DNA of 40,084 nt from a virus, in the IMG/VR virus record IMGVR_UViG_3300045988_073791. One strand, given 5' to 3'. Below the pieces are notes generated by a model. The model was given only the letters and a program-made list of their open reading frames with translations. It was not told where the DNA came from and searched no databases. Shown here one piece after another: positions 1 through 40,084 of the stretch. The translations under genes were made by a program, and so were the position numbers. How positions within the stretch are numbered: the first letter of the stretch is position 1; the number at the start of each line of letters is the position of its first letter.

Positions 1-55
1 CTAACTATATAAATGGGATTATTTTAACACACTATAAATCAGTAAGTTAATAACT
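1..55. repeat. Terminal direct repeat, copy 1 (identical to 40030..40084)
   Basis: ctaactatataaatgggattattttaacacactataaatcagtaagttaataact is read at both ends of the window. Confidence 0.95.
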
Positions 56-90
56 ATATTTATTTATTTGCTGAAAATTTGCTGTACTAT

Positions 91-555
91 TTACTGAAAT
101 AAATCCGGCTGCATTTCGTCTAAAATCCCGTCCCCGTTTGCGTCCAGCGTCCGGTTATCTAACTTAAATTGTATAATGGTATTTTCAAAATATGACAGCG
201 CACCGCCAGTAGACAAATCGCCAGAATTAAAATCGCCGGTATTAAGCCCACCATTTAAGATAGCCGTAAAAGCCGTAGGACTTTCAAAATCTGCCGTTAT
301 TGTTAAATCCTCAACACGATACACATAGTTGGGATATTCCCCAGACGTACTAACATTATTCCAGCTGCCTACTACTTTGCCATAAATGAACGGTGCGAAG
401 TAGGTACACTTTCCTTTTTCCAAAACCACGCATACCACTAAATCCATAGCGTCTGCGATGTACTGACCATCCGCAGGCACGGCAGTATCTGTTTCGTCTT
501 TGGAGCATGAACACAGGGCGACTGCCGCCAAAATAAGTAATGCTATCTTTTTCAT
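91..555 (-). CDS. Secreted lipoprotein of unknown function (candidate lysogeny-expressed moron)
   Basis: The N-terminus MKKIALLILAAVALCSCSKDE is a signal peptide plus lipobox Cys. Its ATG overlaps the repressor stop codon (ATGA on the minus strand), so it is co-transcribed with the repressor. Confidence 0.75.
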   Translation of the reverse strand: MKKIALLILAAVALCSCSKDETDTAVPADGQYIADAMDLVVCVVLEKGKCTYFAPFIYGKVVGSWNNVSTSGEYPNYVYRVEDLTITADFESPTAFTAILNGGLNTGDFNSGDLSTGGALSYFENTIIQFKLDNRTLDANGDGILDEMQPDLFQ

Positions 556-917
556 TTTTTCAGTATTTCTAATAACGTCTGTATCTGCCTATCTTTTTCC
601 GCCAGCATATCCCGTACAAAACTTTCCGGCAGTGTGTTGTTATCGCTGTTTACTTTGCTGTTTACATTGTGGCTGTTTACCACAGAGGCAGAAGCCAGCG
701 ACATATCGCCCCTACCACGTAGTAGCCATTCAAGCGACATTTCCGGCAGAGCCTCAGCAATAAGTAAAATTGTACTTAACGATACTGCGGTATCGCTGTT
801 TATCTGGTTATTTAGTGTTTTCTGATTAACCCCAAACTTTTTAGCCAAGCTGGTAGGGTTTTCGTTATACGCTTCTAAAGCGGTGCGCAGGCGGTTTTTT
901 ACTCCTATTTCGTCCAT
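552..917 (-). CDS. XRE/cI-type helix-turn-helix transcriptional repressor
   Basis: HTH segment NPTSLAKKFGVNQKTLNNQIN followed by LEWLLRGRGDM. It is divergent from the + strand early genes across a repeat-bearing 225-nt intergenic region. Confidence 0.8.
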   Translation of the reverse strand: MDEIGVKNRLRTALEAYNENPTSLAKKFGVNQKTLNNQINSDTAVSLSTILLIAEALPEMSLEWLLRGRGDMSLASASVVNSHNVNSKVNSDNNTLPESFVRDMLAEKDRQIQTLLEILKK

Positions 918-1142
918 TTTTCAATTTATAAGTAAAATTCTACTCAAAATATTTGGTAGATAAGTAAAATATTACTTCCTTTGCACCAACGAACGAGTAA
1001 ACAAAGTCGTTAGCGCGTAGAAAGGGCTGCCGACCTGAGTAGGCCAGCCAACCAAACCAATTTATTACCGCCACAAAGTTAGGCAGTTTTTTCTATTGCG
1101 CCAACAAACGAACCAAGTTTTTTAACTGTAAAGTATTGAAAA
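918..1142. promoter_or_regulatory. Divergent lysis/lysogeny switch region with two pairs of direct repeats (candidate operators)
   Basis: ataagtaaaattctact (928..944) and ataagtaaaatattact (960..976) are 15/17 identical. ttgcaccaacgaacgag (981..997) and ttgcgccaacaaacgaa (1096..1112) are 14/17 identical. Confidence 0.5.
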
Positions 1143-1346
1143 ATGGAACAAAAGAAAGAAAAGATTACCCGCGACTGCCTACGAGCCATGAAGATAGGCG
1201 ATACGGTGGTGGTAGAGTGCAAAGACGGCTACGATTTGGATAGCCAGAAAAACACCGCTTATGCGATGCAGAAAATGGAAAACTGCCGGTTTGCCTGCAA
1301 ATCGGACGGACTGACATTAACCGTAACGAAACATGGTATCAGTTAA
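1143..1346 (+). CDS. Hypothetical small early protein
   Basis: First + strand ORF after the switch region. It overlaps the next ORF, giving operon-like packing. Confidence 0.55.
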   Translation: MEQKKEKITRDCLRAMKIGDTVVVECKDGYDLDSQKNTAYAMQKMENCRFACKSDGLTLTVTKHGIS

Positions 1347-1533
1347 ACCCGTGTGCGACCCGGATAGACGCTACAGCCAAAAGGAAGCGGCGGAACTGCT
1401 GGGCGTGGAACGCCACACAGTCAGACGCTGGGAGGTTGAGGGCTGGATACGCTTTCAAGTGCGCAAAGCCGGACGGGCGAAGTTTACCACTGGCAAACAG
1501 ATTATCAAGTGCTGGGAAACCACCTATTTATAA
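1333..1533 (+). CDS. Helix-turn-helix DNA-binding protein (excisionase/MerR-like HTH type)
   Basis: YSQKEAAELLGVERHTVRRWEVEGWI resembles the excisionase-family HTH. Confidence 0.65.
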   Translation: MVSVKPVCDPDRRYSQKEAAELLGVERHTVRRWEVEGWIRFQVRKAGRAKFTTGKQIIKCWETTYL

Positions 1534-1553
1534 CAATTCAAAATTAACGAGAT

Positions 1554-1772
1554 ATGAAAGCGATTTATTACTGCATCCTTTTCGTGCTGGGCTTCATAGC
1601 CATAATCGGCATTTTCTCAGAGCCGGAGCCAGCATTAGACATGGTACGCTGGACTACTGTTTTTGTTGTATCGAAGTCCGTAGGCTTTGCCGCCGGATAT
1701 ATCGCGTACCGTCTGATGGTGCGCTGGGAAAAAGAGGGAAAGATAAAGTTACCCGATGATGACGAAGCATAA
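1554..1772 (+). CDS. Small membrane protein (two hydrophobic helices)
   Basis: Hydrophobic segments AIYYCILFVLGFIAIIGIF and TTVFVVSKSVGFAAGYIAY. Confidence 0.6.
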   Translation: MKAIYYCILFVLGFIAIIGIFSEPEPALDMVRWTTVFVVSKSVGFAAGYIAYRLMVRWEKEGKIKLPDDDEA

Positions 1773-1784
1773 AACCTATCTACT

Positions 1785-1991
1785 ATGGCTATCAACTTCA
1801 AAAAGCTAAAAGCGCAAATCAAACCGTTTAAGCCGGAAACTAAAAACGGCTACATCTTTATCGCTACCGATGAGCAAAAGAAAAACGGTGTATGCAGTGT
1901 GGCTAAACCGGGAAGCAAACGCGGCTTACTATCCGCTTTAGTATGGTTTATCCAGAATGACGCAGATTTCAAAAAAGAATTTACCCTATAA
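1785..1991 (+). CDS. Hypothetical protein
   Basis: ORF in a compact + strand array. Confidence 0.55.
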   Translation: MAINFKKLKAQIKPFKPETKNGYIFIATDEQKKNGVCSVAKPGSKRGLLSALVWFIQNDADFKKEFTL

Positions 1992-2003
1992 ATCAAACAA
2001 GTT

Positions 2004-2588
2004 ATGCAACCAATCCAGATTAACGTACAGGTTAGTATCGGACTTAACAGCGAACTATTTACGCTGCTTTCGTCCGTAGTGAACCGTCCGGCGCAGGTGG
2101 CGGAACTGCCAGCAGCACCGAGGAACAAGAAACCGGCAAAGCCCCAACCGGAACCGAAGCCGGAAGTAACCAACCAGCCGACCCCGACCGATGGCCAGGC
2201 CACAGCATCCGAAGAACCGGAACCGCAGCCAGAAGCGACAAAGCCGGAACCGGAACCAGCCCCGGTGCAAGAGCCTGCACCCGAACCACAGCGGGAACCG
2301 GAACCAGCCCAAGAGGGGGCAAAAGAGTACACCGAGGTAGATGTACGGGCGGCAATGGATAGAACCCGCAAGCGTATCGAGGGCGAGAACTACAAGGAAA
2401 AAACCGACAGCGAGGGGTACAAGAAGTGGCACCGGGTACTGACCGGATGGTTTAAGAACACGGCGGCGATGTTTGGCGCAGAAAAGCCAAGCGCATTACC
2501 CGACAGCGAGAGCCGCGCCAAATTCATAGCGTGCTGCGATGCCGTACAGGTAAAAGGCGATGAACTAATAGAAGATTGTCCGTTTTGA
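2004..2588 (+). CDS. Hypothetical protein with Pro/Glu-rich low-complexity linker
   Basis: A KPQPEPKPE...EPEPQPEATKPEPEPAPVQEPAPEPQREPEP linker is followed by a globular C-terminus. The gene is tightly packed with its neighbours. Confidence 0.65.
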   Translation: MQPIQINVQVSIGLNSELFTLLSSVVNRPAQVAELPAAPRNKKPAKPQPEPKPEVTNQPTPTDGQATASEEPEPQPEATKPEPEPAPVQEPAPEPQREPEPAQEGAKEYTEVDVRAAMDRTRKRIEGENYKEKTDSEGYKKWHRVLTGWFKNTAAMFGAEKPSALPDSESRAKFIACCDAVQVKGDELIEDCPF

Positions 2589-2591
2589 CCT

Positions 2592-3746
2592 ATGGGAGCA
2601 CACGCACTATTAAGCCCGTCCGCCGCGCACAGGTGGATTAACTGCACAGCCGCACCGCGGCTGGAGGCGACAGTAGAGGACAGCGGCAGCAGTTATGCCG
2701 CAGAGGGAACATTAGCGCACGCCTACTGCGCTATAAAACTGAAAGAGTTTTTAGGCCGTGACATTTCCGATGAGGCGGCAGAGATAGCCGAACTGGATAG
2801 CCAGTACCACACCGGGGAAATGGACGAATACACGGACACATACAAAACTATCGTACTGGAGAAGTACAACGCCGCACGCGCCAGCGTGGCAGATGCGCAG
2901 CTGCTGATAGAAACCCGTCTGGATTTCAGCAATTATATCCCGGACGCTTTCGGTACTGCCGATGCTATCATAATCGCAGACGGCACTATGGAGGTGATAG
3001 ACTTCAAGTATGGCAAAGGCGTTAGGGTATCCGCATACCGAAACCCGCAGATGATGATATACGCGCTGGGCGCATACGACCGGTTTAACTTCGAGTACAA
3101 GATAGACCGGGTGCGCATGACCATAGTACAGCCGCGTATCGACAACCTAAGCGAGTTTGAGCTATCCGTATCCGATTTGCTGGCATGGACGGATGAAACG
3201 CTGATACCGAAAGCAAACGAGGCATACGGCGAGAACGGCGTACAGGTGCCGGGCGACTGGTGCCAATTCTGCAAAGTGAAAAGCATCTGCCGAGTGCTTA
3301 CTCAGAAATGCACCGGCGCAGCCTCAGACCACCCAGACCCGAAACTGTTAAGCCCGGAAGAACTGGCCACGGACGTACTGCCGCTGCTGGCTACGGTTAA
3401 GACATGGTTAGCAGGCGTGGAGGATTACGCGCTACAGCAGGCGTTAAGCGGCATACAGTTACCCGGCTGGAAAATCGTAGAGGGGCGCAGCGTCCGGAAG
3501 ATTACCGACCAAGAAGCCGCAGCCGTGGCACTGAACAAAGCCGGATACAAGACCACCGAGATATACAAGCCGCAGGAACTGCGAACCATTACCGAACTGG
3601 AGAAGCTGGTAGGAAAGAAACAGTTTGCCGCTATCTGTAGTGACTATATCGAAAAGCCGCAGGGCAAACCGACACTGGCACCGGAAAGCGACAAACGCCC
3701 GGCGATAGACCCGGTAGCGGACGATTTCAAAAACATAAACCTATGA
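2592..3746 (+). CDS. PD-(D/E)XK (Cas4/RecB-like) nuclease, DUF2800-type
   Basis: N-terminus HALLSPSAAHRWINCTAAPRLE, a core DAIIIADGTMEVIDFKYGKG (D...D/ExK), and C-terminal Cys residues (WCQFCKVKSIC). Confidence 0.8.
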   Translation: MGAHALLSPSAAHRWINCTAAPRLEATVEDSGSSYAAEGTLAHAYCAIKLKEFLGRDISDEAAEIAELDSQYHTGEMDEYTDTYKTIVLEKYNAARASVADAQLLIETRLDFSNYIPDAFGTADAIIIADGTMEVIDFKYGKGVRVSAYRNPQMMIYALGAYDRFNFEYKIDRVRMTIVQPRIDNLSEFELSVSDLLAWTDETLIPKANEAYGENGVQVPGDWCQFCKVKSICRVLTQKCTGAASDHPDPKLLSPEELATDVLPLLATVKTWLAGVEDYALQQALSGIQLPGWKIVEGRSVRKITDQEAAAVALNKAGYKTTEIYKPQELRTITELEKLVGKKQFAAICSDYIEKPQGKPTLAPESDKRPAIDPVADDFKNINL

Positions 3747-3750
3747 GCCT

Positions 3751-3858
3751 ATGCAGGTAGTGTTTGATTTCGTTATGCAGCATCCGTTTTGGGCTTTGTA
3801 TCTGGCTATCCTGCTGGGCATAGCGGTACACGGATTTAGAAGCAACAAAGACAAATAA
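3751..3858 (+). CDS. Possible 35-aa membrane peptide
   Basis: Translates to MQVVFDFVMQHPFWALYLAILLGIAVHGFRSNKDK and fills the gap between two genes. It is below the ORF-track length cut-off. Confidence 0.3.
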   Translation: MQVVFDFVMQHPFWALYLAILLGIAVHGFRSNKDK

Positions 3859-3885
3859 AGTGTTTAACATCAAAATTTTACAGAA

Positions 3886-4446
3886 ATGATTACACCAATC
3901 GTAAAAGAAACCAAAGTAGTTTTCGGCCCGTGCCGACTGAGTTACACCCACGTATTTAGCAAGTTTGCCCCGGACGGTGACACCGCCAGCGGCAAGTATA
4001 TGACAAACGTACTGATACCGAAAGAGGAAAAGGAAACCATTAAGGCTATCCAGCAGGCTATCGAAACAGCCAGAAAATCCGGTATCGTATCGAAGTGGGG
4101 CGGCAAAGAACCTAAAAAACTGGATATGCCGCTGCGTGACGGCGATACAGACAAAGACGATGACGATGTATATGCCGGACACTTCTACGTGAACGCAAAG
4201 AGCAACACGCGCCCCGGTATCGTAGACAAGAACAAAGCCCCTATCGTAGATGAGGACGATATATATAGCGGCGTTTGGGCTATCGTGTCGGTAACATTCT
4301 ACGCCTATGACGTAAACGGAAACCGTGGCGTGGCGTGTGGGCTTAACAACATTATGAAATACAAGGATGACGAGCGACTGGGCGGCAGAGCATCTGCCGA
4401 AAGCGACTTTGCCGACCTTGATATGGAGGATGACGAAGATTTGTAA
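3886..4446 (+). CDS. Phage ssDNA-binding protein, DUF2815-type
   Basis: An N-terminal VVFGPCRLSYTHVF motif, an acidic C-terminal tail DFADLDMEDDEDL typical of SSBs, and synteny with the DUF2800 nuclease and DNA polymerase. Confidence 0.75.
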   Translation: MITPIVKETKVVFGPCRLSYTHVFSKFAPDGDTASGKYMTNVLIPKEEKETIKAIQQAIETARKSGIVSKWGGKEPKKLDMPLRDGDTDKDDDDVYAGHFYVNAKSNTRPGIVDKNKAPIVDEDDIYSGVWAIVSVTFYAYDVNGNRGVACGLNNIMKYKDDERLGGRASAESDFADLDMEDDEDL

Positions 4447-4450
4447 GGCT

Positions 4451-4681
4451 ATGAAACAGATAGTAGTAAAACTGACCGAAGAACAGCAGGCGTTAATCAA
4501 ACTATCCGCTACTGCCATTGACGCTAAAGCCAGCAAGCCGATTATAGAAGCTATGGACGCTACAGACAGCGTGGAGATAGATTTTAACGAACTGCTGGAA
4601 AGCAAAGAAGAACAGAACCAAATAGTAGTCGCTATGGGTCTGATGGCTATAGGGAAAATCGCCAACGACCTAAACGTATAA
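4451..4681 (+). CDS. Hypothetical protein (77 aa)
   Basis: The ATG at 4451 (MKQIVVKLTEEQQ) is preferred over the track start 4367, which overlaps the preceding gene out of frame. Confidence 0.55.
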   Translation: MKQIVVKLTEEQQALIKLSATAIDAKASKPIIEAMDATDSVEIDFNELLESKEEQNQIVVAMGLMAIGKIANDLNV

Positions 4682-4686
4682 CATTT

Positions 4687-4715
4687 GCCCGGTGTGGGTG
4701 CATCCTGCACCGGGC
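4687..4715 (+). terminator. Strong stem-loop (about 12 bp including two G-U pairs, 5-nt loop) right after the 4451..4681 stop codon
   Basis: gcccggtgtggg / tgcat / cctgcaccgggc. No clear T-run follows, so a terminator function is uncertain. Confidence 0.35.
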
Positions 4716-4732
4716 TATTAAAAGGAAACGAT

Positions 4733-5191
4733 ATGCAAGAGATATTATTAACCATAGCGGAACGATGCCACGCAGCGGCAACGAAGCGGGGCAAAGATAC
4801 CACGGGTGTAGGTTGCATCCAGTCTTTGCGCATGGAACTGGGCGAATACTGGAAAGCGACCGACAGAGCCACAGAAACGCCTGAATTTGACGAAATAATA
4901 GCGCAGGCGGGCAAACTATCGGATGAAGATTTTGCAGCGTTCTACGGGGCTAAAATCCATAATACGGCGACCGATGAACTGGCAGACATTCTGATAGTGG
5001 CGGCTACGTGGCTGTGGGAAGCGAAAGCCGAAGCAGGCGACAATTTCCAGCCCGGCAGGTCTATAGATGTTATGCTGCTGACCGGTGCCGTGCAGTTTGT
5101 CTGCGGACAGATGGCAGACCAGCACGACATAGAGAGGCTGCGCAAAGTGGTTAATCTGAAAATGCGGTATAACGAACCGAGAAAGGATTAG
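4733..5191 (+). CDS. MazG-like nucleotide pyrophosphohydrolase (tentative)
   Basis: An all-helical protein with LRMELGEYWKA and TDELADILIVAATWLWE, which resemble MazG EExxE/D motifs. The ATG at 4733 is preferred because the non-ATG track start 4685 runs through the hairpin. Confidence 0.5.
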   Translation: MQEILLTIAERCHAAATKRGKDTTGVGCIQSLRMELGEYWKATDRATETPEFDEIIAQAGKLSDEDFAAFYGAKIHNTATDELADILIVAATWLWEAKAEAGDNFQPGRSIDVMLLTGAVQFVCGQMADQHDIERLRKVVNLKMRYNEPRKD

Positions 5192-5194
5192 CCG

Positions 5195-7141
5195 ATGCGC
5201 GAGATAGGGATAGACATAGAAACCTACAGCAGCCACGATTTGAAAAGCTGCGGCGTTTACCGCTATGTGGAGGCACCGGATTTCGCTATAATCCTATTTG
5301 GGTACAGCGTGGACGGTAGCCCGGTAAAATGCGTGGATTTGGCGCAGGGCGAAAAAATACCCGATGATGTGTTTGCCGCACTGACCGACCCGGCAGTTAC
5401 CAAGACGGCATTTAACGCCGCCTTTGAGCGTGTTTGTATCGGCAAATACTTTTTCGGCAAGCCGTTAGACCCGGCGCAGTGGCGGTGTACGATGGTGCGT
5501 GCAGCCCGTATGGGCCTACCGCTATCACTGGAACAGTGCGGCGAAGTGCTGAGGCTGGAGAACGGAAAAATGAAAGAGGGCAAAACACTAATCCGCTATT
5601 TTTCCACACCGACCAAAGGCAAACGGCATTTGCCAGCGGATGCACCGGACAGATGGGAGGTTTTCAAGCAGTACAATATCCGGGACGTTGAGGTAGAGCA
5701 GCAGATATTAGCCAAAGTGCGCAGGCTGGAACCGGCGGAATTTGACGAAAGACTGTACACGGTAGACCAACGGATAAACGACCGTGGCGTGCTACTGGAT
5801 AGGCAACTGGCTGAAAACGCTACGCGCTTTGATGATGAATATAAAGCGCGGCTGCTGGAAGAAGCCAAAGCCCTAACCGGTATGCCGAACCCCAACAGCC
5901 CGGCGCAAATCAAAGAGTACCTGCACAGGGCTACCGGCCTATCTATCGACAGCCTAAACAAAAAAAATCTGGATGATATAGAAAGTCAGCTAACCTACTG
6001 GCCAAAGGCACAGAAAGTTTTACGCATTAGGCGTGAAATGGGCAAAACGTCTACAAAAAAATACTGCGCTATGCTGGAGTGTGTCTGCGATGACGGACGG
6101 ATACACGGGCTTTTGCAATTCTACGGCGCAGCCCGTACCGGACGATGGGCAGGCAGGCTGGTACAGGTGCAGAACCTACCACAGAACCATTTGCCCGATT
6201 TGGACTATGCGCGGACGCTGGTTAAGGCAGGCGATTTAGACGATTTCGAGCTAAACTACGCTAACCCCACTTATGTACTATCCGAACTGATACGCACGGC
6301 TTTTATCGCAAAGTCCGGCTGCACATTCCATGTCTGCGACTTTTCGGCGATAGAAGCACGGGTAATAGCGTGGCTGGCTGGGGAGCAGTGGGTATTGGAT
6401 GTATTCCGTGCGGGCGGTGATATTTACTGCGCTACCGCCAGCCAGATGTTTAAGTGCAAGGTAGAGAAGCACGGCGAAAACGCAGAGCTTCGACAAAAGG
6501 GAAAAATAGCCGTACTGGCACTGGGCTACGGCGGCGGCGTGGCTGCGCTGGAGAACATGGGCGGTAGCCGTATGGGGCTGAGCCAGCAGGAAGAAAAAGA
6601 CATTATGACCCGCTGGAGGTCTGCAAATCCGCGCATAGTCAAGTTTTGGACTATCATAGAAACCGCTGCTGTGCGTGCCATTAAGTACGGCGAAGAAGTG
6701 ACCATTAACCGGGGCATAGTGGTATCGTATCGCTGGGGTATGCTGCTTATTACCCTACCGTCCGGGCGCACTATCTGTTACCCGCGTGCCACTATCGGAG
6801 TGGAAACCGGGGACGGATGGAGAGGCGACCACGAGATTATAGAGTATGAGGGACTGAACCAGACTACGAAGAAGTGGGAAAAGATACGCACCTATGGCGG
6901 AAAGCTGACCGAGAATGTGGTACAGGCTATCGCCCGTGACATTCTGGGCTATATCATTCTGAGAGCCGACAAAGCGGGGCTTAATATCGTATTCCACATA
7001 CACGATGAGATAGTGGTAGAAGCGGAACCGGGGCAGACCCTACAGGACGTGGAAGCCATTTTTTGCAAACCTATTGGCTGGTGCCGGGATTTGCCGCTGA
7101 AAGGCGCAGGTTATACGACACCATGCTACCTAAAAGACTAA
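5195..7141 (+). CDS. Family A DNA polymerase with N-terminal 3'-5' exonuclease domain
   Basis: IGIDIETYS (ExoI), DFSAIEARVIAWLAGE (motif A), RQKGKIAVLALGYGGG (motif B) and FHIHDEIVVEA (motif C). Confidence 0.92.
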   Translation: MREIGIDIETYSSHDLKSCGVYRYVEAPDFAIILFGYSVDGSPVKCVDLAQGEKIPDDVFAALTDPAVTKTAFNAAFERVCIGKYFFGKPLDPAQWRCTMVRAARMGLPLSLEQCGEVLRLENGKMKEGKTLIRYFSTPTKGKRHLPADAPDRWEVFKQYNIRDVEVEQQILAKVRRLEPAEFDERLYTVDQRINDRGVLLDRQLAENATRFDDEYKARLLEEAKALTGMPNPNSPAQIKEYLHRATGLSIDSLNKKNLDDIESQLTYWPKAQKVLRIRREMGKTSTKKYCAMLECVCDDGRIHGLLQFYGAARTGRWAGRLVQVQNLPQNHLPDLDYARTLVKAGDLDDFELNYANPTYVLSELIRTAFIAKSGCTFHVCDFSAIEARVIAWLAGEQWVLDVFRAGGDIYCATASQMFKCKVEKHGENAELRQKGKIAVLALGYGGGVAALENMGGSRMGLSQQEEKDIMTRWRSANPRIVKFWTIIETAAVRAIKYGEEVTINRGIVVSYRWGMLLITLPSGRTICYPRATIGVETGDGWRGDHEIIEYEGLNQTTKKWEKIRTYGGKLTENVVQAIARDILGYIILRADKAGLNIVFHIHDEIVVEAEPGQTLQDVEAIFCKPIGWCRDLPLKGAGYTTPCYLKD

Positions 7142-7145
7142 GAAT

Positions 7146-7478
7146 ATGACAGAAAGACGATTTTTAAGATTTTACTACGCCGCTATAAAGCGGTACGGTG
7201 ATAAACGCTGGACTGCCCACCACGATGTAATAGAGTTTAACCCTAACTACACGGTGAGCGTTAGCGGTCTGGAGAAAGAAGATTTTGACTACAGGGACGA
7301 TAAGCCCTATGTAGTGGAGTTATCCAACGGCACTAAGTTTCTGTGCTTTTTCCACGGCTTCGGTGACGGGCTGGAGGATGAGATACTGAGCGCACGGGGC
7401 GAAGCCGCTAACAGCTATGTGGGCGATGAGTGCGTAGCGAAAGTAAAGAAGAACATTAACAAATTAAACCAGTATTGA
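7146..7478 (+). CDS. Hypothetical protein
   Basis: Compactly spaced between the polymerase and the next gene, which starts 2 nt after its stop codon. Confidence 0.6.
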   Translation: MTERRFLRFYYAAIKRYGDKRWTAHHDVIEFNPNYTVSVSGLEKEDFDYRDDKPYVVELSNGTKFLCFFHGFGDGLEDEILSARGEAANSYVGDECVAKVKKNINKLNQY

Positions 7479-7479
7479 T

Positions 7480-8142
7480 ATGTGCAAATTAACAAATGAA
7501 CAGATGCTGCGTTACTTCATATTTAAGGATTGCGGCTTTGATGAGGAAATAGCAAAGAAAAGTTATGATTTCGTGATGGGTAACGAACCGGAGCCACAGC
7601 CGGAGAGCAAACCGACTACCGAACTGGCAGACGGCATTTATCTGATGTACGGAAAAACGGCTGTGCCATATACCGGACAGGAAGTATCAGCACAGGGCTG
7701 TATTGGTGTAGGCGTAAAATTCGGCGGCAAATCGCTGGTGCTGGCATTGACCGACATAAGCGATGACGATGTAGAACTGACAACACAGCAAGGCGGCACA
7801 CGCTTTATTACCGACTACCACCGTGCCGCAGAGGACATGGACGGCAAAGCCGCCACAGACGATATACGGGACATTCTTAACATGGGTATCGCTGATGATG
7901 AGTATATACCCAGTCTGGGCGAACTGTATTTTATTCTGGCACACTTTACCCAGATTAACGCTGCACTGGAAGCCGTAGGAGGCGAACCGCTGCGTAATGA
8001 TTGGTACTGGAGCAGCACACAGTACAGCGCGACCTATGCGTGGAGTTTGCCCCTCGACGATGGCAGCGCGAGCAACGACACTAAGGCAGCGAGCCAGGGT
8101 CGAGTTAGGCCCGTTTCAGCATTTTTACCCCTAAACAGTTAA
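7480..8142 (+). CDS. DGR variable protein 2 (remote target), DUF1566/C-type-lectin-fold-like C-terminal domain
   Basis: The C-terminus IPSLGELYFILAHF...WYWSSTQYSATYAWSLPLDDGSASNDTKAASQGRVRPVSAF is paralogous to the 34405..35190 product. Its last ~100 nt match the TR. Confidence 0.85.
   Translation: MCKLTNEQMLRYFIFKDCGFDEEIAKKSYDFVMGNEPEPQPESKPTTELADGIYLMYGKTAVPYTGQEVSAQGCIGVGVKFGGKSLVLALTDISDDDVELTTQQGGTRFITDYHRAAEDMDGKAATDDIRDILNMGIADDEYIPSLGELYFILAHFTQINAALEAVGGEPLRNDWYWSSTQYSATYAWSLPLDDGSASNDTKAASQGRVRPVSAFLPLNS
8021..8121 (+). repeat. DGR variable repeat VR2
   Basis: A 101-nt alignment to TR 35781..35881 gives 13 differences, all at TR adenines. The 3' 22 nt tcgagttaggcccgtttcagca are identical. 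Confidence 0.9.
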
Positions 8143-8162
8143 TCTTTAGCAGTTAAACTTTA

Positions 8163-8180
8163 GCCCGGCGAAAGCCGGGC
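8163..8180 (+). promoter_or_regulatory. GC hairpin with GAAA loop 41 nt downstream of VR2 (candidate DGR target-recognition element and/or terminator)
   Basis: gcccggc-gaaa-gccgggc forms a perfect 7-bp stem. Confidence 0.55.
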
Positions 8181-8195
8181 ATTAAATACCCAGAT

Positions 8196-8421
8196 ATGGA
8201 GATACGAGAAAAACAACTAACACTATTTCCAGAATTAGACCCACCAGTACCGGAGGGGGGTGCTATGTAGTATAGACCATGACAGAGCCAGACGGGCAAA
8301 ATGGCGGGTGTATTTCAAAAATGGAAATTACCGTGATGTCTGCGGCTGGTGCCTAAAAAGGTTTAAGGACGGCGGCGACAGTGCCGAGATAGTAGACAAA
8401 ATAGAAAAATTAAGAATATGA
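8196..8421 (+). pseudogene. Small Cys-rich ORF interrupted at a G6 tract, translationally coupled to the methyltransferase
   Basis: The ATG at 8196 (MEIREKQLTLFPELDPPVPEGG) runs into G6 at 8255..8260. The +1 frame then stays open (VLCSIDHDRARRAKWRVYFKNGNYRDVCGWCLKRF...KLRI) and ends in an ATGA overlap with the 8418 start. That frame contains no ATG. Confidence 0.35.
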
Positions 8422-9185
8422 GGGTACTAAGTTTATTTGACGGTATGAGTTGCGGGCAGATAGCGTTACGGCAGCTGGGCATTAAAGTAGACACCTACTA
8501 TGCCAGTGAGGTAGATAAATTCGCTATCGCCCAAACCATGCTTAATTTTCCCGATACTATACAACTGGGCGATGTGCGAAACATAGACGCACGGACACTG
8601 GGGCATATCGATTTACTGATGGGTGGAAGCCCATGCCAGTCTTTCAGTTTCGCCGGAAAGCGTGCCGGGATGAGTACGAAGCAGAACGAAGAAGTATATA
8701 CGCTGGAGCGGTATTTAGAACTAAAGCAGGCGGGCTTTGAGTTTGAGGGGCAAAGCTATCTGTTTTGGGAGTATGTACGGATACTGCAAGAGCTGAGAGA
8801 GAGTAACCCAAATGTCTATTTCCTGCTGGAAAACGTGGAAATGGGCAAAAAGTGGGAAAAGGTACTATCCGAGGCTATCGGACTGCAAGGCGTACACATT
8901 AACAGCGCATTAGTTTCCGCACAGATACGGAAACGCATATACTGGACTAACATACGCACAGCCCGGACGCTGTTAGGCGACTGTTACACGGACATTCCAC
9001 AGCCAGAAGATAGAGGCATACTGCTGCGCGATATTCTGGAAGATGATGCGGACGTAGACGAAAAATATTACCTATCCGATGAGGTAGTGCAGAAACTGTT
9101 AGAACACAAAAGGCGAAACGCTGAGGCCGGCAACGGCTTCGGGGCTGTTTTTCACAGCGGGGGGGGGGAAGATGCACGCACTTAA
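8418..9185 (+). CDS. DNA (cytosine-5)-methyltransferase, N-terminal half (motifs I-VIII)
   Basis: LFDGMSCG (I), GGSPCQSFSFAG (IV), FLLENV (VI) and SAQIRKRIYW (VIII). Confidence 0.85.
   Translation: MRVLSLFDGMSCGQIALRQLGIKVDTYYASEVDKFAIAQTMLNFPDTIQLGDVRNIDARTLGHIDLLMGGSPCQSFSFAGKRAGMSTKQNEEVYTLERYLELKQAGFEFEGQSYLFWEYVRILQELRESNPNVYFLLENVEMGKKWEKVLSEAIGLQGVHINSALVSAQIRKRIYWTNIRTARTLLGDCYTDIPQPEDRGILLRDILEDDADVDEKYYLSDEVVQKLLEHKRRNAEAGNGFGAVFHSGGGEDART
9159..9168 (+). repeat. G10 homopolymer near the 3' end of the first methyltransferase ORF
   Basis: Ten consecutive G counted in cacagc-gggggggggg-aagatg. Confidence 0.95.
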
Positions 9186-9227
9186 AATCGGAGGCAAAGG
9201 AGTAGACGATTTAGTATTAGTGGAATA

Positions 9228-10058
9228 ATGAAAACAACCGTAGACCGGCTGCTGATGAACCTAAGAGGATACAAGGAAAAAGCATTTGCGCTGCTGGCAA
9301 CTTCTTACAAAGGCTCACAGGCAAACGGGGCGACATTAGTAATTTGCGATATGCCATACAGTGATATAATCTGCGTAGCCTCACGGGGCAGGATGATAGA
9401 CGGCAAAAACCGCCAATGTTTAGAACCGTGTCCGGTTGAGGGTAAAACGAACTGCCTAACCACAGTGGAAAAAGATAACCTGCTTATGCAGCGGCCGCAC
9501 GGTTACAATGCAGGTAAGATTTATACGGACAAAGCACCCACGCTGACGGCCAATGCGTGGCAGGAAAATAATTTGATTATGAGCAATAACACAAAACAGC
9601 TTAACCCAAGTGGCGAAAGCAATAACGGACAGCAACCGTACCAGCAAAACCGGGTGTACGACATTAACCACAAAGCCCCGGCGTGCTGCGCAAGTCTGAC
9701 AGGCGGAGCGTATGCGATAGCGGACGAAAACGCGCCGGAAGTACGCATTAGGAGGCTGACACCTACCGAGTGCGCACGGCTACAGACTGTGCCGGACTGG
9801 TACAAATGGGGATGCAGCAACACCCAGCAGTACAAGATGCTGGGCAACGGCTGGACTATCGAAGTAATAGCGCATATACTTTCATTCCTGCAACTGAAAG
9901 CACAGAAACACAAAGAGGAAATGGAAGCACCCAAACCGAGGAACTGCGGTAACTGTGCGCTTTGCATACATACCTATATGGGCAGCGAGTGCCAACTGAC
10001 CGACAACCCGGTAGGCGATGCGCAGGACGGCTGTATAGACTATATCCCGGAGGACTGA
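9228..10058 (+). CDS. DNA (cytosine-5)-methyltransferase, C-terminal half (target-recognition region plus motifs IX-X) with Cys-rich tail
   Basis: RRLTPTECARLQTVPDWY (IX) and YKMLGNGWTIEVIAHIL (X), with a C-terminal NCGNCALCIHTYMGSECQ...DGC tail. Confidence 0.8.
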   Translation: MKTTVDRLLMNLRGYKEKAFALLATSYKGSQANGATLVICDMPYSDIICVASRGRMIDGKNRQCLEPCPVEGKTNCLTTVEKDNLLMQRPHGYNAGKIYTDKAPTLTANAWQENNLIMSNNTKQLNPSGESNNGQQPYQQNRVYDINHKAPACCASLTGGAYAIADENAPEVRIRRLTPTECARLQTVPDWYKWGCSNTQQYKMLGNGWTIEVIAHILSFLQLKAQKHKEEMEAPKPRNCGNCALCIHTYMGSECQLTDNPVGDAQDGCIDYIPED

Positions 10059-10061
10059 GCT

Positions 10062-10262
10062 ATGGACGAAAAGGATTTGAAAAGCATATCTGCTGACATA
10101 TCGGCGGAGCAGCTGCATAGGCTGTACGACCGTCTGGACGATGAGGCGAAGCCATACGCGCTGCGTGTGGGTACAAGCCAAGAAAAGCACCGGGCGGTAA
10201 CAATCTACTGCGATGCTGAGAATGTGGCGTATTTCCAAAACATTATAGACCATGAAATTTAA
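10062..10262 (+). CDS. Hypothetical protein
   Basis: Compact ORF that overlaps the start of the primase/helicase gene. Confidence 0.55.
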   Translation: MDEKDLKSISADISAEQLHRLYDRLDDEAKPYALRVGTSQEKHRAVTIYCDAENVAYFQNIIDHEI

Positions 10263-12675
10263 GCTGAAATATGATTTTACGATAGATTTAGCCACAGCGC
10301 ACAGCCGGGTATCGAAGAAGTGGCGTAACCGGCACTGGCAATGGTCTGAACTGCTGGAGAGGTGCAGCGAAACAAAGCGTACCGGAGAAACGGCGGCAGA
10401 GTACGCACGCATGAGCAGAGAGGAGCAAAGCAACGTAAAGGACGTGGGCGGTTTTGTCGGCGGGTATCTGAGCGGCGGAATACGCAAAAATACAAATGTG
10501 CTGTACCGCAGCGTGGCTACGCTTGATATAGACTACGGCACGGTAAACGTCTGGGATGACTTTACTATGGCCTTTAATTTCGCCGCAATGCTTTACAGCA
10601 CGCACAAACACAGCGAAGCTGCACCCCGGTACCGTCTGGTATTTCCACTGAGCCGACAAGTGACCCCAGCGGAATACGAGCCGGTTTGCCGGAAGATAGC
10701 GGCAGAACTGGGTATAGATTTATTCGATGATACCACCTATGAACTGCCACGACTTTTCTACTGGCCCAGCACGTCCAAAGATGCTGATTTTGTCTTTGAG
10801 TACCAAGACGGCCCGGCGTGCAACGTAGACCAGATACTGGCCCAGTACGTAGACCCCTACGATGTCAGCGCGTGGCCTATGTCCAGCAGGGAGAACACGG
10901 TAATAGCGCATGAAATTAAAAAGGCGGGCGACCCGACAGAGAAGCCCGGACTAATCGGCGCGTTTTGCCGGGCCTACACTATAGAGGAAGCGATAGAGCG
11001 GTTTTTGCCAGACTGCTACGAACCGACAGGCACACCCGGACGGTACACATACAAGCTGGGCAGCGTGGCGGGCGGTCTGGTATGCTACGAAAACAAATTT
11101 GCCTACAGCCACCACGAAACAGACCCGGCAAGCCGCCAACTGTGCAACGCTTTCGACCTATGCCGCATACACCTGTACGGCGCAAAGGATGAGGGCAGCA
11201 GGGCTACGGATGTGACCCGTAAACCGTCCTTTGCGGCGATGCAGGAAATGGCGGCGGCTGACAAAAACGTAAAACTGCTGATGGCACGGGAGCGCAGCGC
11301 GTCCGTGGCTGATGACTTCGGCGATGTGGAAATGCCGGAAGATTATAACGATGAGTGGAAAGCCGAACTGGAGTACACCAAATCCGGCAAACTGCTGGGC
11401 AGCATCCAAAACATAATACTGGTGCTGGAAAACGACCCGGCACTGAAAGGGCGCATTACGCACGATGAGTTTACCGGGTACGATGTGATAACGGGCGGTC
11501 TGCCGTGGAACCGGCAGGCGGCACAGTGGAGCGACCGGGACGATGCCAATTTGCGCGTATGGCTGGAACGTAACTACGACATAACCGGGAAAGACAAAAT
11601 ATATGACGCTTTGGCGGCGATACTGACCCGGCACAGCTACCATCCTATCCGGGACTATCTTAACGGGCTGCACTGGGACGGCACGCCACGTCTGGAGCGG
11701 CTGATTATTGACTATATCGGCGCGGAGGACACGGAACTAAACCGCACCATGACGCGCAAGCATTTCACTGCTGCGGTAGCCCGGATATTCCAGCCCGGAT
11801 GCAAATACGATTACTGCCTAATCCTCACAGGCCCGGAGGGTGCCGGAAAATCTACGCTGCTGGGCAAGATGGGCGGCAAATGGTTTAACGACAGCATAAC
11901 GACCACCGAGGGCAAAGAGGGCATGGAGCAACTGCGCGGCGCATGGATTATCGAGATGGGCGAACTGGTAAGCATAAAGCGCAGCGATGTAGAGAGCGTG
12001 AAAGCCTACCTATCCAAACGGGATGACAGCTACCGGGCTGCATACGGCAGGCGGAAAGAGAACCACCCCAGACAGTGCGTTTTCTGCGGTACGACAAATG
12101 AGGCGTTATTCCTCAAAGGCGACAACGGGAACCGGCGTTTCTGGGTGATAGCCGTAGACCCGGCACTGCGCAAGTACCAGCACTGGCAGGAAGCGTTAGA
12201 CCGCGACCGTGACCAGATTTGGGCGGAAGCGGTGGAATACTACCGCAGGGGCGAAAAACTGTATCTGGATGACCAGCTGGAGGCGCAGGCACGCCAGAGG
12301 CAGGAAGCATATAACGATGACAGCGACGACCCGATAGTGGCGATGCTTCATAAGTTTCTGGACATGAAACTACCGGCGGACTGGCCCACACGTGACATAC
12401 CGGACAGACGCAGGTACATACGCACGCCAGACCCGCTACAGGCGGACGGCGTGGAAATGCGCAGCCGGGTATGTGCCGCAGAGTTTATTTGCGAACAACT
12501 GGGCAGGGAGATTTCCGACAAAGAATTTAAATACCTGGCCCGGCGTGTAAACAAGTTAATAGGAAGTATGCCTAACTGGGAGCCGATAAGCACCAGCAGG
12601 CACGCTGAAAGATGGTACGGTAGACAGAGAGCATACAGGCGCATAGATAATGCAGAAAATGAGGAAGATTTATAA
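10252..12675 (+). CDS. Primase/helicase: N-terminal primase-polymerase-like region fused to a VirE/D5-type P-loop NTPase
   Basis: N-terminal VATLDIDYG and LFYWPS acidic motifs, Walker A LTGPEGAGKST, Walker B-like WIIEMGEL, and a size (807 aa) and position typical of phage VirE-family primase-helicases. Confidence 0.8.
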   Translation: MKFKLKYDFTIDLATAHSRVSKKWRNRHWQWSELLERCSETKRTGETAAEYARMSREEQSNVKDVGGFVGGYLSGGIRKNTNVLYRSVATLDIDYGTVNVWDDFTMAFNFAAMLYSTHKHSEAAPRYRLVFPLSRQVTPAEYEPVCRKIAAELGIDLFDDTTYELPRLFYWPSTSKDADFVFEYQDGPACNVDQILAQYVDPYDVSAWPMSSRENTVIAHEIKKAGDPTEKPGLIGAFCRAYTIEEAIERFLPDCYEPTGTPGRYTYKLGSVAGGLVCYENKFAYSHHETDPASRQLCNAFDLCRIHLYGAKDEGSRATDVTRKPSFAAMQEMAAADKNVKLLMARERSASVADDFGDVEMPEDYNDEWKAELEYTKSGKLLGSIQNIILVLENDPALKGRITHDEFTGYDVITGGLPWNRQAAQWSDRDDANLRVWLERNYDITGKDKIYDALAAILTRHSYHPIRDYLNGLHWDGTPRLERLIIDYIGAEDTELNRTMTRKHFTAAVARIFQPGCKYDYCLILTGPEGAGKSTLLGKMGGKWFNDSITTTEGKEGMEQLRGAWIIEMGELVSIKRSDVESVKAYLSKRDDSYRAAYGRRKENHPRQCVFCGTTNEALFLKGDNGNRRFWVIAVDPALRKYQHWQEALDRDRDQIWAEAVEYYRRGEKLYLDDQLEAQARQRQEAYNDDSDDPIVAMLHKFLDMKLPADWPTRDIPDRRRYIRTPDPLQADGVEMRSRVCAAEFICEQLGREISDKEFKYLARRVNKLIGSMPNWEPISTSRHAERWYGRQRAYRRIDNAENEEDL

Positions 12676-12764
12676 GTAACCAAAGTGGCAACAAAATATG
12701 AAATGTCAACAGAAAAGACTGGCAACGTAGATTAGTCCTGCAAAATAAAAAGTCAACGTGTTTT

Positions 12765-12803
12765 TTTGTTGACACGCTTTGTTGACACGCTTTGTTGACA
12801 CGA
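12765..12803 (+). repeat. Three tandem 13-bp direct repeats (iteron-like)
   Basis: tttgttgacacgc at 12765..12777 and 12778..12790, and tttgttgacacga at 12791..12803. Inverted partial copies tgtcaaca (12704..12711) and tgtcaacaaag (12835..12845) flank them. Confidence 0.9.
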
Positions 12804-12974
12804 AAACAATTATAAATCAATACTTTATACTATATGTCAACAAAGTAAACAAAATATATATAGAAAGTAGATAAGTAATATAATACAGAGATATAACCCC
12901 ACTTTTACAGATAAAAACGCATATCTGTATACGTGTAAGGGGTATTTATAGAAAGCATAAAAATTTTGTAGACA

Positions 12975-13307
12975 ATGAAACGAAGCATAGAAAATATAGT
13001 GAAGCACGCCGAAGTATCGGAAAAAGCGATAGAGCAGTATTTGACCGACAGCGTGAAAAAATTGGGTGGTATCTGCCTAAAGTACAGTAACCCCGGCATG
13101 GTAGGTTTTCCAGACCGCGTTTGCCTGCTGCCAAAAGGCGTTACCCTGTGGGTGGAATTGAAAAGCAGGGGGCAGCAGCTACGGACTATGCAGCGCATAC
13201 GTATAACGCAGATGCTGAGATTAGGACATACAGTTAGCGTGTGTAAGAGCAAAGAGGATATAGACCGAATGTTAGAACCCTATAAAACAGCAGACCATGA
13301 TTTTTAG
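12975..13307 (+). CDS. VRR-NUC domain nuclease
   Basis: GMVGFPDRVCLLPKGVTLWVELKSRG matches the PD...ExK core. Confidence 0.8.
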   Translation: MKRSIENIVKHAEVSEKAIEQYLTDSVKKLGGICLKYSNPGMVGFPDRVCLLPKGVTLWVELKSRGQQLRTMQRIRITQMLRLGHTVSVCKSKEDIDRMLEPYKTADHDF

Positions 13308-14676
13308 ACCATACGAATATCAGCGCACAGCGATGCAGTGGATTATCGACAAACCCCGATGCGGTCTGTTTCTGGACATGGGTCTGGGCAAAACGGTATC
13401 TACACTGACAGCATTACAGTGGCTGATAGATGACTGCGAAATTAGCCGGACTTTGGTAGTGGCCCCTAAAAAGGTAGCGGAAACCACATGGAGTACGGAG
13501 GCGGAAAAGTGGGAGCATCTGCACGACCTCAAAGTGGTTAAGGTTATCGGAACGGAAAAACAACGCTGCATGGCTTTGGCACAGAAAGCCGATGTATATG
13601 TGACCGGACGGGATAACTTTGTTTGGCTGGTTGGCAAATATGGTGGTAAGCTGCCATTTGATGTGCTGGTTATTGATGAACTGACCAGTTTTAAGAGTGC
13701 CAAAAGCGAAAGGTTTAAGGCTATGCGCATAGCCGTACCGAGTGTAAAACGTGTTATCGGTCTGACCGGAACACCGGCACCAAATGGGCTGATAGACCTA
13801 TGGGCGCAGATGTACTGCATAGACCAAGGCGAAAGACTGGGCAAATCCATTACCAAGTACCGGGAAACCTACTTTGAAACGCACAAATGGAATAACATAA
13901 TAGTCCGCTGTGACGTGAAAAAAGGCTGTGAGGACATTATACGGAACAAGATAGCCGATATATGCCTATCCATGCAGGCAAAGGACTATTTGCAACTACC
14001 GGAAATGATTACCCACACGGTTAAAGTCTATTTGAGCGATAAGACGATGGCGGCATACACGAAGTTTGAAAAGGAAAAGGTTTTGGAGTTTCAAGAGGAA
14101 CACGGAAACGAGCCTGCAAACATTCTGGCAAATTCCGCCGCCGGGCTGATGAACAAGTTAAGCCAGTACGCTAACGGTGCTATCTACGATGAGGATATGC
14201 AGGTACACAGCATCCATAACGAGAAAATAGACCGTCTGGCAGAGATAGTGGAAGCCGCCAACGGCAGCAGCGTATTAGTGTTTTACCAGTACAAACACGA
14301 CATACCGCGTATAACGGCACGTCTGAAAGGCTACGAAGTCCGGGTATATCAAGGCGAAAAGGATTTGAAAGACTGGAACGCCGGAAAAATAGACGTGCTT
14401 CTGGCACACCCTGCAAGTACGGCGTATGGGCTGAATATGCAGCAGGGAGGCCACTATATCGTATGGTTTGGCACCGGATGGAATTTGGAACTATACCAGC
14501 AGGCAAACGCCAGACTGCACAGGCAGGGGCAGCAGTACCCGGTTACTGTGTACAGGCTTATTTGCGCCGGTACTGTGGATGAGAGAGCCAGCGCGGCTTT
14601 GGAGGGGAAGAAAGGCGTACAGCAAAGTTTATTAGATAGCCTTAACTACTTAATCCGTAAACACAGTGAGCAATAG
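13297..14676 (+). CDS. SNF2-family DEAD/H helicase
   Basis: LDMGLGKT (motif I), VIDELTSFK (motif II), GLTGTP (motif III) and QANARLHRQGQ (motif VI). Confidence 0.88.
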   Translation: MIFRPYEYQRTAMQWIIDKPRCGLFLDMGLGKTVSTLTALQWLIDDCEISRTLVVAPKKVAETTWSTEAEKWEHLHDLKVVKVIGTEKQRCMALAQKADVYVTGRDNFVWLVGKYGGKLPFDVLVIDELTSFKSAKSERFKAMRIAVPSVKRVIGLTGTPAPNGLIDLWAQMYCIDQGERLGKSITKYRETYFETHKWNNIIVRCDVKKGCEDIIRNKIADICLSMQAKDYLQLPEMITHTVKVYLSDKTMAAYTKFEKEKVLEFQEEHGNEPANILANSAAGLMNKLSQYANGAIYDEDMQVHSIHNEKIDRLAEIVEAANGSSVLVFYQYKHDIPRITARLKGYEVRVYQGEKDLKDWNAGKIDVLLAHPASTAYGLNMQQGGHYIVWFGTGWNLELYQQANARLHRQGQQYPVTVYRLICAGTVDERASAALEGKKGVQQSLLDSLNYLIRKHSEQ

Positions 14677-14944
14677 AAAGCGCGTGAACATATCATTAGA
14701 CCCGGAAACCTACGAGAAACTACAGCAGGTGCAGAGGGAACACAGGTTTAAGAACCTATGCGAAATGCTGACCGCATTAGCGCATATTCTGTTAGACCGT
14801 ATGGAAGTGGCGGCAAACAGGAAATACGACCTACCGGAAGATGACGGGCAGTATATCGACAGTATGTTTGATGACCTGAGCAATACGCAGAGAGTACCGG
14901 ACGGAACGGTACCAGTTAGACATAATAGTAGGAAACTTAGATAG
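14666..14944 (+). CDS. Hypothetical protein, possibly ribbon-helix-helix
   Basis: The N-terminal RVNISLDPETYEKLQQV resembles a CopG/RHH strand-helix. Confidence 0.5.
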   Translation: MSNRKRVNISLDPETYEKLQQVQREHRFKNLCEMLTALAHILLDRMEVAANRKYDLPEDDGQYIDSMFDDLSNTQRVPDGTVPVRHNSRKLR

Positions 14945-14956
14945 GAGGATACACAG

Positions 14957-15295
14957 ATGGCAAAGGATAAGATATATAACAGATTGATACATAGTGTTAG
15001 GTGGCTGAGGCTTCGGCGTGATACACTGACCGCACACCCGCTTTGCCAGCGGTGCGAAGCTGAGGGCAGGATAACACCTGCTACAGAGGTACACCACATA
15101 CGACCGGTAGAGGAAGCGATAACTACGGCTGACAGGATGCAGCGTATGTATGACCCGCACAACCTACAGGCACTATGCCACGACTGCCACGTTAGGACAC
15201 ACACGGAGTTAGGCAGGTGTGGCAGGGAGGCGACACGCAGACGCAACGAAAAGCAAGTACGGCAGGTGATAAATAAATTTTTCGGTGATGGCTGA
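14957..15295 (+). CDS. HNH endonuclease (packaging-associated)
   Basis: CQRCEAEG...EVHHIRP...HNLQALCHDCH, located immediately upstream of the terminase genes. Confidence 0.88.
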   Translation: MAKDKIYNRLIHSVRWLRLRRDTLTAHPLCQRCEAEGRITPATEVHHIRPVEEAITTADRMQRMYDPHNLQALCHDCHVRTHTELGRCGREATRRRNEKQVRQVINKFFGDG

Positions 15296-15300
15296 TGTCG

Positions 15301-15366
15301 GAGCCGGGGGTAGTTTTTTAACCGGGGGTGTACCCCGTTAAACCTCGCCCCCAGTCTTGTTTTTTC
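15301..15366 (+). promoter_or_regulatory. GC-rich repeat cluster between HNH and terS (candidate cos region and/or terminator)
   Basis: gccggggg (15303..15310), accggggg (15321..15328), ccccg (15333..15337) and cgccccc (15346..15352), followed by a T-run (15357..15365). Confidence 0.3.
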
Positions 15367-15436
15367 GTATGTAAAATTTTGGAAATGCGGTACTTTGGAC
15401 TAAATCTAATAGAAAACGAATAAATATACAGATAAA

Positions 15437-15820
15437 ATGGCGAAAACGGTAAACGACTATAAGACAGAGATTATCAAGGTGCTAAAAGCCCACAGGCTGT
15501 ACAGCAAAGGACTGGATATGCAGGTACTATCATTAGCCAGCGCGATGCGTAATCTGGAAATGGCTAACGAACAGATAGACGGGCTGACTGAAACGACCGT
15601 GTGGGAAAAAACACGCTACGGCGAAAAGCTGTCACCGCACCCGGTTTTCAAAATCGCAAAGGAGGCGCAGGAACTGATAACCCGGCAGATGAAGTCTTTA
15701 GGACTGACCGCCGAAGATTTGGCCGGGGAGGTTGAGGATGACCCGCTGGCAGACCTTACAAAGAAACTGACGAAGAAGCGCAAGCAGCCAAAGATAATCA
15801 AACCCGGTAAGACTGAATGA
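15437..15820 (+). CDS. terS: Terminase small subunit (P27-like)
   Basis: 127 aa, directly upstream of the large terminase with an ATGA stop/start overlap, and a basic C-terminal tail. Confidence 0.75.
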   Translation: MAKTVNDYKTEIIKVLKAHRLYSKGLDMQVLSLASAMRNLEMANEQIDGLTETTVWEKTRYGEKLSPHPVFKIAKEAQELITRQMKSLGLTAEDLAGEVEDDPLADLTKKLTKKRKQPKIIKPGKTE

Positions 15821-17523
15821 CAGAGGAAGAAAAAGACAGGCTGAGGCAAGCCAAAGAGGATGTAACAGGGCTGCTGGCTGGCACCGACATAGACCGCTAC
15901 CGACTAACCGAAGTGGATAGCCGGTTAGATGACTATGTGCGCGAAGTGGCGGGCGACCCGGAGGCGCACAACCTATACGAGCAGCTGGCAGTAGCCCGGT
16001 TTTTCCATTTGTGCGATAAGTACGGTATCAACGCTACGGAGGTGTGGCAGTTTTGCGACTTCTACGAAAGTCTGTACTTTCCCGGCAAGGCCGGGCAGCA
16101 GCGGTACCGGCTGACCCCGGTACAGTATTTCCAGTTTGCCAGCATCTTTGCTTTTTGGCAGGACGGCAGGCGGGTAGTCCGGGAAGTGGTGCTGTACGTG
16201 CCGCGCAAATTCAGCAAAACGACCAGCACAGCATCTTTGGCCATATACGATTTGCTGTACGGCGACAACAACGCAGAGAGCTACACCGCCGCTAACAGCA
16301 ATGACCAAGCGAAAAAATGCTTTGACGTGATACGTGGCTGTATGCGGAAGTTAGACCCAAAAGAACGCCGGTACGTTATCAATGAGCAGACGGTAAAGAG
16401 CAGGCGGAAAGACCGCACGGCCTTTGCCCAATGTCTGACCGCTAACGCACGGACGAAAGACGGACTGAACGCCAGTACGGTTATCATGGATGAGTTTAGC
16501 CAAGCGCGGGACAGTGAACTGCTGACCGTGCTAACTACGTCTATGGGTGTGCGGGAAAATCCGCTGACCGTGATAATAACTACTGCGTCTGATGTTTTCG
16601 ATGGCCCGTTTTACGAAATGCTACAGGGCTACAAATCCGTGCTTCTGGGAGAGTATGAGGATGACAGTTTGTTTGCTCATATATTCGAGCCGGATTTAGA
16701 CGACCCGGAAGATGAGGAAAGCACGTGGCGCAAGGTACACCCGCATTTGGACGTAACGGTTAGTCTGGACTTCTACAGGCACGAATACACAAACGCACTG
16801 CGTAACGGCAGTGAAGCTATGTTAGCTTTCCGTACAAAACTGCTGAACACATACGCAGAGAATGAGCAGCGCAGCTGGATTAGTAGCACGCTGGCACGGC
16901 ATATAAGCAGACCGATAAGCATAGACGGTATCAAGGGCAGGCCGGATGCGATGGTAGCCATAGACCTAAGCGAAAGCGATGACTTTAGCGCAGTGACTAT
17001 GGGGATGTACGACAGCAAACAAAAAAACTTCTATTTCCATACTGCCTACTTTTTCCCGTCCGGCGCACTGCCGGGACACCCAAACGAAAAGCTGTACAGG
17101 ACATGGGCGGAAAAAGGATTTTTGGTGCTGACTGATGGCGATGTGATAGACTACCGGCGCATAGTGGATTACGTGCTGTACCTTAACCAGCACGTCCGGG
17201 TATTGGGTATCGGCTATGACCCGTGGAAGTCGCAGGAAGTTATTAATATGCTGGCTGCGTCCGGTGCCGGGAACGTGATAAAAGGCGTGCGACAGACCTA
17301 CGGAGTGTTTACCGCACCGGTGGAAAGTTTCGAGCATGGGGCAAAGACCGGGCATATATTCATTAACGACAACCCGATTAACGCCTACTGCTTTGGTAAC
17401 GCTGTGCTGGATAGTGACAGGCTGGAGAACTGCAAGCCTATTAAGCGGAAAGCGAGCCAGAAGATAGACGGCGTGATTACGAAACTGATGTGCCTACGGC
17501 TATTTATCGACTATGAACGGTGA
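15817..17523 (+). CDS. terL: Terminase large subunit
   Basis: Walker A-like YVPRKFSKTT, Walker B VIMDEFS, a C-terminal nuclease region (GIGYDPW...), and position upstream of the portal gene. Confidence 0.9.
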   Translation: MTEEEKDRLRQAKEDVTGLLAGTDIDRYRLTEVDSRLDDYVREVAGDPEAHNLYEQLAVARFFHLCDKYGINATEVWQFCDFYESLYFPGKAGQQRYRLTPVQYFQFASIFAFWQDGRRVVREVVLYVPRKFSKTTSTASLAIYDLLYGDNNAESYTAANSNDQAKKCFDVIRGCMRKLDPKERRYVINEQTVKSRRKDRTAFAQCLTANARTKDGLNASTVIMDEFSQARDSELLTVLTTSMGVRENPLTVIITTASDVFDGPFYEMLQGYKSVLLGEYEDDSLFAHIFEPDLDDPEDEESTWRKVHPHLDVTVSLDFYRHEYTNALRNGSEAMLAFRTKLLNTYAENEQRSWISSTLARHISRPISIDGIKGRPDAMVAIDLSESDDFSAVTMGMYDSKQKNFYFHTAYFFPSGALPGHPNEKLYRTWAEKGFLVLTDGDVIDYRRIVDYVLYLNQHVRVLGIGYDPWKSQEVINMLAASGAGNVIKGVRQTYGVFTAPVESFEHGAKTGHIFINDNPINAYCFGNAVLDSDRLENCKPIKRKASQKIDGVITKLMCLRLFIDYER

Positions 17524-17602
17524 TTTTTAACATTTATTTTTCCAAAGGCTGGTACCAGATACGGCGTTTTCCGGGTAAGGTAGAAGAACATTATATTTTG
17601 CG

Positions 17603-18925
17603 ATGGGTATTTTGATTAACATACGGAATTTGTTTAGGCGCGGCGAGCCTGCACAGGCGAAGCAGGAACCGGCGGGGCGGACACCCCGAACCGGCGGCGG
17701 CTTTCCTTTGCTTGCATCTGCTAATGCGCTGAACATAGCGGCCGTTTACCGCTGTGTTAATCTTTTGGCAGACAGCGTAGCGATGCTACCAGTCCAGTAT
17801 ATGCGCAAAAAGGGCGATATTTTCGTGGAAGACCGCAGCGACCGTATGCACTATCTGCTGAACGTGCAGCCGTGCGAATGGCTTTCGGCTGTGGACTTCT
17901 GGCAGCAGGTGGTACGCTATCTGCTGCTGAGGGGAAACGCCTACATAGTGCCGGTCTATGACCCGTTTACTATGTCCGTGGCACGTCTGGCACTGGTAGA
18001 CCCTACGACCGTGGCGCATGATACGGTTAATGACACCTACACGATTAACGATGTCTACGCAGGCATTAGCGGCGTGTATGACGAAAGCGAGATACTGCAC
18101 ATAAAGAACTACAGCATAGACGGAAAAACCGGGCTATCTACCATAGCCTACGCACGCATAGCACTGGATATAACCAGCACGGGCGACCAAGAAACACTAA
18201 ACCGGTTTGCCAACGGTGGTAATGTCCGTGGAATTGTCAGCAACGATAGCGGCGTGCGTGGCTTTGGAGAGTACCAAGATAAGGAACTGGAAAAGACGGC
18301 TACCGATTTGGATAGCCGGTTTAGGGGCGGCGAGCGTATAGTATCACTGCCGGGGCAAGTGCAGTTTAGCCCTATTTCGTTAAGCAGTACGGATATGCAG
18401 TTTTTGGAAACCCGCAAATTCAATGTGCGCGAGATATGCCGTTTTTTCGGCGTGCATCCGTCCTTTGTGTTTGACGATACCAGCAATAATTACAAGTCTG
18501 CGGAAATGGCTAACGTGGCTTTTCTCACTAACACGCTTAATCCTATGCTGCGAAAAATAGAAGTGGAACTGCACCGGAAGTTAGTAGCACCTAATCTGTG
18601 CTGCAAACGCAAATTCCAGTTTGACCGGCGCGGGCTGTATGCGTGCGATTTGGATAGCCGCGTTAAGTACCAAGCCCAGACGATAGCCGCCGGGCTGTAC
18701 ACGGTGAACGAATGGAGGCAGGAAGAAAACAAGCCAGCCGTAGAGGGCGGCGATACTGTGCTGGTATCCGCCAACCTAAAGAGCATAGAGGAACAGAGCA
18801 AGCAGCCGGAACCGGAGCCAGTACCGACAGAACCAGCCCCGGCAACGGATGAACCAGATACTAACCAGTCCGGCACCACTGAGGAACCGGACGAAAACGG
18901 AGATAACAACAATGGCGAAGAATAA
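17603..18925 (+). CDS. Portal protein (HK97-family-like)
   Basis: 440 aa, located between terL and the prohead protease, with an acidic Pro/Glu-rich C-terminus. Confidence 0.85.
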   Translation: MGILINIRNLFRRGEPAQAKQEPAGRTPRTGGGFPLLASANALNIAAVYRCVNLLADSVAMLPVQYMRKKGDIFVEDRSDRMHYLLNVQPCEWLSAVDFWQQVVRYLLLRGNAYIVPVYDPFTMSVARLALVDPTTVAHDTVNDTYTINDVYAGISGVYDESEILHIKNYSIDGKTGLSTIAYARIALDITSTGDQETLNRFANGGNVRGIVSNDSGVRGFGEYQDKELEKTATDLDSRFRGGERIVSLPGQVQFSPISLSSTDMQFLETRKFNVREICRFFGVHPSFVFDDTSNNYKSAEMANVAFLTNTLNPMLRKIEVELHRKLVAPNLCCKRKFQFDRRGLYACDLDSRVKYQAQTIAAGLYTVNEWRQEENKPAVEGGDTVLVSANLKSIEEQSKQPEPEPVPTEPAPATDEPDTNQSGTTEEPDENGDNNNGEE

Positions 18926-19598
18926 GAACACGGTAGTAAACCGAATACTGCACACCGTTACCGATTTGCGGGTAAGGGAGGCGCAAGAGGGCGAAGCAGC
19001 CAGTAGAACGATTACCGGCTACGCTATACTGTTTGGCGTGCCGTCCGCACCGCTGTACGACTATGACGATGAGGAAGCACGGGAAGTAATCGCACCGGGT
19101 GCAGTGACAAAAGAACTGCTGGACGGGTGCGATATAAAAATGACCATGTTTCACGATAGGCAGCTGATTTTGGCACGCAGTAAGAACGGAGCCGGAACAC
19201 TGACCTACGGCGTGGATGACAAAGGCGTATATTTCGAGTTTGAAGCACCTAACACCGTGGACGGTGACAAAGCACTGGAACTGGTTAGGCGCGGTGACAT
19301 ATCCGGCTGTAGCTTCATGTTTAGCACGCATTATTACGACAGTGCGTATGTTTCCCGTGATGTACAGCGTGTGGACGGCAAGACGGTAATAACCTACACG
19401 GTTAATGTGATTACCGGGATATATGATTTTACGCTGGCAGCAGACCCGGCATATCCCGATACCAACTGTGAGGCGGGGGCGCGGGAACTGTTTAAGGAAC
19501 TGCGCACCCCGGAGCCGGAGCCAGAGAAACCGAAGAACGAAGATAAGCTGCGCGAGCAAGTGCGCGAAATGCGCCGCGCTGCTGCGCAATTATTATAA
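18912..19598 (+). CDS. Prohead (maturation) protease, HK97-type
   Basis: Located between the portal and capsid genes, with ITGYAILFG...MFHDRQLILARS. The ATG at 18912 (MAKNKNT) is preferred over the track start 18849. Confidence 0.8.
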   Translation: MAKNKNTVVNRILHTVTDLRVREAQEGEAASRTITGYAILFGVPSAPLYDYDDEEAREVIAPGAVTKELLDGCDIKMTMFHDRQLILARSKNGAGTLTYGVDDKGVYFEFEAPNTVDGDKALELVRRGDISGCSFMFSTHYYDSAYVSRDVQRVDGKTVITYTVNVITGIYDFTLAADPAYPDTNCEAGARELFKELRTPEPEPEKPKNEDKLREQVREMRRAAAQLL

Positions 19599-19631
19599 GA
19601 TTTAAGTTTAACCATAAAAGTTTTTTAGAGT

Positions 19632-20777
19632 ATGCCAAAGACAACAGCAACGAAGAAAACAGTAAACGCACGCCAGTTAGTAGACAAATACCAGTCTAAC
19701 TGCGACCGCATTAACGAGATTGCGGATTTGTGCGAAAAAGAGCAGCGCGAGCGTACAGAAGCGGAAACCGCAGAGTATAACGCGCTGGTAAGGGAAAACC
19801 AGCTGCTGCAAATGAAGATGCAGGCACTGGCAGTAGAGCATCTGCGCGAAAACGCTACTACGGTGGAAGATGCTAACCGCATTATCCGCGAGAACGTAGC
19901 CGCAGGCCGACAGACACAAATTATGCTGATGCGTGATTTGGTGATGGTGGCGGACGTGACCACAGGCGGTATCGTGCCGGTGAAGATGCAGGACATTTTA
20001 GACCCGCTGGTAGAGGGGCTGATTTTGGATAAAGTCGGTCTGCCTATGCCTACCGGTCTGGCAGGTGACTACATTTGGCCAACCTACGAAACTGTGGAGG
20101 CAACGATACAGGGCGAGGGCGTGGCACTGACTGACACCGAAATTTCGATGTCTAAATTGACCGCTTCGCCGCAGCGTATCGGTATCGCTATCCCGGTTAC
20201 ACGGCAGGCGATTAACCAGACCGAGGGAGTGGTAGAAATGATTGTTAAAAAGCTGATGCCGCTTTCGGTAACTATGCTGCTTAACAAAATCCTTTTCAGC
20301 ACCACAAAGGTAACAGGTGCTACCACGCTGGTAGGCCCGTTTGTGGCACTGGCAAGCAGCCCCGTAGAGGTGAGCGCAGAACCCACGTTTAAGGAGTTTA
20401 ACAGCCTCAAAGCAAAAGTACTGGCTACGGGTGTAGACGGTGAGCATCTTTGCTTTGTGATGACCAAGGCGCAGAAAGCTATCGCCGAGGCGACCCCGAA
20501 AGACGCGGGCAGTGGCATTATGGTTTGCGAAAACGACCATATCGCAGGTCTGCCGGTATTCACCACGAACTATATCGGCGAGGGCTATATAGGTCTGGGC
20601 GATTGGCGTTATCAGCCTATGGGCTTGTTTGGCGACATTTCGTTTATTATCGACCCGTACAGCCAGGCACGCAAAGACGCTGTGGATTTCGTGCTTAACG
20701 TGAACTACGGCACTACCACGCTGCGCACAGAGGCTTTTGCGCTGGCAAAGTGCAAGGCAGCAGGCGTGGGCGCGTAA
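19632..20777 (+). CDS. Major capsid protein, HK97 fold, with N-terminal coiled-coil delta domain
   Basis: 381 aa, immediately after the protease. About 100 N-terminal residues are helical and charged, followed by a capsid-like body. Confidence 0.88.
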   Translation: MPKTTATKKTVNARQLVDKYQSNCDRINEIADLCEKEQRERTEAETAEYNALVRENQLLQMKMQALAVEHLRENATTVEDANRIIRENVAAGRQTQIMLMRDLVMVADVTTGGIVPVKMQDILDPLVEGLILDKVGLPMPTGLAGDYIWPTYETVEATIQGEGVALTDTEISMSKLTASPQRIGIAIPVTRQAINQTEGVVEMIVKKLMPLSVTMLLNKILFSTTKVTGATTLVGPFVALASSPVEVSAEPTFKEFNSLKAKVLATGVDGEHLCFVMTKAQKAIAEATPKDAGSGIMVCENDHIAGLPVFTTNYIGEGYIGLGDWRYQPMGLFGDISFIIDPYSQARKDAVDFVLNVNYGTTTLRTEAFALAKCKAAGVGA

Positions 20778-20809
20778 ACGGGGTAAGGATTGTAACAGGA
20801 TAACATAGT

Positions 20810-21136
20810 TTGATTATGGCTACAGTGGATATAGCACTATTAAAGCAGCACGTTAGGGCTGACGATTTTAGCGATGATGACCAGTATTTGGCGCACCTGC
20901 TGGAAGCAGCGGAACAGTATGTAACCGAGGCGACCAACCGCAGCAGCGATGAACTGCTGGCTATGGGCGGCGGAGAGCATCTGCCAGCCACGTTACAGCA
21001 GGCGGTTTTGCTGATAGCCGGACACTGGTACAACCAGCGCGAAGCCGTTAGCGGCGTGCAGATGGCGGAAGTGCCATATACACTGCAAGCCCTAATCAAA
21101 CCGTATCGCAAACTGGTAGATGACGTTACGGAATGA
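20810..21136 (+). CDS. Head-tail connector protein (gp6-like)
   Basis: LLKQHVRADDFSDDDQYLAHLLEAAEQYV...AVLLIAGHWYNQRE is typical of gp6-type adaptors. Confidence 0.75.
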   Translation: MIMATVDIALLKQHVRADDFSDDDQYLAHLLEAAEQYVTEATNRSSDELLAMGGGEHLPATLQQAVLLIAGHWYNQREAVSGVQMAEVPYTLQALIKPYRKLVDDVTE

Positions 21137-21453
21137 GAGCGGGCGCACTGAAATACAGGTTAAATCTGCTGGAGCCTAAACGGGTGACAGACCGCATGGG
21201 CGCGGAAACGGTGACATACACCAAGACGCGCACCGTATGGGCTGAACGTGTGAGGGCTACCGGAAATATGAGCGAGGAAGTAGGCGAGCATTTTCCGAAC
21301 TACACAGTAGAGTTTAACATACGGGATGCGCACCCGGTGCAGGAAAACTGGAGGGTGCAGCAGCTGGGCGGCTACCTTTATACCGTGACGAATATCGTAC
21401 CTAATCTGGATAAAGGGTATAAAACCCTGCTGTGTGAAAGAGTTAATGAATAG
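21133..21453 (+). CDS. Head closure / head-tail adaptor protein
   Basis: LKYRLNLLEPKRVTDRMGAETVTYTKTRTVWAERV, plus an ATGA overlap with the previous gene. Confidence 0.75.
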   Translation: MRAGALKYRLNLLEPKRVTDRMGAETVTYTKTRTVWAERVRATGNMSEEVGEHFPNYTVEFNIRDAHPVQENWRVQQLGGYLYTVTNIVPNLDKGYKTLLCERVNE

Positions 21454-21461
21454 ATACCATT

Positions 21462-21986
21462 ATGGCCCAAAGCATAGACTACGACGATAAGAATTTGCAG
21501 CAGTTATTTGCTGAACTGGAACCGAAGCGCAGACTACAGGCGATAAAAGGCGGTTTTCGCAAGGAAGCCAACAAGGTACGCAAGGTGGCAGTAAACAATC
21601 TGCGTAACAGCGTCCATTCCAACAAGGATTTGGAAAAGGGCGTGCGGTCTATCGTATTCAAGCGTAAAGCCGGTTTTCGGGTGACAGTCGGAACTAAGCG
21701 GGCGGGCAAGAATGGCAAAGGCGAAGCGGGATTTCACACCAACCGGCAGGGGCTTAAAAAGCCCGTGTTAATCTGGGTGGAAGAAGGTACTAAGGAGCGA
21801 AAGACGAAAAGCAGCGGCGGCAAAAGAGCCGCACGGCGCAGGTCTGCGCACCGTACCGGACGGATGAGGCGTTACGGCTTCATGTCCCAGACGCTGAACG
21901 GAGTACGGGATACCGTTACTGCCGATATTCATAACATGGTAACTGATAATGTTTTTAGAGTAGCAAAAAAGTATGGCTGTAGGTAA
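21462..21986 (+). CDS. Tail-neck component, HK97 gp10-like
   Basis: Position in the connector array and a basic central region. Confidence 0.55.
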   Translation: MAQSIDYDDKNLQQLFAELEPKRRLQAIKGGFRKEANKVRKVAVNNLRNSVHSNKDLEKGVRSIVFKRKAGFRVTVGTKRAGKNGKGEAGFHTNRQGLKKPVLIWVEEGTKERKTKSSGGKRAARRRSAHRTGRMRRYGFMSQTLNGVRDTVTADIHNMVTDNVFRVAKKYGCR

Positions 21987-22362
21987 GACAAGTTTAAGTG
22001 CCGGTGAAATAATCCGGTCTATCCTTATATCGGATGGTGAGGTATCCGCACGGGTAAAAAAGGTATTCCCGGTGGTTGAGGACAGCGCGGAACTGCCGTA
22101 TATCGTGTACAGGCGTGCGCAGTTGGAGCAAACCCCGGTTAAATCCGGGCGGGGTGCTGACATGGTAGGGATAGAGATACTTTGTTATACGGAACACTAT
22201 ACGGAGGGCGTAGAACTGGCAGAAGCCGTGCGCAGCGCACTGGATGGGAAACAAGGCGAGGTAAACGGGCTGGTTATGCGTAGCTGCTATCTGGCAGACA
22301 GTGAGGAAGCATGGCAGGATGATGCCTATGTACAGCAACTTATGTTTAATGTTAAAATATAG
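21973..22362 (+). CDS. Tail terminator/completion protein (tentative)
   Basis: Located directly upstream of the major tail protein gene. 129 aa. Confidence 0.5.
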   Translation: MAVGKTSLSAGEIIRSILISDGEVSARVKKVFPVVEDSAELPYIVYRRAQLEQTPVKSGRGADMVGIEILCYTEHYTEGVELAEAVRSALDGKQGEVNGLVMRSCYLADSEEAWQDDAYVQQLMFNVKI

Positions 22363-22370
22363 AAAAGATT

Positions 22371-22832
22371 ATGGCTAAGACTGGATATTGTAACGGTAGC
22401 GATATGCTGCTGTATGTGGGCGGCAAAGCGATAGGCAGCTGCACCAGCCACACTACTACGTTTAACAGCGAAACCAAGGAAAGAGCCGTAAAGCCCGTGG
22501 CCACTGCGGCTATGGCAAGCGGCCTTTGGAAGAAGAAAGGCGTGGTGGGTTTGTCCTATAGCATTTCCGGCGAAGGACTTGTATTTTACGACGAAACCGA
22601 AAACGGCTACAAATCGCTGTTTGCACTGTGGAAAGCCGGTGCGTCGGTTGAGGTTAAGTGTATGGAGCGCGAAAGCGAAACCCCTTATTTGGTAGGTAAA
22701 TGCGTTATCGCGTCGCTGGAGCGCACAGACCCCGCGCAGGATGACAGTACATATAGCATTTCGCTGGAAAATGACGGCGAGCCTACCACACTGGACGAAA
22801 GCGCAATTACTGAAAACACACCGGAAGAGTAA
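22371..22832 (+). CDS. Major tail protein
   Basis: 153 aa, immediately upstream of the frameshifted chaperone pair and the tape measure gene. Confidence 0.7.
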   Translation: MAKTGYCNGSDMLLYVGGKAIGSCTSHTTTFNSETKERAVKPVATAAMASGLWKKKGVVGLSYSISGEGLVFYDETENGYKSLFALWKAGASVEVKCMERESETPYLVGKCVIASLERTDPAQDDSTYSISLENDGEPTTLDESAITENTPEE

Positions 22833-22843
22833 ACTAATAGGAT

Positions 22844-23149
22844 ATGGCAAAGATAGAAGTAACGATTAATGGCGTGGCATATCCGTGCCGTCCTACGATG
22901 GGGGCTATGCTGCGCTTTAAGAAAGAAGCAGGCAAAGAGGTAACGGAGATTACCAGTAACAGCCTAACCGATTTGTGTACTTATCTGTATTGCTGCGTGG
23001 CCTCAGCCTCAGCAGCGGACGGCGTAGATTTCAAAATGTCGCTGATGGATTTTGCCGATGCGCTTAACCCGGAGGATATGACCGCATGGGCTACGCAGAT
23101 GCAGCAAAACACTGTGGATAATGCCGAGGGATTAGAAAAAAAAAGCTAA
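22844..23149 (+). CDS. Tail assembly chaperone (G-like, zero-frame product)
   Basis: Located between the major tail protein and the tape measure. Ends 3 nt after an A9 slippery tract. Confidence 0.75.
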   Translation: MAKIEVTINGVAYPCRPTMGAMLRFKKEAGKEVTEITSNSLTDLCTYLYCCVASASAADGVDFKMSLMDFADALNPEDMTAWATQMQQNTVDNAEGLEKKS

Positions 23150-23499
23150 AGCCCTACGGCATATTAGAATTACTGGGTATCGCGCTGGGCTGCATACGGC
23201 TGAGTTATGATGATTTCTGCAAACTGGATTTTGAAGAATTTGCAGCGGTCTATAAAGCCTATGCAGAGCAGCGCGATACTGATTTTAAGGACAACTGGCA
23301 ACGGATGCGGCTATTAGCAACGATAGTTATACAGCCGCATTTGGATAAACGGCATAAGGTAACGCCGGAAAAGTTACTACCGTTTCCGTGGGACAGGGCG
23401 AAAGTGGAGGCGAAGAAGAAACGGAAAGATATAACGCCGGAGCAGCAGCGCAGGCGTATGGAGAATTTGGTTAGAAAATTAGGTGACGAACTAATATAA
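22844..23499 (+). CDS. Tail assembly chaperone, -1 frameshift fusion product (GT-like)
   Basis: The -1 frame is open from the A9 tract (23136..23144) through 23499 (...GLEKK|KLKPYGILELLGIALG...KLGDELI). I read this codon by codon. Confidence 0.65.
23136..23144 (+). promoter_or_regulatory. A9 slippery sequence for -1 programmed ribosomal frameshifting
   Basis: The zero frame reads ga-A AAA AAA-agc-taa. Confidence 0.65.
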
Positions 23500-23506
23500 A
23501 GATACT

Positions 23507-26269
23507 ATGGCGGGCAAAAGCACTATTAGTATAACATTCAGACTGGACGGTGATAGCAAAGAGTTTAAGGAACTGACCACCGATGCGGCGGGGCTTAAAA
23601 AAGTCCTACAGTCCGCAATCGCCCCGGCAGAGAACCTTAAAAAGTCACTGATAAACTGGAGCCAAGGCGTACAGGCAATAGATGCCATTACGAACACGGT
23701 TAGTACCGTTTCGTCTGCTTTGTCGCAGTTTTCAGACCGCATGAAAGGTTTGCAGTCAGCAAACATAGCGATAACACAGCTGACCGGGAAAACAGGCGAG
23801 GAAATGGTAAAACTGCGCAGCAAGGTACAGGCGGTATCTGAGCATTTCGGTACGGATTTTAACGAAACGCTGCGGGCGGCAAATGCACTATCCAAAGGTT
23901 TTGGTATCAGCATGGAGGATGCTATGAAGCTGGTACAGGACGGTTTGGTTAGCGGCGCAAACGCGGGAGGCGATTTTATCGATACGGTCAGGGAATATCC
24001 GCGCTATTTCAAGGAGGCTGGACTATCGGCAGAGGATTTTATAGCCATAACCACCAATGCCGCACAGCAGGGCGTATTTTCCGACAAGGGCGTGGACGTT
24101 ATCAAGGAGGGTAATTTGCGTATCCGTGAAATGACCACTGCCACGGCTGACGCGCTTAACGGTATCGGCATATCTGCTGAGAAAGTACAGGCGGATTTGC
24201 AGGCCGGAAGTATAACCACCTTTGACGTTATGCAGATGGTTGCGGCGAAGCTGAACGAATTACCCGCCAGTAGCGCAGCCGTAGGCACTGCCATAGCCGA
24301 CATTTTCGGAGGCCCCGGAGAGGATGCCGGACTGGAGTACATAAAGACGCTGGCAAACATACAGCTAAACATGGATGCAGTCAAGGCGGCAACGCAGGGA
24401 ACGGCAGAGCAGCAGGAGCGGCAAATACAGATGCAGGAAAATTTGAAAAACGGATTATCCGGTTTAATTGATTTGTCCGCTATCTATACCGATGTCAAAC
24501 CCTATGTGGATTTGACCGCACAAATCGGCATGGCAGCTATGGGTGTCGGTGGGCTGATTAAGACGGTAAAGGCTATGAATGTGCAGCAGGCGATATTAAA
24601 GACCCGCATAGTGGCTGTGGCTGCTGCGCAGAAAATGGTTACTATCGCTACTACTGCGTGGACTGCCATACAAAAAGTGCTTAATCTGGTACTGACCGCC
24701 AACCCGATAGGCTTAATCATTACCGCTATCGGCGCACTGGTGGCGGGGCTGATAGCCGCTTATAAAAACTGCGATGGTTTTAGGAAAATCGTAGATAAGG
24801 TTTGGGAAGCCATAAAACCGCTGGCAAACGCTATAATGAATGGCCTGGCCAAGGCTTTCGAGTGGCTGGTAGAAAAGTGTAAGGAGGCATGGCAATGGCT
24901 TAAAAACATTCTGGGGCTGGGCAAACAAAAAGTGGAGGTGGCTGTAGATGTATCCAAGCCAAAGACACCGGCACCCAAACTGGATATGGATAAGCCCAAC
25001 GCCTCAGATTACACCTACACCCCTACTGCTGGAGCCGGGAAAGTGACCGGAGCGGCTAAACCGCAGTGGACGGAGGATGCCAGCACGCTAAAAGAAATTA
25101 CAGATAATGTCCAAATCCTTAATAACAAACTGCAAACAGCATCTGCCGAGGAAGCGGTACTGATTAACCAGCAGATAGAGTTATGGGAACAGAAAGCCGA
25201 TGCCATACGAAATGCCGGTAAGGCTACAGACGATAATACGCCACTGTGGAAAGAGGATGCCGATACGCTGCGTGAAATTAACGATAATATCCAAATCCTC
25301 AACGACAAATTACAGGACGCTACAGCCGAAGAAGCAGCGGCGATTAACCAGCAGATAGCGGCATGGAACGCCAAAGCCGAAGCCATTAAGAACGCAGGCG
25401 CAGCCGTGGATAATACGCCGCTGTGGAAAGAGGATGCCAGTACGTTACAGGATATAGGCGATAATATCCAAATCCTCACAGACCAGTTACAAACAGCCAC
25501 AGTAGACGAAGCCGCACTGATTAATCAGCAGATAGCGGCGTGGAATGAAAAAGCCGATGCCATACGGAACGCCGGGAAAGAGGCTGAAAAATCAGCAGGC
25601 AGTACGGGTAAAGCACTTATGCAGGGCTGGAGTGGTATTAAGGGTATAGGCAGCAGCATAGAGGGCATAACAAGCGCATTACAGGGTAACGGAAATGCGT
25701 GGCAAACAGTAGTGGGTATAGTGGACGGTTTTCTGGGGCTGTACCAAGGATTTCAAACGGTAATCCAGATTATCGGAACGCTGACCGGGGTAACTAATAT
25801 GCTGACCGCTGCGAAACAAAGCGAGGCTATAGCCACTGCCACGGCTTCGACCACGGCAGTAACGGGTGCAGCGCAGGAAATGGCAGCATCTGCGGCACTG
25901 GCAGCGACAAAGAACGTAGAAACGACTTCTAACGTGGCTGCTGCTGCGTCCGGTGCTTTGGCGGCACATTCCGGGATACCGTTTGTCGGTATCGCTTTGG
26001 GATTGGCCGCTGTGGCTGCTATTATCGCCGCTATGGCCTCACTGCCGAAGTTTGCAAAGGGCGGTATAGTTTCCGGGCCTACTTTGGCTATGGTTGGCGA
26101 GTATGCAGGAGCCAGCGGAAACCCGGAAGTTATTGCGCCACTGGATAAACTGCGCGGTATGCTGGCACAGCCCGCCAGCATGGATTTTAGCAAAGTGCGG
26201 TTTGAGATTAAGGGGCGCACGCTGGTAGGGATATTAGAAAAAGAAAGCGATTTAATTAAGCGTAACTGA
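23507..26269 (+). CDS. Tail tape measure protein
   Basis: 920 aa, follows the chaperone pair. It has helical and hydrophobic segments and three internal tandem repeats. Confidence 0.9.
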   Translation: MAGKSTISITFRLDGDSKEFKELTTDAAGLKKVLQSAIAPAENLKKSLINWSQGVQAIDAITNTVSTVSSALSQFSDRMKGLQSANIAITQLTGKTGEEMVKLRSKVQAVSEHFGTDFNETLRAANALSKGFGISMEDAMKLVQDGLVSGANAGGDFIDTVREYPRYFKEAGLSAEDFIAITTNAAQQGVFSDKGVDVIKEGNLRIREMTTATADALNGIGISAEKVQADLQAGSITTFDVMQMVAAKLNELPASSAAVGTAIADIFGGPGEDAGLEYIKTLANIQLNMDAVKAATQGTAEQQERQIQMQENLKNGLSGLIDLSAIYTDVKPYVDLTAQIGMAAMGVGGLIKTVKAMNVQQAILKTRIVAVAAAQKMVTIATTAWTAIQKVLNLVLTANPIGLIITAIGALVAGLIAAYKNCDGFRKIVDKVWEAIKPLANAIMNGLAKAFEWLVEKCKEAWQWLKNILGLGKQKVEVAVDVSKPKTPAPKLDMDKPNASDYTYTPTAGAGKVTGAAKPQWTEDASTLKEITDNVQILNNKLQTASAEEAVLINQQIELWEQKADAIRNAGKATDDNTPLWKEDADTLREINDNIQILNDKLQDATAEEAAAINQQIAAWNAKAEAIKNAGAAVDNTPLWKEDASTLQDIGDNIQILTDQLQTATVDEAALINQQIAAWNEKADAIRNAGKEAEKSAGSTGKALMQGWSGIKGIGSSIEGITSALQGNGNAWQTVVGIVDGFLGLYQGFQTVIQIIGTLTGVTNMLTAAKQSEAIATATASTTAVTGAAQEMAASAALAATKNVETTSNVAAAASGALAAHSGIPFVGIALGLAAVAAIIAAMASLPKFAKGGIVSGPTLAMVGEYAGASGNPEVIAPLDKLRGMLAQPASMDFSKVRFEIKGRTLVGILEKESDLIKRN
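25061..25590 (+). repeat. Three tandem ~177-180-nt (59-60 aa) repeats inside the tape measure gene
   Basis: Units start at 25061, 25241 and 25418 (P[QL]W[TK]EDA.TL..I.DN[VI]QIL...LQ.A...EA..INQQI..W..KA[DE]AI[RK]NAG). Confidence 0.85.
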
Positions 26270-26270
26270 T

Positions 26271-28544
26271 ATGAAGTATCTACGATATATGGGCGAATTT
26301 GTCAGCGTGGCAGGCGTAGTTTGGCGCGCTGAAATTTTGCAGGAAGCAGATGCAGCATTTGATACTATAGGCAGTTTGGAATTTCCGGCAGATGAGCCGC
26401 TGGTTATCGAATGGGGCAATAAGAGTAAAGAGGAGGTTATTTGTAGCAGTGTGGCAACGCTTAAAATAATCAGCCCCGGCGACAGAACCTATGAAGATTT
26501 GTATAGCATAGAAGTAGGGCGCGTAAGACTGGATATTTACCGTAACAATTCGCTGTACTGGAGTGGCTGCATAGATACGGAGTTTTACGAAGAACCGTAT
26601 GAAATGCTGAACGGTTACGAAGTAAGTTTGACGTTTAGCGATTTCGGCGTATTGGATAGATTGAAATACGATTTAGCCGATATGCAGACTTTGTATGCGA
26701 TAGTGAATTACTGCGCGGGACGATGCGGTATAAACTGCGGAGGCATAGACGATAGTCTGATTAGTACGCAGCTAACAGCGTCCGGCAGTGCATTAAATCT
26801 AAAATCATTAAAAGTGCGCAGCGATAATTTCTACGATGAGGACGGCGAAGCCTCAACACTGGCAGAAGTTATCGAGGGTATTTTGCAACCTTTGGCACTT
26901 CGCATGATACAGCGAAGCGGCAAAATTTATGTGTACGACCTTAACGGGCTATATAACAAAGCGTCCGTGAAGCAGATAGTTTGGGATGGCGATAGCCAGA
27001 CTTTAGGAACGGACAAGGTTTATAATAACGCAAAAATAACATGGAGTACCTACGCACAAAGCGGTAATCTGTTACCCGATGAGTGCTGGGGCGATATTGA
27101 AACCGACGCCTCACTAATGGCACTTAATAATACGGGCGGTGGATACAAAGACGGTGCAAACTATTTTTCGTACCACTACAGTACCGTTTTGGACGATTGG
27201 ATAGATGCCACAGACTGCGGATTTACCATTTGGACGGCTACAGAGGGAAAGAACGCAGAATTAGGCGAGGGCGTTAAATTCTTTAAGATAGTGCCGCAGT
27301 ATGACGGAACAGATAGCGAGGGAATAGCAATATTATGGCGAGCGATAGCCGGTTATAAAGCTGGAAGTAGTAGCAACTGGCACGCCGAATTATCGTGGGT
27401 GACAAGAGGGTATTTGCAATTACGAGCAACTTCTATTGATAGTATCGGCCCGGCTTTGTTCAAAACCAGTAAAGTTTGGATACCGCCAGTAGACAACGCC
27501 AACAGATTAGCGGTGCGTATCAGCATCGATATGCTGTTAGACCCACGGTTTAACCCCTTTGAAAGTGCCGCTAATCTGATGAGGGGTGCAGAGCAAAAAG
27601 ACTGGTACGACCAGTTTAACATCTATGGTAACTTTATCTATGTCCCGGTTACTGTTAAATTCCAGCCGGATGGAAGTAACACTGCGTATGTCTGGACTAA
27701 CAAAAGTATAGTAACGAAAGGCGTAGGAAGTCCGGTTACTACGTTAAATGGGACGTATGGAAGCTGGGTAACTTATTCCGGGGACAGCAACCCGAATAAC
27801 TGGGGCTATCTGTGTTATTATGATGCGAAAGACCATGTAGATACCAGCGGCGTATTAGGCTGGAAGAAAAACAGACCGGCCATAAATCCGCATAAAAATC
27901 AGCTAATATCTATACTGGCTAATGCCGAAGCCGGGCAGTATATACCATATCCCAATTATGGCGGCAAGGGCGGTAAATTATGGGTGGAAGTGCGCGGCGC
28001 AGGCTGGTATATCGTAAATGAGGGTACGGATTTGGCGAACAGCGAAAATGGCCCAAAGGGGCTATGGGGTAAAATAAGCTGGGTACTGATGAAGATACCC
28101 GAAATAGAGATAGTGAACAATACCCAATTTGACCAAACGATAGACACCAGCGATGTAGAATACAATGCCGAAATAAATGCGGCGGCAAAAGAAGCTATAG
28201 AGTTAGACACCATTTGCGGCACCAGCGTAGACGGCGTGCCGATGGCGCGGGGGGCATATTTTAATGCCACAGACGGTAAGCAGATTAAGCAACTGACCCG
28301 CGCCGGGCGCACTTCGCAGGTGGAAGATTTGCTGATAGGCACGCTGTATAGTCAGTTTGGGCAACGCCGCACGACCCTATACGGAGATGCACAGATAGCG
28401 CATGACCCTATAGCCGTCTATAAGGAAGATAACCAAGGCGATAAGCGGTTTATACTGGTAGAGGATGTACAGGATGTGCGGATGGATACCAGCGAAGCCA
28501 CTTTTATAGAATTAAGACCCGATGAATACACCCGTAAAGATTAG
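26271..28544 (+). CDS. Distal tail / baseplate-hub protein candidate
   Basis: 757 aa, immediately downstream of the tape measure gene. Confidence 0.6.
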   Translation: MKYLRYMGEFVSVAGVVWRAEILQEADAAFDTIGSLEFPADEPLVIEWGNKSKEEVICSSVATLKIISPGDRTYEDLYSIEVGRVRLDIYRNNSLYWSGCIDTEFYEEPYEMLNGYEVSLTFSDFGVLDRLKYDLADMQTLYAIVNYCAGRCGINCGGIDDSLISTQLTASGSALNLKSLKVRSDNFYDEDGEASTLAEVIEGILQPLALRMIQRSGKIYVYDLNGLYNKASVKQIVWDGDSQTLGTDKVYNNAKITWSTYAQSGNLLPDECWGDIETDASLMALNNTGGGYKDGANYFSYHYSTVLDDWIDATDCGFTIWTATEGKNAELGEGVKFFKIVPQYDGTDSEGIAILWRAIAGYKAGSSSNWHAELSWVTRGYLQLRATSIDSIGPALFKTSKVWIPPVDNANRLAVRISIDMLLDPRFNPFESAANLMRGAEQKDWYDQFNIYGNFIYVPVTVKFQPDGSNTAYVWTNKSIVTKGVGSPVTTLNGTYGSWVTYSGDSNPNNWGYLCYYDAKDHVDTSGVLGWKKNRPAINPHKNQLISILANAEAGQYIPYPNYGGKGGKLWVEVRGAGWYIVNEGTDLANSENGPKGLWGKISWVLMKIPEIEIVNNTQFDQTIDTSDVEYNAEINAAAKEAIELDTICGTSVDGVPMARGAYFNATDGKQIKQLTRAGRTSQVEDLLIGTLYSQFGQRRTTLYGDAQIAHDPIAVYKEDNQGDKRFILVEDVQDVRMDTSEATFIELRPDEYTRKD

Positions 28545-28549
28545 ATATT

Positions 28550-30226
28550 ATGGCAATATACGAATATAAGCTAAAGACGTATAAACGCGGCGCACGTCCA
28601 CGAAGTGAACGCCTACGGGAACTGGGAGGCGAAAGCAGCGGAACAGGCGGCAGTACGGTAGTAAATATCAGTGGTAGCGGAAATATAGAAAGTGCCACTG
28701 ACCACACCCACGCAAATAAAAATGCGTTAGACCAAATTACTACGGACGCTAACGGCTATCTGTATCTGACCCAAAACAAGGAGGTACAAGACGAAGAGGG
28801 AAACGATATAATAGAGCGAGTAACCGAAAAAGTAAAAGCCGGTTACGCCGATGTCGCCAAAGACCTAAGCGAAGATAGCCCGATACGGGAGCAGTTTTTA
28901 TCACGTCTGGTGGATGATGTCGCCAAAGGTAATCTGACCTTTGAAAAGATGCTTACTGTGCTGGGGCTTTCCATATTCAAGTCCGGGGCGCAGTTTGGCG
29001 AGTTTGTGCAGTCGCTGTACGCAGGCAAGGGCGCAGGGATAGACCAGCAGGGAAATGCGGAATTTGAAAGCGTCCGGGTGCGCAGCTACTTTGAGTGCAT
29101 GGAGTTAATAATTAACCGCCTATCTGCCATAGAGGGCGACCAGCTTCTAACCGAGGCTGACACCATAGAGAGCGTAGACGATTTGGGCGATAACTGCTAC
29201 GGTCTGCATCTGCGCAGCAAGTGGGAGGGTTATTTTACAGCCCAGTATCCAAACAATGTGCTGAAAGGTATCATTAATACGCTGGCTACCGGAAGCGGTG
29301 TATATTACACCAGCTGGATGCGTGTAAACAGCGTGAACACGGCTAACAACTATATCGAAGTAACGCTGTATCCGGGTGAGGAAGTGCCAGCCGGAACCAA
29401 TTACCCACCGTGCGAAATGATGAAGATAGCCCGGTGGGGAAACCAGACCGACACCAAGCGGCAGAGCTGCATTTACCTATCCAGTACGGAGGGGCGGATA
29501 GTCCGGCTGACCGGGGTAACAAAGCCGATAATAGACCGTACCAACTATGGGGCGACCTTTGGCGAACTGCCGGAGTTTCTGCGCGAATTGGATTTGCCGA
29601 TAGCGGAGGGGCAAGACTATCTGTATGCGCGTGGCATAGTCGTAGAGGACATAATACGCATAGACTATCAAGGAAAGCCGGTTAGCGAAATAGTAGACCG
29701 TGGCCCGTGGAGTGCCACAGGTGATTACTACTGCGAAGCGTTGAACCCAAATACCGGCAGGTATGAGATTTCGGACGTGTGGTATAACGGCTGCAAATAT
29801 CGATGCGCCAAAACCGGAACCACAACCGCGCCAGCGTGGAATAACACCGACTGGGCGATGGTGGAGGGAAACCCGGATTTTACCGTAGACTTCGCCGAAA
29901 CCGACTATCTGTTTGACCCAGACAAATTTAATCTAACGCTGACCATAATAGCCCGTCTGTACAATATGGATATAACGGCTGACATTCTGGATGCCGATGT
30001 ACAGTGGACGCGCTACAGCGAAGATGCTAACGGCGTGGAGCGTGTAGCATCCGATAATGCGTGGGCACTGAAACACGCAGGGGCTGGTAAGTCCATAGAC
30101 CTAACGGTAGAGGATTGCGATTTTAACGGGTATGTGCCAAAGGTGCTGAAATTCATAGCCACGGTAACGCTGCGGGACGGAATGGGTAACGAAGCTGGTA
30201 CCGCAAACGCAGTTTTCCAGTATTAA
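28550..30226 (+). CDS. Tail fibre / tail-tip protein candidate
   Basis: 558 aa. It has an N-terminal Gly/Ser stretch followed by TDHTHANKNALDQIT, a motif I associate with phage tail fibres. Confidence 0.6.
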   Translation: MAIYEYKLKTYKRGARPRSERLRELGGESSGTGGSTVVNISGSGNIESATDHTHANKNALDQITTDANGYLYLTQNKEVQDEEGNDIIERVTEKVKAGYADVAKDLSEDSPIREQFLSRLVDDVAKGNLTFEKMLTVLGLSIFKSGAQFGEFVQSLYAGKGAGIDQQGNAEFESVRVRSYFECMELIINRLSAIEGDQLLTEADTIESVDDLGDNCYGLHLRSKWEGYFTAQYPNNVLKGIINTLATGSGVYYTSWMRVNSVNTANNYIEVTLYPGEEVPAGTNYPPCEMMKIARWGNQTDTKRQSCIYLSSTEGRIVRLTGVTKPIIDRTNYGATFGELPEFLRELDLPIAEGQDYLYARGIVVEDIIRIDYQGKPVSEIVDRGPWSATGDYYCEALNPNTGRYEISDVWYNGCKYRCAKTGTTTAPAWNNTDWAMVEGNPDFTVDFAETDYLFDPDKFNLTLTIIARLYNMDITADILDADVQWTRYSEDANGVERVASDNAWALKHAGAGKSIDLTVEDCDFNGYVPKVLKFIATVTLRDGMGNEAGTANAVFQY

Positions 30227-30244
30227 TAGAAAGGAGTATTAGAT

Positions 30245-30475
30245 ATGAAAAAGATTTTAGACTATTTCGGAGTAGACGGTTTGCTGCACATTATCTGCTG
30301 TATGGTGATTATGCAGCTGTTAGGTAACTTTTTGTCACTGTGGGCAGCGGTTTTGATTACCGCTGCTATCGGTCTGGGCAAAGAATTTATTTGGGATAGG
30401 CGGTTGAAAAAAGGCACGTTTGAGAAACGCGACCTGCTGGCAGACGCTGTAGGTATTGTTTTGGGTCTGATTTAA
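30245..30475 (+). CDS. Small multi-pass membrane protein embedded in the tail module
   Basis: Hydrophobic segments LLHIICCMVIMQLLGNFL, LWAAVLITAAIGLG and LLADAVGIVLGLI. Confidence 0.6.
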   Translation: MKKILDYFGVDGLLHIICCMVIMQLLGNFLSLWAAVLITAAIGLGKEFIWDRRLKKGTFEKRDLLADAVGIVLGLI

Positions 30476-30487
30476 TCCGGGTGGCGA

Positions 30488-31642
30488 ATGAAAACAAGAC
30501 GGTTTGATTTTAACTGGAAGCCGCTACAGCTGCAAATATCCTTTTCTGTAGATGGCAGTGTGCCGGATAAGCAGAACTACAGCACCGACACGCAGGAACA
30601 CACGCCGGATTACACGCTGACCCCGCTAATAATCCAGCCTATCGTATCAGTGATAGACAAAGACGAAGTGATAGGCGCAGGGCGCGTTAACCACGCACTG
30701 ACAAATATACGCTGGTACGAGAATATAAACGGCACGCAGACGCTGATAGGCACCGGTAACAGTAACTACGAGATAACCACCAGCGGCGGCAGCGCAGGGC
30801 GTATCAAGGTAAAGAGGAACGCAGAGCCGAAAGTACCTATTACGCTGGTATTCTATGCCGAGTATGTAGACAGCCGCACCGGGCAGGTGATGATAATACA
30901 GGGTAGTTATCTAATTAGCTGCGGCAGTGCATCCGACCAAGTGCGGGTAGAACTGGGCGCAGCCGACCAGACGATTTTTAACCCACTGGCAGACCCGCAG
31001 ACGCAGACCGTTAAGGCTACGGTATGGCTGGGCGATAAACTGTGTGACAGCAGCAAATATGCGCTGGTATGGGAAGTGTTGGACGGCAGCACGTGGCGAA
31101 CCGCTGGAAGTGACGCTGTAATGGACTACGATATAACCGTGAACAGCAACGGCACGGTAACTATTAACCGCTGGCTGATGGGTACTGAAATGTATCTGCG
31201 GTGCAGGGTGAAGTACAGCGCGGACGGCAACCCCGGCAGCGTGGCTTTGACCGATGCCAGCCCACAGGCTATAGCCAGTTTCATACGCCGGATACCTAAG
31301 TACGAGTTTGATTTTACAGGCGTGCCGTACAACATTCCGGCAGGTCTGCTTAACGTAGCACCTACGGCGATTATCCGCACTACTAACGGAGAGATAGAGA
31401 ACGCGGAAAAGGAACTGTTACCGCTGTGGTATATAGCCACGAACAAAGCCAGCGGCAGTTTAAGTTACTCACTGGTAGCGCACGGCAAAAGCCCGATAAT
31501 CCCTACTGCCAAAATGGATGATAACTACGGCGGTGTAATCGGTCTGGACGTGAAAGACAGAGGGTATGCCGGAGCGTGGGAAGATAGCACGGACGATGCG
31601 ATTTTCTGCGATGCTGACGGCGATATTTTGATTATTCACTAA
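30488..31642 (+). CDS. Hypothetical structural (tail-associated) protein
   Basis: 384 aa, beta-rich composition, located in the tail module. Confidence 0.6.
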   Translation: MKTRRFDFNWKPLQLQISFSVDGSVPDKQNYSTDTQEHTPDYTLTPLIIQPIVSVIDKDEVIGAGRVNHALTNIRWYENINGTQTLIGTGNSNYEITTSGGSAGRIKVKRNAEPKVPITLVFYAEYVDSRTGQVMIIQGSYLISCGSASDQVRVELGAADQTIFNPLADPQTQTVKATVWLGDKLCDSSKYALVWEVLDGSTWRTAGSDAVMDYDITVNSNGTVTINRWLMGTEMYLRCRVKYSADGNPGSVALTDASPQAIASFIRRIPKYEFDFTGVPYNIPAGLLNVAPTAIIRTTNGEIENAEKELLPLWYIATNKASGSLSYSLVAHGKSPIIPTAKMDDNYGGVIGLDVKDRGYAGAWEDSTDDAIFCDADGDILIIH

Positions 31643-31660
31643 AACCAACATAGTAGAGAT

Positions 31661-32233
31661 ATGGCACGATACATTAAGGCAAACGGAAAGGTAGCGGAAT
31701 ACCTTAAATTAGAGAATGACCGTAATAAGGTTACGGACGGTAACTATCTGCTTTGGCAGGCTGATATGCTGGCTTTCGGCAGGCTAACCGAACTGCCGCA
31801 GATTTTGGAACAAATCGGCGGTCTGGCACTGCAAGCGCATGAAGCCAGAGAGGAACAGGACGGTACGGTAGTTAGAAAACTGCCTACTGCGACTGACCCC
31901 CGGTTTGTCGTAGAGGAAGCCAGAGAGGAACAGCAGCCGGGCAATATCGACACACCTACAGACGTGCCGGAAGCAGGTACGGACACGGATACGGAGGCAG
32001 GCGAAGAACCGGAAAGCCCGGAAGATGGGCAGGGCGAAATTACGGAGCAACCCGTAACAGAGGAACCGGGCGAAGTGACAGACCCGACCGATGGCCAGGC
32101 CACAGCATCCGAAGAAACCGAAACGGCAGACCCTGCACCGGAGGCAACGGAAGAAGCCGACCAGACGGAAGCCCCTACCGGCGATGATGAGGCAAAGACA
32201 GAAACGACCACTAACGAAGAAACGGAGGCTTAA
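31661..32233 (+). CDS. Hypothetical protein with highly acidic Thr/Glu/Pro-rich C-terminal half
   Basis: The C-terminal half is low-complexity. It shares an exact 34-nt segment with the 2004..2588 gene. Confidence 0.6.
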   Translation: MARYIKANGKVAEYLKLENDRNKVTDGNYLLWQADMLAFGRLTELPQILEQIGGLALQAHEAREEQDGTVVRKLPTATDPRFVVEEAREEQQPGNIDTPTDVPEAGTDTDTEAGEEPESPEDGQGEITEQPVTEEPGEVTDPTDGQATASEETETADPAPEATEEADQTEAPTGDDEAKTETTTNEETEA

Positions 32234-32235
32234 CC

Positions 32236-33279
32236 ATGAGTACAGCAAGCACCAGTAGAACTATTAAGTTTATCAGCAAGGCAGGTACATACACTGCCGT
32301 AATCATGTCGCCAAACGGCGATTTGTACCAAGAGTACGAGGGAACGCCAAACGATGCCACAGCCGTTTACCCGGACTTTACCACGCTGAAACCTATACTG
32401 TATTTCGTCTGCACCAGCAGCCGTGTAGCAGAGGGCGTGGCAGACCCGGACGCAATGGAATACTATTTTAACGACCAAAAGATTTCATTTAGCGGCGGCG
32501 TATCGACTGGCACGTTTGCCGGATATTTCAAGACGGTAGCACCGAGCGGCGACCAGTTATATTACGGTTTGCAAATCCTCAAAAACATAGCCGCGCTGGC
32601 AGGCTACGCACCCGCTGTTATCAAGATGGTAGCCACTATCAGTTACGGCACGCAGAGCGACCAGATACAAGCCACGTACACTATCCCGATACAGCAGGCT
32701 ACCGGAAGCAGCTACCGCGTGACTATCGCCGCAGGCGACAGCAAAAATTTCGTGATTACCGAAAAGGGCGGCAGCTGCATATTAAAGGCAATGGCGTACC
32801 AGAGCGGTAACGCACTATCCAAAGGCTTAACGTATGTGTGGGAAAAGATGGGCGCGACTGGCTGGGAAACGCTTTCCGGCAAGACTGCACAGACGCTGAC
32901 CGTTAATGCCAACGACATTAACACCTATGGCGAGTACCGGGTACACGTCTACCGTGACGGTGCAGAGATTGGCACGGACATACAGAGCGTTATGGATGCC
33001 AGCGACCCTTACGACATAGACCCGCACCCCAACCCGGAAGATGAGGCGATAACGGAGGATACCACGGGTAACGGGCAAGTGACCTATACGCCGGTGGTGG
33101 TTAAGCGCGGCACGTCCACAAAGGCACTGGATACGCAGTTTTATTTCGTGCTGAAAGATGCGGCAGGCGTGTATCTGAACACCGACCGGAACACACCGAA
33201 AGCCAGCCAGACCGTGACACGCGCACACTGCCAGCAGGCCGGCGGCGATGTATCAGTAACCATTACCAGTGTAAAGTAA
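32236..33279 (+). CDS. Hypothetical structural (tail-associated) protein
   Basis: 347 aa, beta-rich, tightly packed in the tail module. Confidence 0.6.
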   Translation: MSTASTSRTIKFISKAGTYTAVIMSPNGDLYQEYEGTPNDATAVYPDFTTLKPILYFVCTSSRVAEGVADPDAMEYYFNDQKISFSGGVSTGTFAGYFKTVAPSGDQLYYGLQILKNIAALAGYAPAVIKMVATISYGTQSDQIQATYTIPIQQATGSSYRVTIAAGDSKNFVITEKGGSCILKAMAYQSGNALSKGLTYVWEKMGATGWETLSGKTAQTLTVNANDINTYGEYRVHVYRDGAEIGTDIQSVMDASDPYDIDPHPNPEDEAITEDTTGNGQVTYTPVVVKRGTSTKALDTQFYFVLKDAAGVYLNTDRNTPKASQTVTRAHCQQAGGDVSVTITSVK

Positions 33280-33286
33280 TACGGCT

Positions 33287-34420
33287 ATGGGTGTAAGCAG
33301 AACACAGGTAGTAAAGTTTATACGCAAGGGCGACCCCGGCGATAAAGGAGAGCAAGGCGCAACGCTTCGCGGCCCGCAGGCGTGGAGCGACTGCGCCGTA
33401 GGCTATAAATTCCAAGCCGGTAAGGTTGGCGAGCAGTGGATAGATGTAGTGCTGTATAATAACAATTACTACACCTGTATGAAGTCACACACCAAAACAG
33501 CATCCAATTATCCCGGCAGCACGACTGACTGGAATAACGGCTACTGGCAGCTGGGCGATAAAATACAGCTGGTGGCGACAAAGATACTGTTAGCCGCATA
33601 CGCACTGGTAGAAAATCTGGGGGCTACTGCTATCGAAATGAAAGACAGCAGCGGCAATGTGGTTTTCAAGGCAAAGGACGGTAATATAACCTGCAAGGTA
33701 GGTACGTTTGAAAATATCAAGGTGATAGGCTCACTGCGTAACCCGTTTGCCTATGTGGGCGACAGCATAACCAATGATTATAACGATAATGTGGTAATGA
33801 TGAGTAGTGGCGGCGGATGGATTGACGCCTATAGTCTGCCGTGGGATACAAAGCAAAGCGGACGGCGCATAACCATAGTAAACTACAAATGGGGCAGCAC
33901 TGTATCGCAAGGGCAGGCAGGTATCAACGCACCGACCGGAAAGTATTTCTACGAAGATGGCCTGCAAAAAGATGAGCTATTACTATCCCGTGAAGCAGTG
34001 GAGCTGATGGGGTACGGAACTTCTACGCAGTTTTACGGCTGGATAGTGATGCGGCGTATAGACCTTGTAACGACCAATAAATACGGGCGACCGTTAAAGA
34101 TATTGGCGTATGGGTCTGTTACTTCTGGTGGCAGTATTACTTATTCCACATTTGACAAATCCACGCTGCGAGTAGCCAAAAATGCTACCGGGCAGTACAC
34201 TATTACCATGCCGTCCGGATGGTTTTATGCAGCCAGCAATGTAGGCGTAATGCTAACAGGTGTGGGGCATTCGTCCGGAAGCTCAGACGCACCGATTAAA
34301 GCGACTTTGATTTCCCGAACCACTACACAACTGGTTATTAAAACGTCCGATGATGCGAGTGTGAACGATGGGGCATTTGATTTTATGATATTCAATAAAA
34401 ACGATTGGATGACCATTTAA
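33287..34420 (+). CDS. Tail fibre protein candidate with short collagen-like stretch
   Basis: KGDPGDKGEQGATLRGPQ G-X-Y triplets near the N-terminus. It overlaps the start of DGR target 1. Confidence 0.65.
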   Translation: MGVSRTQVVKFIRKGDPGDKGEQGATLRGPQAWSDCAVGYKFQAGKVGEQWIDVVLYNNNYYTCMKSHTKTASNYPGSTTDWNNGYWQLGDKIQLVATKILLAAYALVENLGATAIEMKDSSGNVVFKAKDGNITCKVGTFENIKVIGSLRNPFAYVGDSITNDYNDNVVMMSSGGGWIDAYSLPWDTKQSGRRITIVNYKWGSTVSQGQAGINAPTGKYFYEDGLQKDELLLSREAVELMGYGTSTQFYGWIVMRRIDLVTTNKYGRPLKILAYGSVTSGGSITYSTFDKSTLRVAKNATGQYTITMPSGWFYAASNVGVMLTGVGHSSGSSDAPIKATLISRTTTQLVIKTSDDASVNDGAFDFMIFNKNDWMTI

Positions 34421-35190
34421 CAGATAAAGATATGGCGAAGAAAACAAAAACTTTAGGAACAGTTACGACAGTAACGAGTATGAACACGTCACAGTACATA
34501 CCGCTAACCGATAGCAGCGGCAACGTGACAAAAATAACGCTGGCAAACCTCAAAGCATCTTTGCTGGCTGGTCTGAACCTCAACGCAATGAATGACGGCG
34601 TATTTATCATGTTTCACAGAAAGAGTGATAATTACCCGCTGGCAGTCAAGCCGGACAAATGGGCAAGTTACCAGAACAGCGGCGAGATAGCGGAGGGCGT
34701 ATTAGTCGTAGAGGGCGGCAAGATGCTGGTAGTAGCACCCACCGAAGCTACGCTGTACTGGAGTAGTGCGGCGGTAAGTGCAGGCGGTAAGACTACGAGC
34801 GACCGACTAACCGCACTGGATGACTGGGCAGGAAAGACCAGCACGGCTGCGCAGATTACGCACAACGAATGTAAGACGGAAAGTTATGCGCCGGGCTTCT
34901 GTGCCTCTTATTCCAGAACCAACGCAAACGGCAAAGGACTGACCGCCGGGCGATGGTGGCTACCGTCTTTGGGTGAGTTGATGATGATTTATGCGAATAT
35001 GCGTAAAATCAATTATGCCCTATCGCTGATTAACGGAGCGACCCAGTTAGCCGAAACCGCATACTGGAGTAGTACCGAGTCCAGCGCGATCGATGCGTGG
35101 GATTTGTACCTCAGCAATGGCGACGCGCACAACGGCACTAAGGCAACGTACCAGTATCGAGTTAGGCCCGTTTCAGCATTTTTGAATTAA
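34405..35190 (+). CDS. DGR variable protein 1 (tail-module target), DUF1566/C-type-lectin-fold-like C-terminal domain
   Basis: LPSLGELMMIYANM...AYWSSTESSAIDAWDLYLSNGDAHNGTKATYQYRVRPVSAF, with the 3' 101 nt matching the TR. An alternative start is ATG 34432 (MAKKTKTLGT). Confidence 0.88.
   Translation: MDDHLTDKDMAKKTKTLGTVTTVTSMNTSQYIPLTDSSGNVTKITLANLKASLLAGLNLNAMNDGVFIMFHRKSDNYPLAVKPDKWASYQNSGEIAEGVLVVEGGKMLVVAPTEATLYWSSAAVSAGGKTTSDRLTALDDWAGKTSTAAQITHNECKTESYAPGFCASYSRTNANGKGLTAGRWWLPSLGELMMIYANMRKINYALSLINGATQLAETAYWSSTESSAIDAWDLYLSNGDAHNGTKATYQYRVRPVSAFLN
35078..35178 (+). repeat. DGR variable repeat VR1
   Basis: A 101-nt alignment to the TR gives 12 differences. Eleven are at TR adenines and one is C->T (TR 35793 / VR 35090). 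Confidence 0.9.
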
Positions 35191-35217
35191 TAGTTAATTG
35201 TTAGACTTTAACCTTTA

Positions 35218-35237
35218 TGTGCGGCGGTAGCCGCACA
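35218..35237 (+). promoter_or_regulatory. GC hairpin with GGTA loop 39 nt downstream of VR1 (candidate DGR target-recognition element and/or terminator)
   Basis: tgtgcggc-ggta-gccgcaca forms a perfect 8-bp stem. Confidence 0.55.
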
Positions 35238-35283
35238 AGACATAGAAATTTCCATTTACCCGCTATAGAGCAAAATTTGAGAT

Positions 35284-35664
35284 ATGAATAAATCAAAACT
35301 GGTATCAAACACGCAGATATATTTAGACTGCCGTAAACTGTTAGACGAAATTCTGGATATTACGCCTAACTTTCCGAGAGCCTACAAGTTTAGCGTAGGC
35401 AGCAAGATGCACGACATAGGCGTAAATCTTATATCCGAAATATCGGCGGCCTACATAAACCGGGATAGACAAACCCGTATCCAGCATTTGGTAAATTTCC
35501 AGTCGCAGTTTGAAGTATTGAAAACTTTGCTGCGCATAGCGGGTGAAAGGAAATGGATATTAGGCAGAAGCAGGCACGCAAATATTATCGAACTGACGGA
35601 CGCGATAGGCAAACAGTCTACTGCGTGGAAGAACTCACTATTAAAAATTATCAGCAATGTATAG
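35284..35664 (+). CDS. avd: DGR accessory variability determinant (Avd-like four-helix-bundle protein)
   Basis: 126 aa, basic and helical, positioned between the target gene and the TR/RT. Motifs such as FPRAYKFSVGSKM resemble the four-helix-bundle (23S rRNA-IVS protein) family. Confidence 0.8.
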   Translation: MNKSKLVSNTQIYLDCRKLLDEILDITPNFPRAYKFSVGSKMHDIGVNLISEISAAYINRDRQTRIQHLVNFQSQFEVLKTLLRIAGERKWILGRSRHANIIELTDAIGKQSTAWKNSLLKIISNV

Positions 35665-35780
35665 CGAGTAAATGCCAGATTTGGAAAGTTACGACTAACC
35701 GAGCGTGCAAGTTATCTGTAAAAATGGGCTGCGCACTATCTTTTATAGTTAAGACCAAGTAAGAGCGGCACGAAGTTGCG

Positions 35781-35881
35781 AGTACAGCGCGACCAATGCG
35801 TGGAATTTGAACCTCAACAATGGCAACGCGAACAACAACACTAAGGCAACGAACCAGAATCGAGTTAGGCCCGTTTCAGCA
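35781..35881 (+). repeat. DGR template repeat (TR), non-coding RNA template
   Basis: Intergenic. By my count it has 36 A in 101 nt. Read in the target frame it gives YSATNAWNLNLNNGNANNNTKATNQNRVRPVSA, Asn AAC/AAT-rich. It matches VR1 and VR2. Confidence 0.9.
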
Positions 35882-35922
35882 CTTTTTCAGATGAACCGAC
35901 ACACTAAGTAAGATAAAAGGAT

Positions 35923-37107
35923 ATGGTTACTACGGACGGATTGTTAGAAGCATATTTTGACTGCCGCAAAAGTAAGCGGAGAACAGCCAGTGCCATTATG
36001 TACGAAATAGACTACGGTAGCAAGTTAATAGCACTTCGCGACCGTATAAATGACCGTACCTATCGCCCCGGTAAGTCTATCTGTTTTGTCGTAACGCGCC
36101 CACGGTATCGAGAAGTATTTGCGGCTTCTTTTGAGGACAGAATAGTACATCACTGGATAGCCCTACGGCTGGAGCCGCTTTTTGAAGAAGTGTTTAGCCC
36201 ACGCACGTTTAACTGCCGGAAAGGCAAAGGACAGATGTACGGTGTTACGATGCTGCACAACGACATTAAGGAGTGCAGCCAGAACTATACCCGTGACTGC
36301 TATATAGCGAAACTGGATTTGCAGGGCTTCTTTATGTCTATAAACAAAGCCATGCTGGCTGAAATGATAGACAAATTTATACTGGAGCGTTACAAAGGTG
36401 ATGACATAGAGGATTTGCGTTTCCTTTGCCGGGTGGTTATCCTGCACAGTCCGGAAAAGAGCTGCGAAAGACACAGCCCACTGCATTACTGGGATTATCT
36501 ACCTGCAAACAAATCGCTGTTTACAAACGGCGAGGGTCTGGGCGTGGCGATAGGTAATCTGTTTGCGCAGCACTTCGCAAATTTCCTGCTTAACATTTTG
36601 GACTGGTATCTGCTAAATGATTTGGGCTTTACCTATGTCGGCAGGTATGTAGATGACTTCTATATACTGGATACCGATAAGCAGAAGATATTAGCCGCTG
36701 TACCGAAAATCCGGGAACTGCTGGGCAAATACGGTCTGACCCTGCACCCGCATAAATTCTATATCCAGCACTACACCAAAGGCGTAGAGTTTACCGGGAA
36801 CGTGGTTAAAAAGCAGCGGATATATGTTTGTAACCGCACGCTGAAAAACTTTGTTATGGCAGTCCGCAGACTGAACCGGGCAGAAACCATAGAGGAAGTA
36901 GAGCACGCAGTTAGCAGCATTAATAGTTATCTGGGCTTCATGCGGCACGCCAACGAATACGGCAAGCGGCGCAAAATCCTAAAGATGCTGGAGCCGCACG
37001 TATTTAAGTGGGTCTATATCCGTGGCCACTTTGAAGTAGTGGTAATCAAAAAGAAGCACCGGCGAAGAACAATAACCCTACAGCGTATTAGAGATGGAAC
37101 ATATTAA
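35923..37107 (+). CDS. DGR reverse transcriptase
   Basis: RT motifs PRYREVFAASFEDRIVHH, AKLDLQGFF, GVAIGNLFAQHFANFLL and GRYVDDFYIL. It is 394 aa and adjacent to the TR. Confidence 0.93.
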   Translation: MVTTDGLLEAYFDCRKSKRRTASAIMYEIDYGSKLIALRDRINDRTYRPGKSICFVVTRPRYREVFAASFEDRIVHHWIALRLEPLFEEVFSPRTFNCRKGKGQMYGVTMLHNDIKECSQNYTRDCYIAKLDLQGFFMSINKAMLAEMIDKFILERYKGDDIEDLRFLCRVVILHSPEKSCERHSPLHYWDYLPANKSLFTNGEGLGVAIGNLFAQHFANFLLNILDWYLLNDLGFTYVGRYVDDFYILDTDKQKILAAVPKIRELLGKYGLTLHPHKFYIQHYTKGVEFTGNVVKKQRIYVCNRTLKNFVMAVRRLNRAETIEEVEHAVSSINSYLGFMRHANEYGKRRKILKMLEPHVFKWVYIRGHFEVVVIKKKHRRRTITLQRIRDGTY

Positions 37108-37306
37108 CGAACCGGAACCGGAAGCAGTGCTGCGGCTATCCGAGTTAGACACCGAATTAATACAGGTACTGGCAAAACACTGGCTGGTAATTGTGGAGCA
37201 GCGAGATAACGATATAGTATTAACGCTACACACTATGACGAATGAAAGAAGCATTAACGATAGTAGTTTCATTGATAACTGCGCTGGGAGGCTGGGAAGC
37301 GATTAA
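37094..37306 (+). CDS. Possible small hypothetical protein
   Basis: ORF overlapping the RT stop codon and the next gene's start. Coding status is uncertain. Confidence 0.3.
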   Translation: MEHINEPEPEAVLRLSELDTELIQVLAKHWLVIVEQRDNDIVLTLHTMTNERSINDSSFIDNCAGRLGSD

Positions 37307-37724
37307 ATATCTGCTGAACCGGAAAACGAACAGCCGAATAGCGGAGGCCAACGCATTTAAGGTAGAACGGGAGGCACTGATAGAGGATTACAAGCGCGTA
37401 CAGGGCGAAGTAGACAAACTGAAAGAACAGGTAGCCAAACTGTACACCGAGATAGACACGCTGAAAAATGACCGTCTGCGGCTGATACAGGAAAACAACG
37501 AGCTGAAATTAGAACTGAAAGAAGCGGAAAAGCACGTTTGTTTGCAGCCGGACGATAAATGCCTGCAACGCCTCAACCCTAACGACCACTGCCGCCTACG
37601 GATGATTTTGCGCGGTGAGTACACCAAAGACCACCCGGACGCAATTATAACAGAAGAAGATATGATGAAACCTAAAAAAGACAAAGAAAATGAGGAAGAT
37701 AGACAAAGTGATAATTCACTGTAG
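37242..37724 (+). CDS. Membrane-anchored coiled-coil protein (holin-like or lysis-accessory candidate)
   Basis: An N-terminal TM helix ALTIVVSLITALGGWEAIKYLL is followed by a heptad-like charged region. It overlaps the amidase gene start. Confidence 0.55.
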   Translation: MKEALTIVVSLITALGGWEAIKYLLNRKTNSRIAEANAFKVEREALIEDYKRVQGEVDKLKEQVAKLYTEIDTLKNDRLRLIQENNELKLELKEAEKHVCLQPDDKCLQRLNPNDHCRLRMILRGEYTKDHPDAIITEEDMMKPKKDKENEEDRQSDNSL

Positions 37725-38091
37725 CGCGACCCCGGAGGGGCGCGACTACACGGTAGCGGACATAGACCGCTGGCACCGGGAAAGAGGGTTTGACGGAATA
37801 GGCTACCACTATGTAGTCTACCGTGATGGAAGCATACACGCCGGGCGTGATGTCGCCAAAATGGGCGCACACTGCAAAGGGCAGAACGCAAACAGTATCG
37901 GTATCTGCTATATCGGCGGCATGACTGCCGACAACAGGCAGGCAAAGGACACCCGGACACCTGCACAGAAAGCCGCACTGCGTGAACTGGTGGAGAAACT
38001 AAAGCGGGAATATCCCGGAATAACCGTACATGGGCATAACGAGTTTGCAAACAAGGCGTGCCCGTGCTTTGATGTCAAAACCGAACTGTAG
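37690..38091 (+). CDS. N-acetylmuramoyl-L-alanine amidase endolysin (Amidase_2/PGRP type)
   Basis: VIIHCSATPEG...GYHYVVYRDG...HNEFANKACPCF (Zn ligands His/His/Cys). Confidence 0.9.
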   Translation: MRKIDKVIIHCSATPEGRDYTVADIDRWHRERGFDGIGYHYVVYRDGSIHAGRDVAKMGAHCKGQNANSIGICYIGGMTADNRQAKDTRTPAQKAALRELVEKLKREYPGITVHGHNEFANKACPCFDVKTEL

Positions 38092-38097
38092 AAGCCT

Positions 38098-38541
38098 ATG
38101 AGATACTTAACAGCACTGATAGCCCTAATGCTGCTGGCAGGCTGCGCCAGCACACGCCGGGCGGTGAACACCTACCAGATGCAGCAAGACAGCACGTATA
38201 GCAGCGTGCAGCGGTTAGACAGCCTATTTAGGGTGATGATGCAACGGGATAGCATCTACCAGCGTGACAGCATCTATATGCGGGAAAAGGGCGATACGGT
38301 TACAAAGTATGTGGAGCGCACCAAATACCGGATAGTGACCCGCACAGACACTGTGTATCGTGACCGTCTGCGTATTGATACGCTGTATATAAACCGCACA
38401 GACAGCGTGACCGTAGAAAAGCCGGTATATATCGAAAAGCAGATGAAGTGGTACGATAAGGGCTTTATTTGGGTAGGCCGTCTGTGCTGTTTGGCTGCTA
38501 TACTTTGGGCTTTATTCCTATATCTGAAACGAAAGTTTTAG
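38098..38541 (+). CDS. Lipoprotein with C-terminal transmembrane helix (unimolecular spanin candidate)
   Basis: MRYLTALIALMLLAGCAS lipobox at the N-terminus, C-terminal TM FIWVGRLCCLAAILWALFLYL followed by KRKF, located directly after the endolysin. Confidence 0.55.
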   Translation: MRYLTALIALMLLAGCASTRRAVNTYQMQQDSTYSSVQRLDSLFRVMMQRDSIYQRDSIYMREKGDTVTKYVERTKYRIVTRTDTVYRDRLRIDTLYINRTDSVTVEKPVYIEKQMKWYDKGFIWVGRLCCLAAILWALFLYLKRKF

Positions 38542-38564
38542 TTTGTTACACATTACACATTTTA

Positions 38565-38594
38565 GCCGTGCAAGCCTGCGAGGGTAAGCGCGGC
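38565..38594 (+). terminator. Possible terminator hairpin between the convergent lysis and integrase genes
   Basis: gccgtgc ... gcgcggc forms a 7-bp stem with one G-U pair and a 16-nt loop, followed by tatttta. It overlaps the int stop codon. Confidence 0.3.
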
Positions 38595-39817
38595 TATTTT
38601 ATTCCGTGCAGCATCCAATCAATTACCCGGCGGTTTGCAGCGTCTATTTTGTCCCGGCTAAACTTAATGTACACCCCGGTTATTTTAGAGCCGTGGACGT
38701 GGCCCAGTGCTTCGCTGATGGTATCTTTCGGTATATCCAAATCCGCCGCATAGGTAGCCCACGAATACCGCGACCAGTAGGACGTAATAGCAGGCTCAAT
38801 GGGCGACATAACCGGCAGATGGTTTTTGTGGTACTGCGCTTTTCCGCCTACCGTCTTAACCGGGCCTATTTTCCGCAGCGCGGCGTTTAAATGTGCCATA
38901 TAGTCTTTGTAGTTATCGTATTTGTCAAACGGTGCCAGCAGATGTTTTTTACCCCTATAGCGGTCTAATATGGCCTGCGTTTCCGGCTCAATTTTGATAC
39001 TATAGAATTTGCCCGTTTTCGCCCGGCGGTATTCTATCCTACCGTCCACGATGCTATCTTTGGTGAGTGCCGCCAAATCTACCATATTGATACCGATAAG
39101 GTAGAACGACAGCAGAAAGATGTCCCGGTATTCCGTATCGTATGCCGACAGCGACAGCCCGGCAAGTTGGCGCATTTTTTCCACTGGCAGTACCCGCATG
39201 GCTGTTTCCTCAGACGGTATGCGGTAGTTTCGGAATGGGTAGTTTTGCGTTATATTTTCGTCCAGCGCATAGTTAATGACATTGCGCAGATTGCGTAGGT
39301 GCATCCCACGGCTGTTTACGGATAGCCCCTGCAAGGAACTGTAAAATCCGTCTATCCATAGTTTCGTTATCTTTTCAAACCGTATCTGGTACGGGTCACA
39401 GTAGGCGGTAAGTTTCTTTAGTGTTTGCTCAAACAGTGTTTTAGTGCCGCCGGACTTCATGCCTATAATCGTATCGAACAGCGTACCAAGTGTGGGAACA
39501 CCGACCGTAGGATTTTCCAAATCCAAATCGGTAAGCATTTCCCGAAGCTGCGGCCCGGTAAGATTACCCCACTGGCCGTTTTCCCGTAATTCCAAAATCC
39601 GGTTAGCCACACGGGTAAGCAGGGTGTCCAGCACTGAGTTTATACGCTTCGCACTTTTGCCGGTAGCCCGGCAGGTGGTAGCATCCCAATCCTCAGCAGA
39701 CAGGAATATACCAGTAGCGAGGTAGAGATTAGAACCGTATCCGACTGCGATTTGCACCGGATATGTGCCGTCTTTGAGTTTGCGCCGGGTATCAAGGCGC
39801 AATTTTGATTTTGCCAT
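38594..39817 (-). CDS. int: Tyrosine recombinase / phage integrase
   Basis: N-terminal arm-binding-like RLDTRRKLKDGTYPVQIAV. Catalytic-region motifs MHLRNLRN, SRYSWATYAA and ALGHVHGSKITGVYI. Confidence 0.9.
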   Translation of the reverse strand: MAKSKLRLDTRRKLKDGTYPVQIAVGYGSNLYLATGIFLSAEDWDATTCRATGKSAKRINSVLDTLLTRVANRILELRENGQWGNLTGPQLREMLTDLDLENPTVGVPTLGTLFDTIIGMKSGGTKTLFEQTLKKLTAYCDPYQIRFEKITKLWIDGFYSSLQGLSVNSRGMHLRNLRNVINYALDENITQNYPFRNYRIPSEETAMRVLPVEKMRQLAGLSLSAYDTEYRDIFLLSFYLIGINMVDLAALTKDSIVDGRIEYRRAKTGKFYSIKIEPETQAILDRYRGKKHLLAPFDKYDNYKDYMAHLNAALRKIGPVKTVGGKAQYHKNHLPVMSPIEPAITSYWSRYSWATYAADLDIPKDTISEALGHVHGSKITGVYIKFSRDKIDAANRRVIDWMLHGIK

Positions 39818-40084
39818 AATCTTTGCTTTGTTTTTGCTGCTTTATAGCTGAAAAATGTCCCCAAATGTACCATAATCTACCATATTAACACCCACCAGCA
39901 ACCACTTTTTAATGTTAATTATCTTATTTGCTTAACTGAAATTTTGCTGACTTTATTTTATAATCGGCTGATATATTGCAGTTTATACAAAATCAAACAC
40001 TATTAAAAATGCTACCAGCGGCTATATGCCTAACTATATAAATGGGATTATTTTAACACACTATAAATCAGTAAGTTAATAACT
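39818..40084. promoter_or_regulatory. AT-rich attP-like region (continues into 56..90 across the circular junction)
   Basis: Non-coding, next to int. It has an imperfect direct repeat, ttatttgcttaactgaaattttgctg (39924..39949) and ttatttgctgaaaatttgctg (64..84). Confidence 0.45.
40030..40084. repeat. Terminal direct repeat, copy 2 (identical to 1..55)
   Basis: Exact 55-nt match to the window start. The window ends exactly at the repeat end. Confidence 0.95.

Follow-up and report, generated by a model that had tools for sequence, protein, structure and literature searches.

Phage DGRs have been studied experimentally mainly through the receptor-binding proteins that they diversify. In Bordetella phage BPP-1, the DGR has one target, an Mtd-type tail fibre adjoining the cassette; Guo et al. 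(2011) showed by experiment that efficient homing requires a GC-rich stem, capped by a GRNA tetraloop, 3′ of the variable repeat (VR), and that the IMH and the hairpin are enough to target a foreign gene, while in other phage DGRs the stems are 7–10 bp long, lie 4–34 bp from the VR and carry a 4-nt GRNA loop (PMC3240598). Targets that do not adjoin their cassette are also on record. Wu et al. (2018) reported ‘many examples’ of non-adjacent targets in phage-associated DGRs (PMC5758913), Hedzet, Rupnik and Accetto (2021) found a two-target layout in the Bacuni genus (PMC8143477), and a non-structural second target beside methyltransferases was described in gut phages of the Quimbyviridae by Benler et al. 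(2021), who proposed for it a role in phage-host conflict (PMC8008677).

Here we analyze a viral sequence of 40,084 nt (the window, meaning the whole stretch of DNA) in which a sequence-only reading had proposed a second DGR target, T2, embedded in the replication module far from the template repeat (TR). That reading called such an arrangement unusual, which overstates the case, as the Bacuni phages F1, F2 and F4 (PMC8143477), the survey of Wu et al. (PMC5758913) and the Quimbyviridae (PMC8008677) all precede it; the layout is a further example of a published kind, and the remote target itself is not new. What is new is the definition of a family of proteins composed of a head, a linker and a DUF1566 domain, the finding that this family is invariably distant from the TR and outside the tail module in two unrelated phage lineages, the recognition of gp76 of phage BS-TP1 as a remote DGR target, and quantitative evidence for the activity of the remote variable repeat (VR2) in natural populations.

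Results

One DGR cassette and two targets in a Bacuni-like genome

The window is the complete genome, of about 40 kb, of a Bacuni-like Bacteroides siphovirus from the gut. A 55-nt direct repeat is present at both termini, and the genome is therefore a closed or terminally redundant unit of 40,029 bp. The spacing between VR2 and the TR is therefore 27.76 kb in one direction, in agreement with the 27 kb first suggested, but 12.27 kb in the other. At the DNA level the genome is ∼77% identical to Bacteroides phage Bacuni_F1 over 75% of the first 25 kb, with the same gene order, and the source phage is a species distinct from Bacuni F1, F2 and F4. The phage is temperate, as it encodes an integrase and has prophage relatives in Bacteroidales genomes. 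A search for RNA families gave no Rfam match across the whole 40,084-nt window. The DGR cassette has the canonical order T1, Avd, TR, RT, and its components, together with the integrase, are as follows.

34432..35190, + strand: T1, the proximal target and final gene of the tail module (ATG 34432, the Bacuni start)
35078..35178, in T1: variable repeat 1 (VR1)
35284..35664, + strand: Avd accessory protein (Pfam bAvd, E = 9.4e-30)
35781..35881, + strand: TR, the one donor for VR1 and VR2
35923..37107, + strand: DGR reverse transcriptase (RT; Pfam RVT_1, E = 3.5e-16)
38594..39817, minus strand: integrase

The mechanical open reading frame of T1 begins at TTG 34405; we took ATG 34432, which agrees with the Bacuni start. 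Genes upstream of T1 match PHROG tail proteins. Avd also matches NCBIfam DivGenRetAVD with E = 1.8e-9, under that model's cut-off, and the RT is 70–74% identical to the Bacuni RT. The remote target lies among replication and DNA-modification genes.

5195..7141, + strand: family-A DNA polymerase, PolA (Pfam DNA_pol_A, E = 1.3e-27)
7146..7478, + strand: conserved 110-aa ORF that always precedes T2 and ends 1 nt before the T2 ATG
7480..8142, + strand: T2, the remote DGR target, an ORF of 220 aa with a head, a linker, a DUF1566/C-type-lectin-like domain and a C-terminal VR
7480..7605, + strand: N-terminal head of T2 (aa 1–35, two predicted helices) and EPEPQPE linker
8021..8121, + strand: VR2, an ungapped 101-nt match to the TR
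8418..9185 and 9228..10058, + strand: C5 cytosine methyltransferase ORFs (Pfam DNA_methylase, E = 3.5e-29 and 1.2e-12)

These features bear out the neighbors first named for T2, a DNA polymerase upstream, methyltransferases downstream and an early ORF tightly 5′ of it. T1 and T2 are paralogous, as had been claimed from shared motifs: they align by BLASTP over aa 26–216 with 32% identity (E = 9e-22), and their identity outside the VR is ∼30%.

Among described systems, the Bacuni phages are closest to this arrangement. Bacuni_F1_00026 (QMS42043.1) is a T2 orthologue with 40% identity over aa 1–216, head included (E = 5e-46), and its place in the gene order is that of T2, with PolA and a small ORF on the 5′ side and methyltransferases on the 3′ side. 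As here, a single Avd-TR-RT cassette adjoins the tail-module target, the VR spans ∼35 aa, and a spacer and hairpin follow it. In the paper on these phages, both targets are presented as putative adhesins of a fimbrial-tip-like type, with no discussion of the position of one of them in the replication module (PMC8143477). Quimbyvirus has a comparable layout, in which two lectin-type targets depend on one RT and one TR: the first follows the tail fibres, and the second is next to DNA methyltransferases, well away from the structural module. The second Quimbyvirus target, however, lies on the opposite strand with a nuclease and a tRNA ligase nearby, whereas T2 lies on the same strand, within the putative replication operon. 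One adjacent and one non-adjacent target in the same prophage, within 50 kb, is also a pattern of the 2018 survey, which listed non-adjacent targets without functional or positional analysis and did not single out the head-linker-DUF1566 family. BPP-1 resembles the window in its A-specific transfer from TR to VR, in an invariant 3′ homing element by which VR and TR can be told apart, and in having, 3′ of the VR, a GC-rich stem closed by a GRNA loop of 4 nt, but its one target adjoins the cassette and is of Mtd type, while T2 is of DUF1566 type and lies 12–28 kb from the TR.

VR2 differs from the template repeat only at adenines

VR2 (8021..8121) aligns with the TR (35781..35881) without gaps, with 88 of 101 positions identical and 13 mismatched. 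All 13 mismatches fall at TR adenines, which account for 36 of the 101 nucleotides (hypergeometric P = 2.8e-7), exactly as the sequence-only reading had counted them, and software alignment gave no mismatch at a non-A site of the TR. All 13 also affect the first or second base of a codon, in most cases an AAY codon. Over the same span, VR1 differs from the TR at 12 positions, 11 at A and one a C-to-T change. VR2 had been placed in the last 101 coding nucleotides of the gene; the alignment to the TR stands, but 18 further coding nucleotides (FLPLNS) follow before the stop codon at 8140..8142.

The 3′ end of the repeat is invariant. As first described, the TR, VR1 and VR2 end in the same 22 nt (8100..8121 in VR2), and the 21-mer CGAGTTAGGCCCGTTTCAGCA occurs at these three sites only, even with up to three mismatches allowed (expected by chance, 0.00).

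Both variable repeats are followed by the same cis elements

Three elements at or beyond the 3′ ends of the variable repeats were delimited.

8100..8126, + strand: invariant, IMH-like 3′ end of VR2
8163..8180, + strand: GC-rich hairpin 3′ of VR2, GCCCGGC-GAAA-GCCGGGC, the presumed DGR target-recognition hairpin/cruciform
35218..35237: hairpin after VR1, TGTGCGGC-GGTA-GCCGCACA, with an 8-bp stem and a GGTA loop

The base that follows the common 3′ end is T in VR2 (8122) and in VR1 (35179) and C in the TR (35882), and a single-base distinction between VR and TR past the 3′ end is present in the Bacuni phages too. By analogy, a T/C difference of this type presumably makes homing directional. A similar AT-rich spacer (TTAAT..GTTA..CTTTA) lies 3′ of VR1 and of VR2, followed in each case by the GC hairpin, which at VR2 has a 7-bp stem and a GAAA loop; nothing comparable to the hairpin was found 3′ of the TR. 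The spacer and hairpin of VR2 are 100% conserved in seven related contigs and also occur 3′ of both VRs in the Bacuni phages. Both hairpins in the window fit the published rule for stem and loop, while their distance of 36–41 nt is slightly past the range of 4–34 (PMC3240598).

These elements suggest how T2 might be diversified. By analogy with BPP-1, RNA of the TR would be reverse-transcribed by RT/Avd with misincorporation opposite adenines, and the cDNA would replace VR2 as well as VR1. Homing would act in trans, directed by cis elements common to both VRs and absent from the TR, namely the invariant 3′ end with its VR-specific T (8122), the AT-rich spacer, and the GC hairpin with its GRNA tetraloop (8163..8180). 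The predicted outcome is the rewriting of 11 Asn codons and a few Thr, Tyr and Gln codons within the C-terminal 35 residues of the lectin-like domain, and the product would be a stand-alone diversified binder of 220 aa, made up of a two-helix head, a flexible linker and a DUF1566 domain.

VR2 is variable in natural populations and in cultured relatives

Variation at VR2 was measured in the 120 closest T2 homologues (87–97% identical) from a metagenomic collection of 5.8 billion proteins, together with the window protein (121 sequences). Mean column entropy was 2.87 bits at the 11 codons templated by TR Asn codons; the remaining 23 VR positions averaged 0.21 bits, and the 181 positions outside the VR averaged 0.13 bits. 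An invariant VR2 beside a varying VR1 had been named as a result that would speak against a second target; in these 121 sequences VR2 varies at its A-templated codons. The T2 family is likewise hypervariable at Asn-templated positions in the Bacuni and BS-TP1 clades.

Cultured relatives, a second and independent line of evidence, display the same pattern. Bacuni F1 and F2 differ at 16 positions across the T2 orthologue and the 130 nt downstream of it, all of them in the VR, 15 at TR adenines and one at G. Fifteen SNPs in the ‘secondary VR’ have been reported for the same pair (Hedzet et al. 2021, PMC8143477), with which our own comparison agrees. Between F1 and F4 the T2 orthologue region is identical, and 18 differences all lie within the span of the proximal VR. 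Outside the VR, the dN/dS of T2 is 0.10–0.24 in unsaturated comparisons, and the scaffold appears to be under purifying selection.

A decayed or fossil VR2, or a likeness to the TR that arose by duplication or ordinary gene conversion in a locus with no current DGR activity, would have to be reconciled with these observations. T1 and T2 are paralogous, and hence some common sequence between them is expected. However, differences confined to TR adenines, population entropy concentrated at the Asn-templated codons, cis elements that are intact and perfectly conserved, and near-isogenic isolates whose T2 genes differ only inside the VR all argue against such an origin; moreover, T1 and T2 are only ∼30% identical outside the VR, so that conversion would not be expected to end exactly at the TR boundary. 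The population data, the F1 and F2 isolates and the purifying selection together therefore rule out a decayed target, and we give virtually no credence to a fossil or to ordinary conversion as the source of VR2. The proposal of a genuine second DGR target stands: A-only differences, an IMH-like end, a hairpin, a cassette, hypervariability and synteny were all found. Judged from these sequence data, ORF 7480..8142 very probably functions as a non-adjacent target of the only DGR of this phage and is active at present.

T2 joins a private head to a lectin-like domain

T2 matches Pfam PF07603 (Lcl_C) with 24.5 bits (E = 3.4e-5), which does not reach the gathering cut-off of 34.9, and many near-identical T2 homologues have a precomputed match to PF07603. 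A T2 family profile searched against the PDB matched the Legionella Lcl C-terminal domain (8Q4E) and the B. ovatus fimbrial tip protein 4EPS, with E = 1.4e-3 each. The Lcl C-terminal domain is a trimeric C-type-lectin-like domain (PMC11162425). These weak sequence matches suggest that the C-terminal two-thirds of T2 form a DUF1566 C-type-lectin-like domain. In the scheme of Wu et al. the target is of type CLec2, DUF1566, category ‘d’, a category in which about half of the targets are short stand-alone proteins (PMC5758913).

The N-terminal region had been described as a Cys-containing head joined by an EPEPQPE linker. A distinct head and linker are indeed present, but the two Cys residues of the head are not conserved in relatives. 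Across three clades the invariant head residues are L4, T5, Q8, F20, D21, A25 and F31, and the linker is variable and rich in Pro and Glu. A head profile searched against 1.84 billion cluster representatives returned 26 proteins, with the head N-terminal in all of them; the matches inspected were all 210–235-aa proteins of the T2 family or fragments, and no head fused to other domains was found among the representatives. On this search, the head is private to the T2 family. It is possibly an oligomerization or docking module. T2 has no signal peptide or lipobox, its N-terminus being the polar helical head. Its one PHROG match is phrog_4245, of unknown function, and PADLOC gave no defense-system match for T2.

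We modeled T2 in two AlphaFold2 runs with alignments of 40 and 76 T2-family members, drawn from two and three clades. Both models are of low confidence (mean pLDDT 44.9 and 47.6), and the two head helices come from these models. Foldseek comparison of the models with the PDB returned noise (best E = 0.58, TM-scores ≤0.13). The structural results therefore support no fold claim for T2.

The T2 slot is conserved and distant from the template repeat

In ∼25 viral contigs with PolA 73–98% identical to that of the window, a T2 orthologue follows the PolA-linked 110-aa ORF and precedes a VapE-type primase. Four prophages of Muribaculaceae and Porphyromonadaceae, mainly in metagenome-assembled genomes, have T2 in the same slot. 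The 110-aa ORF itself has no match in Pfam, PHROG, NCBIfam or PADLOC. Immediately 3′ of T2 lies a variable island, occupied by two C5 methyltransferase ORFs in the window and in some relatives, and in others by a PAPS-reductase-like ORF (a weak match, E = 1.6e-3) or by nothing. The body of T2 diverges more than its flanks: in relatives its amino acid identity is 39–45% where that of PolA is 76–83%, and blastn against Bacuni finds nothing between 7470 and 8001, while the flanks are 74–77% identical.

More than 50 contigs carry a full-length T2-family member, and in none of them is there a TR-like copy of the VR end within 10 kb; for T1-type tail-module targets, by contrast, the TR lies ∼1.2 kb downstream. 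Nor does the T2 family occur in a tail module in any of these contigs, which represent two phage lineages. From gene spacing and position we infer that T2 is co-transcribed with the replication genes and is not a tail-module gene. Scans for promoters and terminators were silent on transcription units: sigma-70 and terminator sites were no commoner than in shuffled sequence, and the Bacteroides −7 motif TAnnTTTG had no plus-strand match between 1 and 13.6 kb and occurred overall at about chance frequency.

Phage BS-TP1 encodes a full-length T2-family protein

BS-TP1 is a temperate phage of Bacteroides salyersiae with a 111.7-kb genome and genes for a baseplate and a sheath, in which gp27 is the sole named DGR target (PMC12694917). 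Its DGR lies in the tail module and consists of gp27 (a 2187-aa target), gp26 (a four-helix-bundle accessory protein), the TR and gp25 (the RT). We found that BS-TP1 gp76 is a full-length member of the T2 family, 37% identical to T2 with the head included, encoded ∼50 kb from the tail-module TR and on the opposite strand. The VR of gp76 differs from that TR at 12 of 111 nt, and 11 of the 12 mismatches are at TR adenines. Judging from its sequence, gp76 is a previously undescribed remote DGR target.

The neighbors of gp76 include genes for an RtcB-type tRNA ligase and a Lar-like anti-restriction protein, a ParA-like gene and gp79, a UG27-class RT, a gene context similar to that of the second Quimbyvirus target. 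The block of gp75, gp76, gp77 and the UG27 RT is syntenic across a clade of ∼100-kb phages and in Prevotella and Palleniella prophages. The gene upstream of gp76 has no similarity to the 110-aa ORF that precedes T2. We also considered gp76 as a proximal target of the adjacent gp79, and rejected this assignment: gp79 is a UG27-class and not a DGR RT (PADLOC E = 4e-228), there is no TR nearby, and it is the tail-module cassette that contains the matching TR.

Whole-genome tblastn between the window and BS-TP1 matched the T2 protein, the DGR RT and, weakly, a lectin domain only; this comparison found no structural protein common to the two phages.

Discussion

The sequence-only reading had offered two roles for T2, an alternative receptor-binding protein and a binder acting in or on the infected cell, and these are the two live hypotheses. 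The function we infer for T2, which we put forward tentatively and at slightly less than even confidence, is that of a protein from outside the tail module that is expressed along with the replication and DNA-modification genes and takes part in conflict between phage and host or between phages. The same argument has already been made for the Quimbyviridae (PMC8008677). Here it draws on the conserved position of T2 right after the PolA-linked ORF in viral contigs and prophages alike, on the distance of T2-family members from any TR-like copy, and on the placement of BS-TP1 gp76 in an early or accessory arm with counter-defense genes. The head, too, is conserved though the window phage and BS-TP1 have no detectable structural protein in common, and Bacuni F1 and F2 share a host although the VR of the T2 orthologue differs between them by ∼12 amino acid changes, a comparison that covers few strains. 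On the other side, the solved or characterized DUF1566 relatives that we compared (Lcl, 4EPS and Legionella LdtA) all act as adhesins outside the cell, and receptor binding is the role of the phage DGR target that has been studied experimentally. The layout of head and linker would also suit docking on a virion, and gene position is an unreliable guide to virion membership.

The same facts can be read as describing an accessory receptor-binding protein or adhesin of the virion, encoded outside the tail module, whose head docks on the tail or capsid; we regard this as a close rival, only slightly less likely than a conflict protein. Its lectin-like domain is paralogous to that of the tail-module target T1 and kin to the extracellular adhesins represented by the Lcl C-terminal domain 8Q4E and the fimbrial tip protein 4EPS, and a head on a flexible linker is a plausible docking arrangement. 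Two binders could explain the unusually broad host range of the Bacuni phages (PMC9727126), and Hedzet et al. regard both targets as putative adhesins (PMC8143477). A virion protein of this kind is harder to reconcile with the absence of the T2 family from the tail modules of more than 50 contigs in two phage lineages, and with a head that is conserved between a siphovirus and a phage with sheath and baseplate, is found in no other protein family and matches no known tail-anchoring domain. F1 and F2, moreover, differ heavily in the T2 VR and share their isolation host, while host difference tracks the proximal VR. A prophage-expressed lysogenic-conversion factor (moron) that alters the surface of the lysogen would fit a temperate phage with an integrase and related prophages in Bacteroidales, and Bacteroides DUF1566 proteins do include fimbrial tip adhesins; but T2 has a polar helical N-terminus in place of a signal peptide or lipobox and no recognizable promoter of its own, being packed 1 nt behind a replication-module ORF, and the family also occurs in the early or accessory gene arm of the large phage BS-TP1. 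We consider such a factor very improbable.

Whatever T2 binds, the mutagenic machinery that diversifies the tail-module target is here also directed at a second protein, whose gene lies with those for replication and DNA modification. Returning to the conflict reading, a bolder form of it, which we think rather unlikely but worth stating, is that head-linker-DUF1566 proteins are dedicated non-virion binders, diversified by the DGR, expressed early, carried together with a DGR by unrelated Bacteroidales phages and used inside the infected cell or on debris. Both lineages have cultured members (Bacuni F1, F2 and F4, and BS-TP1), so that the role of non-structural DGR targets is directly testable. 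If the bolder form held, such binders could recognize and neutralize variable host defense proteins or proteins of competitor phages, and the remote target would amount to a phage-side ‘adaptive’ counter-defense library and not a device for tropism.

Variable-repeat positions that depart from the adenine-templated pattern

In the remote target, Lys202 (AAG, window 8083..8085) is encoded by a codon that two adenines of the template repeat (TR) template, and it is unchanged in 121 of 121 close homologues; the Asn-templated codons beside it are nearly random in the same homologues. This pattern points to strong selection for retention of Lys202. The equivalent codon in the cultured relative Bacuni F1 is now GAG. 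When the proximal variable repeat is compared with the TR, a single non-adenine difference is found, at window 35090, where the proximal repeat has T against C35793 of the TR and Thr is replaced by Ile. One non-adenine change each is also present in the remote variable repeat of Bacuni F2 (G to T) and in the proximal variable repeat of Bacuni F4 (G to A).

Gene and genome boundaries

Mechanical calling places the start of the proximal target at TTG 34405, so that the ORF runs into the preceding gene (window 34405..34432). Comparison with the Bacuni protein start, MATKKTKTL, suggests that ATG 34432 is the true start. Because window positions 1..55 and 40030..40084 are identical (55 nt at each end), the window represents a complete phage genome of 40,029 bp, either circular or terminally redundant. 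This Bacuni-like genome carries an integrase:

38594..39817, minus strand, integrase

A variable island downstream of the remote target

The segment that separates the remote target from the VapE primase (window 8143..10262) is a variable island, as judged from the same slot in six related contigs (L005, L007-L010 and L017). Two C5 methyltransferase ORFs occupy it in the window and in contigs L004, L006 and L094, a 269-aa PAPS-reductase-like ORF (weak Pfam match) in L008, and two tiny Cys-rich ORFs and nothing else in L017. One conserved ORF lies inside the island in the window:

8260..8421, conserved CxxC ORF, 53 aa

The BS-TP1 remote target and its neighbors

In the unrelated phage BS-TP1, a reverse transcriptase of the UG27 class (PADLOC RT_UG27, E = 4e-228) invariably comes after the remote target gp76, no more than about 1 kb away, and this block is syntenic throughout a clade of roughly 100-kb phages:

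L084:13482-16100 (BS-TP1 record 79351-81970), gp76-UG27 RT region

The UG27 RT is followed in BS-TP1 by roughly 1.35 kb without an annotated gene, in which a 32-nt repeat occurs three times at a spacing of about 170 nt (L084:14873-15247); this stretch could encode a non-coding RNA with which the RT works. The annotated ORF of gp25, the DGR RT (L085:26168-27649), spans the TR, and its N-terminus therefore gives a spurious weak match to the model of the Lcl adhesin. The true start of this RT is probably downstream of the TR.

Rearranged and doubled family members

Two proteins look like deletion variants of the head-linker-DUF1566 family. In P0373 the N-terminal head is fused straight to a C-terminal portion of the methyltransferase encoded downstream, and P0383 fuses head and linker straight to the final ~80 residues of the lectin-like domain and keeps the variable repeat intact. 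The ~119-kb viral contig L039 encodes two members of the family (4678-5350 and 10001-10669), separated by about 5 kb, which have a common variable-repeat 3' end; a single DGR may serve both as remote targets.

Follow-up and report, generated by a model that had tools for sequence, protein, structure and literature searches.

Closest described systems

Phages F1, F2 and F4 of Bacteroides uniformis (the Bacuni phages, after their provisional genus) carry a diversity-generating retroelement (DGR) whose two targets lie, respectively, next to its core and far from it (Hedzet, Rupnik and Accetto 2021, PMC8143477). Each target is a DUF1566-type protein in which the variable repeat (VR) takes up roughly the final 35 codons. 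For these proteins the authors obtained confident Phyre2 matches to 4eps, and differences in the VR adjacent to the reverse transcriptase (RT) track host range (PMC8143477). In Bordetella phage BPP-1 the order is mtd-VR, avd, template repeat (TR) and brt. Published DGR target hairpins have a GC stem of 7-10 bp and a 4-nt GRNA loop, and the reported distance between VR and hairpin ranges from 4 to 34 bp (PMC3240598).

Organization of the DGR

The DNA analyzed here (the window, 40,084 nucleotides) is a complete circular genome of about 40 kb. Judged from its sequence, it very probably contains a complete, most likely active DGR of the BPP-1 type in a temperate, Bacuni-like siphophage of Bacteroidales. 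The phage is a gut Bacteroides phage, and the DGR apparently diversifies the tips of two of its proteins. The four components named in the original prediction (target with VR1, avd, TR and RT) were each located at the positions given there. The element had been confined to 34405-37107, which is wrong because a second target sits 27 kb away. The features identified are listed below.

7480..8142, + strand: target gene 2, remote; 220 aa, pI 4.3; carries VR2
8021..8121, + strand: VR2, second variable repeat of the same TR; 13 mismatches to TR, all at adenines, all non-synonymous
8163..8180, + strand: hairpin past VR2; GC-rich GCCCGGC-GAAA-GCCGGGC, 7-bp stem, GAAA loop
34432..35190, + strand: target gene 1, adjoining the DGR core; 252 aa from ATG 34432; C-terminal DUF1566/Lcl_C-like domain carries VR1
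35078..35178, + strand: VR1, variable repeat; 12 mismatches to TR, 11 at TR adenines, all non-synonymous
35218..35237, + strand: hairpin/cruciform past VR1; GC-rich TGTGCGGC-GGTA-GCCGCACA, 8-bp stem, 4-nt loop
35284..35664, + strand: avd, accessory variability determinant; 126 aa, pI 9.9; Pfam bAvd E 9.4e-30
35728..35769, + strand: tentative stem-loop in the avd-TR spacer; RNAalifold, 12 relatives
35781..35881, + strand: TR, template repeat; non-coding; 101 nt, 36 of them A; read in the target frame, 11 AAY codons
35923..37107, + strand: DGR reverse transcriptase; 394 aa; Pfam RVT_1 E 3.5e-16

Comparison with the Bacuni genomes (GenBank MT635598 and MT806185-7) revealed the same order of tail genes, target, avd, TR, RT, amidase and integrase, the same combination of one core-adjacent and one remote target, a nearly identical TR (L001), a GC hairpin with a 4-nt loop past the VR, and a genome of about 40 kb with similar GC content. 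However, the DGR proteins are 75-80% identical at the amino acid level (in phage F2, 75% for RT, 80% for Avd and 79% for target 1, whose counterpart is BacuniF2_00008), and the upstream 377-aa fibre-like protein has a C-terminal part that is unrelated past residue 151. At the nucleotide level, megablast gave about 78% identity to F1/F2/F4 over 41% of a 20-kb query. The ICTV guideline for a genus is about 70% nucleotide identity across the full length. From these identities and the unrelated C-terminal part of the fibre-like protein, the phage is taken to be a different species from the Bacuni phages, possibly of a different genus. Closer uncultured relatives are present in IMG/VR, with RTs of 96-98% amino acid identity.

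A 'TR-containing gene' is annotated in phage F2 and has no intact counterpart in the window. An ORF across the TR was rejected here, as that frame has no start codon until 35808, and the 69-aa ORF at 35553-35762 was also rejected as a gene. Searching the whole window at Rfam gathering thresholds returned zero families, and no tRNAs were found in it.

The likeness to BPP-1 extends to the order target-VR, avd, TR and RT, to adenine-specific mutagenesis of AAY codons, to the 3'-terminal placement of the VR in its target gene, and to a GC-rich hairpin past the VR whose 4-nt loop is of the GRNA type (PMC3240598). Unlike BPP-1, the locus has one TR for two targets, a DUF1566/Lcl_C-like domain instead of Mtd, and hairpins separated from the VR by about 40 nt, where that of BPP-1 follows the VR directly. 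The spacing between TR and RT start is only 41 nt. The TR-RT spacer of BPP-1 is about 140 nt, and if a spacer RNA element of such a length exists in this locus, it would have to overlap the RT coding sequence.

RT and Avd

A homology search, which had been proposed as a check beforehand, led from the RT to RVT_1 and to BPP-1 bRT (8ub7, E 5.8e-24), the best solved structure, and from Avd to Pfam bAvd at 103.7 bits, well above the cut-off of 40. The RT matches bRT far better than it matches group II (group II intron RT, 2e-5) or retron RTs. The criterion used for a DGR RT was a catalytic YxDD together with the motif-4 signature [ILV]GxxxSQ. The catalytic residues are not lost, since YVDD is intact within YVDD(F) at residues 242-246, and motif 4 at residues 210-216 reads IGNLFAQ (IGSLTSQ in bRT), with Ala replacing the canonical Ser. 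Among 29 sequences (the window and 28 relatives), AQ is found in 24 and SQ in 5, and on this comparison AQ in motif 4 is a lineage variant.

With NCBIfam, Avd reached 37.9 bits against DivGenRetAVD, under the cut-off of 80, and the RT matched models of group II introns, retrons and Drt, with scores well short of the respective cut-offs. NCBIfam apparently holds no DGR-RT model.

Target proteins

Target 1 closes the tail module, directly past the fibre-like protein. Its start had been placed at TTG 34405, overlapping the upstream gene, which is probably wrong; ATG 34432, 11 nt past the upstream stop, is likelier because all close homologues are 252-253 aa long. The upstream protein had been described as a collagen-motif tail fibre. 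It contains no more than four G-X-Y triplets (GDPGDKGEQGAT) and has no family match. Target 2 starts 1 nt past the stop of the ORF at 7146-7478, which itself follows a family-A DNA polymerase gene. It is paralogous to target 1 along about 190 residues (32% identity, E 8e-22) and lacks the roughly 60-aa N-terminal segment of target 1.

The C-type-lectin-like fold of the original prediction is putative, and the DUF1566/Lcl_C matches in its favour are borderline: against the Pfam Lcl_C cut-off of 34.9, target 1 scored 34.1 bits (E 3.6e-8) and target 2 scored 24.5 bits. PF07603 is precomputed on all 120 closest target 1 homologues. AlphaFold2 models of the targets were unusable (mean pLDDT 36.5 and 46.5), the alignments of 121 close homologues being deep but not diverse. 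Sequence and profile searches of the PDB with the targets gave non-significant matches only (4eps, E 0.06-0.17; 8q4e 'HbP1', E 0.027), and the literature on HbP1/DUF1566 yielded nothing beyond papers about human HBP1, which is unrelated. Like the Bacteroides pilin-tip targets (BACOVA_04982, PDB 4eps) and Legionella LdtA-type DUF1566 proteins, the targets have WxPSxGEL...YWSST ahead of the variable segment. Unlike the pilin-tip targets, they are short phage proteins with neither pilin body nor lipoprotein signal, and their 4eps matches fall below significance.

TR, VRs and associated hairpins

Alignment of TR and VR1 reproduced the 12 mismatches reported originally, 11 at TR adenines and one C>T. 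Rather than being spread over all four TR bases, the mismatches are adenine-specific in both VRs (VR1, p = 3e-5, hypergeometric test given 36 A in 101 nt; VR2, 13/13 mismatches at adenines, p = 3e-7). All 25 mismatches of the two VRs fall in codon positions 1 or 2, and each is non-synonymous; the TR adenines number 17, 14 and 4 at codon positions 1, 2 and 3. Read in the target frame, the TR gives YSATNAWNLNLNNGNANNNTKATNQNRVRPVSA, exactly as had been stated, and the claimed "twelve" Asn AAC/AAT codons were counted as 11 AAY codons. VR1 encodes the final 33 residues ahead of the C-terminal FLN. The target stop follows 12 nt after the end of VR1 in target 1 and 21 nt after the end of VR2 in target 2.

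Exactly three copies of the 21-nt 3' anchor are present in the window, where chance would give 0, and the third copy is VR2. Adenines in the last 21 nt of the VR hardly ever change, with two changes in about 120 adenine sites across relatives. Homology between TR and VRs runs on to 35886, and position 35882 is C in the TR and T in both VRs. The same holds in the window and relatives together, where every VR has T at position +1 past the repeat and every TR has C there.

The hairpins lie 39 nt (VR1) and 41 nt (VR2) from the VRs, slightly past the published range of 4-34 bp (PMC3240598), although in stem and loop they agree with the hairpins described for DGR targets. Every relative whose TR/VR pair could be identified has a hairpin 39-42 nt past the VR. 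The stems of the relatives covary (GGTACGGC/GCCGTACC, AGTACGGC/GCCGTACT), and no hairpin was found after the TR in the window or relatives. A simple terminator scan flagged neither VR-proximal hairpin, and because no T run follows either of them, they are not read as canonical intrinsic terminators.

The avd-TR spacer shows 0-1 differences from two relatives (L003 and L010). Its stem-loop, obtained with RNAalifold from 12 relatives, has an invariant 5-bp hairpin enclosed by an outer helix, two pairs of which covary (CG/UA/UG), and may tentatively be regarded as a 5' element of the DGR RNA. For the region from avd through TR to the RT start, the RNAalifold covariation term was weak (-0.69 kcal/mol), with few compensatory pairs.

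Hypervariability among relatives and status of the element

Over 24 distinct TR/VR pairs (the two of the window and those of relatives), TR adenines account for 358/366 mismatches (97.8%), and the TR itself hardly varies among relatives. In L010 it is identical while the VR differs at 17/101 positions, and against L003 the target 1 gene is 0.3% diverged outside the VR and 16.8% within it. Homologues at E<=1e-5 number 3715 for target 1 and 1471 for target 2. Analysis of the 120 closest, near-identical homologues per target revealed that the variability is concentrated precisely on the residues encoded by the 11 AAY codons, with an entropy of 2.4-3.5 bits there and about 0.12 bits in the remainder. 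This set of 11 positions is also the hypervariable one in the 120 homologues of target 2, and target 2 is as hypervariable among public relatives as the tail-module target 1. The DGR reading agrees with the adenine-specific mismatches, with the intact RT of DGR type and the Avd, with the hairpins on the target side, and with a hypervariability confined to AAY codons. Against it speak the C>T mismatch of VR1, AQ in RT motif 4, the NCBIfam score of Avd and the distance of the hairpins from the VRs. Divergence restricted to the VR, together with the AAY-confined hypervariability among public relatives, suggests indirectly that the element is most likely active.

The three repeats might instead be plain paralogues, C-terminal domains in which point mutations built up without any retroelement, given that the target proteins are paralogous over about 190 residues. 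However, the proteins are only 32% identical outside the VR, whereas each 101-nt VR shares 87-88% identity with a TR that is non-coding, and this TR is flanked by RT and Avd. Plain paralogy is refuted because the mismatch pattern is base-specific, nearly all mismatches being at adenines, and we give it virtually no credence. A DGR that was recently inactivated, so that the VR differences record past activity of the lineage and diversification has now stopped in this genome, would be compatible with the one non-adenine mismatch of VR1, since C>T is of a type expected to build up once homing ceases, and with AQ rather than SQ in RT motif 4. But this AQ is common to most of the sequences compared (24/29), each of which has a distinct adenine-mutated VR, and one non-A change in 202 nt of VR is negligible. 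With RT, Avd, TR, the VR 3' ends and both hairpins intact, inactivation is considered very unlikely.

For an active BPP-1-type DGR, a mechanism can be proposed in which cDNA synthesis, homing, hairpin function and the binding of receptors are inferred from knowledge of the BPP-1 family. RNA across the avd-TR-RT region would be reverse-transcribed by the RT-Avd complex, which would misincorporate opposite template adenines. The mutagenised cDNA would then replace VR1 (35078-35178) or VR2 (8021-8121), and the TR would never be overwritten. The VRs, not the TR, may be marked as recipients by the invariant 3' 21 nt, the T/C difference beyond it and the GC-rich hairpin ~40 nt downstream. In this process the eleven AAY (Asn) codons would be randomised with stop codons never arising, and each of the two DUF1566-like paralogues would thereby gain a diversified C-terminal surface for ligand binding.

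Roles of the two targets

Target 1 is probably a host-recognition protein, and its suggested role as the receptor-binding tip may find indirect backing in the work on the Bacuni phages (PMC8143477). It is doubtful, though conceivable, that one or both targets are something other than receptor-binding tail tips, such as diversified adhesins for non-host ligands like mucus or glycans; in that case target 2 may not belong to the virion and could be a product made alongside the replication genes. Neither target matches tail-fibre families, and the sole PHROG match is phrog_4245, of unknown function. Target 2 is acidic, has no counterpart of the N-terminal segment of target 1 and sits beside the DNA polymerase region, and Bacuni F1 and F2 infect one host despite 15 SNPs in the secondary VR (PMC8143477). 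These points are opposed by the position of target 1 at the end of the tail module, next to the fibre-like protein, and by Bacuni F1 and F4, whose hosts differ and between which 18 of the 24 SNPs fall in the RT-adjacent VR (PMC8143477). The narrower proposal is that target 2 is a diversified binding protein that acts inside the cell or is expressed early, and that it might track a variable host factor or defence protein. It draws on the start of target 2 near the DNA polymerase, its pI of 4.3, the missing N-terminal segment, its being as hypervariable as target 1, and the unaltered host range of Bacuni phages with changes in the corresponding VR. We regard this proposal as quite unlikely. If it were true, one TR would serve two different purposes in a phage DGR.

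Conceptually the element is nothing new, because both its layout and a suggested connection with host range were already described in 2021 for F1/F2/F4. It adds a complete, well-delimited two-target DGR (TR, two VRs, two hairpins, Avd and RT) from a Bacteroidales phage group that is widespread. Natural VR variants, available by the thousands in public data, make a handy data set for the mutational spectrum of DGRs and for selection on AAY positions, and the lineage permits a test of the role of a DGR target that lies beside replication genes.

Template and variable repeats

A 21-nt anchor (CGAGTTAGGCCCGTTTCAGCA) was found in three exact copies in the window, starting at 8101, 35158 and 35861, against a chance expectation of none, and a repeat search of the window clustered the anchor sites as one repeat family of about 122 nt. 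The diversity-generating retroelement (DGR) comprises the following features:

7480-8142, target 2, a remote ORF carrying variable repeat 2
8021-8121, variable repeat 2 (VR2)
8163-8180, hairpin after VR2, GCCCGGC-GAAA-GCCGGGC, 41 nt downstream of VR2
34432-35190, target 1 ORF, carrying variable repeat 1, upstream of the avd ORF
35078-35178, variable repeat 1 (VR1)
35218-35237, hairpin after VR1, TGTGCGGC-GGTA-GCCGCACA, 39 nt downstream of VR1
35284-35664, avd (accessory variability determinant) ORF, 126 aa, pI 9.9
35781-35881, template repeat (TR), 36 A in 101 nt
35923-37107, reverse transcriptase (RT) ORF, 394 aa

Ungapped comparison with the TR, anchored on the common 3' end, revealed 12 mismatches for VR1 (one C>T, the other 11 at TR adenines), in agreement with the original prediction, and 13 for VR2, all at TR adenines. 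Given the adenine content of the TR, the hypergeometric probability of this bias is 3e-5 for VR1 and 3e-7 for VR2. Translated in the target reading frame, the TR reads YSATNAWNLNLNNGNANNNTKATNQNRVRPVSA and contains 11 AAY codons, not the twelve counted originally. All 25 mismatches of the two VRs are located at codon positions 1 or 2 and change the amino acid. The TR/VR homology extends five bases beyond 35881, with one consistent difference there (C in the TR, T in both VRs). The components predicted within 34405-37107 are all there; the element as a whole extends outside that interval, as its second target lies at 7480-8142.

Reverse transcriptase and Avd

The predicted RT and Avd ORFs are both present, and homology searches, which had been proposed as a check, identified each of them. 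The RT matches Pfam RVT_1 (E = 3.5e-16), with an intact YVDD at residues 242-245, and its nearest solved structure is the DGR RT of Bordetella phage BPP-1 (8ub7, E = 5.8e-24), while the solved group II intron and retron RTs gave E-values of 2e-5 or worse. Motif 4 is IGNLFAQ (residues 210-216), in which Ala takes the position of the Ser usual in DGRs (SQ, IGxxxSQ). Among the 29 sequences compared, AQ predominates (24, namely the window plus 23 relatives), and the remaining five relatives have SQ. Avd matches Pfam bAvd with 103.7 bits (cut-off 40) and falls under the cut-off of the NCBIfam Avd model, which is stricter.

Target proteins

The two targets are paralogous across about 190 residues (32% identity, E = 8e-22). 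Their matches to Pfam Lcl_C (formerly DUF1566) are both under the cut-off of 34.9 bits (34.1 and 24.5 bits), their AlphaFold models are of very low confidence, and sequence search of the PDB obtained no significant match for them (4eps and 8q4e were non-significant). The C-type-lectin-like fold of the original prediction is accordingly only putative. Target 1 had been predicted to overlap the upstream gene, starting from TTG 34405. Because its close homologues are 252-253 aa long, ATG 34432, which is 11 nt past the stop codon of that gene, is the preferred start, and the overlap is therefore probably not real.

Target 2 begins a single nucleotide (1 nt) beyond the stop codon of the ORF downstream of the polymerase gene. 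Its product is acidic (pI 4.3) and is missing the N-terminal 60 residues of target 1, and in the published phages of Bacteroides uniformis (the 'Bacuni' phages) changes in the remote-target VR leave host range unaffected (PMC8143477). On these grounds, target 2 may have a non-virion role.

The 377-aa protein encoded upstream of target 1 (33287-34420) contains a short collagen-like run (GDPGDKGEQGAT) and is conserved with phage F2, one of the Bacuni phages, over the first ~151 residues only (77%). In many relatives the nucleotide alignments are interrupted from about 33330-33700 to about 34417. Judging from these alignments, this looks like a modular swap of the fibre C-terminal domain beside the DGR target.

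Hairpins downstream of the variable repeats

Both VRs are followed on the 3' side by a GC-rich perfect hairpin with a 4-nt loop, a feature on which the original prediction was silent; no comparable hairpin was found 3' of the window TR. Among the related loci with an identifiable TR/VR pair, all VRs have such a hairpin 39-42 nt downstream, and none of the TRs has one. The stems show compensatory differences among loci (GGTACGGC/GCCGTACC, AGTACGGC/GCCGTACT, GTACGGC/GCCGTAC), the loops are GGTA, GAAA, GCAA or GATA, and no T run follows the VR1 or VR2 hairpin. The experimentally defined target-recognition element of BPP-1, also present in other phage DGRs, has a 7-10 bp GC-rich stem and a 4-nt loop of consensus GRNA and lies 4-34 bp from the VR (PMC3240598). 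By analogy, the VR hairpins are its putative counterpart, although their distance from the VR is slightly greater in the window.

The avd-TR spacer is nearly invariant among relatives, apart from an insertion of ~14 nt in three related loci (L001, L018, L025). A stem-loop with two covarying pairs is possible at 35728-35769, just upstream of the TR.

Variation among related loci

Scanning IMG/VR with the window RT yielded 28 related loci, 72-98% identical at the amino acid level. Pooling 24 distinct TR/VR pairs, the two of the window among them, gives 366 mismatches, of which 358 (97.8%) fall on TR adenines (A>G 198, A>T 102, A>C 58). The adenines of the conserved Lys codon show no changes in this set, those of the 3' 21 nt show two in about 120 sites, and the TR is nearly invariant among relatives. 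Divergence between the window and its closest relatives is concentrated in the VR (see the table).

Differences between the window and its two closest relatives
L003: target gene outside VR 2/646 (0.3%); VR 17/101 (16.8%); TR 3/101; avd-TR spacer 1/116
L010: target gene outside VR 10/646 (1.5%); VR 17/101; TR 0/101 (identical); avd-TR spacer 0/116 (identical)

Searching a collection of 5.8 billion proteins at E <= 1e-5 gave 3715 homologues for target 1 and 1471 for target 2. The best 120 for each target are nearly all singleton 90% clusters, and the positions without a majority residue are precisely the 11 AAY positions in both targets (entropy 2.4-3.5 bits with 9-16 residue types, compared with ~0.12 bits elsewhere). 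VR polymorphism, the population-level test named in the original prediction, is thus seen, in the spirit of that test, among these best homologues. Such confinement of hypervariability to AAY positions is what continued mutagenic homing within the lineage would leave behind; it falls short of proving activity in this genome itself.

In seven loci (L009, L013, L014, L017, L021, L022, L026) the TR and the VR alike contain one additional TGG (Trp) codon, giving AACTGGAAY, and the TR of L020 has about 39 nt duplicated internally; TR length therefore co-evolves with the VR in the lineage.

Genome organization and relationship to Bacteroides phages

Bases 1-55 and 40030-40084 form an exact terminal direct repeat of 55 nt, which marks the window as a closed circular contig of about 40,029 bp. 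It is a complete phage genome, with the following gene order:

HTH regulator (- strand)
DUF2800 nuclease, Enc34-type SSB, family-A DNA polymerase
small ORF, then target 2
C5-methylase ORFs, VapE-type primase/helicase, SNF2 helicase
terminase, portal, protease, capsid
tape measure, tail proteins
target 1, avd, TR, RT
amidase, tyrosine integrase (- strand)

Several further features were observed. A ~167-nt unit occurs three times in tandem at 25052-25575 (68-78% identical, spacing 177-180 nt) within the tape-measure gene (23507-26269). A 43-nt repeat (2183-2225 and 32083-32125, 93% identical), coding for an acidic PTDGQATASEE segment, is common to two otherwise unlike ORFs, one located upstream of the replication genes (2004-2588) and the other within the tail module (31661-32233); no family match was found for either. 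The neighbouring ORFs 8418-9185 and 9228-10058 match positions 1-227 and 203-319 of the 324-position C5 cytosine methylase profile; they are either pieces of one methyltransferase that has been split or interrupted, or two genes in their own right.

Megablast against GenBank phages matched only the B. uniformis phages F1, F2 and F4 (identity about 78%, covering at most 41% of a 20-kb query). The annotated region of F2 has the gene order of the window, and its DGR proteins are 75-80% identical in amino acids. Related RTs were also found in Bacteroidales MAGs, one of them on a contig of 213 kb, as would fit a prophage. Two RT relatives with 84% amino acid identity (L030, L031) come from short contigs in MAGs classified as Eubacteriales and Elusimicrobiaceae; because the other hits are all Bacteroidales, these are probably phage contigs assigned to the wrong bin, not a sign of a broader host range.

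Interpretation of the element

The DGR interpretation of the locus is supported, and a BPP-1-type DGR is the best explanation of the element. Divergence of ordinary paralogues is ruled out by the base-specific pattern of the mismatches. An inactivated DGR relic is unlikely, because every component is intact. The steps of cDNA synthesis and homing are presumed from what is known of the family.

The DGR of F1, F2 and F4 was reported as complete and confirmed with myDGR, with two targets bearing DUF1566 motifs (one adjacent, one remote), VRs spanning about the last 35 codons and adenine-specific TR/VR differences, and its RT-adjacent VR correlates with host range (PMC8143477). The window DGR is a diverged relative of this published Bacuni phage element. 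Covariation in the hairpin stems and the large set of natural VR sequences are useful, though not surprising.
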